DNA from: Cirrosporium novae-zelandiae
Taxonomy: Eukaryota
DNA length: 64,000 nucleotides
Direction of reading: 5' to 3'
Assembly (NCBI GenBank): GCA_026023565.1
Contig: JAPETS010000015.1
Span: forward strand, 124,001-188,000
The translations under genes and the position numbers were made by a program. Each line of letters begins with the position of its first letter. The stretch's first letter is position 1. Positions 1 to 64,000 of the stretch are shown in pieces. The notes below the pieces were generated by a model that was not told where the DNA came from, did no database searches, and saw nothing but the letters and a program-made list of their open reading frames with translations.

Positions 1-1050
1 CTTCCTGGTTGAAATATTATGGTGTAGGCTTCTACAATATCGAGTTTATGCTAGAATCTGTCTGTGGTCTCTGACGCCTATACCGTGACAAGAGGGAAAG
101 CATTGAATAGTCTCAGAATCTCTCCTTTTTTTTTGGTTCACGCAGGCGAACAAAGAATAATGGTCAGGAATGCTGTAAGGGTTACAAGATTTTAAGAAGA
201 TTTAGATGTTGTAGAAAGGGATAAGGGTCATAGATTTGTATGTCTAATTATTTCCGATAGAATAGAATTTATAGATGATGCTTCAGACAAAGCGAAGATT
301 GGAATAAGTAACAAAGCAATTTTGATCCAAGAGGGTAATATCTATGTGGATATAAAAGTGCTGTGGTATCCCTTCTGGGGTGGTGGTGGTCTCTCGGGCA
401 GGAATTTAGGCCATGGGTGCAGCTAACCCCGCTCAGGCTAGAAAAACGGAAGCAACCGAGCACCGAGCACCTTCGAAGGAGCCCTGACCCATTATTATTA
501 GTGATAGCCTACTACTACTGTAAGTATCGCTTCTCTTTTACATCAGGGTACAGAGAGAGAGAGTGTGTGTGTTAGAGTGAAGAGAGAATAATCCTCTTGA
601 AATCTTGAAATCTTGACATCTTCAAATCTTTGAAATCCTTCAAAAATTTCTGTTGTTTTCCATCTATTTATTATTGTACTTAGTATTCCTATCATCCATT
701 CATCCATCCACTCAACCCCATTCACTCTCCCTAAAACAATTACAACTTTACCTGTACACTCGGCGCCAGATTAGGGATTTGGTTGATCCCAGCGCCCATG
801 GCTGCTTGAAGTCCTATGGCACATCGAAAACCCACTGACATACCTGACTCTTATCCAGAACCGACAAGAAGTGTACCTTCCAGGTAAATTTATCCTTCCT
901 TCCTTCCTGATCTATCCAAAGCCTCTATCCTCTTCCAACCAACTTAGACTCGCCTGTGGTCCAGATATCTCATTTCTGGCCTCCACCTCATCTACTTAAC
1001 ATATCCAATCCGACACGTTACGATCACACCTTTCACAAGAATAGAATCTC

Positions 1051-4000
1051 ATGCCATCCAGAGTCACTCGCTCTGCAGCGAGACTTGCAGCTGAATCTGC
1101 TGCAAACCAAGCTCCGTCAAATCCACCTCCACCACCGCAAGCCCCCCAAACTCGAAAACGTAAAGCCGCCGCTCGTCGAGATCAAAGCCCAGACGAAACA
1201 TTTGGCCCCGCAGAACCAACGTCATCCACTAAGCGGTCCAAGAGACAGAAGACAACGACCCAAGAGCCAAATCCCCCCCCAACAACCGGATCTCGTCGGA
1301 GACGGGCTGCTGCATCAACGGTCATGTCAAGTTCTGCGTATGACTCTTGAATTTGAAGATTTCATCCATCCATCAATTATGCTAACTATCACAAGGCAAT
1401 CTCCGGACCAAGTTGCCGAGCCTACGAATCCTGCTCCAACTCCTTCCAGTTCCTCGAAACGCAAATCTAGTCGGAACAAAAAAACACAAGGTATTCCGTC
1501 ACCCAAAAAGATAAGAGTCACGACCTTAAGCTCACAGTACATAGACACTTCCCCCAGTGCCCCAACATCATCTAAGCGCTACGCAAAGAGGTCGTCGAAG
1601 CGGGATAAAGATGTGGCAATGAAGGATGCTGATGAAAAACAGGAAGAGCCTACAGACAATGGACGGAATGATATACCAGGTGGTGAACCAAGTGAAAGTA
1701 ATGATGGGGATAGCCCAAGGGATTATGACGATGATCTTAGAGATGACCCATTCGGAAGGAGTCTGTTAGGGGGTCCTGGGAGACATGCATCTGGTTTGTC
1801 AAGCACATTGCGTGCTTTGAGTGGCATGATGGCCAGTGCAAGCTCTCGGCTTCGTGATATTCTAAACAATTTGAGACAGAAAGAGGACCCTTCTGTCCAG
1901 CTCATTGCATTAACTGATCTATCAGAGCTACTTCTCATCTCATCAGAAGACAATCTTTCTGGTCAATTCCCGACAGACCAATTCATCAAAGAACTTGTTC
2001 CTTTAATGCAACCAAATGATTTCGGTGAAGAAAATCCAGAAATGATGCTCCTTGCGTGTCGATGCATTGCAAACTTAATGGAGGCTCTACCCTCATCTAC
2101 GACTAACGTCGTATATGGTGGTGCTGTACCTATACTTTGCCAAAAGCTTCTGGAAATCCACTACATTGATCTTGCAGAACAGGCATTGATCACATTGGAG
2201 AAGATTTCAGTCGAATTCCCAGCATCAATTGTTCGTGAAGGTGGTCTCACTGCTTGCCTGACTTATTTGGATTTCTTCGCTACAGCTACTCAACGTACTG
2301 CTGTTACCACCGCCGCCAACTGCTGCAGGAATATCCCGGAGGACTCTTTCCCTGTCATCCGTGATGTTATGCCAATATTGCTCAACGTTCTTGGCTCTAG
2401 CGATCAAAAGGTCGTGGAGAAGGGCTGTCTCTGTGTTTCTGGAATTGTGGACAGTTTCAAGTATCATCCAGATAAGCTCGAGGAGCTAGTTAGCGCAGAA
2501 CTTCTACAAGCAATTCTGCGTTTACTACTTCCTGGGACCACAAACCTCATCGGTCCAAACATTCATACGCAATTCTTAAAAGTTTTAGCTATCATTGCAA
2601 GGGAGAGCCCCCGACTCTCCGTTGAGTTGCTTAAGATGCATGTTGTCGACACTCTTTATCAGATACTCACAGGAGTGTCCCCTCCAGCAATAGCCGATGA
2701 CACTGCAGCTCAGACTGACAGTATGGTTGTAATGCAAGCTTTGATCCATCGTCCCCGAGAACATGTCTTTGAGACATTGAAAGTGGTTTGTGAGCTTTTG
2801 CCAATGCCGAAGACAGGTACTGCAGGAGCAACTGGCGAGTTCTTTGATGCGATTTATCATGGTGACATCTCGACTTATATTACGGGTGGAAAATCTGGAA
2901 AGTCTCCAACAGAGAAGAGGTTGGAACTTTTGAAAGGATGCAAACAGGAATTAAAGCGATTTGCATTGATTCTTCTTCCAACGCTTACAGATGCCTTTTC
3001 CAGCACCGTTAATCTCGAAGTTAGGCAAAAGGTTCTCACCGCACAACTCAAGATGATCTCTAACCTCGATACTGCAATCCTCGAAGACGCTCTCCGTTCG
3101 GTTCCCTATGCATCATTCTTGGCATCCATCCTTTCTCAGCAAGACCACCCAACCTTGGTTATATCAGCACTCCAAATTGCTGAACTACTCCTCAATCGAC
3201 TTGGGGAAATCTATCGTTATCAGTTTTACCGTGAAGGAGTGATCGCTGAAATATCGAAACTTGCCGCCTTACCATCCAAGAAAGCTGAAGAGAAGGCTAA
3301 GGTTAGCAAGGGGACTAATGGGTTTGACAACCTTGCTTCTGATCCTTCCACAATGGCCGACGATCATTCAATGGAGAACCAAGATGGTGAGGATGACGAA
3401 AATGAGGATACCAAGCATGATGAAGATAGTTCGGATGAAGAAGATCGAGATGAAGATCATGATGATGAACCTGATGATGACCAAGATGATATGGCTGAGG
3501 ATATTTCGGGGGCTTCCAGTGAGTCAGATGGGCACTATGATCTTGACATGGATCTAGTTGGGTCTGGTATTCAAGATATAATCATCTCCCGTGCCAAAAG
3601 ATTCTTAGAAACCCACGAAGACTCGAAGAGCCAGCAGTTAAGAGAGAAGGCTGATAAAATTCTGGCTGAATTGCGAGAGGTTGCTAAAGATATTGAAGCT
3701 TGCTATTTTCATGGCGGTAATGGAGATGGTGATCACCTATTCCATCGACTTGCCTCCTATTTCGATGGAGATGCCTTGGATAGCATTACAAGCTTTGAGT
3801 TACTGAACTCAGAGATCATCCGACTTCTTGTGAATGTTTTCACCAATTCTGATGACTACCGGGGTAATGAGGCTAGAACTACTTTCTTAGAGGTATTCAT
3901 GGGCACAACAGTATCAGGCAAGCCTACAGGCATCCTAGGAAAGCCCCAGCCAACCCCTTTTAGCTGCCTAGTCCACAAATTACAAGATTTACTAAGTAGG

Positions 4001-6821
4001 GCAGAGCACTTCGAGGTGGTTACGGTTCATCATAACTCATATGAGAGTAATCGCAGCAGTGCAGCCTCTATGCTTGCTAAGCAACTCCGTCTTAAGCTTG
4101 TTGCCGATGAGGATTCCGACATTCCTCGACCTTATCGCAACATCATGGTCTCGATCCATGCCATTGCTACCTTCAAAGCTCTTGACGATTATCTTCGTCC
4201 ACGAATTAGCCTTTCTGAAAGACCGCGGGCACAGAGACACAGGGACGGGGCATCTAGCGCTGCTTTGGCTGCCTATGCTGCTGCTGTTGGCCTTCCGGAT
4301 CCTCGTAGATTTGCTGAGCGCGGTTTCCTTGGTTCAGAAGATACTACCCTACGTACTCCATCCGGAAATCCCTCTACCGGTCGAGATTCAAGGAATGCTG
4401 CCCGCACGAGGAATGCTGCCTCTGAACCGTCAACCAGGCCAAGTTCAGAAAATAAAAAGGAGAAACCAGCCACACGTCGTTCTACTCGTCGACATATGGC
4501 TCAAACAGAGGCTGTCCCAGCCGCGGCGCCAGCAAGACCAGGCAACGAGACTCCTGCACCTCAACTCGAGTGTGCAGATGAAAGGCAACTTACTGATGAG
4601 GACAATATGGATGACGATGAGCATATGGATGCTATTGTTGATGACCTTGAAGACGACCTTGATGATGAGGACATGGAAGATCCGTCTGCTGTCAACGTAG
4701 AAGTAGCTTCAACGGGAAAGATTACGGCCCGAAAGGAGGATGGGACAAGGGTTGCAACACCACAATCCACTACACCTTTGAGCCGGCCCCCTCCAGTGGC
4801 TGCTTCTTCGACACCCCCGGTTCCTGCAGGACTATCACACAGGCATTTATCTTATGCAGCAGCAGCAATGCAAGCAATCCCTCAAGATTGGCATATTGAA
4901 TTTAGCATTGACGATAAGCCTATTCCAAACTCTACGACCATCTACAGATCAGTTCACCATAATAGGTCGATACCGGAGGACGGCTCGAACAGAACCCTCT
5001 GGTCGGCAATCCACTCCATTAAATTCCGTCGTGTTCCTGGACCACCCCCCCCTGAGCCATCAGCCGTCTCCAAGGCACCTGGTATAACTGCCGAAAACAC
5101 TGCCTCTGGTATGCCCCTATCTTTAGATCGCAATCCAATGACATCTGCAATTCTTCGTCTTTTAAGCATCCTCCATGAGTTGAATGCCAACATCGAGGAC
5201 GTCCTTGCGGAAAATAGGGGTGCGGTTCAATTGACACCCGAGCCTGTTGCCCAGTTCGTGAATACGAAGCTAACAGCAAAACTTAACCGACAACTGGAAG
5301 AGCCATTGATTGTAGCAAGCGCTTGTCTCCCGACTTGGAGTGAAGATTTAGCTCGGTTGTTCCCATTCTTGTTCCCCTTCGAGACGAGACATCTATTTTT
5401 ACAATCGACGTCATTCGGCTACTCTCGTTCCATGATGAGGTGGCAAGGAGCTCAACAGGACGCTGCTCGAGACCGTCATCGGGATGAGCGACCATTCCTG
5501 GGAAGGCTCCAACGCCAGAAAGTTCGAATCTCAAGGACAAGGATTCTAGAATCAGCGATCAAGGTGATGGAACTCTATGGCGCTTCCCCGAGTGTTCTGG
5601 AGGTTGAGTACTTTGAGGAAGTCGGTACTGGACTTGGGCCTACTCTCGAATTCTACTCTACTATATCTAAAGAATTCTCTAAGAAGAAACTCAAGATGTG
5701 GAGGGAGAATGATTCTCAGGATCAGGATGAATATGCGTTTGGAAAGCTTGGCTTATTCCCGGCCCCCATGAGCGAGGACCAAGCAACTCATGAAAATGGC
5801 AAGAAAATTCTTCACCTTTTCAAGATGCTGGGTAAATTTGTGGCAAGGTCTATGCTAGATTCAAGAATTATTGACGTCTCTTTTAACCCAACCTTCTTCC
5901 GCATTGGTGATGGTACATCTGCAGTCAAGCCGTCTATGGGTGCAGTTAAAACCGTTGATGGCTCACTTGCACGCTCGCTCAAGATCATAAAACAATATTC
6001 TATTTCCAAAAAGAAGATCGAAGAGGACCCATCGTTAACACCAGCTGAAAAGGTTAAGGTTTGCCATAACATCCAGGTCAATGGTGCTCATGTTGAAGAT
6101 ATGGGCCTTGATTTTACTCTTCCTGGATATCCTTCAATTGAGTTGATTGTCAATGGGTCCAATATTTCTGTAACTATCGATAATGTCGACCTCTATGTCG
6201 AAAAGGTTATCGATTATACCCTTGGCAGCGGAGTTCGACGGCAGATAGATGCTTTTAGGGAAGGATTCTCACAAGTCTTCCCTTACTCTGCCCTCCGAGC
6301 CTTTACTCCACATGAACTGGTCATGCTCTTTGGACGTATAGAAGAAGATTGGACCATCGAGAGTAAGTTTTCTGATTGTTGTTTCGTTAATATAATGGCT
6401 AACACGTTCTTTTCAGCATTGACGGATTCAATCAAGGCCGACCATGGCTTTAACATGGACAGCAAAAGTGTCCGTAACTTACTTCAAACCATGAGTGAAC
6501 TATCTGTTCCAGAAAGACGAGACTTCCTTCAATTTATCACAGGAAGTCCGAAGCTTCCTATTGGAGGTTTGTTTCCCCTTTTCGTCGTTTTTCTCCATAT
6601 TCCATTATTAATTATATTTTATAGGTTTCAAGAGCCTCACTCCTATGTTTACCGTAGTCTGCAAGCCCAGCGAACCACCTTATACGTCAGACGACTACCT
6701 CCCCAGCGTCATGACTTGTGTCAACTACCTCAAATTGCCTGATTACAGCAACCTCAACGTTCTTCGTCAAAAGCTAACAGTTGCTATTCATGAAGGGCAA
6801 GGTGCATTCCACCTTTCTTAA
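1051..6821 (+). CDS. UFD4: HECT E3 ubiquitin ligase, Ufd4/TRIP12 family (ARM repeats + C-terminal HECT)
   Basis: Exons 1051-1337, 1396-6362, 6417-6566, 6625-6821; GT-AG introns keep the frame. Motifs [50 protein letters not shown], and the catalytic [17 protein letters not shown]...GAFHLS*. Confidence 0.95.
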
Positions 6822-7830
6822 GTCCTTGTATCGAGTGCTATCATAATTACGGCCTTTACCATTGCATATGAAGTTACGACTTTGCAGGCGGGAATGTGAT
6901 TGTGCTTCAGCTTAGCAATGGATTGGCGTTCCACACTCAGCCCCCGGATAGGCGGACGATCAATTTAAGCTTCTCATGTTCCTTTCGCTCTTTTCCCCCG
7001 AGGTTCTACGTCGAGTCTAGTATGGAGAGCGGAGGGACGGATATGGCAGGGATATGAAGATGGAGTCTTCCTACGCACATGAGGAACTATGGTTTCCTTT
7101 TTGCATTTCACCCTCCTTTTAACTGTTGTAGCTAGCTAGACATGGGGCAAAATATGGCTCCGCCCAGTATGAACACAGCAATCCCAAGGCGTGTCGAGGG
7201 TGACCTGGAATTGACGGTACTTTTTGAAAGGTGTGACATGGAGTGAGTGGAGTTTATTTGAAGCAATATTACCACTGCTGGGAAAGAAGCTTGGGCAAAT
7301 AGTTAATATTATAGGAGTCTTAAATAATTGATGGCCTGTAGACTTAAGTGAGTTAGTGTTGCTTGTGCGGTTAAGTGGGAAGTCCCTTGCAATGTCAGAG
7401 TGCCAAACACAGGTTGAAGCCAAAGTCAGAATAAGAATAATGTGAAATAAAATCAATGTGATTGGGTTGTATTTATATATTATTTAGATATGTCAGTTCC
7501 ATCAAGCTCCAACTGGTGGGGACAAGCACGTGCCTAGCCCCTTGGCGCCACTAATGCCCCAGAAATAAGCTTAACAGGGGGCTGAAACCTTGAAATGCCT
7601 TAGCAAATCGGCTGCCACGTATCCGAAAGCTCCTTCAGATGAACCAACAGAGATATTTTGAGGCCTCTTTTAGACGCCCATTTCTCGTGCCTTATTCCTC
7701 TTCCCCTATTCTATTACTAATTCTTCTTCATCGTGGCTTTGTTCAAATAGCAGGGCTATTTTTCTAAAGCAGTGCTTTACAATAAGAAAACAAGCAAGGT
7801 TTTGGTTATTGGCGCATTACAATTGTTATT

Positions 7831-9212
7831 ATGGCTTCTGAACCCCTTCCAAAAAATGAGAGGAGACAAATTCTCAAAGTCCTGTTTATTTCTCTTCTTC
7901 TTGATTTAGTATGCACCTTCCCACAGATCTACTCTACATCGAACACAAGAAAACTAATTACCAATCTCCAACACAGATCTCCTTCACCTTCATCTTACCC
8001 CTCTTCCCCTCCCTTCTTTCCTTCTACCGCACCACCGAAACCTCCGAAACTTCTCTCCTCCCCCATATATTCTCCACCCTCAACGCCTATAAACAATCCT
8101 TCTCTCGTCCCATTAACGACCGATACGACGTTACTCTCCTGGGCGGTGCTCTCGGGTCTCTCTTTTCCCTCCTTCAAGCCTTCGCTTCCCCCATTATCGG
8201 AACCCTTTCCGATAAACATGGCCGCAGAACCGCTCTCCTCTGGTCGATGGCTGGGAACATTGCATCTGTCGCCCTATGGGTAGCGGCATCGGACTTCAAG
8301 ACATTTCTAGCAAGCCGCATTGTCGGGGGTCTAAGCGAGGGGAACGTGCAGCTGGCGACTAGTATAGCAGCAGATATAAGTGACGAAAAACAGCGAGGAG
8401 CAACCATGGCGCTTGTAGGCGCATGTTTCTCCATCGCGTTCACCTTCGGGCCCGCTTTGGGAGCCTACTTATCTACGATTCCGACGATCAAAGCGAACCC
8501 CTTCGCTACGGCGGCGGGATTTTCGTTGCTCCTCATTGTCACTGAAACAGTCTACCTGTACTTCTGCCTACCCGAAACGCGGCCAACTTCTTCAGACCCA
8601 TCCTCTTCCACCGTCAAAAAACCTTCCAAGCCCACCAAGCAAACAAACTCCCACTTCCTCCTCAACACCATTCACCTACTCTTCATCTTCTTCTTCTCCG
8701 GTATGGAATTTTCCCTCCCCTTCCTAACCTACGACCTCTTCTCCTTCTCCGCCCCCGAAAACGGCCGCCTTCTAGGTTACATGGGTCTCATCTCCTCCCT
8801 CCTACAAGGCGGTCTCGTTCGTCGCATGCAGCCCCTCCGTGCCATTCAAGTAGGTGTCCTCTCCTGCGCCATTAGCTTCTTCATGCTGGGGAGCCTACAG
8901 AGTCAGAAGATGCTCTACGTTGCGGCGACGTTGTTATCGATCGTGACGGCGACGGTGGTAACTGGGCTACGGAGTCTAAGTAGTTTTGAGGCAGGCGAGG
9001 GGGAGAGGGGAGAGAAATTGGGGGCGCATAGAAGTTGGGGACAGGTTGGGAGAGCGCTGGGGCCACTCGCATTCTGTACGCTATACTGGTGGGCTGGTCG
9101 TGAAATGTCGTATAATGTTGGCGCGGTTGGGGTGTTGATTGTGTGTGGGTTGGTATTTGGAGGGTTGAAGATGCCAGCTACTCCATTTGATACGGAAAAG
9201 AAAGGTCAATGA
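7831..9212 (+). CDS. Major facilitator superfamily transporter (tetracycline-resistance/MFSD10-like)
   Basis: Exon 1 7831-7908, intron 7909-7976, exon 2 7977-9212, joined as ISLLLDL|ISFTFILPLFP. MFS motif A GTLSDKHGRR, then SRIVGGLSEGNVQLA and FTFGPALG; many hydrophobic helices. Confidence 0.9.
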
Positions 9213-10079
9213 TGGAAAAAGGGAGGAGCATATGAGCAAAAACGTGTGCATGTAAATGTGTAAATAGTATAATATTATCGTAAAGTTGTTTCCGGTATAT
9301 GTAATTACCGGAGGTCGCAATAACTAGTTTCCGAGTCTTGGCTTAAAGTATTTCCGTTGAGGGTCACGAGGGTTTCAACTTCCTCCATCAGATCAGATGG
9401 CTTTCTTTTGCTTCTTTGCTTCCTTGACATCCCTGACACCCACAACGACCCCACAACGACACCCTTACCTTTACCCTTTACCCTTCTTCCTTGAATACTT
9501 GGATACCTTCCCACCCGCACCTTTCCTACTTCCAATTCTCTTCATCTGTTTCGTCATTTTTAATGTGGCTGGCATCCATCTCCAAGCCAATGGTGCTACA
9601 AAACGTCATTTTACTGCATGCTTTCTCTGCCCCTCCTACTTTTGTACAAGCAAATAAAAGCACTTCATGGCATTGAAAGGATTAATCCTTCAGAGCATAT
9701 AGGCTCTTACAGGTTTTATTTGTCAATCCCTCTCCCGTCATGGAAACTATCATGAGGCTGGGAGTCCAGGAAGTTTGAGCCACCATTATTTTTCTATTTA
9801 CTCTTACCACCGTCTACTTCTTCCACTTTTTTTCTATTTTCCTCTCTTTTCTTTTCATGTTCTTCGCTGTTTTCAAAGCATTTGCGGTCGCATCTATCCG
9901 CATCAGGGGAGTTGACCATCTTGTTTGATCTGCCATTAATATTTAATTGAAGAGGACCAACCTCTCAATTCTTTGACCCAACTTGTTCCGATAATCACCG
10001 AGAGCTGAATCTTTCACCAACATTATTAACCGCACGGCTCAAAAAGGCTCACTTCTGCCGCCCGTTAAACCTCCGTAAA

Positions 10080-10917
10080 ATGCCCATTCCTTCAGAAAAG
10101 GAGGCCTCTCACCTCCAACAGAAACCTGTTTATGAGTATGCAAGCCACTTCTCCCCAAACCCCTTGAAAGTTATTTCTTACCGAAAGCTAATCCCACCTG
10201 CCAATCTTCAGACTCCTCTCCCATTCCCTCGTAGACATCTATGTCGGCCCCCAGAACACGTCCTTTACTCTCCACGAAAAATTGCTCTGCCACTACTCCC
10301 CCTTCTTCACGTCCCATTTTTACACCTCGGCTAATCGCTCCTCCACTAAAACACCCTCCTATGGTCTCCCCGATGAAGAAGAAGAGCCCTTCATTCTACT
10401 TGTTGGATGGCTCTACTCCCAATCCCTCCCTCAACCAAACGAGGAAGGAGACGTCGGCAAACTTCTAGATGTGTACCTCCTTGCCGACAAATTCGAAATG
10501 ACCCTCCTTGCCGATGAAGTAGTCGAAGTTGTCCGCGCGTTCTACCACTCCCAGAATTCTTATCCAGGTCTTCGAAGAGTCCAATACATTTATGCCAATA
10601 CCTCTGAAGACAATCGCATGCGCGAAATGATGGTTTCCTCTATTGCTCGCTTCCTTACTCTTTCCGAGGCTATCCCGGCTCATTGGGAACGGGCTCTTCG
10701 TAAGAACGCACAGTTAGCCGTTGATATCATTCGTGCAATTCAAGAATGGCATCTCGAGTCACGGACCGTACCTGATCCTAGAGATGGGAGCATTGGATTT
10801 GCAAGTATACATGAGGATGAAGAAGGGAGCAGCTTTGTTAGTGTAAGTGGTGCTGAGAGTTTAGGGGAGAAAGTGGAAAGCGATGGGGGTGTGACACCAA
10901 TGGTTAATGGAGATTGA
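10080..10917 (+). CDS. BTB/POZ domain protein
   Basis: Exon 10080-10135, intron 10136-10211. Spliced product YELLSHSLVDIYVGPQNTSFTLHEKLLCHYSPFF...LPDEEEEPFILLVGWLY...LLDVYLLADKF is the typical fungal BTB pattern. Confidence 0.85.
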
Positions 10918-11552
10918 GCCATAGAGACGGGGAAAGCTCTAAGCTCTATGCTCTACGCCTATGGATGGGGCGTGGAAGATTTGTGCATCACATCTATGTT
11001 TTCCGGGTTCTCGTTGTTTTTTTCTACTTTTCTTTTTGAAGGGGTAATAAAAATAGCAAGATTGCTATCTCTTTTTTTTTTCATATTTGCCATTGTCTCA
11101 CTTTTCGACGTTGTGCTTCGGCTCGGGTATTTTCCTGGAGTTCTTTTTCTAGTGCATACGGACGGTTATGCTCGCTACGTTTTGCGTGAAATGTTTTTAG
11201 TACCAGGTTACGTGGCACTTCTTTGGCTATACGTGTATGATAATAATGATATGCATCAATTGACGGACTATTACCATAGTAAAACATGACCTTATCCACT
11301 TCCTCCCTGGTTTGATGTAGTTTAATCAGATAGATCCAACCAACAGCCCTACAAAAATTAGCGTTAAATGTGGAGGATCTGCTCTACAGCAGTACGCCCA
11401 GGCATGCACGGCCCACTCTAAATGATGAGGGCGGGGAAAGGAAAGTTCAGCCATCTCCAGCCTCGGGTCCATGATTGTGTATACAACAGTCATCAACCAA
11501 CCCAAAAGTGAATTATTTACACAATAGAACACCAAGATAGAAAAAAAGAGAA

Positions 11553-12906
11553 ATGCCACATACACAAGAACAGGAACAACAGCATTTGGAAGCAAAACAA
11601 AAAGCAAGAGCAGCTATCGAGTCAATCTTTGACCGGTCAGTATCATCATAAATGGCATTCCCTCGAAACTCCTTCAAAACCTCCCCCCGCTGATCATAAT
11701 GAATATTTATACCTTAAAAAAGATACCACAAATACGAATCCGTTTCCAAATTCGAGGTGCCCTCATCCCTTTCCCTTCTCTCTCTCTCTCTCTCTCTCTA
11801 AACAATAATCACACCATAAATTAACAATGAAACCTCCCTTCTTCTTTCTAGGCATTCGATCATAAGTTAATGAATTCGGTCCAATTGATCGATGCGGGAC
11901 CGGGTGGGAGGTGCGAAATTGAATTTACGCCTGGGAGGCAGTATGCTAATCTTAATGGTATGTAACGTAATGTATTGAGAGATATAAGATGATTTATTTT
12001 TTCTTTTGATGCCTTTTTTTATTATTATTGATTTATCACAGTTGTGCTTGTACCGTACACTGTGTGCTACTGTATAGTATTGTGGACGCACCCTCCTTTT
12101 TTTACCTCTTCTTTCATCTGGAACACAAGCCTTCCTTCCTCAACAAAATCCAATTTTTATATATCTATATATTTCATGAAATAGGTCCATACGCGCACCC
12201 AATCCCAATTAACTAATTGACATGATGGGTGGTTAATTGATTGATTGAACCCCTATATATAGGCGTCATCCACGGTGGCGCATGCGCCCTCTTCTTCGAT
12301 ATGTGCACCACGATTGCGCTGGGACCGGTGGCTAGGCCTGGGTATTGGGAGTAAGTCAGTCAGTCCGTTTTTCAAAGACGCTCTTTCTCTTTATTTCTCT
12401 TTCTATTAGTTAAGCAGCACAACCCAACATTCGTTACTGAGATTTTTTAAAGTTATCTATTTTGTTCTTTATTGAGTTGTTTAGTAGAGAGGGTGTTGAG
12501 AAATTATGTGCTCTTCTTCTTCCTCTTCTTACCACTATTACTACTACTACTGCTACTACTACTACTAACATTAACCCCATCCATCCAGCTTTCTAGGCGG
12601 TGTAACCCGTATCTTGTCAATCTCATACCTAAAACCCATCCCCGTCGGTACGTACCCCTTACCCCCCTCCCCCCCTTTCCCTTCCCCTTCTCCTTCCCCA
12701 TTCCCACCAAATAACCAAAACCAAAAACAGAAACCCCCCTCCGTATCCATTCCACCGTCATTCAACACGGTCGCACATGTGCTCTGATTCAGGGAAAAAT
12801 CTCAAGTGTTGATGGGGGAACGGTGTATGCGACTTGTGAGCATCATAAGATTAATACCCCGACTAGGAGGGAGCATTTGGGTGAAGGGGTGAGGGGGAAG
12901 TTGTAG
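11553..12906 (+). CDS. PaaI/THEM2-like hotdog-fold acyl-CoA thioesterase, C-terminal GKL (PTS1-like)
   Basis: Not in the ORF track. Six exons 11553-11635, 11723-11756, 11852-11957, 12263-12350, 12589-12647, 12731-12906 splice in frame. Product MPHTQEQ...AFDHKLMNSVQLIDA...YANLNGVIHGGACALFFDMCTT...FLGGVTRILSISYLKPIP...YATCEHHKIN...RGKL* carries the NxxGxxHGG-D motif. Confidence 0.88.
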
Positions 12907-13247
12907 GTGGGTGGATTGGGTTGGGTAGGGGGGGTTGAGAAGATGGGGTTTTGATCTATATATGCATGCATGTGTTTGACTGAAATAGTTAGCTAGTTGA
13001 TCGATTGTCGATTAGAAATGGAAATGATTAGAATAACTTAATTACTTATTGTTACATATACATATATTGTATATATATAATAAAAAAAACAGAAGTGTTC
13101 CCTCCATATAAAAATATTGCTTTGCTGGTTTGATTGTTTTGTTCCCCATGGTCCTTGCCTTTGCCTTGCCTTGCCTTTCCCTTTGCCCATATATACCTAC
13201 CATTATTCCATCATATCATGCAAATACTGTGTAATAATCCTTCTTTT

Positions 13248-14778
13248 TTATCTGACACTCCCCCTATACCAAAAATAAATTTGGATTTTAGGTTTTCCAA
13301 TTTAGACGAGAGTTAGCAAGATGGAGATAGGTGGGTAGGGTGCGTAGTCCACCTATCTATTTGCCCGTCACTCACTCACTCATTTGCTCACCACCCAGGC
13401 CCAGGCTCAGGCCCCGCCCTCGGAGGTCTCCTCCTCGTCCGAAACTTCCCACTCACCATCTTCAAGAACTCCGCCATCAGCACCTGCAACCTCGAATCGC
13501 CTTTCCGCTTCATCCAGACAAGTACAATACCCAACACCACCACATCCACCAGCAAATGCCTGACGCTAACCCAAGCCAGCCACTTAACCCAGGCAAGCGC
13601 GGTGTATTTCCTACGCGCGCTCGTGATGGATTGGTATGCCTCCAGCTGCTCGCGCAACGCCGCGATCTCCGTCGTCGTCTTGAACAGCGCACGTTCCATC
13701 CGGCGGCGCCATTTGTGGTTTTCGGGTGAGGATGGGGGTGAGGATGTGGAGTGGGGACTGTGACGGTGGTAGCGGTGGTCCTGATGTGTATGTGCGCGCG
13801 CTGTGAGTTCCCGGATTTCTCCTTCTCGTTCGGATGGGGAGCTGTCTGGTGGGAGCGTGTCTCGCGCTTCTTTGAATTCATCTTCCTCGACCGAGACAGA
13901 CTGCGACTGCGAGGAGATTTCGGCTTCAACTTCGTTGCCGTGGCTGATGGGGCTTAGGACTCTTAGTCTTCCCCCTCCTCCCCCTCCACTTCCGTTTCCG
14001 CTGCTATTGTGACCACCGCCGCCAATACTGACATAACTGGGGTAGTGTTGTAATGGAGGCATGTCACCTCTACTATCGGTTTCTACAATGGGTGGTTCCT
14101 CGTTTGGTAATGGGTCGGGGCTGGAATTATCTTTTATTTGATCCCAGATGAACTCGAGTTCGGCTACGAGTTCGCGGGCTTCGGGTGTGGATGCTGCATA
14201 GCAGTGCATGGTGGATATTAAGGTTGGGATGTAAAGGCGTTTGGCTTCAGTACGGGAAATGGAGTGAAGGGAGTGCCAGGCGTCCCTGTTCAAAAGATAA
14301 GTTGATTAGCATAAATGAGAGTAAGATATTGAGGAAAGAAGGCAATATCAGTGAAAAAGTACCATTTTGCCTGTTCATCACGGATAGATTCTGTATCTCC
14401 TTCTGGGCGGCGCATAACTCCTTCGACGTCGCCCTCTGTTTGCAAGTAATGTTAAATCAGCTATTGCTATATATCGAAGCTCGAGGAAGCTCATGCGAAT
14501 ATTCCAATTGATGAGGATATCGTAGGGCTACGCACCCATGCTCTGCTTATATAGGCCATAAAGTTTTAATCGATCGGCGGGCGGGGGCTTCTGAGCCCCC
14601 ATGCGGGGGAGCTTGCGGACGGTGTTGAGGGCATGGACAAAGACGCGATCTGAGGATTAAAATATTAGATCTATGTGATGGTCCAAAGAAGAGAAGGGTA
14701 TTCATATTCTGCCAGGGGATGTGAAGAGAACCAAGTGGAAAAAATTGACTACTTACCGACGGAATCATTGACAGACAT
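13248..14778 (-). CDS. ATG37: Acyl-CoA-binding membrane protein, Atg37/ACBD5/AcbdA-like
   Basis: Spliced N-terminus MSVNDSV|DRVFVHALNTVRKLP...RLKLYGLYKQSM|EGDV...AKW|DAWHSL (ACB domain), then coiled coil (EIAALREQLE) and a C-terminal TM segment. The ORF stops at 13388 if unspliced; a likely last intron 13391-13264 (GTGAGC..GCTAAC..TAG) gives the end GWGSVR* at 13248. Confidence 0.85.
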
Positions 14779-15292
14779 GACTAGCTCCGCAAATCCGGAG
14801 CTCCTGAGATGAAATATCCAGCTTCCAATTCTTCAATCTAACTCCAAAAACATATCCAGCGCAGAATGGGGGGAAAATTAAGAATAAGGCGACACAGTGA
14901 ATGGGGATATTAGATAGACAGTAGATTGTTGTTTTGGTTATGTGCTATGCTAAGCTATTAGTTCCTGGGTTTCATTAATTAGTACGTTGTATATCAGACC
15001 GCATAAGAATAACCGCGGTCTATGGAAAATAACATCTAACGGTTTTGAGTATCGGTTCGGGGAGTATTTTCATCATCCACTCCCTCTCTCCCTCCCTCTC
15101 TCCCTCCCTTTCTCCCTCCCTTGACATATGACATTTGACATTAATTAATAGTGCATCTTTTTTTCCCTCTCTCTTTGATGGTGTAGATTGGTAGGCATAG
15201 TACCATAGTATTATAGTATCACAGCAGGGTACTCGAATTCAAGAGTAGAGAGGAAAACCCAACCTTCACATGTTCTGTAATTCAAGTTTCCA

Positions 15293-15326
15293 GTAACGGT
15301 AACGGTAACGGTAACGGTAACGGTAA
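15293..15326. repeat. (GTAACG)5 hexanucleotide microsatellite
   Basis: Five perfect GTAACG units plus GTAA. Confidence 0.9.
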
Positions 15327-16008
15327 TTAATGGTAATGGTATAGTTACATTTCAAAGATCCGACGTCATCCTACAAGTAGTCCATATCTAACGACCTAGG
15401 TAGACTATGCTCATTATATTATCTCAATCAAGGCCTCCCCAGCACGACTTGGTGAAATACCATCCTTGTTGAAACTTTGACTTCTTTAGATAATTAATTA
15501 CAAAATATTATTCTAACTTGGCCGCATTTATATGACCTTGTCCCTAACCCATGCTTGATTGAATATACATCCTGATAGGCGTACCTGAACCAAGCTAATA
15601 AACATCACGGCAATGCAAGGGACTGTGCATTCGCGGATATTATGTAGAAATAAATCAACAATGCTAATTATGGCTTTCTTTCAATCTTTTGGCCTTGTTA
15701 GTTGACTTGTGTGTTCCCCTTGCTATCATAATCTACATTTACCTACCAAGTATTGTCCATCTCCGGTTTCCATCACTTATATATATATACATCCTTCTCC
15801 AAAAACTCGCGTTTTTCATTTTTTAACAGCATTATTCTGACAATAAATTGATTTTCTCTTTCTCAAAATCAACAGTCTCGTCCGCCCTTGCTGGCATATA
15901 TTTCCCAATTCCCAATTCTCAATTCTCAAATCATATATCATATATCATATACCATGCAATAAATGAATGATGAATGCAATAAGTGAAACAAGGTGAATGA
16001 CATCCCTA

Positions 16009-17142
16009 TCATCCCAACCCCCCACCACTGCTTCCTCCCGTCGTTCCGAATCGACCTAGAAGTCTACGGTTGCAGAAATCCGCTACCTGTTGGTTTAATA
16101 AGCTGCGTCAGTATAGATGTTCATGTATCACACACCACCCCAGATCCCACCCCCGCAACAGCCACTAAAAAACTCAAAACCCCAAAACCTAAAACCAAAA
16201 AAAATTCAATTCACGAACCTTCCTCGGCGCCCCTCTACTGACCCAATCCCATGGTACCCGATATGTGCGCCCATCCTCCCACAAAATTTCATAATTCAAT
16301 GGTTCCTCGGTTCCATCCGCCCTACCCCTCACACTATATGCCACGACGGCCTTGACGTGCGATTCCCAGGCGCTGTCGCTGGGTGGGGATAGCAGGTTCA
16401 CCGGCATGTAGTTTGAGGTTTCGCTGGCGTCGTTGTCGTGGTCGTGGTCGTGGTCGACGCTCGGGCCCTCTGAGGGGGGTAGGGGTGGTGTGGTCGGTGA
16501 GAGGCGGAAGGGGTGCTGGTGTGGGTGGAGGTGGAGGGAGGATGAGGGGATGGGGAGACTGGTTGGAGGGAGGGGCGGTTTGTGATGGAGGGGGAGGCCG
16601 TTGGTGGGACCGGCTGTGGTAATTCCGTTGTTGTTTTCGTTGGTGGTTGTAGCAGTGTTGTTGCCGTTATTGTTGTTGGACGTGGCCGTGTTCGCAGCGA
16701 CGGCGCCCAAGTGTTCGAGGATCTTTTGTTTTTGAGGTGTTGAAGCCGGACTTTCCAGGTAGCTTTTCTCTTCTAGATTCCGTGAGTCCCGTCTGGAGAT
16801 GGGCCCGGGTCGATCCTGGAGCTGCGTCGAGCGTTGTTGTTGTGGGTGTTGTTGGCGGGGTGGAGACATGTTGCGAGGAGACGGGGAACAGTGGACTTTA
16901 TTTGAGTCTTTTGCTGCTGTTGCTGTTCGTCCTGCTGCTCGTGCTGTTGCTGCTGCGGGCGGGGCTGACGACGGGAGGGATGTGGAACCGGTATCTTTTT
17001 TGCTGCTGCTCTTATTATTGTGGTTGGGATCTTTAGTAGAAGAAGCGTGAAACGGGTTGGTCGTGGGATGTGAGCCAGACAGCGAACGGATCAGGTAGGG
17101 AATCTTGAGTAGGGACTTGACGCCGCTGTTCTTCTCGGGCAT
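16009..17142 (-). CDS. Low-complexity protein with C-terminal chromo-shadow-like domain; 5' end uncertain
   Basis: ORF 17142-16219, intron 16218-16087 (GTTCGT..TACTGAC..CAG), last exon VADFCNRRLLGRF...GLG*. The C-terminus SAWESHVKAV...LNYEILWEDGRTYRVPWDWVSRGAPRK|VADFCNRRL resembles the chromo-shadow pattern (WE..V..V...W.DG......CPQK.L.FYE..L). Confidence 0.55.
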
Positions 17143-18297
17143 TACTTTGTTCTTTTCATAGGCATGTTTGGCATGCGGTGCGGGTAACTGCAGTTGAAGT
17201 TTCGGCGAACATGTTCATTTTTTCTCTCTTGGGTTTTGAGGGGGCTTCTGGGCTGCTAGGGCTTCTTCGGTCCTGTATTTCTTGGCTGCTGTAGAGGATA
17301 AGGTGAGCGAATTACGTAGGATAGGGCGGGAGGAGACTGCAAGAGTGGAGGTCGGGGCTTGGGGAGGTTGGCAGTAGGGGAAATAATAACCTAAATATTT
17401 TTCCTTGAAACCATAGGCGTTCATTGTCAAGGGGCGATGAGATCATTAAACCGTAATTGGTTGGTGGGAGGTTGGCGAACCTGCATCAATAGTCTCAGCT
17501 ACCACAGTATGGGCTATGACTAGACTATTCGTTACTCACAATGGTTCATTTTGACTGAGAGCACGATTTTACGTGGCTATATGTTAGAACTTTGTGAGAG
17601 AACATGTAAGTAGTGGGAACTGGTTGACTCGATGAATGTTCTTTTGCTATGATTAATAGGAGAGTCATAGAGTAGGAACTGCAGTATCTAGCCCTATTCA
17701 CACGTCAACCCCATACAAATGCATCGAGTTCTCCAGCTTTTTTTTTCAAGTTTTTCTTCCTCGTATCATTTTAAACGAGTGTAAATAGTGGCTCCTCCGC
17801 TCTAAACCGGAATTCTTCAGATAATAATTGCCGTCTCATCATGCTGTCTCATATACCTGCATGATACTCGCGCCGATTATTTTTTGTGGAACCGCAATCA
17901 CGAGTTCATCTGAATCTGCGAAGTCAATATCGTCCATAACGTCCAACCAGTCCGAGTCCTGTTAATCCACGCATATAAGGATTATAAGCAAAGACCGCTC
18001 CTGATAAAATCACAACCATGACCCTGACCTTTGCACACCCTGACTTAATCCTCCATTCGCTGTCATGATTATCGTTTTTTCCCAGTTGTCCACAATAGAA
18101 AAGAGAAAACCAAGAACCATCAACGAAGCGGCAGGCCTCTCGAGACCCACATGAAAATAACGAAGTAAGTTACCTCCATTGCCTCCATTGCCTCCATAAG
18201 GACGCGTCTTAAAACAATCTGTTGTACAGTTGAAGAATCCTGCCAAAGCAACTCCAATCATCATGTCTTCGAGAGGCCTTCTGCAGAAATGTCGTTT

Positions 18298-20440
18298 TTA
18301 AGTATGAGCATTGACAACTGTCATGCCCGCCGATGGTGTTTGTGGGCCTCCTCTATTGCCCCTGGGTCCTCTTCCACGGTAACCTCCATAACCCCTTCCA
18401 CGACCATATCTTCCCCTCCCACGGCCTCTATAACCACCTCGGTAACCATCAACACTTCCTTGTCCAAATGTCTCCAGATTCTTCTTTTGTTCCTCTCCCC
18501 TCCATTCCCTCCCCCCAAGACGGTGTCCATGTGATTCCTCCCTATCTTTGATCTCACTCGAGAGATTGTCAAAGAATGACGTAGACTTATTATAGGTTGG
18601 AGCGGTCGATGTGTGGATACTATGATCACTATCCTTGCGTCCTGGGACTACAGCTGGATCGATACCATTGGCTATGGATTCCCCAGGAGCAGTGAGTGGA
18701 GAGCCACTTGCAATTGCTTCCTTGACCAAATCCTCCTTGTTAAATTTGGCATTGGCAGATTGGAAATCGAAGTCAGTCGCAGGGATTTCAACCTTCCTTA
18801 CTTCTTGCTGACGTCCTCCTCTATAATTACCACGGCCACGATGACCAGTCGGGTAACGTCCGCCATTCTGTCTACCCTGGCCCCGTGGAGCATCTGACGT
18901 TCGTAAATCATTCACCTTCTTAGTAAGATTATCAATCAATGTTTCCCCTTGCTGCGGCTTCTTTTGACCAGGCGCTGGTGGTAATTTAGCCATGGCTGCA
19001 GCAACAGCAGCAGTAGCAGCACGAGTCGCATCATCTACTGCATCTGCTGCTACCTTACTTGGAATAGAAGTAGACGTTGTAGGTATAGCTACTGTATCAA
19101 CGGACTTGGCCTCAGCTACCCCGTTCGTCTTTTGGGCGAGCTTTACTGGACCAGGAAGTGGAACAGCTGGAGCAATGCGAGTATTCTTAGGCCCAGTTGG
19201 GATTGGCTTTGAAGCTACGATGGCTGTAGGGACCGCCTGACTCGTGGATGTTGAAGGCCCAGCCAAAACAGAAGCGACATCGGGTTTTGATTCGATTGGG
19301 GGAGTTGGGGGAACAGGTTGTGGCTGTTTAGATGGCGCAGACTGCGGAGCTGTAGTCGTGTCGGGTTTACTTGCGGGCTTGACAGTTTCCATAGTAGCAG
19401 AGGGTTGGGACACCGGAGTTTGGCTCTTGTTGCTCAAAGGCCTAATTGGAGAGGGTTGAGAAACAGGTGGCATCTGAGGTGGCTGAGTATGGCTAGGCGG
19501 TGCGATGGGAGGTGGAGGTTGATTGAACGGTTGAGGTCCAGGTGGAAAACCCTGTCCTGGAGGGTACCAACCTGGTGGAGCCCCATATGGCATCCCGGGG
19601 AAACCAGGAGCAGGAGGAAAGACACCTGGAGGGCCACCTGGGGGACCGAAGCGCTGACCCGGAGGGGGGTAGTAGTAAGAGTATGGAGGTTGCTGTGGGA
19701 AGGGGGGAGGTTGAAATTGTCGATTTGGAGGTTGCGGAGGCATGCCTGGGTTCACCTGTGGAGATGGCCGAGGGCCACTCTGAACGTACACCAAGCCAGT
19801 AAGTCAGTATATACCTTTCTATCACGGGCGAACAAAAAGAATATGGTATGAGAATTAATCAGAAGGAAGGCAGCGGAAATATCCACATGGGTTTGCGCAT
19901 TCGGAACAGGTCTGTGAATTTACATCCGGACTGTTTCATCATTATAAAGAAGCAGGAGACAAAGCTCCCCTTCATGAAAATAAAATATTGGACTTACTCC
20001 GAGAATTGCGGGATCATTAGGGACTTGGGGAGGCTCAGGTGGTTCATTTTCCTTTTGTTGATCCTCAATGGTAATATCTTTCACGTCACTGCCTCTGAAA
20101 ACAATGTACTCGTAGATACTTGTGGAAGGTGGAATTTCATCTGCGGCATTGTTTCGCCGGCCTTCAGTACCATATGATTGAACGTTCTCGAGGGCTATGG
20201 TCGAGGCTTCGGGGTTGATTTCATGCAAGATACCAACATATCTAACATTTAGTTAGGATAAGATTCCGGTTCGACATGAATGTTATGCGATGGAAGATTT
20301 CGAAGGGAAATATCACATACCTAATGTCGCTCTTAGATATGAGGTTTAACCGTTTACTACCCTCATCGTCAGCTCATTTCGATCTATGTCAAGTTCCTAG
20401 CAACAGGGCTAACCAACCCTATCAAATGGTCCATGGACAT
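18298..20440 (-). CDS. SCD6: Lsm14/Scd6/Sum2 mRNA-decapping activator (P-body protein)
   Basis: Spliced LSm14 domain MSMDHLIG|KRLNLISKSDIR|YVGILHEIN...YEYIVFRGSDVKD. FDF motif DFDFQSANAKFNKE, FFD box SFFDNLSSE, TFG box NLETFG, and an RGG tail. Confidence 0.93.
19856..19946 (-). ncRNA. Intronic box C/D snoRNA with two 18S rRNA guides (snR56-type at D', snR52-type at D)
   Basis: Lies in SCD6 intron 3 on the sense strand. Box C ATGATGA 19942-19936. Guide TCACAGACCTGTT + D' CCGA 19917-19901. Guide GCTGCCTTCCTT + box D CTGA 19874-19859. The guides complement conserved 18S segments AACAGGUCUGUGA and AAGGAAGGCAGC. Confidence 0.9.
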
Positions 20441-20804
20441 TTTAGCGGTTAAACAGGCATAGAGAATGGGAGAGGTGTCAAGTTGGTTCCAGTATCAGGA
20501 AAGGTATAAGAGAGGTAAATTATGTGGGAAACTATGTGTGATCTTGTCGGGGATGGTTTGTGTTCCGGAAGGTACAAGCAGAGCTTTGCGGTTTGTTGAA
20601 AGCCCAAGCGCTTCGCTAAAGGTGGGCGTTTGCTCTCGGCTAAGGGACCGCACTTATTGCGCTTAGACATAAGCCTTACCTTATTAGACCTAGAGACGTC
20701 TAATTGATTCTCCGGCCTCGTTTCTTGTCACTATTCTTTTGAACCATCTGTACGCTAAGATCAAGTGATAAGGTCGTTTAACATCGTATACCCCCCAGTT
20801 AAAG
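20441..20804. promoter_or_regulatory. Short divergent (bidirectional) promoter region, SCD6 / PEX39-like gene
   Basis: Head-to-head start codons at 20440 (-) and 20805 (+). Confidence 0.6.
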
Positions 20805-21438
20805 ATGGACACACAACCACCTCCGAATGCCGGTGAACCAATTGACCATGCTGCTCTTTTTGAGAAATTAGAGAAATACCCTTGGGACTCTGATGAAGAG
20901 TTCCAATCTGGCCTTTCTGCTATTCTTGGCTCTAAGACGTCTTCAGACCAGCTGGAGGCTCTGACTATACGTGCAAGATGTTTTTATTTTTCCAGGTGCT
21001 ATGATCTTTCTCTTCTTCTGATTCCCCACTGACCATATACTGCCCTACAGGAAGTTTAACATACCCGTTGACTTTCCTTCATACTGTTCCTGGAGAAACC
21101 AGGAGAACCACCCTCCTACCATTTCCTCAGATTCCAATGGGCCCTCTACTCCATCTATATCCCGCATAGATAGTTCAGGAAATCAAATAACTGAAGCGCC
21201 TGGCCCCGCTACCTCACCTGATCTCGATCCTCCCTATCCTACATCATTTTCCCATATCGTTGACCTCATTACGACTGGAAAACCAATCCCAGGCATAGAG
21301 GATATTCCAGATATTGTTCTAGAGGGGCAAGGCCCACCAAGTGCGAAGCAAAAGAGAAAGAAGCCCTGGGAAAAGGATGATCATGATATGATGTCTTCTG
21401 GCGAAGGAGCACAGCCTGCGATTTTGTCTCGTTCCTAA
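20805..21438 (+). CDS. PEX39: KPWE-motif peroxin, PEX39-like (DUF5572 + KPWE domain)
   Basis: Exon 20805-20995, intron 20996-21050, exon 21051-21438. Product contains YPWDSDEEFQSGLSAIL...ARCFYFSRKFNIPVDF...YPTSFSHIVDLITTGKPIPGIEDIP...KRKKPWE. Confidence 0.8.
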
Positions 21439-22223
21439 CAACGGCGTCGAGTAAAAACGACCTTTATGTTAATATTGATGAAACTCGAGACATATAAGTC
21501 CGCCTTTTAAAGAATATAGTAAGTATGGGTTTAGTAGTCGAATAGAGATCCAAGTCAAGCCTGGGACTTTTCAATCTACAAGATCATTTTCACCTAATTG
21601 ACTATCGTAATCTAAGGGGCAAACGAATGTATTAGGGGTGCACGCGTGCTAGAATACATAAATAAAGACGGTCGGTTAGTCCAAGTCCATGGACATTAGG
21701 GAAACAGGATAAGGTCACATGTGTGTATCGCTAGCAAGCATGCAAAACATCGAGATCTTTCCCAGTCTCATTTGAAGGCCCACCTCCGGCTTAAGGACAA
21801 AGGACAAAGACAAGGATACACCAATCTGTTAACATGGTCAGAAGTTCTTTCCCGAGCCAAGTATTCCAAGCGACAGGGAGTAAAAGATCGCCCCCATGCT
21901 TTTCAGAAAGGTGCTAGAGTGCAGTATGTCGTTCCACGTTCCGCTCTTTTTTGAGATATCGTCATTTTGGGGATAAGATCGGAAAAGACTGTAATAAAAG
22001 GTAAAAATTCTGAAACCATGATACCGATCGTGGATGATTAGATATGCCAAATAAGGAAGACTGGGTAGATAGGTCGACCGAAAGCGACATGAGCTAAAGC
22101 TAGATTGGTCCATTATTCTGATGCCGGACCTTTCAATTATCAGCTATGGGGGAGTTGAGTAAAACACAGGAGCTTGGGGTATTTACCAAAGGCTTCATGA
22201 AAGTTGTGAGAGAGATCAAGTGC

Positions 22224-25114
22224 TCAGTATGGTCCCACATAGCGATTATTCCCTGCGAAGCGTTGAAGAGGCGGGATTCCGGCGCCGGGACCAGGGCGAG
22301 TAGTATGGGAAGGATTACTACAGAGCATTGCAACACGAGAACCAAATTTCGACCCACGAAGCGACACCATATGTTTGCTATAGTAACGTTAGTATTGGAA
22401 AAGCACTATGAAAGCGAAGACATTACCGAATGTGAGTTGCCACAACCTCGCGATGGTGTGCACTAGAGTGAGTCAAGATGTATTGAATTAGGTAGTTACC
22501 ATATTGGTCACTAGCAACTACGAACAATCAGTAAGAGACGATATACATTCATGAAGGATCAAACTTACTGTCGATAAGAGGCATGCGAGGACGGTCAGCA
22601 CGTCCAGTACAGACTCGATCAAGATAACGATCAAGAAACTCGTTACCACCAATTTTGAGGCACTTCTCAACGACCTTAGAAGCAAATTGGTCCATGCTAT
22701 ACTCAGTGGCGTAATGAAGAATATGTTCAATGGCCCGAGTCTGGTCTTTGGGAGATCCATGCTCACAAATATGTTGAATGCACCAGTTTCCAAACTGTCC
22801 ATGGGCGATAATATCGATGCTCGCAAGGACTTCCTCGATAGCAGGGCGCTATTCGAAACAGGTTAGCTACAGTTACTTCATTCGTCCTTTTGATGATAGC
22901 ATACCTTTTCCTCTTCAAGACAGTTCTCAAAGATATTCTGGACCACAAGACTACCAGTTTCTCCAAGAGCAACTTCATGCCACATCCCGCGAAGTGCACC
23001 ATTGACATGCTTCATGATCTGAGGAGGGGTATCTTTCCAACGAAGTTCGAATAACTTTTGCCAAACATGACAAGCATAGCGATGAATGACAGTCTCCGGG
23101 ATCCGACGAAGAAGTTCATGTACAAAAAGAGCCTTATAATTCTCTGGAACAGAGTCAAATGCCTTTTGGACTACATGACAGCCAAAAGCATCCATGCTCA
23201 AGGCAAGGGTGTTGCCGCGGATAGTTTCAGCAATAGCAATAATTTGCTCAGGAGTTCCATGTTCAAAGCAACGCTGGATGAGGAAGTTTCCAAAACGATT
23301 GACCATTAAATGGTACGCTTTATGAATGATTGATTCAATCACCTCGAACTTCTGTTCAGCACTACCAGTCTTGAGCTTTTGTTGGAGGAAGATAGAAGCT
23401 TGTTGGTCATTTGTATGAATGATTTTATCAACAAAGTATCCCCAGTTGCAGCTGACAGAGCGATCAAGAAGGCGCCTGTAATTAGGAGGTTCAATGGTAC
23501 TAACGAAAGACCTAGTTGGTGAAGGGGGTGCTGTTCCACTCCATACTGAACCAGTAGAGACCGTGCGGCTAGTAAACTCAGGCGCATATGGAGAAAGCTG
23601 AGAAGCGGCTTGCCTACCAGCCCAGCCATATGCGGTAGAAGGTGCGCCCATGTGATATCCACCAAAGGTATGGCTCCAATCTTCCACTGCCATCGGACCA
23701 AAGCGTTGACCATGAGCTTGGCTAACCGGAGACGGCATCGGTTCTTGAGGATAGCGACTGTCAAAACCAAATTGTGATGGTGGACCTGACATCGCGCGTT
23801 GCGGATTGCGTGGATTCACCATCTCACGGATAGATGCAGGAAGTGGCTGGCCAATGGGACCGAAGAAAGGCGCTGGGGCCCCGGTACTTGGAGTCTCCTG
23901 CTGGGCAAATTGGGTAGAGTTTGGTCCAACATTGAAAGCTCTAGCAGAAGGGTTCCAGATAGTGCTGCGTGCTGCATCGGAGGGGACACCCGCAGCCCCA
24001 TCTCGAGATGCGAAAGCCCATGAGTCTTGAGGGCCGGCTGATTGTCTGGCTACATTGACAGTCCGCATGTTTGTCATAGGAGGAGGCTCTGGATTATCAG
24101 AAGTGATAGAAAAGTCAGCCTCAGAAGTACCCATGGCCTCCTCCATAGTTCGCTGAATGTGGCGACTCTGGAACAGCTCCTGTTCGTGACGAGCAATGGT
24201 GGAATTTGCTTGACTAAGCTCCTGACGAAGGCGTTGTACATGAGGGTTGTTGTCTACCTCGACTCCGTCAATGTTTGGGATACGCTCTAGACTAGGAGGA
24301 GGCACCATGGCCATCATACCTATGCCCTGATTGGTTCCTGTGATCTGTGTATTGAGACTCAATTCAGGGCCACCCGAAGTAGTCATTATTGGTGCACTTG
24401 TTTGGACATTCATTGTAAGGTTTGGAGGCGCAGGGAACGGATGTAAATCACGCTCCATAGACATTTGTGGTTCTGCTGTTTCATGTGGCAATCCCGCAAA
24501 GATACTCGACACTGCTTCGCCAGTTGTCATGGGTGGTAGAGTAGTGGAGATCAATGAATCTCTCGCACTGGATCCCATAGTTGCTGATGCATTTGGAGTT
24601 CCACGTCCATGGCTTGAAGCAATAGAGTCCCCGGTTTCTTCATGAGTAGAAAGGTCCTTTTGCTTATTAAGATATGCCAAAAGTTTATCAACCTGATAAA
24701 CAGAGCGTCCATCATCGCGGAGAGAGCTTGTAGCTCGTGACATGGTAACAGAGTGATCGTTCTTTGGCTTCTATAGCTGTTAGCATTCGTTTCATCTCTT
24801 AGTTAACAAAGCCCGACCTTGTATGAAGATCCAGCACGAGATGGATTGCCGCCGAACTTGGATGGAGATAGAGCGAAGTCAGAGTCACTTCCAGTACTCA
24901 TGTGTTTCTTCCCCTTGAGGCTATTAGTTTCGAGAAGCAACGGGATAAGAAAGTAATTAAGAGAATGCCATCAGGATGGGTATAAGTGGGAACTTACTGC
25001 AGAGGAACGAGATCCACTGTCGCCTTGGTCACAGGCTTCAGCACAGTAGATAGTAAAGGGAGTAGAGTATTTACCCTTGCAAGAAGGAGAATCAACTGGG
25101 TTTAAGCTCGGCAT
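22224..25114 (-). CDS. Pumilio/PUF-family RNA-binding protein
   Basis: PUF repeats DQQASIFLQQ, NRFGNFLIQR, DAFGCHVVQK, HRYACHVWQK, GETGSLVVQN, GQFGNWCIQH, DQFASKVVEK, DQYGNYLIQY across several exons; the last exon ends ...RYVGPY* at 22224. Three small 5' exons are inferred from ATG 25114, so the start is less certain. Confidence 0.88.
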
Positions 25115-25837
25115 TGTGTCTTCATGGGTCTGAGAATGACTGTAGAGATCTGGGTGTTGGATTACTGAAAGATGATTATGGAAGAAGATGTGGGAGTTAA
25201 AGAAGAGGCAATGGATTTGAAGCTCCTGGAATAGAACGTCAGACAGCTGCCTTGGTAGTAAGCTCGTTCGGACAAGATTGCACAAGGAGTGTAGTAAGAT
25301 TGAAAAGAGTGACAGCTCTGTTTGCAAGATAAGAAGCGAGTGTGGGTGGAGAATAAGTAAGAAAGGAAGTTGGAAGAAGTAAGAGAACACACAGGAAATT
25401 GCACCTGCTGGAGTGAGTAGCTTAGGGCGCGTCGAAACAATACAAGTCAACAACGACCATCATAAAAGTCTAGTCGCGAAGATTTATCAAGGCTAATAAA
25501 TAAGGTAAGTAAGATGGATCTAGAGTTCAACTCAACTTACCGGTTAGACCCTACTGAATTTACCTCAATAATGGATTACACAACCTTTTCCCTTTTTATT
25601 TGTAAATAGTAAGAATCGAGGCAAAGGAATGGAAGTTTTAGGACGGGAGGGAGTTGAAAGAAGAGCAGGAGGTACTCATACATTACCAAGGGCTTTATAC
25701 GGGACGAAATCTCAGATCTACCTTATTCGAGTTTCAAGTACCGGGTTAAGCCTCACAATTCAGGTTCCATTCATCCTGTGATATGTTTATTACCTTAGGT
25801 AGGATCTGGGAAACTGGGTGAGGGACGACGCCCTCCT

Positions 25838-28831
25838 TCATGAGAGAAAGGACGCTTTTGAAATATTCCAACCATAATCCAAAAACCCAGCAGCAAGTAC
25901 ACCTCTTAATCCTCGCCATGAAGATTCTTTCCCTACCACAATAAAGTCTGGCTGACCACCACCAGTCAGAGTAGGGAGGAGACGAGTTGCATGCCTGAGA
26001 CCACTCTCATCGTACCCCCAGACCATCACTTGAATTCGTTCATTCTGCAATGGCTGCAAGAATACAGCACCAAGGCCCTCCTCGAATTCATACGTTCGTT
26101 GTATTCCATCCCGATCTCTAAGCACTAGCCCAGATGCTGCTTCGATGAAAATGGGGTATGTTGGGTGAAGAGCTGCTGGCATATTAAGACCTACTGCAAG
26201 ACTAATCACGTTCCCAGGTCCCTCGTGAGGTAAAAGTCCCTTTGAGATACTGGTATCTGCACCGAAATACTGAAATAGATTATTTGCGACTTGCAAGGCA
26301 AACTCTTCTAATTCATCGCCATACGTGACCACCTCGAATCGGCCTTGAGATCGAAGTAGTCCATCAAGAGGACCAAGCTGGCGGCCATATCTCTCCTCAA
26401 TGCTTTGCCAACTATTGGTCCCAGATGCCTATTGTCCATTAGGATCTATTCGATATCGTTATAAATTGCTGTCAGATCACTACATACTATCCAAGAACCG
26501 CTTTGGGATTTGATGAACCAGAGTAGCGATCCGTTCGTTGCGCAGGGTAATAAAGTTTCCGACATCTTGTCTAACTTCAGAAAAGACGGTACTGGCCAAG
26601 TACCGTCCAGGCAGGAAAAATGAAATCGATGAACGTTAGTCGTCCTAAGAACCCATATGTCCTTTAATGCGCTGCCCTCAACCTTGATTTGACCTTGCTG
26701 GTCGGGAGATTCTAGCTGGTCGACTACAATTCCTCCGCGGGAAACCATGGCACTTGGAGGGATAATAATAGAGAAACTTGACGGAAGATTGGGAAGAGCA
26801 GGGTATTTCAGATGCTTCTTATAGAACGCACGCAAGGGAGGTGTCGTCATAACACCTTCAAACCAATGGCCTGCAGCAGGAAGCTCTATATACTCGGTTG
26901 GCCAGCCAGCCTCGAGACTTAGCTGATGTAAACGTCGCGAGTGATATGGAGGCACGTTGTCATCTGCACCTCCATGCTGTTGCATGATTGGTATGCTTGC
27001 AAAGTTTTTTAGGAGAAGTTGGTGTCTATAACTACTCCTTGATGTCCAAATGACCATCGAAAGAAGTGGTTCGACCTCATTCCAATACGTATAAGGCACA
27101 TAGGCTAGCAACGGATAAGCTATTATCGGCCTCATCACCAAAGGGCTTACCTTCGATAGACATATATCCAGACGCTGGAGCGGCCGCAATTATGGAGTCA
27201 GGATAGTGCGTCAAGGCATACCAAACTCCTTGACCTAGAGAAAATAAACTTAACATATGTTTTCATAGAACGCACATAACTCACCTCCGTTCGAATGACC
27301 GGTAACAAGCCACTTCTTGGTATCAACTCCTGGTCCCTTCCATTCGACCGCTCGTATCCACTGGGGGATGGCTTCAATCGCAGCTTCCACATCAGCAAAA
27401 CCCCATATATCTACATATCAATCAGCCTTTGTAGTAGTATATCCTGACATTGCCACGTACGCCAATCATCACCACTCCAAGATGTCACGCCAGCTGGAAA
27501 CAAAACCCACGCGCAAAGGTCAGGCACTGGATCAAATGTGTGTATCAATTGCTCCGAATCCGCATCTAGACCTGCACCATGAAGATTGAGAAGAACAGCA
27601 AGCTTCCTGGTAGATACACTACATTCCAAATCAGGGAAGGGAGCACGAAGAATAGCATAAGAGACAACTCCCCCAGGGTGCAGAAAGGTAATTTTGTGAG
27701 GGTCACGGAACGAAACCTTCTTTAAAGGTCCTAGAGTGACAATTATAAAAAACCTATCATCTAGACCCTCTATCCTATAGGTAATCTCGAGAGAAAGATT
27801 ATGATTAGTGGCTGAGTGCAAAGAAATACGAAACGCTAAAGGACGGGATTGACTTGGTGCCAAGCTGAAATCGTCTTTTGATAGCATTCTGATGTCGACA
27901 TTATCCTCGATGAAAAAATTAGCAAGAATAGCGCCTTGGGAAGGGATCAAATTCATACATTCAAAGAGTGGATATCTTCAATCCTTATCCACCGAGCATT
28001 CTGGCTTCGGACGGTAAGAGACGCCAAATCACTGGCGAGCTTACCTTCCACCACATCTGGTACGAGGATACTTTCCTTAACAGCAAGAAGGGCATCAGTG
28101 GCAACCATTACCTCTATTTTAGTTTCAATGGTGGGTAGTCCAACACCTCCCATAGACCGAACATCCCGAACGAGTCGAATATCGAGACGATGATGACCAG
28201 GACTGAGTTGTAGAACTACAGGAACCTTATGAAAGCCATAGAGATCTCCTCCAAAAAAATGATGTTCGTCTACCCAGAACTCCATGACATGATCTAAATA
28301 GAAAATAATGGATTGAGTATGGGCCGACAAGACCGTAAAGCTACCCCGGGCCCAGGATTGATACTGAAAAGCTGCCCATCCATAAATATCCTGTTGCGAA
28401 GACCAGTCCACATCCGGAAAGTATACCTTCAGGACAGTTTGACAACTTCCATGGTTCTGAACAACAGGGACTTCTGTTACAGACCACTTGATGGTACCAT
28501 TGGGGCTGAGCGAACTAGGAAAGACGGATTCTGAGCTATATTTCAAATTATTAAATCCACCAAAATATTCTAGCGGATCAGCACCCCATATAATTTCTGG
28601 TTCATGTCAGCAGCACTCGACTGCTTTTTCAATAGAGTCATCACCTCGCGTGCCTAATTGCATGGGGCCAAGGACATCCCAATGTGAAGCAATTTGTACT
28701 GTTGAGCTTTGCTGCAATGAAGGCTGAGGGTCCTGTTTGATGAAAAAACCGAAACCCTCGCAACATGGGAGAATTAATATGCCGCTAGCGAGCCATAACT
28801 GGCTGATGTTCCAGATAACGTGTAGGCGCAT
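25838..28831 (-). CDS. Secreted alpha/beta-hydrolase (peptidase S9-like catalytic domain)
   Basis: Multi-exon model joining several ORF-track pieces. Hydrophobic N-terminus; LGTR|EIIWGADPLEY; oxyanion-region LLNLHGAG; WSGDDW|HIWG; nucleophile elbow WLVTGHSNG|GQG; QHGGADDNVP (Asp) and GHWFEG (His). Confidence 0.82.
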
Positions 28832-29544
28832 TTCGTGTAGCTACAATGGACCTGACGCTTTCCACAAGGGTTTATTTTATCATGGTAAACGGTTAGAAAG
28901 TATAAAGTGAGAGGAACAGTACTGTAATTAGACAACTAGTGAGGCTGTAGCAACTTAACAGAGTCAATTTGCGATATCGCCGTTGAGATGGGATTTGTAC
29001 GCTAGATGCGGATCGTGATTGCTACTAGGCATATCATTGGTTATATTTAAATATCCAATTGCCTCTAATTCACCTAATGGCATAATTGAGACCAATCACT
29101 TCCTGTACATAATTCTTGCCAGTTTCGAGTTTCCCATCAAAGGACCCACGTAACCGACTAACTACCTAATTAACTCTCTCTTTCTCTCGTTCATTCTTAC
29201 ATCTATCATTAATATTATTAACTTGGGTATCCAGAGGAGCATGACTTCTTGTCGGCACTGAAATGGCTCTTTGCTTATTCGCGCCACCACTCAAAGAAGC
29301 TTCCGTCTCAGTCCCAGTCCTATCTAAACTGCCAACTCCGTTCCTCGTATAGATGACCTGGAATCCTGAGCTACGACTAAAACGATCCATCCCTAATGCC
29401 ATCAAAGTCTTACCAAAAGATTGAACACGTTTGCTGTTGAAGCAGCTCTTTGTTGGAGCAAGCCCTTCCTTAAATTTATTACCATCCTCCTTTCCAAGTC
29501 TTTGGATTTTTCCATCGGCCTCGAGGCCATTCGCTTCTCCGATT

Positions 29545-31273
29545 ATGACTACTACTCATACCGGCACCCAGTCTCAGTCAACGACATCGCATGCGCTCAA
29601 TCGACCTTCTCTATACAAAATTCATAGCGACTCGTCCGACTCGCCCTCAAATTTCAAGTTTCCTGATTTTCAAGATGACGTTTCCAGATCAGACTCAGAC
29701 AGCTTGCCTACTTCTCAAGGAACAAGTGCCGTAGAACAACATTACCTTGGTGACGATTTGTGGCAAGCTAGAAAAGATAATCATACAAGGAGAAGCATTA
29801 GTTCGATTCGTGGATCTGGTGGTAGACATACCCGGCAGAGTCTTAGTGATGCATTCAATACTATACGGGCAAGAAGGGGGAGCATCAGCGCCAATGCTCA
29901 TGAAATCGCCGATGCTTTAAAAGCTCCTATATCTATTAAACTCATAGTATGTGACTCTATGCACACCACAATCCGTTGTATTTATATGAGCGCTGATACA
30001 TTTTCAGCTCCTTTGTGTGGTTTGGTACACAAGCTCTGCTTTGACCAACACATCGTCCAAATCGATACTTAATGCCTTTCCAAAACCCATTACATTAACA
30101 TTTGTACAATTTGGCTTTGTAGCAACATGGTGCCTCATTTTTTCTGCTCTGGGTAAACACTACTCGGTCGTCCGAACAGCAATCCCGGCTTTGAAACATG
30201 GGATCAGATATCCTAACCGAGAAGTGATTGCGACAACAATTCCACTGGCTTTTTTTCAGTTAGGGGGCCATGTTTTGAGCTCAACTGCAACTTCAAAAAT
30301 ACCAGTCTCACTGGTGCACACAATCAAAGGACTCTCCCCGCTATTTACTGTTTTGGCATACCGTTTCGTATATCGAATCCACTACGGGAAGGCTACATAT
30401 CTCTCCCTGATACCATTGACCATTGGTGTCATGCTAGCTTGCTCTAGCACCGCTTTTAAAGGTGACTTCTTTGGCGTCATGTGTGCGTTTTTTGCTGCCT
30501 TGGTCTTCGTTAGTCAGAATATCTTCTCGAAAACGCTGTTCAACAAAGCTGCCCAAGCTGAGGCTGACGGTTATGGTACGCGTTCTGGCGCACTTGATAA
30601 ACTGAACCTTCTCTTCTACTCTTCTGGGTTGGCCTTTGTCTTGACAACACCACTTTGGCTTTTCACGGAAGGGTTCCCTCTCCTTGGCGACCTATTTCAT
30701 GATGGCTCTATTGATCTCTCAACAAATAAAGACGCTCTTGATCACGGTCACCTTACTGTTGAATTTCTTTTTAACGGTATCTTCCACTTCGGTCAGAACA
30801 TTATGGCATTTATCCTTCTTTCCAAGGTCTCTCCAGTCACATACTCTGTGGCCTCCCTCATCAAACGTGTTTTTGTTATAGTTGTTGCCATCATTTGGTT
30901 CCGTAGCAGCACTACATCCATCCAAGCTTTCGGAATTGCTCTCACATTCGTCGGTCTTTACCTCTACGACCGAGCCAACGATGCAGAGAAAGCCGAACGT
31001 CACGTCAAGCTGGCTACCAAATTGCCATCTAAAGTAGATGAACCCCTTCTTCCGCTCGCCAATGGACGTACTTCCCGCAGAGAGACCCGAACCGACTCTC
31101 CGCCTATGATTGGCGAAAAGAAAAGTGATGATCCTCCAAATTCAATAGGTAGAGTGCATACAGGCCATAATGAACTGGTAAACGGATACGGCTGGTTACC
31201 ACCGGGGACTAAACAAGAGGATACGTGGATACCAACAGACATAAGGAATGACCATAGAGTTTCTGTTTCGTAG
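29545..31273 (+). CDS. SLY41: Triose-phosphate/nucleotide-sugar transporter family protein, Sly41-like
   Basis: Exon 29545-29946, intron 29947-30007. Motifs WYTSSALTNTSSKSIL, VSLVHTIKGLSPLFTV, SQNIFSK, VSPVTYSVASLIKRVFVI. Confidence 0.85.
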
Positions 31274-31997
31274 CAGTTGGGATGTATGTTATTTGTATAA
31301 TAGTTGGACTAGCAGTTATAGAACAGGGGATAAAAGATATTAGATGATGCAATTATTGTTCACTCAAGGCTTTTGGGGTTGTGGTTGCGAATCATCTAAT
31401 ACTAACGCATAATATTATATGGGTGATTTCTTTTGTTGCGACCTGGATAAGATACAGCATATTCATCAACATCTGGCTTGTATTGGTGTGAACTATCTAG
31501 TGGATATACCAATTAATGATAGTTGGGTGTATATAATAGTAAGTGGGTAAGGGAATGTAGCGACCGTCGGTAAGGAGCGAAAACTTCATTAGGATGATGA
31601 AATCCTTCCATCGTTCCAGCTACGGCGCTGTCGAAGAGTCGTAGTCTCGGACATGAGGTAGAGAAAGATCAGACAAAGAAATTGGCAAAAGCCCTGAATC
31701 TTTCTACGTTTAATTATGTCCAAATGAGTATGAAGAGGAAAAGAGAAAAAAAATGAAATGGAAATTTCAAGGGCGGCGTATTTATGTTGGGTGCGAGTGG
31801 TGGGTAAACCTTAATGCGAACCAATGAGGAGCTCGAAAAGCCATGTTAGTAATTACTGTGCATTAGTGGTTGCTATTCTTCTACGGCAGCCAATTTGAAC
31901 ATCAGAGAGGGTCCAACGGCAAACCACCGAGTCGACTTCGGCATCGCTATTTGCTTTGTACATACCTTCAAAATCTCCCCTCTCCTTTTTTCCCGAT

Positions 31998-34555
31998 ATG
32001 CTGCCTCGAATACTCACAAAGTCAGCGGCGCGGACAAGTAGATTAGTTGGATACAATGCATCTAGAACGTTCGCGACAACAGCACGGCGCCCAGCGGAGG
32101 TAGAGCTCACTGTCGGTTAGTAGGCTCAATCCTTGACTTTTCTGTTATTTTAGGAACTGACTGCTGCTACAGATGGAAGAAAAGTCTCGATAGAGGGTTC
32201 GTCCAACCACTGATCTAGAAGGAATTAGAGATACTGAATCCATCGCCACAGCCGGATCTTCCTTGATCCAAGCCTGTGAGAAGGCAGGGGTTACGATACC
32301 CAGGTCTGTCAATTAGGACAATCAATGCGTCTAAATATTGGCTAATATACTGTACAGATACTGCTATCATGAGTGAGACCCCGTATCTTCGCACCCGCAA
32401 TTATACATGACTGACTTCTAGCGCTACAGAAAGTTAATGATTGCCGGAAATTGTACGCCCGGCCCATGCCCCACCAAGCCCAACACCGATTGACATATAT
32501 ACTGTAGGTCGAATGTGCCTCGTCGAAGTCGAACGCGTCCCTAAACCCGTTGCATCATGTGCTTGGCCTGTCCAACCGGGAATGGTGGTCAAAACAGATT
32601 CGGCGCTCACACACAAGGCAAGGGAAGGAATAATGGAATTTTTGCTTGCCAATCACCCTCTTGATTGTCCCATTTGTGATCAAGGAGGAGAGTGTGATCT
32701 CCAGGACCAATCAATGCGTTACGGGGCTGATCGGGGACGGTTCCATGAGATTGGTGGAAAGCGAGCAGTAGAGGACAAGAATATTGGACCACTCATCAAA
32801 ACTTCCATGAACAGATGTATCCATTGCACTCGTTGTATTCGTTTTGCCAACGACATTGCTGGTGCCCCAGAGCTGGGCTCGACTGGACGTGGCAATGATA
32901 TTCAAATCGGTACATACCTCGAGAAGAATCTGGATTCTGAAATGTCAGGAAACGTCATTGATCTTTGCCCTGTTGGTGCCTTGACATCTAAGCCATATGC
33001 TTTCCGAGCAAGACCTTGGGAACTGCAACATTTCGAATCCATTGATGTTCTCGATGGTCTTGGTTCAAATATTCGGGTTGACTCAAGAGGTCTTGAAGTG
33101 ATGCGTATTCTTCCGAGGTTGAATGATGATATCAACGAGGAATGGATCAACGACAAGACTCGATTTGCATGTGATGGATTAAGAACTCAAAGACTTACAA
33201 CTCCCCTCATCCGAAAGGACGGCAAGTTTTTACCTGCGACTTGGGAACAAGCGCTTTCTGAGGTTGGACATGCCTATGAAAAGATTGCACCAAAGGAGAA
33301 TGAATTTAAGTTCATTGCAGGTCAATTAACTGAGGTTGAATCACTAGTCGCTGCAAAAGACTTGGCCAACAAACTTGGTTCTGACAACCTTGCTCTTGAT
33401 CAAGCACAAGGGAGTTCACCCGTTGCTCATGGTGTGGATGTGAGGTCGAACTATCTCTTCAACTCTAAAATCTACGGCGTCGAAGAAGCCGACGCCATCC
33501 TCCTCGTAGGCACAAATCCCCGACATGAGGCAGCAGTTCTCAATGCCCGGATACGAAAGCAATGGCTTCGCTCTGATCTTGAAGTTGGCCTCGTTGGTGA
33601 AACCTTCGATAGCACCTTTGAATTTGAGCACCTAGGAATTGATGCTGCCGCCCTCAAGAAGGCTCTTTCTGGTCCTTTTGGTCAGAAACTCCAATCCGCT
33701 AAACGCCCCATGATTATTGTTGGCAGTGCCGCTGTCGAACATCCTGACGCAAAGTCGATATTTGAAACTGTCGGCAGTTTTGTTGACAAACACGCTTCTA
33801 ACTTTATCACTTCTGAGTGGCAAGGCTACAACGTCCTGCAGCGAGCTGCCTCTCGTGCTGGCGCTTACGAAGTCGGCTTTACCACCCCCTCTCCCCAAGT
33901 CGCTGGAACGCAGCCTAAGATGATCTGGCTTTTGGGCGCCGATGAAATATCTGAAGCTGACATACCTAAAAACGCCTTTGTCATTTATCAAGGCCATCAT
34001 GGCGACAAGGGTGCTCAACTAGCAGATATCATCCTCCCTGGTGCAGCATACACTGAGAAATCCGCCACCTACATTAATACTGAAGGTCGTGTTCAAATGA
34101 CTCGTGCTGCTACCTCCCTTCCTGGTGCTGCCCGTGATGACTGGAAGATTCTTCGGGCCGTCAGTGAGTTCTTAGGACAACCATTACCATATGACGATAT
34201 CGAGGCTTTGAGGGATAGAATGAAGGAGATCAGCCCTGCCCTTAGGCGCTATGATGTAGTTGAACCAACAGCTTTGCCACAGTTAAGTAGAGTGCAATTA
34301 GTTGAACAGAACAAAGGAAGCCGGCCATCAGGACAAGCGTTTAAGAAGCCGATTGAGAATTTCTATTTCACAGATGTGATTTCGAGAAGGTGCGTATTCG
34401 ACTTAATCGCTTTTACCTCAAGATCTACTTACTAACGTACTGAGTTTAGTTCCCCAACGATGGCTCGCTGCTCGGCTGCAAAAGAGACTGGCAACCCAGA
34501 GACCAACTTTATGGCCTCTGGAGAACCGCATGCTCAAGTGGCTTATGGTGCCTAA
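31998..34555 (+). CDS. NDUFS1: NADH:ubiquinone oxidoreductase 75/78 kDa Fe-S subunit, mitochondrial precursor
   Basis: Exons 31998-32115, 32173-32196, 32252-32303, 32358-32372, 32430-32452, 32508-34389, 34450-34555. Arg-rich presequence; IPRYCYHEKLMIAGNCRMC, HPLDCPICDQGGEC, RCIHCTRC, DLCPVGAL. Confidence 0.97.
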
Positions 34556-35154
34556 GAATCCATAATACCTAAATACGATTGTCCTTTTCCCTAGGCGCCG
34601 AACAGTCTTTCCATTTTTGTCTGTCTACCTTTTTTTCTTTGCAGTGTGTACATAAGCCCCGGAACCTAGCGAAAATGAAGAAGACAGAAATGTGTTAAAA
34701 ACATCCCTAGGTGCTTTCCTGTATTACAGTAACTGCGTAAGCCATACTGATCGGTAACGAAGGGGTTTTTTTTTTCAAGGATATGGAGTATCGATTATTA
34801 CTTGGTTATGGTAGAGTTATAGCTCTGGAAACAACCTAATTCCTACCTTTCTAATAGTTCGATCCTCTCAATTTCCCCTTGAACAGGTCCCGAATCCATG
34901 TTAAAAACCCTTCAGATTTTCCAATGCCAGCGTTAAATGAATATCGGTATAGATGAGATGCAAGTCCTTGCTTATCTTCAATTTGCTTAGTGATTCAAAT
35001 GTTCTCTAGGCACCGAAGCAGATTCGGACTTAGGGCTCAGGGGATAGTGTGCTAGGTCATCTTACATTGTGGACAAACACCTTCATACCAGGAGATTGTG
35101 AACAGGTATTTAACTCCATGTATTTCTAGCTTATCTATGTTGACACTAACTTAG

Positions 35155-35720
35155 CAACCCGATCTACATCCCATGTACCTCTTGCTCCCCTATCACGTTT
35201 AGAGTGCCTCAAGCGTCCGCCTTCTACAACACCACAATCTGTCATCGTGCTTGTTTTCAGTTCTCCTGGAAGCTTGCTTCTCCGCCTACTTCAAGAAATC
35301 CAAAACGTGATTATTAAACACCTCCTACTAACGACGCTTCTCACCTTCAGCCAAGTCACTCGTCACCTCTACGCATTAATAAAGTAGGAATATCCAGAGA
35401 CCAGGCCCAAGGATCTTTCGCATCTTAATGTGTGAAAATACCTGCAATTTGTAGAGAAGTGGCTGGAACTTGGTCCTAAGAACGAGGACAGTGAAAATAA
35501 AGCTAGCAGATTGACCTGTTACGGGTGTCTGAGGAATAGGTGTGCCTCCTTTGAGTTTTCAAAGAAACAGCTGGACAAGAATACAGGATCTCCAGAGGCC
35601 AACAGTCGCTGCTGCCGTATTTGTGATATTGGATAGGAGCTTGGCAGTCTCATAGGCTTCCTTGATTTCGGATTAGAAAGTCATCTTGCCAGCTCCATCA
35701 TACATAGATCGCCCTCTTAA
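35155..35720 (+). pseudogene. Decayed F-box protein gene (F-box + Cys-rich region)
   Basis: One frame reads SLLLRLLQEIQNVIIKHL...TFSQVTRHLYALIK*...NV*KYLQFVEKW...LTCYGCLRNR...FSKKQ...RCCRICDIG*. In-frame stops at 35385, 35433 and 35634; an intron-like segment lies at 35106-35154. Confidence 0.7.
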
Positions 35721-36129
35721 GCTTTGAACCTGTTATTAAACTATCCTTTTATATTGACTTGACTAGCTATAATACGATATATCCAGCGGTCTGTCAATTG
35801 TAGTCGGCCAGACCCACTTTCGAGGAGCAAAATATTAACGTTACAGTATCTAAATCCACAAATCCTTAGTCCTATCAAAGAATCAGCTATGAATAGCTAA
35901 TGTTGACAGAGACTGGCTTGGAATCTGAAACAACGGTTCACAAAGTCAAACAAACGATCATAGATCTAATCTTAGATCCAATCTGCAGATCCCCCGATAA
36001 ACATCTCAACTCAAAATTAACGTCACCTCTTTGAACTTCCAGAAATATTTTTGGGCCCAGGCTTATCAACACCAACCTCAAGGGAAACTCAACATCTTAA
36101 TACCTCAACCCCTCAATATCCAATAAAAA

Positions 36130-37977
36130 ATGTTTCAGTTCAACAAGAGTGATACGTCGTCGTCGAAATGTTTCCTGACCACTGGCTCCTTCCCGGCATA
36201 TGTCGACCATAAACAGCCCCCCACAAAGAAGAAACCGTTTTCGACCATCTTGTCGCAACCGTGTAGTCATTCAGTTAGGGACCATCACTCTGTTCCAGCC
36301 ATGGATATGATGTATTAACTAATTATAAAGGCGGAACTTATTCTCCCTAAAGAGCTGTATGATCTTGCGTGGACCCAACTTGAAGACAAAATCGGCCAAT
36401 TGTCATATCGTAAAATCGTCAAGCTCCCACTATCTGCTCTATTAGAAGGGGAATTTTTCAACTCGTTCATCAAAACAGGTAAATATTTTCTTTCGTATTT
36501 TGTGCGCTTGAAAGTAGAAAGAAAATGGTAAACTAAAAAATAAAGCAAAAAATTAATATTGTCATATGCACCATGTTTTATGTTTATTTTATTGTCTATC
36601 TTTATTATGCTAGTTCGCTTCTCTCGCGTTATCTGACGTATCATATCATCAGTATATGCATGCTAATTTATCTATTGCAGGCAATATCTTAATGCTATCC
36701 GAAGGTCGGCCTGGTGTTGATAATGTCTTCTCCTTAATTAATGGTACGTGAGCTATCTCCATTAAATGCATGCGTATGCTACCGTCAAGTATAGCCAAGT
36801 ATAGCCAAGTAGTATGGATTAGTCTGTAAGATACGCTGGATGTTGTCATCACGACCTTCCCTACCACCTTACTACGTCTTATTACTGTTTTGGTAATGGT
36901 GTAAGTGTCACTAATAGGAAAAGCTAACTTCTCTTAAATATAGGCACTCTGCGGCTGAACCTTGACAAGGAAACATACGAACGCGCCGGCCTAGTTGGTA
37001 GGTCCATTCGTGATGGGGGACGCAAGCATGTCAAAGCCAGATACGGTATGGTCTGCCTTCGATCTATTACCGCGTGACCCCTTAATAATGAGACCCGAAT
37101 ACCAGTGGTCGAACTCAATTTACGACAGCCTTCGATGCTGCATGGGAAGAAAGGATTTGAAAGAATAGTATGGGCATTCAAAAATTCTATCACCGAACTA
37201 AAGACGTGGCTATTCTGCGACCTTCAGCAACCTTGGATGTCTGCCGACGGTTGTGGTAATCAACCCACATACCATTTTTCCTTTTAATTTCCTCACTAAT
37301 TCAAGTTACTGGTTCCAGGGTCTCCTGAGAACCTCCCAAAAAACGTTGATTCGGTTCAAGCTACCGCTCAATTAGTAACAACGCACCTCCCATCCATCCG
37401 TTCACCTCCATCATTAGCCTTTCTAGACGGCCCATCCCGCCCAAACGACCTCTCTGAATTCTACACAGAGATTGCCGAGTGGCTTGCATTAGTCTCCATC
37501 GAGTCTCCTCGTCTCCACCAAGGTGATAATATAGACTCCTATCTCTGTCGATATGATGTTCCCGGTGATGTTTCTAAGGCAAGGATCATGGATCTTGTGA
37601 AGGTGACTTGGAGGGGCTTCCTGCCCTCGATATTTGTGATGAGGGTGCTTCTCGGAATGCTGTACGTCTTCTCGAACCTACGTTATGATAGCCCACAGAA
37701 AGAATGTTAAATCCTACCTGACTTACTAACTTTTACTAGAGAGGCATCGAGGACAGCCCGTCCTTCATGTGAACCCCACGCCCACTGGTTCTCTCTAAGC
37801 GTTCACGCATTAGAAAAAGATGCAGTGAACGGAAGAGACGGTTATGTGATACTGAAGCCTCCACCCCTCTCAGAAGTAGATGGTTTGATGGACCTGCTGG
37901 CGAGGGAAACCGGGGTCCCCAGCGTTTTGAACCCAATAGAAAATTTCGTGCTTTGGGACATTGTTAATAACTCCTAA
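36130..37977 (+). CDS. RPP40: Ribonuclease P/MRP protein subunit p40
   Basis: Multi-exon. LSALLEGEFFNSFIKT|GNILMLSEG...|GTLRLNLDKETYERAGLVG...|VVELNLRQPSMLHGKKGFERIVWAFKN...EWLALVSIESPR...D.YL.RY; ends FVLWDIVNNS*. Confidence 0.88.
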
Positions 37978-39206
37978 GTGTGTGTGTACTCATCTTCGCA
38001 GTCCAACTTCTTCAAATAAAGAACAACCAAAAAAAGCAAGCAAGCGAATTCTCTAGGTACTCAAAAGGAACCCACGCGTGACCACCAATTTTCTTTCCTC
38101 CTCCTTTTTGTTTTTCCCACTCTCTAAACATCCTTCTTATAATTATTTTTTACCGTGTAAAACTAGCCCCCCTCAACCATAAATTCTAGCACTTATAATT
38201 TTTTTATAATCAAAGCTACCTCCCTCACCACCAACCCCCTCCTCAATCCAATCCAACCCAAAAAAAAACCAGCATGATTAATCCACTCTTACTAGCGCTC
38301 ACACCCTAAGAAATATTTAAAAGGTCCCCCCACCACGCTACGGCCTCTTCCCCAAGAAGAAGAGTTCGTGCTTGACCCTAAGGATGGTAGGGAAGGAGAG
38401 AACTAAGCATACCATTGTAGCCCGTCCATCGAATATACATCTAAGCTTGATCAGCATGTGGGTTTCTTACCACCCTTGCCCACATTCTCATCTCATCTAC
38501 CCGAGCACCGATCATAAAAATGCAAATCCACAAGTACAAAAACCATCATCATAACCCCGCCACCACCGCTATTCAGCCCAACACCAACCTAGCCATCCTA
38601 AGCTACGTAGGGAAAGTGGGGATTACAATCATATTTAAGAACTACTTACTTATTTACTTTACTTACTTTACTTACTATACAGAATTAAACTTGGTTTGAA
38701 GCTAGGGATGTTAGAGAAAGTGATACAATTATGTTGTTTTTTGTTTTTGTTTTTAGCTAATTTGCAATATGGGTTCTTGGGTTGGTTGAGTTAGTAGGTA
38801 TGGGTGTTAGGGTATAGGGGGGTGTGGTTTGAGTTAGATGGGGTGTAAGGTATGGTATGGTATATTAGTTGGAATATGAAAATAACTTTAAAAATAACTT
38901 GATTGTTTAGCAGTAGTAGCAGCGAGAGGGGTGGGTTTAATAAGGGTATACTGTACTTTGTTACTGTTATTAAAAAGTTCGCTCATCAGGTTATATTTAT
39001 TGCTTCATTGAAATTAAATCCTATCATAAAACTCATAAAAAAGCTAACGACGGCGGCAACCGTTCTCCATTTCTCGTCGTCAGTCTCAAAAAAAAGCCTA
39101 TAGTTCGTAAATAAGGGCACATTTTTATATAAAAGTGAGGGTGTCCTTTTGCATTCCAGAGCAGGGCTTATGATTAATCATGCCATACCCGCCGTAAACG
39201 AGATTG

Positions 39207-40521
39207 TTATAACTCATCGTCTTCATCTTCGGTGGATTCTGCAGTCGTAGATGCACCACCCTCGTTGACTTCGGGTGCCCTTGCTTCTACTGTTTCCTCT
39301 TCAGGAGTCTTTTGTTTTCCTCCCCGTCGTCTGGCAAATGGTAGTTCTCTTCTTGGTGGTATGCTCTCCGTGTTCGCTTGGTTCTTTTTCTCTCTGCTGA
39401 TAGTAGGGCTGATAGCTTTGCCTTTCTGTTTGACGTCTGGATTCTTAAACTTAAAAACTGCTTTTCTATCTAGACCTTCGTCTTCGTCTTCATCTTCTGT
39501 AGTGTCAAGGTCGGATTTATCAGGAGTCGATGGACCATCAGAGTCATCTTCGGTAACATTCTCGGCTTGCCTGTTGTTGTTACTGCTGTTGTTGTCATCG
39601 CGACGATCTACGTCCATGGTTTCAAAATCGGACTCGTCTGATGTTGACGGCGTAGAAGGCTCTTTCCTCGCTTTGCGTTTAGAAGATCTGCTTGGTAGTG
39701 GATCATGCGCCGTTTCATGTCCTCTAGAGGCCTTTAGCTGACTAGCTTTTGACACATCCACCCTCGCCCCTGTTAGTAATCTCTGTTGGTCCCGTATCTT
39801 GAGCTTCTTGGCGTTGAGAAGCTCTTGGAATTTCGCCAGCATGGCATTCTCGTGCTCTTCTTTGGCTGTAATAAAGCCTTGAAGCTGCTGGTCTAACTTT
39901 GTGGCTCGAGCTTGAGCTTGTTCGACTTTGGTAGATAGATGTAATATGTCGCTCTCGAGCGTGGTCCGCGAATCAAGGGCTAAGCCGCACCAGGCCATTA
40001 GATCAATGTCTTCCTCATCATCTTGCCCCAGATGTATTTCGGCGACTCGTTGCTTTGGGGGGTTTCTGTTAGCACGTGACCCAAGGTCGTGGAATCCCAA
40101 ACATACAGTTATACCCTCAAAGCATTTTCGCACACTGATGGACAGTCTTTCATTTTCAATATCGGCCGTGACTTTCAACTCCCCCATACTTATTCCGCCC
40201 ACTTTCTGTCGAAGGAACACTAGACGGATAATATTCCCAAGCTCCTCATCATCACCATGATATGCAGGCGAACGCAACTTATGGAGATCTCTTTGTCTCA
40301 CTTTCCAGGTCAGTTACAGTTGCTAGTAGATGTATATTTACTAAGACTAAGGGAGATTATATAAGCTTACCTCTACCAACATAGGGATGCTCTTGTTCCG
40401 TCCCAACCAACTTCAGATCTAAGAATTCGGATGAAGAAGCTTTGGTTGACTTGATATTTAATAAAATGAAGGTCTCTGGGTCATTGGACCTGGGAATCTT
40501 GATGACTTGCTCAGAATTCAT
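39207..40521 (-). CDS. XRCC4: XRCC4-like NHEJ ligase IV cofactor
   Basis: Exon 1 from ATG 40521 (..LDLKLVGTEQEHPY), intron, then head domain (ISVRK, RVAEIHL, IDLMAWC), coiled coil with MLAKFQELLNAKKLKIRDQQRLL, and an acidic tail. Confidence 0.8.
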
Positions 40522-41134
40522 AATGACGGTTATGATCAATCTGTTGTCTGTCTGTCTTTGTTGCTGTTTATGATGGGGGAGTTGATGTTATTCCAGAATC
40601 AGGCAGACAGCTTATCGTCGTAGGCTGCAGCAGCTATCAGACATTTGTCTCCCCAGCTCCCAGCAGCTCTCGAAAGCTCAGACGCGTCAAGGGTTAAATT
40701 AATTAATTAATTACTTAATAGGTCAAGTAAGTTAAGGGGATGGCGTACCCTTGCGCCCTTGGTCCCCTTGGTCCTTGGGCGGTCCTTGGGCGATGCTTCG
40801 GTGGTGCTTCGGTGGTCCTTTAGCGCGTGTTAGTCGTGCGCAGACCAGATTTCCCTGCCATTTCTCCACCCTGCAACCCACCAACTACCGCACTTCGTTT
40901 GCACTCCTCGTTTTGACCTCCATCTGATCCTCGTTACTTCAACTCAAAACCCATCCCAGCCTCTTACTTTACAATTTTTTCAACGAACCAACCTACTCAA
41001 CCCCTTACACCTCCGATCCACCACTGCATGCACGTACCTGCGACACATAATTGACGGTTCTCGATTTGGTAGACCGCAATACTCGTACTCCACCCTTCGA
41101 TCGAAGCTCCCAGTCAAACGGAAATGATTTCATT
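40522..41134. promoter_or_regulatory. Divergent promoter XRCC4-like / BYR4 with MCB-like ACGCGT
   Basis: Head-to-head genes; ACGCGT at 40682-40687; (TAAT)n run near 40700; short tandem repeats GGTCCTTGGGC x2 and TGCTTCGGTGG x2 at about 40770-40815. Confidence 0.5.
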
Positions 41135-44100
41135 ATGAAGCACCCAACAGAGGATATCGAGTGTTGGGACGACGACGTCGATTTCCAGGGATTAGATGAG
41201 CTGAATCTTCGATCCGCGTCGGCAGCAACATCCTTTACAAATGACACCTTTTCAGGCCACCGTGACTCTACCTCCTCCCGTCTATCTACACGATCGGATT
41301 CCATTGTTGGGGCAGATGAGGACTGGCAAGTCTTGCTAGCTGAAGACGAAGAGAAGGCGACAAAAGATGCGATAGCTTCGGCTAAAAGTGCTGGAATTCC
41401 ATTGCCCGCAAACATTCCCACATCTGCTCTGCTCGGCGGTACAATAAAGCGACTTGGTGGTCGGCGTCTAAAGAAAGCTTTCGGTGACGACTGGAGCGAG
41501 GACTTAGAGCTACCTGCGACCGAAGATGAGCTGAAGTTGAAAACCAATGAAGATATTGAGTTCCCCGAAACCTTGCGACATATTAGTGGAGGGTTTCCAG
41601 AGAGCCCGGACAAGACTCCAAGGGACGAAATAAATGAAGAGGACCTCCAGAAAACAATCAAAGCCTCAAATCCTATACTTGAAAAGCTCGATAAATATCG
41701 CGACGATGAAGATGGTGATGATCTTCTTGGCGACATACCTACGATCAAAGTAGCAAAATCTCGCACGCCACGCAGACCTCTCAACTTTGATTTATCACCA
41801 GCAGAACTAGAGAAACCTGCAGAGAAACCCACAGAGAAACACGCAAAGGAATTAGAGGACTTTGAGGAAGGCCTTGAGTTTCCAGATGACGACAAGCCTC
41901 TACAGCTATCAAAGCGCAAGGAAGTCCCTAAAACACCCGCACAGCCCCTGGACGACTTTGACCTTGAATGGGCAGAAGGCAGTTTAGGAACACGTTTTGG
42001 AGGTACAAAGCGCGACGGCCGATCAAACCGCAGTTCATCAGCCTCGGCTTTCAGTCCCAGCATGTCAAGTTGTTTGACCGCAGAGAGCGAAGACGAAGGC
42101 CTAGATGGTCTCGTCCTTCCTGATGGTCCTTTGAAGCTTGACGACCATCTCAAAAAACAGAAAGAGCAGCAGTTGCCTGATCCAACAAACTACTCTGGCG
42201 ATAAACATGCACAAAAACGTGCTCAGGCGAAAGAAGACTTTTTCTCAGGCCTTGAAATCGGCGACAGAGACATTTTCGACTCGAAAAAGCTTACTCTCAA
42301 TAAGAATATCAAGGTCAAATCTTCCCCAAGACCAGAAAGTCCAGCGAGGAGGACTGCAATTAGCCTTACATATACAAATAAATCGCAATCTATTTCGTCG
42401 CATCCAACCCTCACACGCATACCACGACTCCCAGCTCATGAGCGGCCACACTCAGTTCTTGAACCTGTTTCAGAAAGTGGTGGACCGATCGCGAAATATC
42501 GCAGATCGCAGTCACGATTAGGAACCCATTCAGCGGCCTCATCGCTCTCGGGTATTCCACTACCAAGCCTTCAGCCCGCTTCTACCACATCACCCAAACG
42601 CATAGGCTTACCTTCCAGAAACTCAACCGACAATATCCGCAACGAACCATATACCACCAATGCTCAGCTTCTCAAAGCACAGCGTTCACTACCTGCACTG
42701 CGATCTCCCATACGAACCCAGTATCCCCGGCCTCCTTCCAGAATAGAGTCTGGTAGTAGAAATGCATATTCCCGGCCCAAAACCCCTGTTGATCGCTCGG
42801 GCGCAGATTCCAGCCTTGGAAGTACTCGGAGACCACCAGTACCTTTTCTACCTCCTGGTAGCAGTACTTCCCATTCTCAGCATAAGCCCAGCAAATCCAG
42901 CCGTCATGTTCATGCACCATCAAACGAAAGCTTCTCTTTTCGTTCCGCCTCTCGTTTATCCACTGGCCTACGATCAGAAACACCCACCTGTGGCCGAGCT
43001 CCAGAGTCCTTAGCAAGAGAGGCCGCTACGAAGAGAACTATTACTAAGCCTTCACGACGTCGAAACTTTGGGGATGGATCTGAACTTGAAATATTTGATG
43101 ACCTACCAACATCTGCAACTCTCGAAAGCAAGTATGTCAAGCAACCAGTTGCAAAAGGACTTCCAAAATCTATACGGCATAGACCTACAATATCTCATTT
43201 ACCCACAATATCCCATCTACCTACACCAACCAGAACGGAATCTCCCCAGCCGTTGGCCGCTGCATTCAGTCCAACTAGGCAAAGTTTTACGCCCCATTTC
43301 GCACGAGATACAAATGCGTCAAGAATGGCTCGAGAGCAACGTATCGCTTCAATTAGCAACAATTTGAAGGACCGAGAAAGTGGCACTCTTTTACCAATAA
43401 ACTCTAACGTGAAAATGCAGAGCGCGATGGGAAAATTAAGTGGTCAAAATCCAAACATCGTCAGACAAAAGAGAGCAAGAGTAGCAGGAGGAATGCACAG
43501 CCCAAAGCCACAACTCATCAAACCGATGGGCTCTGGCGTTCAAGAATCAAAGAGTAAGCATCTACTTTCTACCTTCATTTCGTGAAACTGACACAGCTCT
43601 CCAGCCGTGAAGGGAATGCGCTATAACCCCAACCTCTATCGTTGGGAAGGCAATGACTCGGCTCTTAGCATCTTCAACCAGCATCATTATCACTCCCGCA
43701 CAGTCAGCAACCCCCGCATACCTTCTCCCATTACCCTTCGTTCCCCCAAAGCTGCACCCGCTCTCATCACAAATCCTGGCGGCGCAGCCCTATCTGGCGT
43801 TCAGGTTGTTGGCGGTATGGTATTCGATCCTCAGCGAATGTGCTGGCTGAAAATGGCACCTTCCCATTCCAGACATTCGCGCTCGAGAACAACTGGTAGC
43901 ACAGGGGCAAGCATCGTCACGCCCCAGAGTCTCGCAGATGAAGACGAAGAGGATGTTTTTGCTGGGTTAGACGACCTAGAAGAGGGGTTTGTGGCTAGAC
44001 GAAGAACTCATGGAGGCGCGAGGCCTAGCATGGGCAGCGGGGCCGCACCAGGAGGCAGTGGATATAGCCCTAAACGACCTAGTTCGAAGGGACAATCCAG

Positions 44101-44482
44101 CAATTCCGCTTCCGTGTCTGTGCCTGTGTCTGTCACAGCTTCTCCTCCTCCAACCAGTAGAAAACGGCCACTTTCTCCTCACTCAGTCGAAGAAGAAAAT
44201 GAAAGAGGAAGCATTGACCAAGAGAAAGATAATGGAAGTGGAAGTCTTGAAGAAGAAGGCGAACATAACGATTCTTCTGCTTCAGACAGTCTCCTTGACA
44301 CCGACTGGCTTGTGGGCGAGGAGTTTGACGTCGGTCCCGAATTTGTTCGACGCCAGCGTGTGGAGGAAGAAAGATGGAAACGAAAAGTGGGAAGATGGAC
44401 GAGGGACAGAAGGCTAGAGGAGGAAGAAGAGTTGAGATGGGGAATCAAGGATATGTTAGAGGGAATGAGAATGGTTTGGTGA
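41135..44482 (+). CDS. BYR4: Byr4/Bfa1-family septation-initiation-network GAP scaffold
   Basis: IECWDDD, ALLGGTIKRLGGR, FGDGSELEIFDDLPTS, KPQLIKPM; intron 43554-43604; then VKGMRYNPNLYRWEGND, VVGGMVFDPQRMCWLK, EEFDVGPEFVRRQ. Confidence 0.88.
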
Positions 44483-46652
44483 GTGAGCACCCAGAGAGGA
44501 TATCCATAAAAAGTGTGTATGATGGCGGTGGGTTATGATTCATGATTCACATCAAATGATGGATAATATCATTGCATAGATACTGGTATGTATGGGGATT
44601 TCACTGGTGGTATTGCGGAGGATGTGGAGGAGGGAATGGCTGCCATTATCCATTTTGAATACCCGACCGATAGCGTCATCCTAAGGTACTGTTACAAGCG
44701 TGAGGGGGATTATTTCATGTCTTTTCTTCTTTCTACTTCCTCATTTTCCTCATCAAATACCTTCGAATCCGGCGGGTAGGCGTCGGTCCGGTTCGGGGTT
44801 CGGTTTCGGGTATTTTCCTCCTTCCGGAAACAGTGATGAGGCCACGACGACTACTATTAACGATTTGGGAACCATTATCATTTTTTAATGTTGTGTGACC
44901 CTTATTTCTTGTGGTTTGTGGACAAAATGCTGGCTAGCTAATTAAGCTACTACGCTACTACCTGCTATTGCTATTGCATACATAATGAAGGAAGAAGTGT
45001 GTTTTATTTTTTATTTTTTTTATTTTTTTATTTTTTAAAAACTCTCTCAATATGAAAAAAGGGGAAGAGGAAGGGGAGATGGAGGGGGGTGGTTGGGGTG
45101 TGAATTTTTTTCGGTGGCGGTGGTGGTGGTTTTTTATAGATTGTAATAATAGTTTACGGTTTTACGGTTTACGTTTTTTTTTATGATGGTGATTGTGATG
45201 TGGATGGGTTATGGTTTATGATTGCTATGGTGATTGATGATGGTACATGCCTGTGAATGCCGTAACGTGCATGATATTGATGCCTCGATGATGTGATATG
45301 ACACTTATGAGCTTTCGTTGGTGATGAATAGATATCTGGACGGAAGAAATATTTTTTTGAGTTCCTTGTTTCCTTTGATTATGGGTTGTTACATAATTAT
45401 TAATTGTCATCGTCTTTAGCTAGTTAGTTTGGTCTTGGTTTTTTATGTACTTCGTATATACGTACGTATTTAACCCAAGTACTTATTCATTTAGTGTGTA
45501 ATGTATAATTATTGGGCAGGTTTAATACTATGGTAGACTAATTGGTATTTACTAGATGTATACGAAAGTAATGAGCCCCCTTTTTACTATACTTATGGAG
45601 ACAAATCGGATCGGATCAACTAGGAGGTTAGGTAGGAACGTTAGGAGTAGGAGGCTGCCTAAATGGAACTATGGAAACGAGACAAACCCCGCCCCCTGAA
45701 TACGGAGGGATGTTTGTATGTGTGTGTGTGTGCTAATACAAGAGTTATGTACTTGTATGTAACTAAATATACTTACAAAACCAGTAGCTCAGTACTGATA
45801 GGGTTATTGTCATGGTTATCGTGATACACGACAACTATTCTCTCACAACTTTATATATATATATACATTTCTGTTTTTAAAAATATGATATTTCATTAAT
45901 TAGCCATTTATTTTTTCCTGCCTTTCTTTTGAAACTATCCTTCGTATTAGCATAGTTTCGTATTCATTAATTTATTCACTGACCCATTTTTTACTTTGCC
46001 TGGAATCTTTTTTTTGCTTGTAGGTGTTATCTCGGTTCATTCTTAATTCACGCTCTCGTTTACTTTGGTTCGATCATTATGCTATGTCATGTTTATCTTT
46101 AGCTAAGGGTGGCTTAACTTATGAGCATGAACATGAATCTAGATACTTTGGAGGGGGCAAAAGGCACCGTTAGACGGAACGGATGCGCCATATATGAACA
46201 ATGAGGTTGATATTCATCTAAAAAGGAGCTTTGACGGGTAAGGAAAGAAATCCAGGATTCACCCTCGATGCAAGACTGCTCTTGCAAATTGTGACAGTAG
46301 GCTTGGCCTCTTCTTGAAGTCTTTGGCAATATAGGTGAGGATGGTGGGGGGCGGTTTAAGAAAAAAAATAAAGGGCGTTAGACAGAGACAGAAAAAAACT
46401 AGAAAATATTGAGAAGATCATGAAATATCTTAGCAGGAGATCTTAAGAAAATTTCTAAATTTTTTTTTAGAAAATGAATTGGAGGGTTTGTGAGAGATGT
46501 TTCATCTTGTAACTATAGCCTGTAAGGGATGGGATGTAATGGATATTTTTTCTTTCTTTCTTTGAGAAATAGGATGAACCTCTCAGAGCCTTTATTATTT
46601 GCGTAAGACTAAGTTGTTGGTTCAGAACAAAATGGTTGATAGTGCTTGAGTT

Positions 46653-46676
46653 ACCTACCTAGGTACCTAGGTAGGT
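46653..46676. repeat. Perfect 24-bp palindrome ACCTACCTAGGTACCTAGGTAGGT
   Basis: Self-reverse-complementary by direct inspection. Confidence 0.9.
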
Positions 46677-48115
46677 TACTTGAACAGCTCCTTTATATAA
46701 AAATGCCAAGATATATATCTCTCTTTCAACGCTGGCACGGACGTTATTGTGGTCTGTGATCATTTCTTTAAATTTAAGCTCAAGGCTCGTCTTAGCATTC
46801 AACGATGATGGACAATGTTGTTGAAAATATATGCTTGGGGACTAAAGTGGGAGAGGAGGATAATCCCTTAGCATGGGATAAATACCTTCCTAGTCATATT
46901 GGATTATGTAAAATTTGATATATTCTTTATATGCACCTTCTACTTATTTATATATGCTAGCTCATCAGTATAACCGTACTGTCTAACCGCGCCTAGAGAA
47001 CTCTTGCTCGGTATATTTAAGAGATTGTCTATGAAGACCTTCTTTCGGTGCGGGTTTCTAGACAGTTTAGGGCCTGTTGTGATCTGTTGGAATGGAACCC
47101 CCAAAACCCACGGTGACTCTACTTCTGGCACAGCAGTATTGGAAAGCTATTTCCAAATATGATGCCGAGACTGACGACTAAGTAGAAATTATTGATTCTT
47201 TCCAGTGTATATAGAATATGACCTGTCCCATCCTAATGTAAACGAAGTAGAAATGAAAAAAAAAAAAAAAACCTCACATTTAGATCATCCTTCTCCATCC
47301 TCAGCTCCTAATATTTCAGGATAATAGTACGGTCCAAATTCATCAAAGGGTGAAAACGTCTCTTCAAGAGGGGATGAAGTCTTGCTAACATGACAATCAG
47401 ACATTTCTGCCTCCACTGGCACATGTAGGTGTTCCCTAGGCTCTTTTTTTTAAAAAAAGGGATAGGTTTTAATTCACCATAACACCTGTTTCTTATATGT
47501 GGGCTCTCTCCCACACATTCCTCCCTCTTTAACTTGCTGCTCGCATTTTGGCATAGGCCCTAGTATGGGATCCTTCCATCTTGTGAAAATGGACGTCAAC
47601 GAAGTGAACTTGCTGGCGGCTATAAAAGCTACCTAGGGAAACAGTGCAAAGAATCTGTGGACCTACACATCTCAAGCCATTCTTCCTTTAATTTTAGAGG
47701 GACAAGGAATATAAAGCATAGCTGTCGTTGTTGCCCACCAGTTCATTAGAACTCGGATTGTGTTTTGTCAAGCACTCGCTATTTTTGAAGGGTTGTCTTT
47801 TCTTATTCATACCCACGAAGAGCTAATTAATAATAATTCGGATTGCAGTCGAGAGTAAATAATATAATTATGTTCATGGCTTGAATGGGCTTACAGGACA
47901 AGTTGCAGGGGAATGGCGGGCAGAAATGCGTCAATTCACTCTACAGCCGACCAACTATTTCCAAATTTGGTTGATCGACTCCGCCGCTTCAACAACCAGG
48001 GAAACGGCCTATCAACCTCAACCTTCATGTGATATCGCGGATTCGAGAGACCATCGATACCCATAGTAAACGCGTCTGAAAGCTCTTTGCTTCAGTCAGA
48101 ATATAAATTAAAGAC

Positions 48116-49493
48116 ATGGAGGATGTCGGTCTCCAACAATTTGCTCCTTCTGCCTTTAGAGCAACTCATCCCACCGCGCTTCAACAATTTCCCCACACAT
48201 ACCCGTCAGCAACCCTCGCATCCCATCTTGGGGCCGATTTCGAAGACCATGCCCTTCAAGGTTTCTCTGCTGCCGATCTGAGTGACCTATCCGCCGCTCC
48301 CCAATTACAGCAACCTTCCTTCCAACCTCGACCTGTTCCACCCCATCCACCCCAACACCCCCCCTCACGAGCACCTCCCCAGATCAATAGTCACCACCAA
48401 CAACCTTCTGGCCACAACGGCTATAAGCAACCAGGGGGGGGCCTATTTGGAGTCCTAACACCACGACCAGGCCGTGCTCCATTATCATATCAGCCCCCTC
48501 TTTCCCAAGCATCCATCCAAAACCAAATCCAAATCCATAATCAAATTCCAAATCAATCGCAACCGCAACACAATGCCATTGCTCGACTTCAAGCAGAGCA
48601 GCAACAGGAGTTTTCCGCTCCGGGTCCTGTTGACCAGACCCCGGAGAAAGTTGATAGCCATTTTAGTAATCTGAAACTTATACAAAATCCGCCTAACCTA
48701 CAAGAATGGAGGGAGAAACTATTTCATGTGGATGATACAATTGTTCTTAGCGAAGACGAGTTAGTACCTGTTTCTTTGCCTCTATTATTCTGTGGGCTAT
48801 GACCATCAGGCTATGCTAGGTGCTGAAAGAAGTAGACAAGATACTTGAGGAGTTGTTTGGTGGTTTTGGACCTATATCTACATGGAACGAACGAGTTTCT
48901 ATCAAGCTTCGGCTAACAGCTCCTGGATCTCTAGATTTAATACCTACTTTCCTCATGTCGATAATGTCTACTCGCATCGGTCAACCCAAAGATACAAACG
49001 GAAGCCGTTCATCTCGCATTACTGGGATTGTCGTCTCAAAGGCCGTCCCCCAGGCACTCCTAAATCAGATGACCCTACCAAGAAAAAGCGAAAACGAACG
49101 GCCCGGGAGCGTGATCTTTGCGATGTTAAGATAAAAATTACCGAGTACTTCCCTGTCATGTCTCCCGAATACGCGGCAGCAGTACAGTCAGGGCCTGTAG
49201 ACGGTAACCCGGCAAGCAATTTCTTTGCACCGGATCAGATCGGTGCTCCGGCTACTGGACAGCCACAAATCCTCGGGGTGCTGGCGCCAGGAGGAAACTT
49301 GCCTCCGGGTCATCCGGGAGCGACAGGGGCGAGATATTACACGATTCAGCGTGTCAATGGCAATGGAGCGAATGGGAAGGCAGACGGCACGGCGGGTCCA
49401 CATAAACACACGTTGGACGAGAGCGACCGAGTAAAGAAAAATAGTGTCCAAAGACACTTCATGAAAGAAGAGAAAGAGAAACGAAAGACGCAG
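48116..49493 (+). CDS. Q/P-rich protein with WRKY/GCM1-superfamily-like zinc DNA-binding domain (5' module of TF-GST locus)
   Basis: Exon 48116-48759, intron 48760-48934, exon 48935-49493. SHYWDCRLKG...KKKRKRTARERDLCDVKIKI...YTIQR...HKHTLDESD gives a C..C..HxH pattern with a basic insert. Stops at 49541 if the next intron is retained. Confidence 0.75.
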
Positions 49494-49838
49494 GTACGTG
49501 ATATTTTAGTATTTGGTTTTGTATCTCGTGATTGGGTATGAAAGGATGCAAAAGATGATGCGAAATAAGCGAAGGGTGAGGGCGGCAAGGGAAAGGGACC
49601 AGATATTCCCCCCATTCCCCCCCATTTTCCCCATTTTCTAATCACTTAAACGTCATATTGCACCTCTGCGTTGTCCATCGTTGTCATACACAAGAGGTGC
49701 TAAGATCAAAGATGCATCATAATAACGCTTTCGCGATGGCGGTCCTTTTTATTGCCCCTGCTCTTCCTCCACTCTCCCTCCTCGACTCTTACTATTAAAC
49801 CCCATCGTAACTCTTTCAATTCTGCAAGCAATATCAAA

Positions 49839-50856
49839 ATGGCTGATGAGAACACGCAACCGCGACAACAGAAAACATATCATAAGAAGGCATCTGGTGC
49901 AGCTCTTGGTACCGTTAAGCGCCACTCCAAAGATAGTGACCTCAAGCTGTATGGCAGCTGTTTCTGGTATGTCTACTCTATACTTTTCGTCTCTCTTCCC
50001 TCTCCTTGATTTGATGTCAATTATACCTAACCTTATCGCACCTTATTAGCCCCTTCGTCCAACGTATTTGGATTGCGCTAGAGGCAAAAGGCATCCCATA
50101 CCAATATGTCGAGGTAGATCCATATAAGAAACCAGAGTCGCTCCTTAAATTGAATCCAAGGGGTTTAGTCCCTACTATCCAACATGACAATTTTGCTTGC
50201 TACGAGAGTGTCGTGTTGCTGGAATATGTGAGTTTTGCGATAAAAGGTTGCTATTCTTCACTGTCGCTAATTGGACATGTAGCTTGAGGATCTCAACATC
50301 GGCAACGCGCTCTTGCCGCCCACTAATCCCCAACTCCGTGCCATTTGTCGTCTCTGGGCCGATCACATAAACCGCCATATAATCCCAGCATTCTACAAAA
50401 CCCTCCAAGCCCAAGAAGCCTCTGCCCAGCTCCAGAACGCGGAGCAGCTAAAAACTCACATTGACACTCTTGTCCAAAATGCCCACAGCCCTGGCCCCTT
50501 CTTCCTTGGGCCAGCTCTCTCGTTTGTAGATATCCATTTTGCGCCGTGGATGCTGAGGCTGTCAAGGGTACTGAAACCTTATAGGGGGTGGCCAGATCCG
50601 GAAGTTGGGAGTAGGTGGGAAGCTTGGGTGCAGGCGATTGAAGGATGTGACGCTGTCAGAGCGACGACGAGTGAGGAGGCATTGTACCTGGATAGTTACG
50701 AAAGATATGCAGGTGAGTCAAGTTTTCAAGTTTAGCGACGTGTCGATAATGCGGGGTTTAGTTAGGAGACTGACGTACGTGCGTATAATTATAGAAAATC
50801 GTCCCGACACAAGTCAATTGGCCAACGCCATCAATGCAGGACATCCTCTCCCTTGA
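49839..50856 (+). CDS. Glutathione S-transferase, omega-like (3' module of TF-GST locus)
   Basis: Exons 49839(or 49872)-49966, 50050-50227, 50283-50712, 50795-50856. LYGSCFC|PFVQRIWIALEAKG, NPRGLVPT, YESVVLLEY, GPFFLG..SFVDIHFAPW. Confidence 0.9.
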
Positions 50857-51613
50857 TTAGCAATACGATCCCAAATTAGCCTCAATGGACGTACTTGGTC
50901 TATACCTGCTTTTGGTCCATTCTAACTTAAAATATAAACCACTACATATCTTGGGAGGTCATCTCTTTGGATACCCGGTGCATACATGCGTTACGCGGCG
51001 TTTTTATTTATTTGCTTATTGGGCTTTGGGACTGACAATCCTCTGATCAATTAGCGGAAGAAATGATCAAAAGGACGGAAATTTTTTGTATCTTTTTACT
51101 TACATCCATGTTGGCTGGTTGGTTGTGGGATATGAAAGAGAGGAACTGGCTTTCTTCCTTTTTTTCCCCCACAGCTCCTTCTTGCTTGTGATTAAAGATG
51201 GAATGGAACCGAGCTAAGTTGCATTGAAATGGATTGATTGATTGATTGGGTTGTATAACCCGCATAACAGGCTTCTAAGTCCATACTGCTGCTCCTGTGA
51301 GGGATATTATAACCCAATCCACCATTCTAGGACCTTATTAATCACTGCATGGCGGTCGGTCTGGTTTTTTTTTTGTATTTTCATTATTTTTATTTATATT
51401 ACTATGATTGTCGTTTTTTTTCTATAGGAATTAAGGGTCTGAGCTGATAACTGGAGGAGTGGCCTACTGTGTATGCCGGGCGGTATAGCTTGACTGGGCT
51501 GGACTTGGTTCTTTATTGCGCTGGCTGGCTGGCAGGAATAGGAATAGGATAGGGATTGGATGGGATGGGATGGGATTATAGGATATAGGATGGCATGGAA
51601 TGGGGGATGGCAG

Positions 51614-51835
51614 TAAATTTGATTCTCTGCCTAAAATGAAATATTTGCTTGATCCATGGTGTTTATGTTTTTCTTTTCCCTTTTTTTTCTTATACTTGTA
51701 TTAATTTAGATATATATGGAATGGGAATGGAATGAAGTCGGCGGTTAAATTTGATTCTCTGCCTGAAATGAAATATTTGCTTGATCCACGGTGTTTCTTT
51801 TTTCTTATACTTGTATTAATTTAGAATATATATGG
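51614..51835. repeat. Imperfect tandem duplication, two copies of a ~90-105 bp unit
   Basis: TAAATTTGATTCTCTGCCTRAAATGAAATATTTGCTTGATCCAYGGTGTTT...TTCTTATACTTGTATTAATTTAGA at 51614-51719 and 51746-51835. Confidence 0.9.
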
Positions 51836-52322
51836 TACGGGGAATATTGATGGGTTCAATAAAGTGTATTATGAGACAGTAGAGAGTGAGGGTGTTTAGT
51901 GAAAATAAGCAAGTAAGTAAGTAGGTAGGTCTGGTGTTGGTTATTGTTGCTATTGTTGTTGTTGTTTGATGCCTATAATATAGGCAAGGCGAGGTAGGGG
52001 TTTCTTGAAGCCGAAGAGTGACTTACTCACTATATTTACAGTAGTGGGACTATCTCGTCGGTGATGAATTTCAAAACATCGATTTCTCAGTAATTGATTT
52101 AAAATATTCTATGTTAGATACGTGATGGAGCTATTATTCTCTATGGCTCTTGAACACATGGGTCATTCATTTATTGATCCCCTTGAGGGCCTCATACTTA
52201 ATGTCTCGCGTCCGCCCCCCCATCCAACCTAGCCAGGTAACGCCTGCGCTATGCAGCACAAAAAAAATTATGAATCTCTCCTTCCCTTTCCCATATTCAG
52301 CATCTCTGTTCCTGTTAACTAA

Positions 52323-53556
52323 TTATTGATCGTCGCCCTTTTTTTTCTTGTCGCCTCTTAGGCTCTGGCCGGATCCTAGGAAGTTAACCGGTTTTTGGGT
52401 TTGTGTGGTTTCCCCATCTTTCTTCACGGGCTTGAGGTCGTAGCCGAAGAATAGCTTGTTTGGGGGTAATCGGAGCGGCTGTGGGCCATCTGTGTTTCGG
52501 ACAAAGGAGTGGGGTTGGGAGTTTGTGGATGTGCCTGCCACCGGGGTTGACGGCTTTGGGGTGGGAGGCTTGCTGTCTTTTCTCGAGTTGAGGCGACGGC
52601 CACCTAGGAGGAAGTTGGAGGAGACGGCTTTGGCGCCTGCGGCGGCGGTGCTGGAGCTTGGAGCTATGGCGGCATAATTTATGGCTTGAGCCATGGATCC
52701 TTGGGTACGTAGAACGCTGCCACCGAGGTTTGCGTTAGGGAGTCCACCTCCACCGATGGGTGTGCTTGTGCCGCTCACGCGTTTGGGTTCTTCATAGCCT
52801 ACGGGTGGGGCGAAGTCGACTTCGATGTCTGTTTCTAGGACAGAGATGGCGTTCTTTTCGGTTTCTGGTTTGACTTCCAGGACAGCCATTTCGTAGGTTT
52901 GGTTGTTGTATTCGAAAGTAAAGATGTCGTTTTTAGTGAGGCAAGAGAAGTTGCGGAAGGCGTTTTCGAGAACAGCTTTCGGGTCAGTGATGTCGAGGAA
53001 GGAAGTAGATTGCGCTTGGATTTTGATGAAGCGACCATCTGGGAGATCGGTTGATTTGATTTGAACAAGGTCGCCAGGTTCCAGTAAGAGAGTTTGCATA
53101 ATCTATTAAATGTTAGAGTCATTGTAGAGAGTAGATCTTTGACATATTCCCAAAGAGGAGACTGCAACTTACCCAGTAGGGCAGATATATCTTCCCCTCC
53201 TCGGCGATGAACTCTAACACTCCAGCGTGCGTCAACTTCCCCTTGGAACCATTCACCAGCTCAAACAGCATCGGATACGTAATATGTAATCTCGTGAGCT
53301 TATCCAGAGCGCTTGGAGGCATGATGATCTTGCCGCCATGATTCAAACCGGGACGTTCGGGGCCAGGCAACATCACCACTGGATAACAGCGATAGTATTC
53401 GTCGAAGCGGCGGGGTCGCCTCCCCATCATGGGCGGATATCCCATCATTTGTTCGTCGTAAAACCCTCCAGAAAACTAACAGAATAGAATGTTAGTGATT
53501 TCTCTGAGTGATACTTGGCTGTTGAGAAAGAGTTAAAAGGGGAGAAGATGTACCAT
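52323..53556 (-). CDS. UFD1: Ubiquitin fusion degradation protein 1 (Cdc48 cofactor)
   Basis: ATG-only first coding exon 53556-53554, intron to 53476. FDEYYRCYP, GGKIIMPPSALDKL, THAGVLEFIAEEG, DITDPKAVLENAFRNF, DFAPPVGY, and the SHP-box-like FLGSGQSL. Confidence 0.95.
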
Positions 53557-53947
53557 GTCGACGTGGATTCAGGAAGCTGCTAGAGGATTCAGGTGAATGA
53601 ATGTATACAGGGTTTGATAGAATTTAATTGGGTAATAAATTGTTTCAAATGGATAGCTTTAGGATTTATAAAAATTGGTATAAGAAGCACAAAGGACTAC
53701 CTAGGCATGACAACTGGTATAGATACACAGTACGTATATCGCAGTTGGTAGTTGGTGGTTAGTGATCATTGAGTTTTGGATAATCAGAAAATGACGATTG
53801 GCCGAGAAGCTTGGGCCACACCCTTCGACCTTTGTTATATTTCCTGAACTCTCTAAGCTTCAACGAACAATAATACTTAGTCTCTCCGTGTTTATATCAC
53901 TTGCATTTTACTACAAAACATTTAATATAACCCCCCAATCATCCACA

Positions 53948-55393
53948 ATGCCCCAACCACTTCCCCGCCCAAAGCACCCCGCCGAAGACTATCTCACTCC
54001 TAACATGGCCTCCTCCGACTCCAACAAGAAGCCCCGTTTCGATATTCGCAACCCCTCTGCTCTTGCTGCCGACGACCCCGAGCCTGAATCTGATGTCTTC
54101 CTCAATGCCGACGAGATTGGAAAGCGCGGGACACAAGCCAAACGTAACGCCGTCAACGTCGACGGTTACGAGTCTGATTCTAGCAATGAGGGGTTCGATG
54201 ATCGGGCGGAGAAGAAAGCAAAGAAGAAGCTTGACATGGAAAGGGCAAAGAAAGACGAGGAGATGGATATGTTTGCGGATTTAGAAGATGACTTTCAGGA
54301 TGACAACGAGGAGACTGGGGCTAAGGGGAAAAAGAGGAAGGATGTTAGATTCTTAGATGAGAACGAGATCGAAGGACAAGTTGCTAGCTCAAAAAGCGGT
54401 GGTCACGTCTCCGCGGATTTCACACTCAATCCCAAAGGCAAGGATCGACAACGACAGGACAACGAAGAAGCAGAGTCCAGTTCCGACTCCGACGTTGATG
54501 ATACCGTCCGCGCTGACGCCGGCACCATTGACGAGGAAATCGGAGCCGGGGGAAAGAAAACTCACGCACCCAAACTCGACGCATTTAACATGCACCAAGA
54601 GCAAGAAGAAGGTCGATTCGATGATCAGGGCAACTTCGTCCGCAAAGCCGCAGATCCGGACTCCGTGTATGATACCTGGCTAGAGGGCATCTCCAAAAAA
54701 GACATCAAGAAAGCGCGAGAAGCAGCAGAGAAACGAGATGAAGAACTCCAACGTAAAGAATCAGAAGACGCGGCAATACCCACAAGCGATATCCTTGCAG
54801 CGCTGATCACGCATCTCGAGCGCTGCGAAACAGCCCTTGAAGCCCTCGCCCGCCTGAATAAAAGCGCACCCAAAAAACCAAAATGGCAGAAAAACAAGAA
54901 CAAAAACCGCCGAAAACAACAAGAACAACAACATAACAATGCTGACGAAATGGATATCGACTCCCACCAAAAACTCTCGGACCCAGCCGAAACAAAAAGA
55001 AGAGCAGCCGTCGAATCCATAACCGGCGCAGCGGACCTCCTCCTCTCCCGAGGCCAAACCGAAATCTACGACCAAGAGCGCGAACTCCTAACAAGACAAT
55101 ATCAGAGAGAGACAGGACAGGAATGGGTCGACTTGCCCGTATCATTGGGAGAAGAAGAAGAAAAACAACAAAACAATGAAATCAACACCTCATCATCATC
55201 CACAACAACACAATGGGAGTACCGCTGGTCGGACAAACGAGACGGAGGCGAGCCCCACGGCCCGTACGACGGTCCTACAATGGTTTCTTGGAACCAGGCT
55301 GGGTATTTTGGGGATGGGGTCGAGTTTCGGCGTGTTGGGGTCGCCGCTAATGGAGGAGGAGAGTGGAGAAGTGATGTTGTTGAGTTTGTTTGA
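53948..55393 (+). CDS. LIN1: Lin1/CD2BP2 (U5-52K) GYF-domain protein
   Basis: Single exon. LDAFNMHQEQEEGRFDDQGNFVRK, ETALEALARL, ITGAADLLL..IYDQERELL, and the GYF domain WEYRW...HGPYDGPTMVSWNQAGYF. Confidence 0.9.
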   Translation: MPQPLPRPKHPAEDYLTPNMASSDSNKKPRFDIRNPSALAADDPEPESDVFLNADEIGKRGTQAKRNAVNVDGYESDSSNEGFDDRAEKKAKKKLDMERAKKDEEMDMFADLEDDFQDDNEETGAKGKKRKDVRFLDENEIEGQVASSKSGGHVSADFTLNPKGKDRQRQDNEEAESSSDSDVDDTVRADAGTIDEEIGAGGKKTHAPKLDAFNMHQEQEEGRFDDQGNFVRKAADPDSVYDTWLEGISKKDIKKAREAAEKRDEELQRKESEDAAIPTSDILAALITHLERCETALEALARLNKSAPKKPKWQKNKNKNRRKQQEQQHNNADEMDIDSHQKLSDPAETKRRAAVESITGAADLLLSRGQTEIYDQERELLTRQYQRETGQEWVDLPVSLGEEEEKQQNNEINTSSSSTTTQWEYRWSDKRDGGEPHGPYDGPTMVSWNQAGYFGDGVEFRRVGVAANGGGEWRSDVVEFV

Positions 55394-57038
55394 TTTGATT
55401 TGATACTGGATTTTTGTTATATATACCACGGCATGGCATAGCATCTCCATCCCATTTGATGAGCTAGTTCAACGGGTCAACGGGTCAACGGGGGGGGCTC
55501 TCGAATCGGGGGCATTTGGAGTTGATGGGGTCTTGTTTACTTTTCTAATCCAAGGAGGGGAGGATTTATCAAATAAGTTATGCGAGATGGGTAGGGTAGG
55601 GACAACATAGGATATGGTGGAGGAGGTCAGGAATGAGTGTTATTTTTTATATGACATTACTTCAGTCTATCAGCTACTTATGTGGGCGAATAACCAACCA
55701 ACGAACCAACTAAATTATCCACCTTTCATGTTTTCTATTTCTTAGTGGAGATATTTTCACGGGAACGCTATATAAGTCATTACCACTAATCTAATCTAAT
55801 CTCGCCCACAAGGAGGAAAGCAAGAGAGAGAGAGAAAGAGAAAGATGAAATGTGAAACTGGAAAAGAAAAAAAAAGAAATATTATTCTGGATAGTGGCTC
55901 CTTCGGATAGGAGGAGGAGGAGGAGAAGGATGGGGACAGGAGAAAGAGGGTTGTATATGTATATGTATATGTATGCAGTATACAATGGAAATTGGATGGT
56001 ATAGATGGATTAGATTAGAGGGATATGAGGAATCCAACTTAGTCTAGATCTATTCTACTCTACCAATACTCTAGAGATATCCCAATCCTATTCTATCCTA
56101 TCCTGCCCTGCCCCAAGATTAGAAAGGAAACGAACACACATGGCACATACATACAAATCAATCAACCGAATTCACAAACCTGGCTAACCTACCTACCTAC
56201 ACGCCTATACTTATCCTTACACACATATACAAATCTCCGAACAATCAAGGGAAATGTTTTAATACCATCGCACTTGTACACACTAGCCCTTCCTTGATGA
56301 TGATGATTCATTTTATTGTATGCATGTCGCCTTACGGTATATAGCCCTTCCTTACAAGATATGGCGCTAATAAAAAGAAAGAACAGGGGGAGGAGAGATT
56401 TAAATATTGTTTTTATTATTGTGGATCTTATTTTACCATGTTGTCTCGGATTTTTAAAAAATTCTTTGATACTTTGTTTTTTGATACCATGGATGCTAAT
56501 GCTGTGCTCTGCTCTGCTATGCTCAGCTACTTTTTGTGTGTTTGTGTTGCAACAACGACGACAGCAACAATAAAGACGCAGACGAAAAAATATTCTTTAA
56601 AAAAGAAAAAAAAAATTCACAAAATTGCTTGCTTGCTTTGGTTTTACTTTCATCAGAATAATTGTATGCTTAAGTCATGCATGATGATGATGCACAGAAA
56701 ATAATCACCGCAAAAAAGTAGTAGTAAAAGACCCCTTTAATTTCATCTCTCCGTTCAGTAATCCGGCGCCAGCCAAGATGCTCTTCTCACAGATTCAACC
56801 CGAAAAGGAAAGCAAAAGAAAACAATATTCTTTGGTTTGACCTGTGTAGCCTAGCTAGCCCTATCATAAGCACACACAAGCCCCGGTATAGAAAAAGTAC
56901 CCTCCTTCCACTGAAAACGACAAGGGAAATCTGATACCGAATAATGCTTCGAAAACACTGAAAACAGACGTTGGCCATTCCTCAGTCGTAAATTCGCTAG
57001 AGCATAAACGTCGTAGAAGTTGGCTAGGATTTGGTTCC

Positions 57039-59252
57039 TCAAGTACCTCGGAAGGCGTCGAATCGTTTGTAGGTATATCCGACAAAGGGGAGACTCATCT
57101 CGGCTTCATGCTCCTCGCTCAAATTCTTGGCTTGGGCACGGTAACCGGCCGAGTGATCACTCTGGTCAATGTCGTTAATGGGGAAATACGACACATCGAC
57201 ATTGGAGCTTAATCTTGGCTCGAAGGGTGCACGAATCCGTCGGAGTTGGTCCCAAATAACACCATGGAAAAAGGGGTGTTGCTTAATTTGCTGACCCCCT
57301 GATGTTCCCCCTCGCCCGAGACGGTTTGAGGCATCGCAAAGAAGACTATACGAGATAAAATTAGTATCATGTCCACCAATGGCAAATGATGCAGCCAAAA
57401 ACCCAAGAAACGGGAAAGACAGGGAATCCAAGACAATGAGCTTGAGAACTGATGACTGACCTTCTAATCATGTCCTCCGAGGTTGGACTCAAATGAATAT
57501 CTTCTGGGAAGTAGAGGGTCTCTCGCCAATTGACAATCTTTCTATAGGTTTCTGGAGCTTCGTCTGCGCAGAATGGAGGCCAACCAATAAGACATTCGAA
57601 CATGATAGCACCAACAGACCACCAGTCACATTCATAAGAATAACCTTGGCCACCAAAGATTTCAGGCGCAATGTAATCAGGGGTACCGACGGTAGAGTAA
57701 GCCATGACACGACGAGACTTTCTCCAAGTATTGATTTGAGAGCGGTTGCTAAGGGTAAGACTGATCTGATTAAGGGAAACCGAGTTGCGGTTTTGGCTTT
57801 TGCTCGAAGTCCCTCGGAGTAATTGTTGGTAGTAAGAGTTGTCATGTCGTTTGTGGAAGCCGGTAGATAAACCAAAATCAGTCAACTTGATATGCCCCCC
57901 CCGATCCAGAAGGATGTTATCAGGTTTAATATCACTAGGCAACCATTAGCCGAAGCTCAAGTAGGGAAAAATATCTAGGAAATAAAATATTTGTCGAGGC
58001 TTGTCAAAAGATAGAGCATACCGATGAATATATCCAAGCTTGTGGACACTTTCAATCGCCAGGACCAATTCAGCCATGTAGAACCTCGTAATGTCTTCGG
58101 TAAAGATTTCATATTTGATCAGCATGGTCATCAAATCGCCACCAGGTAAGAATTCCATGAGCATGTACAAGAAAGTTGGATCTTGGAAAGTTGTATGCAG
58201 CTTTACGACCCAGGTCGAATCGACTTCCGCTAGAATATCACGCTCCGCCCGCACATGGGCCAGCTGCTCCCGCTTGAACATTTCCGCTTTAACTAGAGAC
58301 TTAAGGGCATATATCTTGCCGTCTGTTTTCCGTTGCACCAGCTTAACTTCACCGAAAGCACCTTTACCAATAATTTTTATAGTGCTAAAGTTCGCAGGAG
58401 TCTCCCTTGTGCGAAGGAAACGGAGGTATTGAGCCTCTGAATTTCGCAAGTCAATCCGTTTCTGGTTTCTCTGGGTGTCTGACATATCAGGGCTCCTCAA
58501 CGCAGTCTCCAATTCTTGCGCACTAATTTAGTTTAACATCAGTCTCAGACCACCCCAGTCATTACGATCATCGACAATCGTGAACATCAACAAGAAATAA
58601 AGCAAAGCCAAAGCACTTCTGCACAAGAGCTACTAATATCTCAAGAAAAAGTGAAAAGGAATGGGACATACCGAACATTCCTTTCACGGGCACGTTGAAT
58701 ATTCTCTGTGAAGAATGTCTCTACGGTTGCATGGGCCATCGTTCCTCTCTTTGATATGTTTTGTGAATACTTCTCGGGAACTCTCTCAGGAGGCTCTTCG
58801 TCACTTGTTTGTGCTGATCTTGGGCTATGATTTGGAGCAGGAGGCGCTAAACGATTGTGTAGAGGCTGTCCACTACCCCCTCCTCCTGTCCGTGGTCTTT
58901 GCGACATTGGAGATTGAGCACGCGCATAACCACGAGAACTTCCACTGAGGTCTTGATTAGAAAACTGTTGAATCAGATCGTTTGGATTCCCCCCATTTTG
59001 TCCTGTGTATGCACGCTGTGGTTCTTGAAGTGGAGCCTGAGCAAAATAATTGTTTCCACCAATTGCATTTGGAGACATTTGAGCATTGAGGTACTCTTGG
59101 GCGGCATGAACTGTCCCCGGCGACTGCGGGGAGAAAAGTGGCTGCGGGAATGTTGAGGGTGTGGTTGGGTATGTGCTACCGTCACCCTGGGGGTAATTGC
59201 CTCCACCTCCACCCATGCCTCTGAAATTGAGATGCAATCTATTGTTATCCAT
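57039..59252 (-). CDS. CBK1: NDR-family Ser/Thr kinase Cbk1/COT-1/Orb6
   Basis: Four coding exons. [49 protein letters not shown], and hydrophobic motif [10 protein letters not shown]. Confidence 0.95.
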
Positions 59253-60893
59253 GGTCCCAGTAGATTTCTGGTCCCATTGGAATTTATGTTAGCCATTAGC
59301 AAACAAAAGGCCCTTCCCTGGGAACTTGTATCACAATGCAACAAGGCTGAATGGGTCAGACGGCAGGCAGCTGAACAGACTAACAAAGTCAAATTAACAG
59401 AGAGGAAAAGCGCACTCACAGCTGAATTTCAGAAAAACTTTTTCGAAACGATCGACTTGTATTATGTCGATATGGACAGAGCAAAATCACAGCCAATGGT
59501 GGAAATCTCGAGGTGGAGGTGAGCTTCCAATCGGGAGAGGGCTATCAAGGGAGAGGATGTTAAGGAAGCTCAACACCGTCTTAAGACAATGGAATGATAG
59601 AGGCTAAGGGTTAAGAAGCCATATACCAAGGAAAAGGCAACAACGTCGTTCTTGAAGAAGGGGAAAGTGCTGAGTGTTTAGAGGGAAGAATGAAAGAGAC
59701 GTTTTGGAGTTCAGACTAATTGCTGGCATCAGGAGTCTTCGATAGTTACAGGGACTGAATAGACCTCAGCGCTATAGGACAAGTGAGGATCATTAGACGG
59801 CCCGAGACGACGCGCCTATTTACTAAGCGAGCCCAACAGTTTGACCTGTTTGACCCTTTTGATTTTACGATAATTACAAAAACAATAAGAAAATATAGAT
59901 AGATATACTAAATTTACAAGTTTGACTAATAATCCGATGACCCTGATTTTTTTTGACTTTTTTTTTTTGATTTTTTTGATTTTTTTTATGAAGGGTGTGA
60001 AGCATGCATAACTAACTACCAAGTACCTACCTACCTGCTAGCCTGCTACAGTACTGTACCTAGGTTAAATGAGTTAATAGGCAGTAGCACGTGGAATTCG
60101 GGGTTTCAAAGCCAATACAACGAGCCAAGGGAAGGTCAAGGGGGGGGGGAAGTCCACCGGGTTCAAGGACCGCATTGGTCTTCCAAAAAAAAGAAAAGTC
60201 GGGGAAATAATTACTTCCCAAACCCCCTCCTCCCTCCCTCAAGCGCCGAAGGACTCCCGGCCGACACACACACACACACACCACACATACACATACACAA
60301 CAGGTCCACTGCTACTTATGAAGGACTGGAGCCAGCATATTACTACGTAGAGTAAATTACATCACTTCACTGCCTATATTACTACTTTCAGTTCTCTCTA
60401 TGCTTCTTTCCTATGTGACCTGCTGGGCTGGAAATACTACTCTACATCAGAAGGACATGTGTACAGTCCATACCTATTAGGCCGGTCATTCCTAAATGTA
60501 ATTTATGTACGTATTTAGCCCTTTCTCACACCTAACCACCAAAGGTACTGATATCTACCAATTTACGTTGGGGAGGCCTTTAAGCAACTTGAAAGCTTGA
60601 TTCAAATTGGGCAATCTTGAAATGAAACTTGGTAGAATATCAAATTTAACGTCGATATAATTAGGTTATTCGTATTTCCTTCTGTCCACATTGACAAGTT
60701 TCACTGCCGAAATATTCCCTAATTCACAGCGAGACTTGCAAATAAAACGAAGCTTCAATTAACACCAGTGGCAAATCAAGTATTGTATTGGAGAAGTTTG
60801 GGAGGCCTTCAGGCGGAATGAGCATTTGCGGACTGACTGGCTTGTTTGAGGGCTAAATACTAATGGCCTGGGATTATATCACAGTCAAGCTTC

Positions 60894-63800
60894 CTAGTGC
60901 ACTTTCCCGTTAAGTCCACTCCACCCCTGTGGCAACTGTCCATGCTTCTCCATCCATTTTCTAATATGCGGCAGTCCGGTATGTGGTCCTCTCATCTTCA
61001 CTTCCCATGGTGCTTTTGGTGCTGGCAGCCCCGTTTCCACCAGAGCCTTTGCCTTCCATTCTTCCCACGTCCCCCCACGGTTAAAGATCTCGGGCTTCAC
61101 ATTCGTCTTTACTACACTCATCTCTCCACGTAGCATCTTGGTAGCTTCCTCATCGACGTTGAAATCTGGCTTCACCACTACTCCATAGCGTTTTGCACCT
61201 TCCAACGAAATAAGCCCCCGATGGACCTCCAGGGCAACGAGTGCAGGATCGCGCTTTAGAGCGTCCCCCCAGCCCCCACCTCCCCTATCGGCCTATTAGT
61301 AACATGAATTTTGGACATACCCGAGTGAGATCTTACCAAGTAATCCATTCGAGAACATCACCTTCGCTGACCTTTATGTGATCCATCTTGCTGGGCAATA
61401 TTTCTCGTCTGGGATTGGCTGGATCTTCTGCATAATGCACTAAAGTCTTTGAAGAGCGAGCGCCAGGCTCACCGCCAAGTACACCCCATGGCTTGGAAAG
61501 CCATCTGTCGTCATGTGTAGATATCTCACCTTCTTCCAAGAACCGGTAGAAGATACGCTGTCCATTACCGCCGCGCATGAAACCTGCACCCCCAGAGTCA
61601 ACCACCGTGTTATATTCTTCTATGCGAAGCGGATAGTAATGTTCGAGGAATTCATTCGGAACGGCCTTCATTGCTGGCCACAAGCAATGACCATCCATTC
61701 CATCGCCCATAGGCCGAGCAGGAATACCGCCAAAGCCGATTTGGTAGAGCTGAAACCAGTCACCATTGGGCTTAAACCCAGAATACATAAAGTGAGGAGA
61801 GTCTGAGAACCCTGCGGCTGTCATGAATTCTGGAGCCTTTTGGCCTAGAAGGCCCGAAAGAAGGTCCATGATTCGTCCTAAAAGATGCGTACGTGTGGAG
61901 AGTGCAGCCGGCCGACAAGGATTCAAAATCGTGCCTTTTGGTACATAGAAATCCACAAGATCATGGAACCCATCATTAACCACCGTATGGGGATCATACA
62001 CTGTGATCAGATAGATCCCCACAAACATCTTGAACATATTTGAGCTTAAATAATAATTTATTGACGAAGATGACTGCGGATCAGTTTCAGAGAAATCGAA
62101 GCTCAGATGACCATCTTCTTTCTTGGTCATGGTACAGGCAACCTTCCATGGGCCAACACCTCGACCGTCATCGTCAATCCAGTCCTCAAAGTATACAGGA
62201 TTCTCAGGAATGACTGTGTTGATCAATGAACTAATGGCTTTCTTATTGCGGTCGAGAAGTTCATTGATAGCGTCGAAGTAAACTTTATCACCAAAACGCG
62301 TGTACAATTCGATCATACGCTTCGCTGCTAATTTGCAAGAAGCTACAAGAGCAGCAGTATCGGCGCGAACCCAATCAGGAAGACGAGAATTTCGAAACAG
62401 TACTTCAAGAAGGGCATTGTTCCACACTCCTTTCGATGCAAGTTTAGTGACGGGGATCTGAATACCTTCTTCAAAGATGCTGATTCCAGCAGTCGGGAGG
62501 GAACCTGGAACAGACCCACCGTTATCTGTCATATGTCCAAAGTTAGAAGTCCAAGCGATTAGCTTTTCATTCACATATACAGGCATCAAGACCAGCCAGT
62601 CATTCAGATGAGAAATAGCCCCGCCGACACTATAAGGGTCGTTGGTTATGAAAATATCATCTGGCTCTATGGTCCCCTTCCAGTTGTCCAAAAATTGTCC
62701 AATAAAACTACCAAATTGACCCGCCAACATTTTCCCACTTGGCTCTGCTATGACATTGAATTCATCCACTTGTTCTCTAATTGCTGGACTCATAGTTGCA
62801 GAAGTCATAAGAGTATCCATTTCATTCCTAGCATTGCGTAATGCGTTTTCGAACACGTCCACAGTACCTGCGTTTAGTTCGTTTCCGGCTTTATCGACGT
62901 CGAATTGGGCAGCATTTTCCTTCTCCCAAATCAAAAGGTTGCCCACAGCATCGACCTCCGCTTTATAGCCTGGTAGGATGACTGTATTGCTGTCCATTTC
63001 AGTGACAACACACGGCCCTTCGACCAAATGGCCATACTTCAACGACAGTCTATTATAGATCGGCGAATCAAACTCCTGTGCTGCATACACTAGAGTTGTT
63101 CGCCCGGTGATTGCAGATTCCGGAACGACTGGACTTGTGGCAACCTCGAGTTTCTTGATAGTCAAATCTGGTTTTACCTCTTCGGCTACTATTCGTAGAT
63201 TCATAATCTCCACATCTGAAGATAAGCTATAGGTAAAGAGTCTCTTGTGTTCGTCCTCAAATAATTTCTGGATATACCGGAGACCCTTCGCTTTAAACTC
63301 AGAGGCATCAATGTTAACAGAAACGATAATCGCTTGTCCCAAGTATCGAAGGTCAGCCTGGTATTTGTATACCTGCTTTTCAGTAGGAACGTTTTGCTCT
63401 ACGCGCATGATGTCTCCGACCTGCTCCTTTAAGCTGTCAAACGCGCTGGCGATCTCCTCCTTTGACGTTTCGCCAATTACACGGATATAGGTCATTGAGG
63501 ACTCATGGCGAAGAAGGGTTGTTGCATCTCCCCAGGCACACAAGACACCAGGAGATGGCGGAATTATGACTGGCCAAGCCTGTAAAAGCTTTCCAAGGGA
63601 GTTTGCATGTAAAGGCCCTGCCCCACCAAACGCAACAAGAGAGAAATCTCGGGGATCATATCCTTGCTCGACAGAAACCAGTCTCAATGCACCGTACATA
63701 GTTTCATTGGCAATCTGTAGAATGCTCTCTGCAGCCTCATATAAACCAATTCCTAGACTATCTGCCACTTTCTGAACACTTTTCCTGGCGGCATTAATAT

Positions 63801-64000
63801 CCAATTTGAAAGTGCCACCAAGCAAATATTTTGGAAGATAACCAAGGACAACATTAGCATCGGTGACAGTTGCCTCAGCACCTTCACCATAACAAGCAGG
63901 GCCAGGGACGGCTCCAGCACTTTCAGGTCCGACTCTAAGGGCTTTGGTAATGTCTGGAACACGTGCAATAGACCCCCCTCCGGCTCCAACTGTCCGTACA
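60894..64000 (-). CDS. Fused hydantoinase A/B (5-oxoprolinase family) protein, 5'-truncated by the window edge
   Basis: VRTVGAGGGSIA, GPESAGAVPGPACYG, LVAFGGAGPLHA, ITNDPY...SHLND, GHMTDNGG, SGGAGFMRGGNG. One intron near 61317-61286 joins W|GGGGWGD; stop at 60894. Confidence 0.9.

Follow-up and report, generated by a model that had tools for sequence, protein, structure and literature searches.

The third intron of the SCD6 gene in the fungus Cirrosporium novae-zelandiae raises a compact set of questions: does it encode a genuine box C/D small nucleolar RNA (snoRNA), which nucleotides of the 18S rRNA would its guides select, and are the RNA, its host intron, and its two guides equally widespread among the fungi? 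We addressed these questions with a 64,000-nucleotide stretch of genomic DNA, which we refer to throughout as the window, and with a collection of related loci from metagenomes. A first-pass annotation of the window had proposed that a single RNA at positions 19856-19946 combines two guides that serve separate snoRNAs in budding yeast.

Identity of the intronic RNA

The first-pass annotation had suggested a comparison with Rfam. In that comparison the covariance model RF00335 (snoZ13_snr52) scores 87.2 bits on the minus strand, where 47 bits is the gathering score; over the 64-kb window this corresponds to an E value of 3.5e-16, and the match spans the full model, positions 1-101 of 101. It runs from 19853 to 19951, and the span proposed earlier falls within it. 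RF00335 is the sole Rfam family to reach its gathering score within the window; the snR56 model (RF01188, clan CL00049) scores 44 bits on the same RNA, below its gathering score of 54. No other snoRNA was found in the 64-kb window at an E value of 0.05 or better, and a permissive scan adds just snR56 at the same place. The box order of RF00335 is present, with an AUGAUGA box C toward the 5' end and a CUGA box D toward the 3' end. The C, D', and D boxes that had been claimed, like the antisense elements of 13 and 12 nt, can all be read along the sequence. A stable fold of its own was rejected for this RNA (z 0.35), which fits the expectation for a guide RNA. Judged by its sequence, then, the intronic RNA is a genuine, canonical box C/D member of the snR52/Z13 family, with the following features.

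19853-19951, minus strand: snR52/Z13-family box C/D snoRNA, roughly 90-99 nt (RF00335 match)
19936-19942, minus strand: box C, AUGAUGA (sequence)
19922-19927, minus strand: GGAUGU element (within CGGAUGU), candidate extra 18S pairing (conservation and complementarity; putative function)
19905-19917, minus strand: D' guide UCACAGACCUGUU, 13 nt (sequence; 18S complementarity)
19901-19904, minus strand: D' box CCGA, nonconsensus (sequence)
19892-19898, minus strand: GCGCAAA in the loop between D' and C' (sequence)
19882-19888, minus strand: C' box AUGUGGA, degenerate (sequence)
19863-19874, minus strand: D guide GCUGCCUUCCUU, 12 nt (sequence; 18S complementarity)
19859-19862, minus strand: box D, CUGA (sequence)

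Relatives of this RNA were gathered with an exact 22-base pattern covering the D guide and box D, which returned at least 112 metagenome stretches. All 112 metagenome loci among the matches listed clearly belong to the snR52/Z13 family, in a sample that is biased because it was gathered by that exact D-guide pattern and that is partly redundant (80 distinct 100-mers among 107 full-length loci). Among the 107 full-length loci listed, ATGATGA is the commonest form of box C (67/107), the D' box position reads CCGA in 80/107 and CTGA in 23/107, and the C' box reads ATGTGGA in 63/107. The activity of the D' guide is not assured by its boxes, since both the CCGA of the D' box and the AUGUGGA of the C' box are off consensus.

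The SCD6 host gene and its third intron

The minus-strand exons that flank the snoRNA bear out the earlier claim of an SCD6 host: they encode an Scd6/LSm14-type protein with an LSM14 domain (PF12701, E 9.8e-26) and an FDF domain (PF09532, E 1.1e-22). A four-exon model that begins at an ATG at 20440 gives an open frame of 597 codons, and the frame is open solely when intron 3 is spliced out. That intron had been described as unusually long, at about 215 nt, and it measures 218 nt, versus 52 and 79 nt for introns 1 and 2. The start of the model (the ATG at 20440) is its least certain part, because the 5' splice site of intron 1, GTTAGC (20408-20413, minus strand), is atypical. The gene model comprises the following features.

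20414-20440, minus strand: SCD6 exon 1, with the ATG at 20440 (gene model)
20321-20361, minus strand: SCD6 exon 2 (gene model)
19998-20241, minus strand: SCD6 exon 3, LSM14 Sm-like domain (PF12701, E 9.8e-26)
19780-19997, minus strand: SCD6 intron 3, host of the snoRNA, 218 nt, GTAAGT...CAG (sequence)
19802-19808, minus strand: putative branch site ACUGACU, branch A at 19804 (sequence)
18298-19779, minus strand: SCD6 exon 4, with a Pro/Gln-rich region, FDF domain, RGG tail, and stop codon (PF09532, E 1.1e-22; open reading frame)

The sequence ACUGACU, which we take to be the branch site on the strength of the branch-site consensus, places its branch A at 19804, 55 nt past box D and 24 nt ahead of the 3' splice site. 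This layout of splice and branch sites fits a snoRNA that would be released from the spliced intron.

Predicted targets of the two guides in 18S rRNA

The pairing of both guides was evaluated on a complete SSU_rRNA_eukarya of 1,807 nt (L158), a stand-in 18S rRNA that occurs as contamination among the contigs of a bacterial assembly. Eukaryotic rRNA that stands in bacterial or archaeal assemblies as contamination was observed in L158, L125, L134, L121, L124, L130, L144, L164, L165, L173, L186, and L192; by Rfam, the contaminant contigs carry the SSU, the 5.8S, and the start of the LSU, which amounts to 333 nt of LSU in L121.

Both target assignments of the first-pass annotation withstood this comparison. 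The D guide, which is the conserved guide of RF00335, forms 12 contiguous pairs at 420-431 of the stand-in 18S rRNA (13/14 over 420-433), its single best site, and A424, opposite the fifth guide nucleotide counted upstream from box D, is the nucleotide selected. The D' guide forms 13 contiguous Watson-Crick pairs at 1428-1440, likewise its single best site, and its fifth-position nucleotide is G1432. The next-best sites on the same 18S rRNA reach at most 10 Watson-Crick pairs for the D guide and at most 9 for the D' guide. The spacing of A424 and G1432 is 1,008 nt, identical to the spacing of yeast Am420 and Gm1428. Further, the 11-nt core of the D' guide and its register are common to the Rfam snR56 consensus, with the D' box aligned to the CUGA of snR56, and the G1428 site of this 18S rRNA fully explains the D' region of the snoRNA. 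These alignments support the prediction that the 12-nt D guide would select the 18S A equivalent to yeast Am420, and they similarly support the prediction that the 13-nt D' guide would select the 18S G equivalent to yeast Gm1428, which is the job of snR56 in yeast.

At position 19873 (minus strand), within the D guide, the window reads C, versus T in 112/112 metagenome loci among the matches listed. The C gives a G-C pair with the 18S rRNA in place of the G-U pair of the others.

Conservation of the host intron

The same intron in SCD6 orthologs had been named as a point to check, and the host arrangement recurs widely: exons of SCD6, on the same strand and in the right order, surround the snoRNA in 87/112 loci among the matches listed. 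Among these 87 listed loci the LSM14 exon was found upstream in 84, the C-terminal exon downstream in 48, and both in 45. The distance from the end of the LSM14 exon to the end of box D has a median of 132.5 nt over the 78 listed loci whose alignment reaches the exon end. The host proteins of the SCD6-hosted loci listed are diverse, with identities down to about 27-45% in the LSM14 exon. As for the 25 listed loci without SCD6 matches, 12 are too short in their flanks to judge and 13 have at least 400 nt of upstream sequence.

A bevy of other positions was seen as well. In L004 and L017 the family copies lie about 400-450 nt past the stop codon of an eRF1 gene, both with the G1428 guide, and the L004 copy occupies a separate intron-like segment (1868-2090, ~220 nt) with GTAAGT...TAG splice signals recognized by eye. 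Family copies lie inside an intron of an ATP synthase gamma gene in L056 and L067, after a DUF5321 gene in L018, and after a DUF2408 gene in L002, which has six look-alike loci that were left unscanned. From these positions the snoRNA has, to all appearances, moved or duplicated several times.

These comparisons bear on whether the window copy is a working gene at all. Its terminal stem, read from the sequence, is weak, as might be expected of a silent or decaying copy, or of a chance resemblance, from which no stable RNA would be made. The strength of the Rfam match and the intact state of all boxes both argue against such a copy, as do the recurrence of the same host intron among the listed loci and the fact that the lone difference in its D guide, C for T, converts a G-U pair to a G-C pair. 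We therefore regard a silent copy as exceedingly improbable, and the snoRNA at 19853-19951 as almost certainly real.

The persistence of the host intron also invites an explanation in which the snoRNA does more than guide methylation: it, or the assembly of its particle on the intron, would influence SCD6 expression in cis and so tie the output of a translational repressor to snoRNP assembly. Such an action would explain why the family stays in one intron across the listed loci, even where the hosts have diverged to the lowest LSM14-exon identities given above. Conserved, translation-related genes, however, are the rule as hosts of intronic snoRNAs, and the link to SCD6 is not obligatory, because the family also occurs near eRF1, in the ATP synthase gamma intron, and after the DUF5321 and DUF2408 genes. 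We consider a cis action very unlikely.

Known relatives and fungal precedent

In budding yeast, snR52 and snR56 are separate, non-intronic snoRNAs, and SNR52 is an independent Pol III gene, whereas the snR52-family RNA of the window is intronic. In other respects the likeness to S. cerevisiae snR52 and S. pombe Z13 (RF00335) is close: the box order is the same, the D guide for Am420 is the same, the model scores 87.2 bits, and both the RF00335 consensus and the window RNA hold the internal motifs CGGAUGUAAA and GCGCAAA. The second guide sets them apart, since the second target of yeast snR52 is given in the available text of PMC3511168 as 25S Um2921, whereas the D' guide of the window matches 18S G1428 instead. 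For that D' guide the likeness is to S. cerevisiae snR56, human U25, and plant snoR19 (RF01188), with which it shares an identical 11-nt core and a D' box in register; the remainder of the window RNA, its D guide included, is snR52-like, and the 44 bits of the snR56 model stay under the gathering score of 54. According to the same portion of PMC3511168, snR56, U25, and snoR19 share as their target the conserved G equivalent to Gm1428, numbered there Gm1427 in yeast, Gm1490 in human, and Gm1431 in plant.

The first-pass annotation had cautioned that the combination of guides might already be cataloged, and two published sources bear this out. Canzler, Stadler, and Schor (2018, PMC5824354), in their main text on the fungal snoRNAome, merge snR52 and snR56 into a single clan, CD_19, because of target switches, and they defer the clan's history to Supplemental Section S9; what we reconstruct here may already be described there. 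With predicted snR52 and snR56 target interactions on one RNA, the window RNA would be a member of CD_19. The main text of PMC5824354 holds none of the terms 'host gene', 'synteny', or 'Lsm14', and literature searches with Scd6, and with pombe sum2 and snoRNA, found no mention of an SCD6 host intron for the snR52 family.

The second source concerns Trichophyton rubrum, in which TRnc_2545, known from a cloned cDNA of 119 nt, is annotated in a 3' UTR and placed in the Rfam family snR56; its predicted targets are 18S Gm1389 and Am385, with a spacing of 1,004 (Table 2 of PMC3890542). As described there, TRnc_2545 very probably carries the same guide pair in one RNA, in a 3' UTR whereas the window RNA lies in the SCD6 intron. 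Going by its described position, TRnc_2545 may correspond to the copies downstream of eRF1 in L004 and L017.

Elsewhere in the fungi the published arrangements differ. In Neurospora crassa, the snoRNA listing available from PMC2780460 (Table 1) gives CD42, 92 nt long and intronic, as the homologue of snR52; its D guide (12/0) is directed at 18S Am417 and is the only guide entered for it, while CD19 and CD41 guide Gm1423 from D'. That listing thus places on separate RNAs the two guides that the window holds on one, and it gives no host gene for CD42. In Pleurotus ostreatus, the available text of PMC5040776 reports three snoZ13_snr52 copies, one of them intronic. For snR52 in Aspergillus, the papers listed by a literature search dealt with genome editing and strain engineering, and no snoRNA study was among those listed.

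Distribution of the snR56-type D' guide

The core of the snR56-type guide is present in 17/112 loci among the matches listed, 11 of them in SCD6 and 6 elsewhere. A motif-free test also separated two groups: 9/61 distinct 14-mers upstream of the D' box, among the matches listed, pair with 18S 1428 over 12-14 contiguous nucleotides; the remaining 52/61 reach at most 9 contiguous pairs anywhere in the 18S rRNA. Eleven of those 52 guide-less 14-mers among the matches listed match 18S 466-470 over 7-9 nt, in a register to the D' box that varies. This best match at 466-470 (GTGACAATAAA) was observed in L002, L009, L011, L031, L061, L062, L067, L068, L082, L094, and L103, all without the G1428 guide, and it may represent a second accessory pairing, ~35 nt beyond the D target on its 3' side, or may reflect AT-rich composition.

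A tree of the host was built from the LSM14 exon, with 38 rows and 84 columns; its rows are loci with at least 70 aligned residues and with duplicates taken out, a rule that leaves out 68/112 of the listed loci. All 9 guide-bearing rows, the window included, form one clade with support 98/94, and the snR56-type guide was found in 0/29 of the other rows. The members of the guide-bearing group differ from one another in flanks, terminal stems, spacer, the nucleotide beside the D' box, and the D' and C' boxes, and the D' box takes the forms CCGA, CUGA, CUUA, and CGGA. The invariance of the guide core in the alignment of that group is there by construction, because its rows were picked by the guide motif, and it is the clade test on the host tree that provides independent evidence. 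In the sampled loci, then, the D' guide is by all indications lineage-specific to one fungal clade, and the location in the SCD6 intron is apparently much older and more widespread than the D' guide.

This distribution also bears on an alternative in which only the D guide is catalytic, the D' element is a relic or a nonmethylating pairing or chaperone contact, and a separate snR56-type snoRNA makes Gm1428. The off-consensus CCGA and AUGUGGA boxes would be expected of such an RNA, the snR56 model remains below its gathering score, and N. crassa offers a living example in the accessible listing of PMC2780460, with a D guide only on CD42 and separate guides for Gm1423 on CD19 and CD41. The D' guide of the window, by contrast, has its 13 contiguous pairs in the exact register of snR56, and it is kept in 9/9 clade rows of the host tree while variation is seen in the spacer and at the position adjacent to the D' box. 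Nor is CCGA an anomaly of this copy, as it is the commonest D' box of the family (80/107 loci among the matches listed), and strongly diverged C'/D' motifs do function in yeast, according to the abstract of PMC3116282. On balance we hold the single-guide alternative to be unlikely, and a double-guide snoRNA of the snR52/Z13 family with both guides active, as predicted from pairing and conservation, to be probable.

Conserved elements outside the guides

Two further elements are conserved along the RNA. The hexamer GGATGT occurs in 98/107 full-length related loci among the matches listed, and GGATG starts 8-9 nt past box C in 98/103 of the parsed loci listed. Its complement in the 18S rRNA, ACATCC, lies at 414-419 of L158 and abuts the D target, which begins at 420, on its 5' side. 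Extra base-pairing of this kind stimulates methylation in yeast (van Nues et al. 2011, PMC3116282); in the part of that paper available to us, the snoRNAs credited with such pairing do not include snR52. A literature search on snR52 and extra base-pairing returned nothing. From its conservation and complementarity we infer that GGAUGU is a candidate extra base-pairing element beside the Am420 target.

The second element, GCGCAAA, lies between D' and C' in 69/107 related loci among the matches listed. The same letters, in sense orientation, stand at 18S 436-442, a short way 3' of the D target; the complement, TTTGCGC, was absent from the 18S rRNA examined.

Proposed mechanism and significance

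The release of intronic snoRNAs by debranching and exonucleolytic trimming is well established, and the window RNA would follow this route. The snoRNA would be transcribed within the SCD6 pre-mRNA, and the excised 218-nt intron 3 would be debranched and trimmed by exonucleases up to the snoRNP, which would free the snoRNA. The snoRNP, with Snu13, Nop56, Nop58, and Nop1/fibrillarin, would build on the C/D and C'/D' motifs. The D guide is predicted to direct methylation of the A equivalent to Am420, and the D' guide methylation of the G equivalent to Gm1428. GGAUGU probably pairs with the 18S rRNA directly 5' of the D target and, on the extra base-pairing principle, would aid methylation there. 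The link between the snoRNA and the splicing of SCD6 is one that we infer from the position of the intron.

A more ambitious scenario can be drawn from the same data. The snR52 family would have been kept in the SCD6 intron after the LSm-domain exon, across a wide range of fungi, through a functional coupling (for example, snoRNP assembly that tunes the splicing or output of SCD6); one clade would then have added an snR56-type guide, and GGAUGU would be an undescribed extra-pairing site for Am420. We rate this full scenario as quite unlikely. Were the coupling true, the production of an 18S methylation guide would be tied to the expression of a translational repressor and decapping activator.

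As one more ordinary representative of a curated family, with a pair of guides already reported in fungi, the RNA itself has little importance beyond correct annotation. To the double-guide reading that we favor, the analysis makes three modest additions, of possible use to snoRNA specialists. The SCD6 host intron is strongly conserved (87/112 loci among the matches listed). The snR56-type D' guide is apparently confined, in our sample, to just one host-tree clade, which would date a target switch. Finally, a conserved GGAUGU, able to pair with the 18S rRNA beside the Am420 target, is a candidate for an accessory contact of the family with its rRNA substrate.
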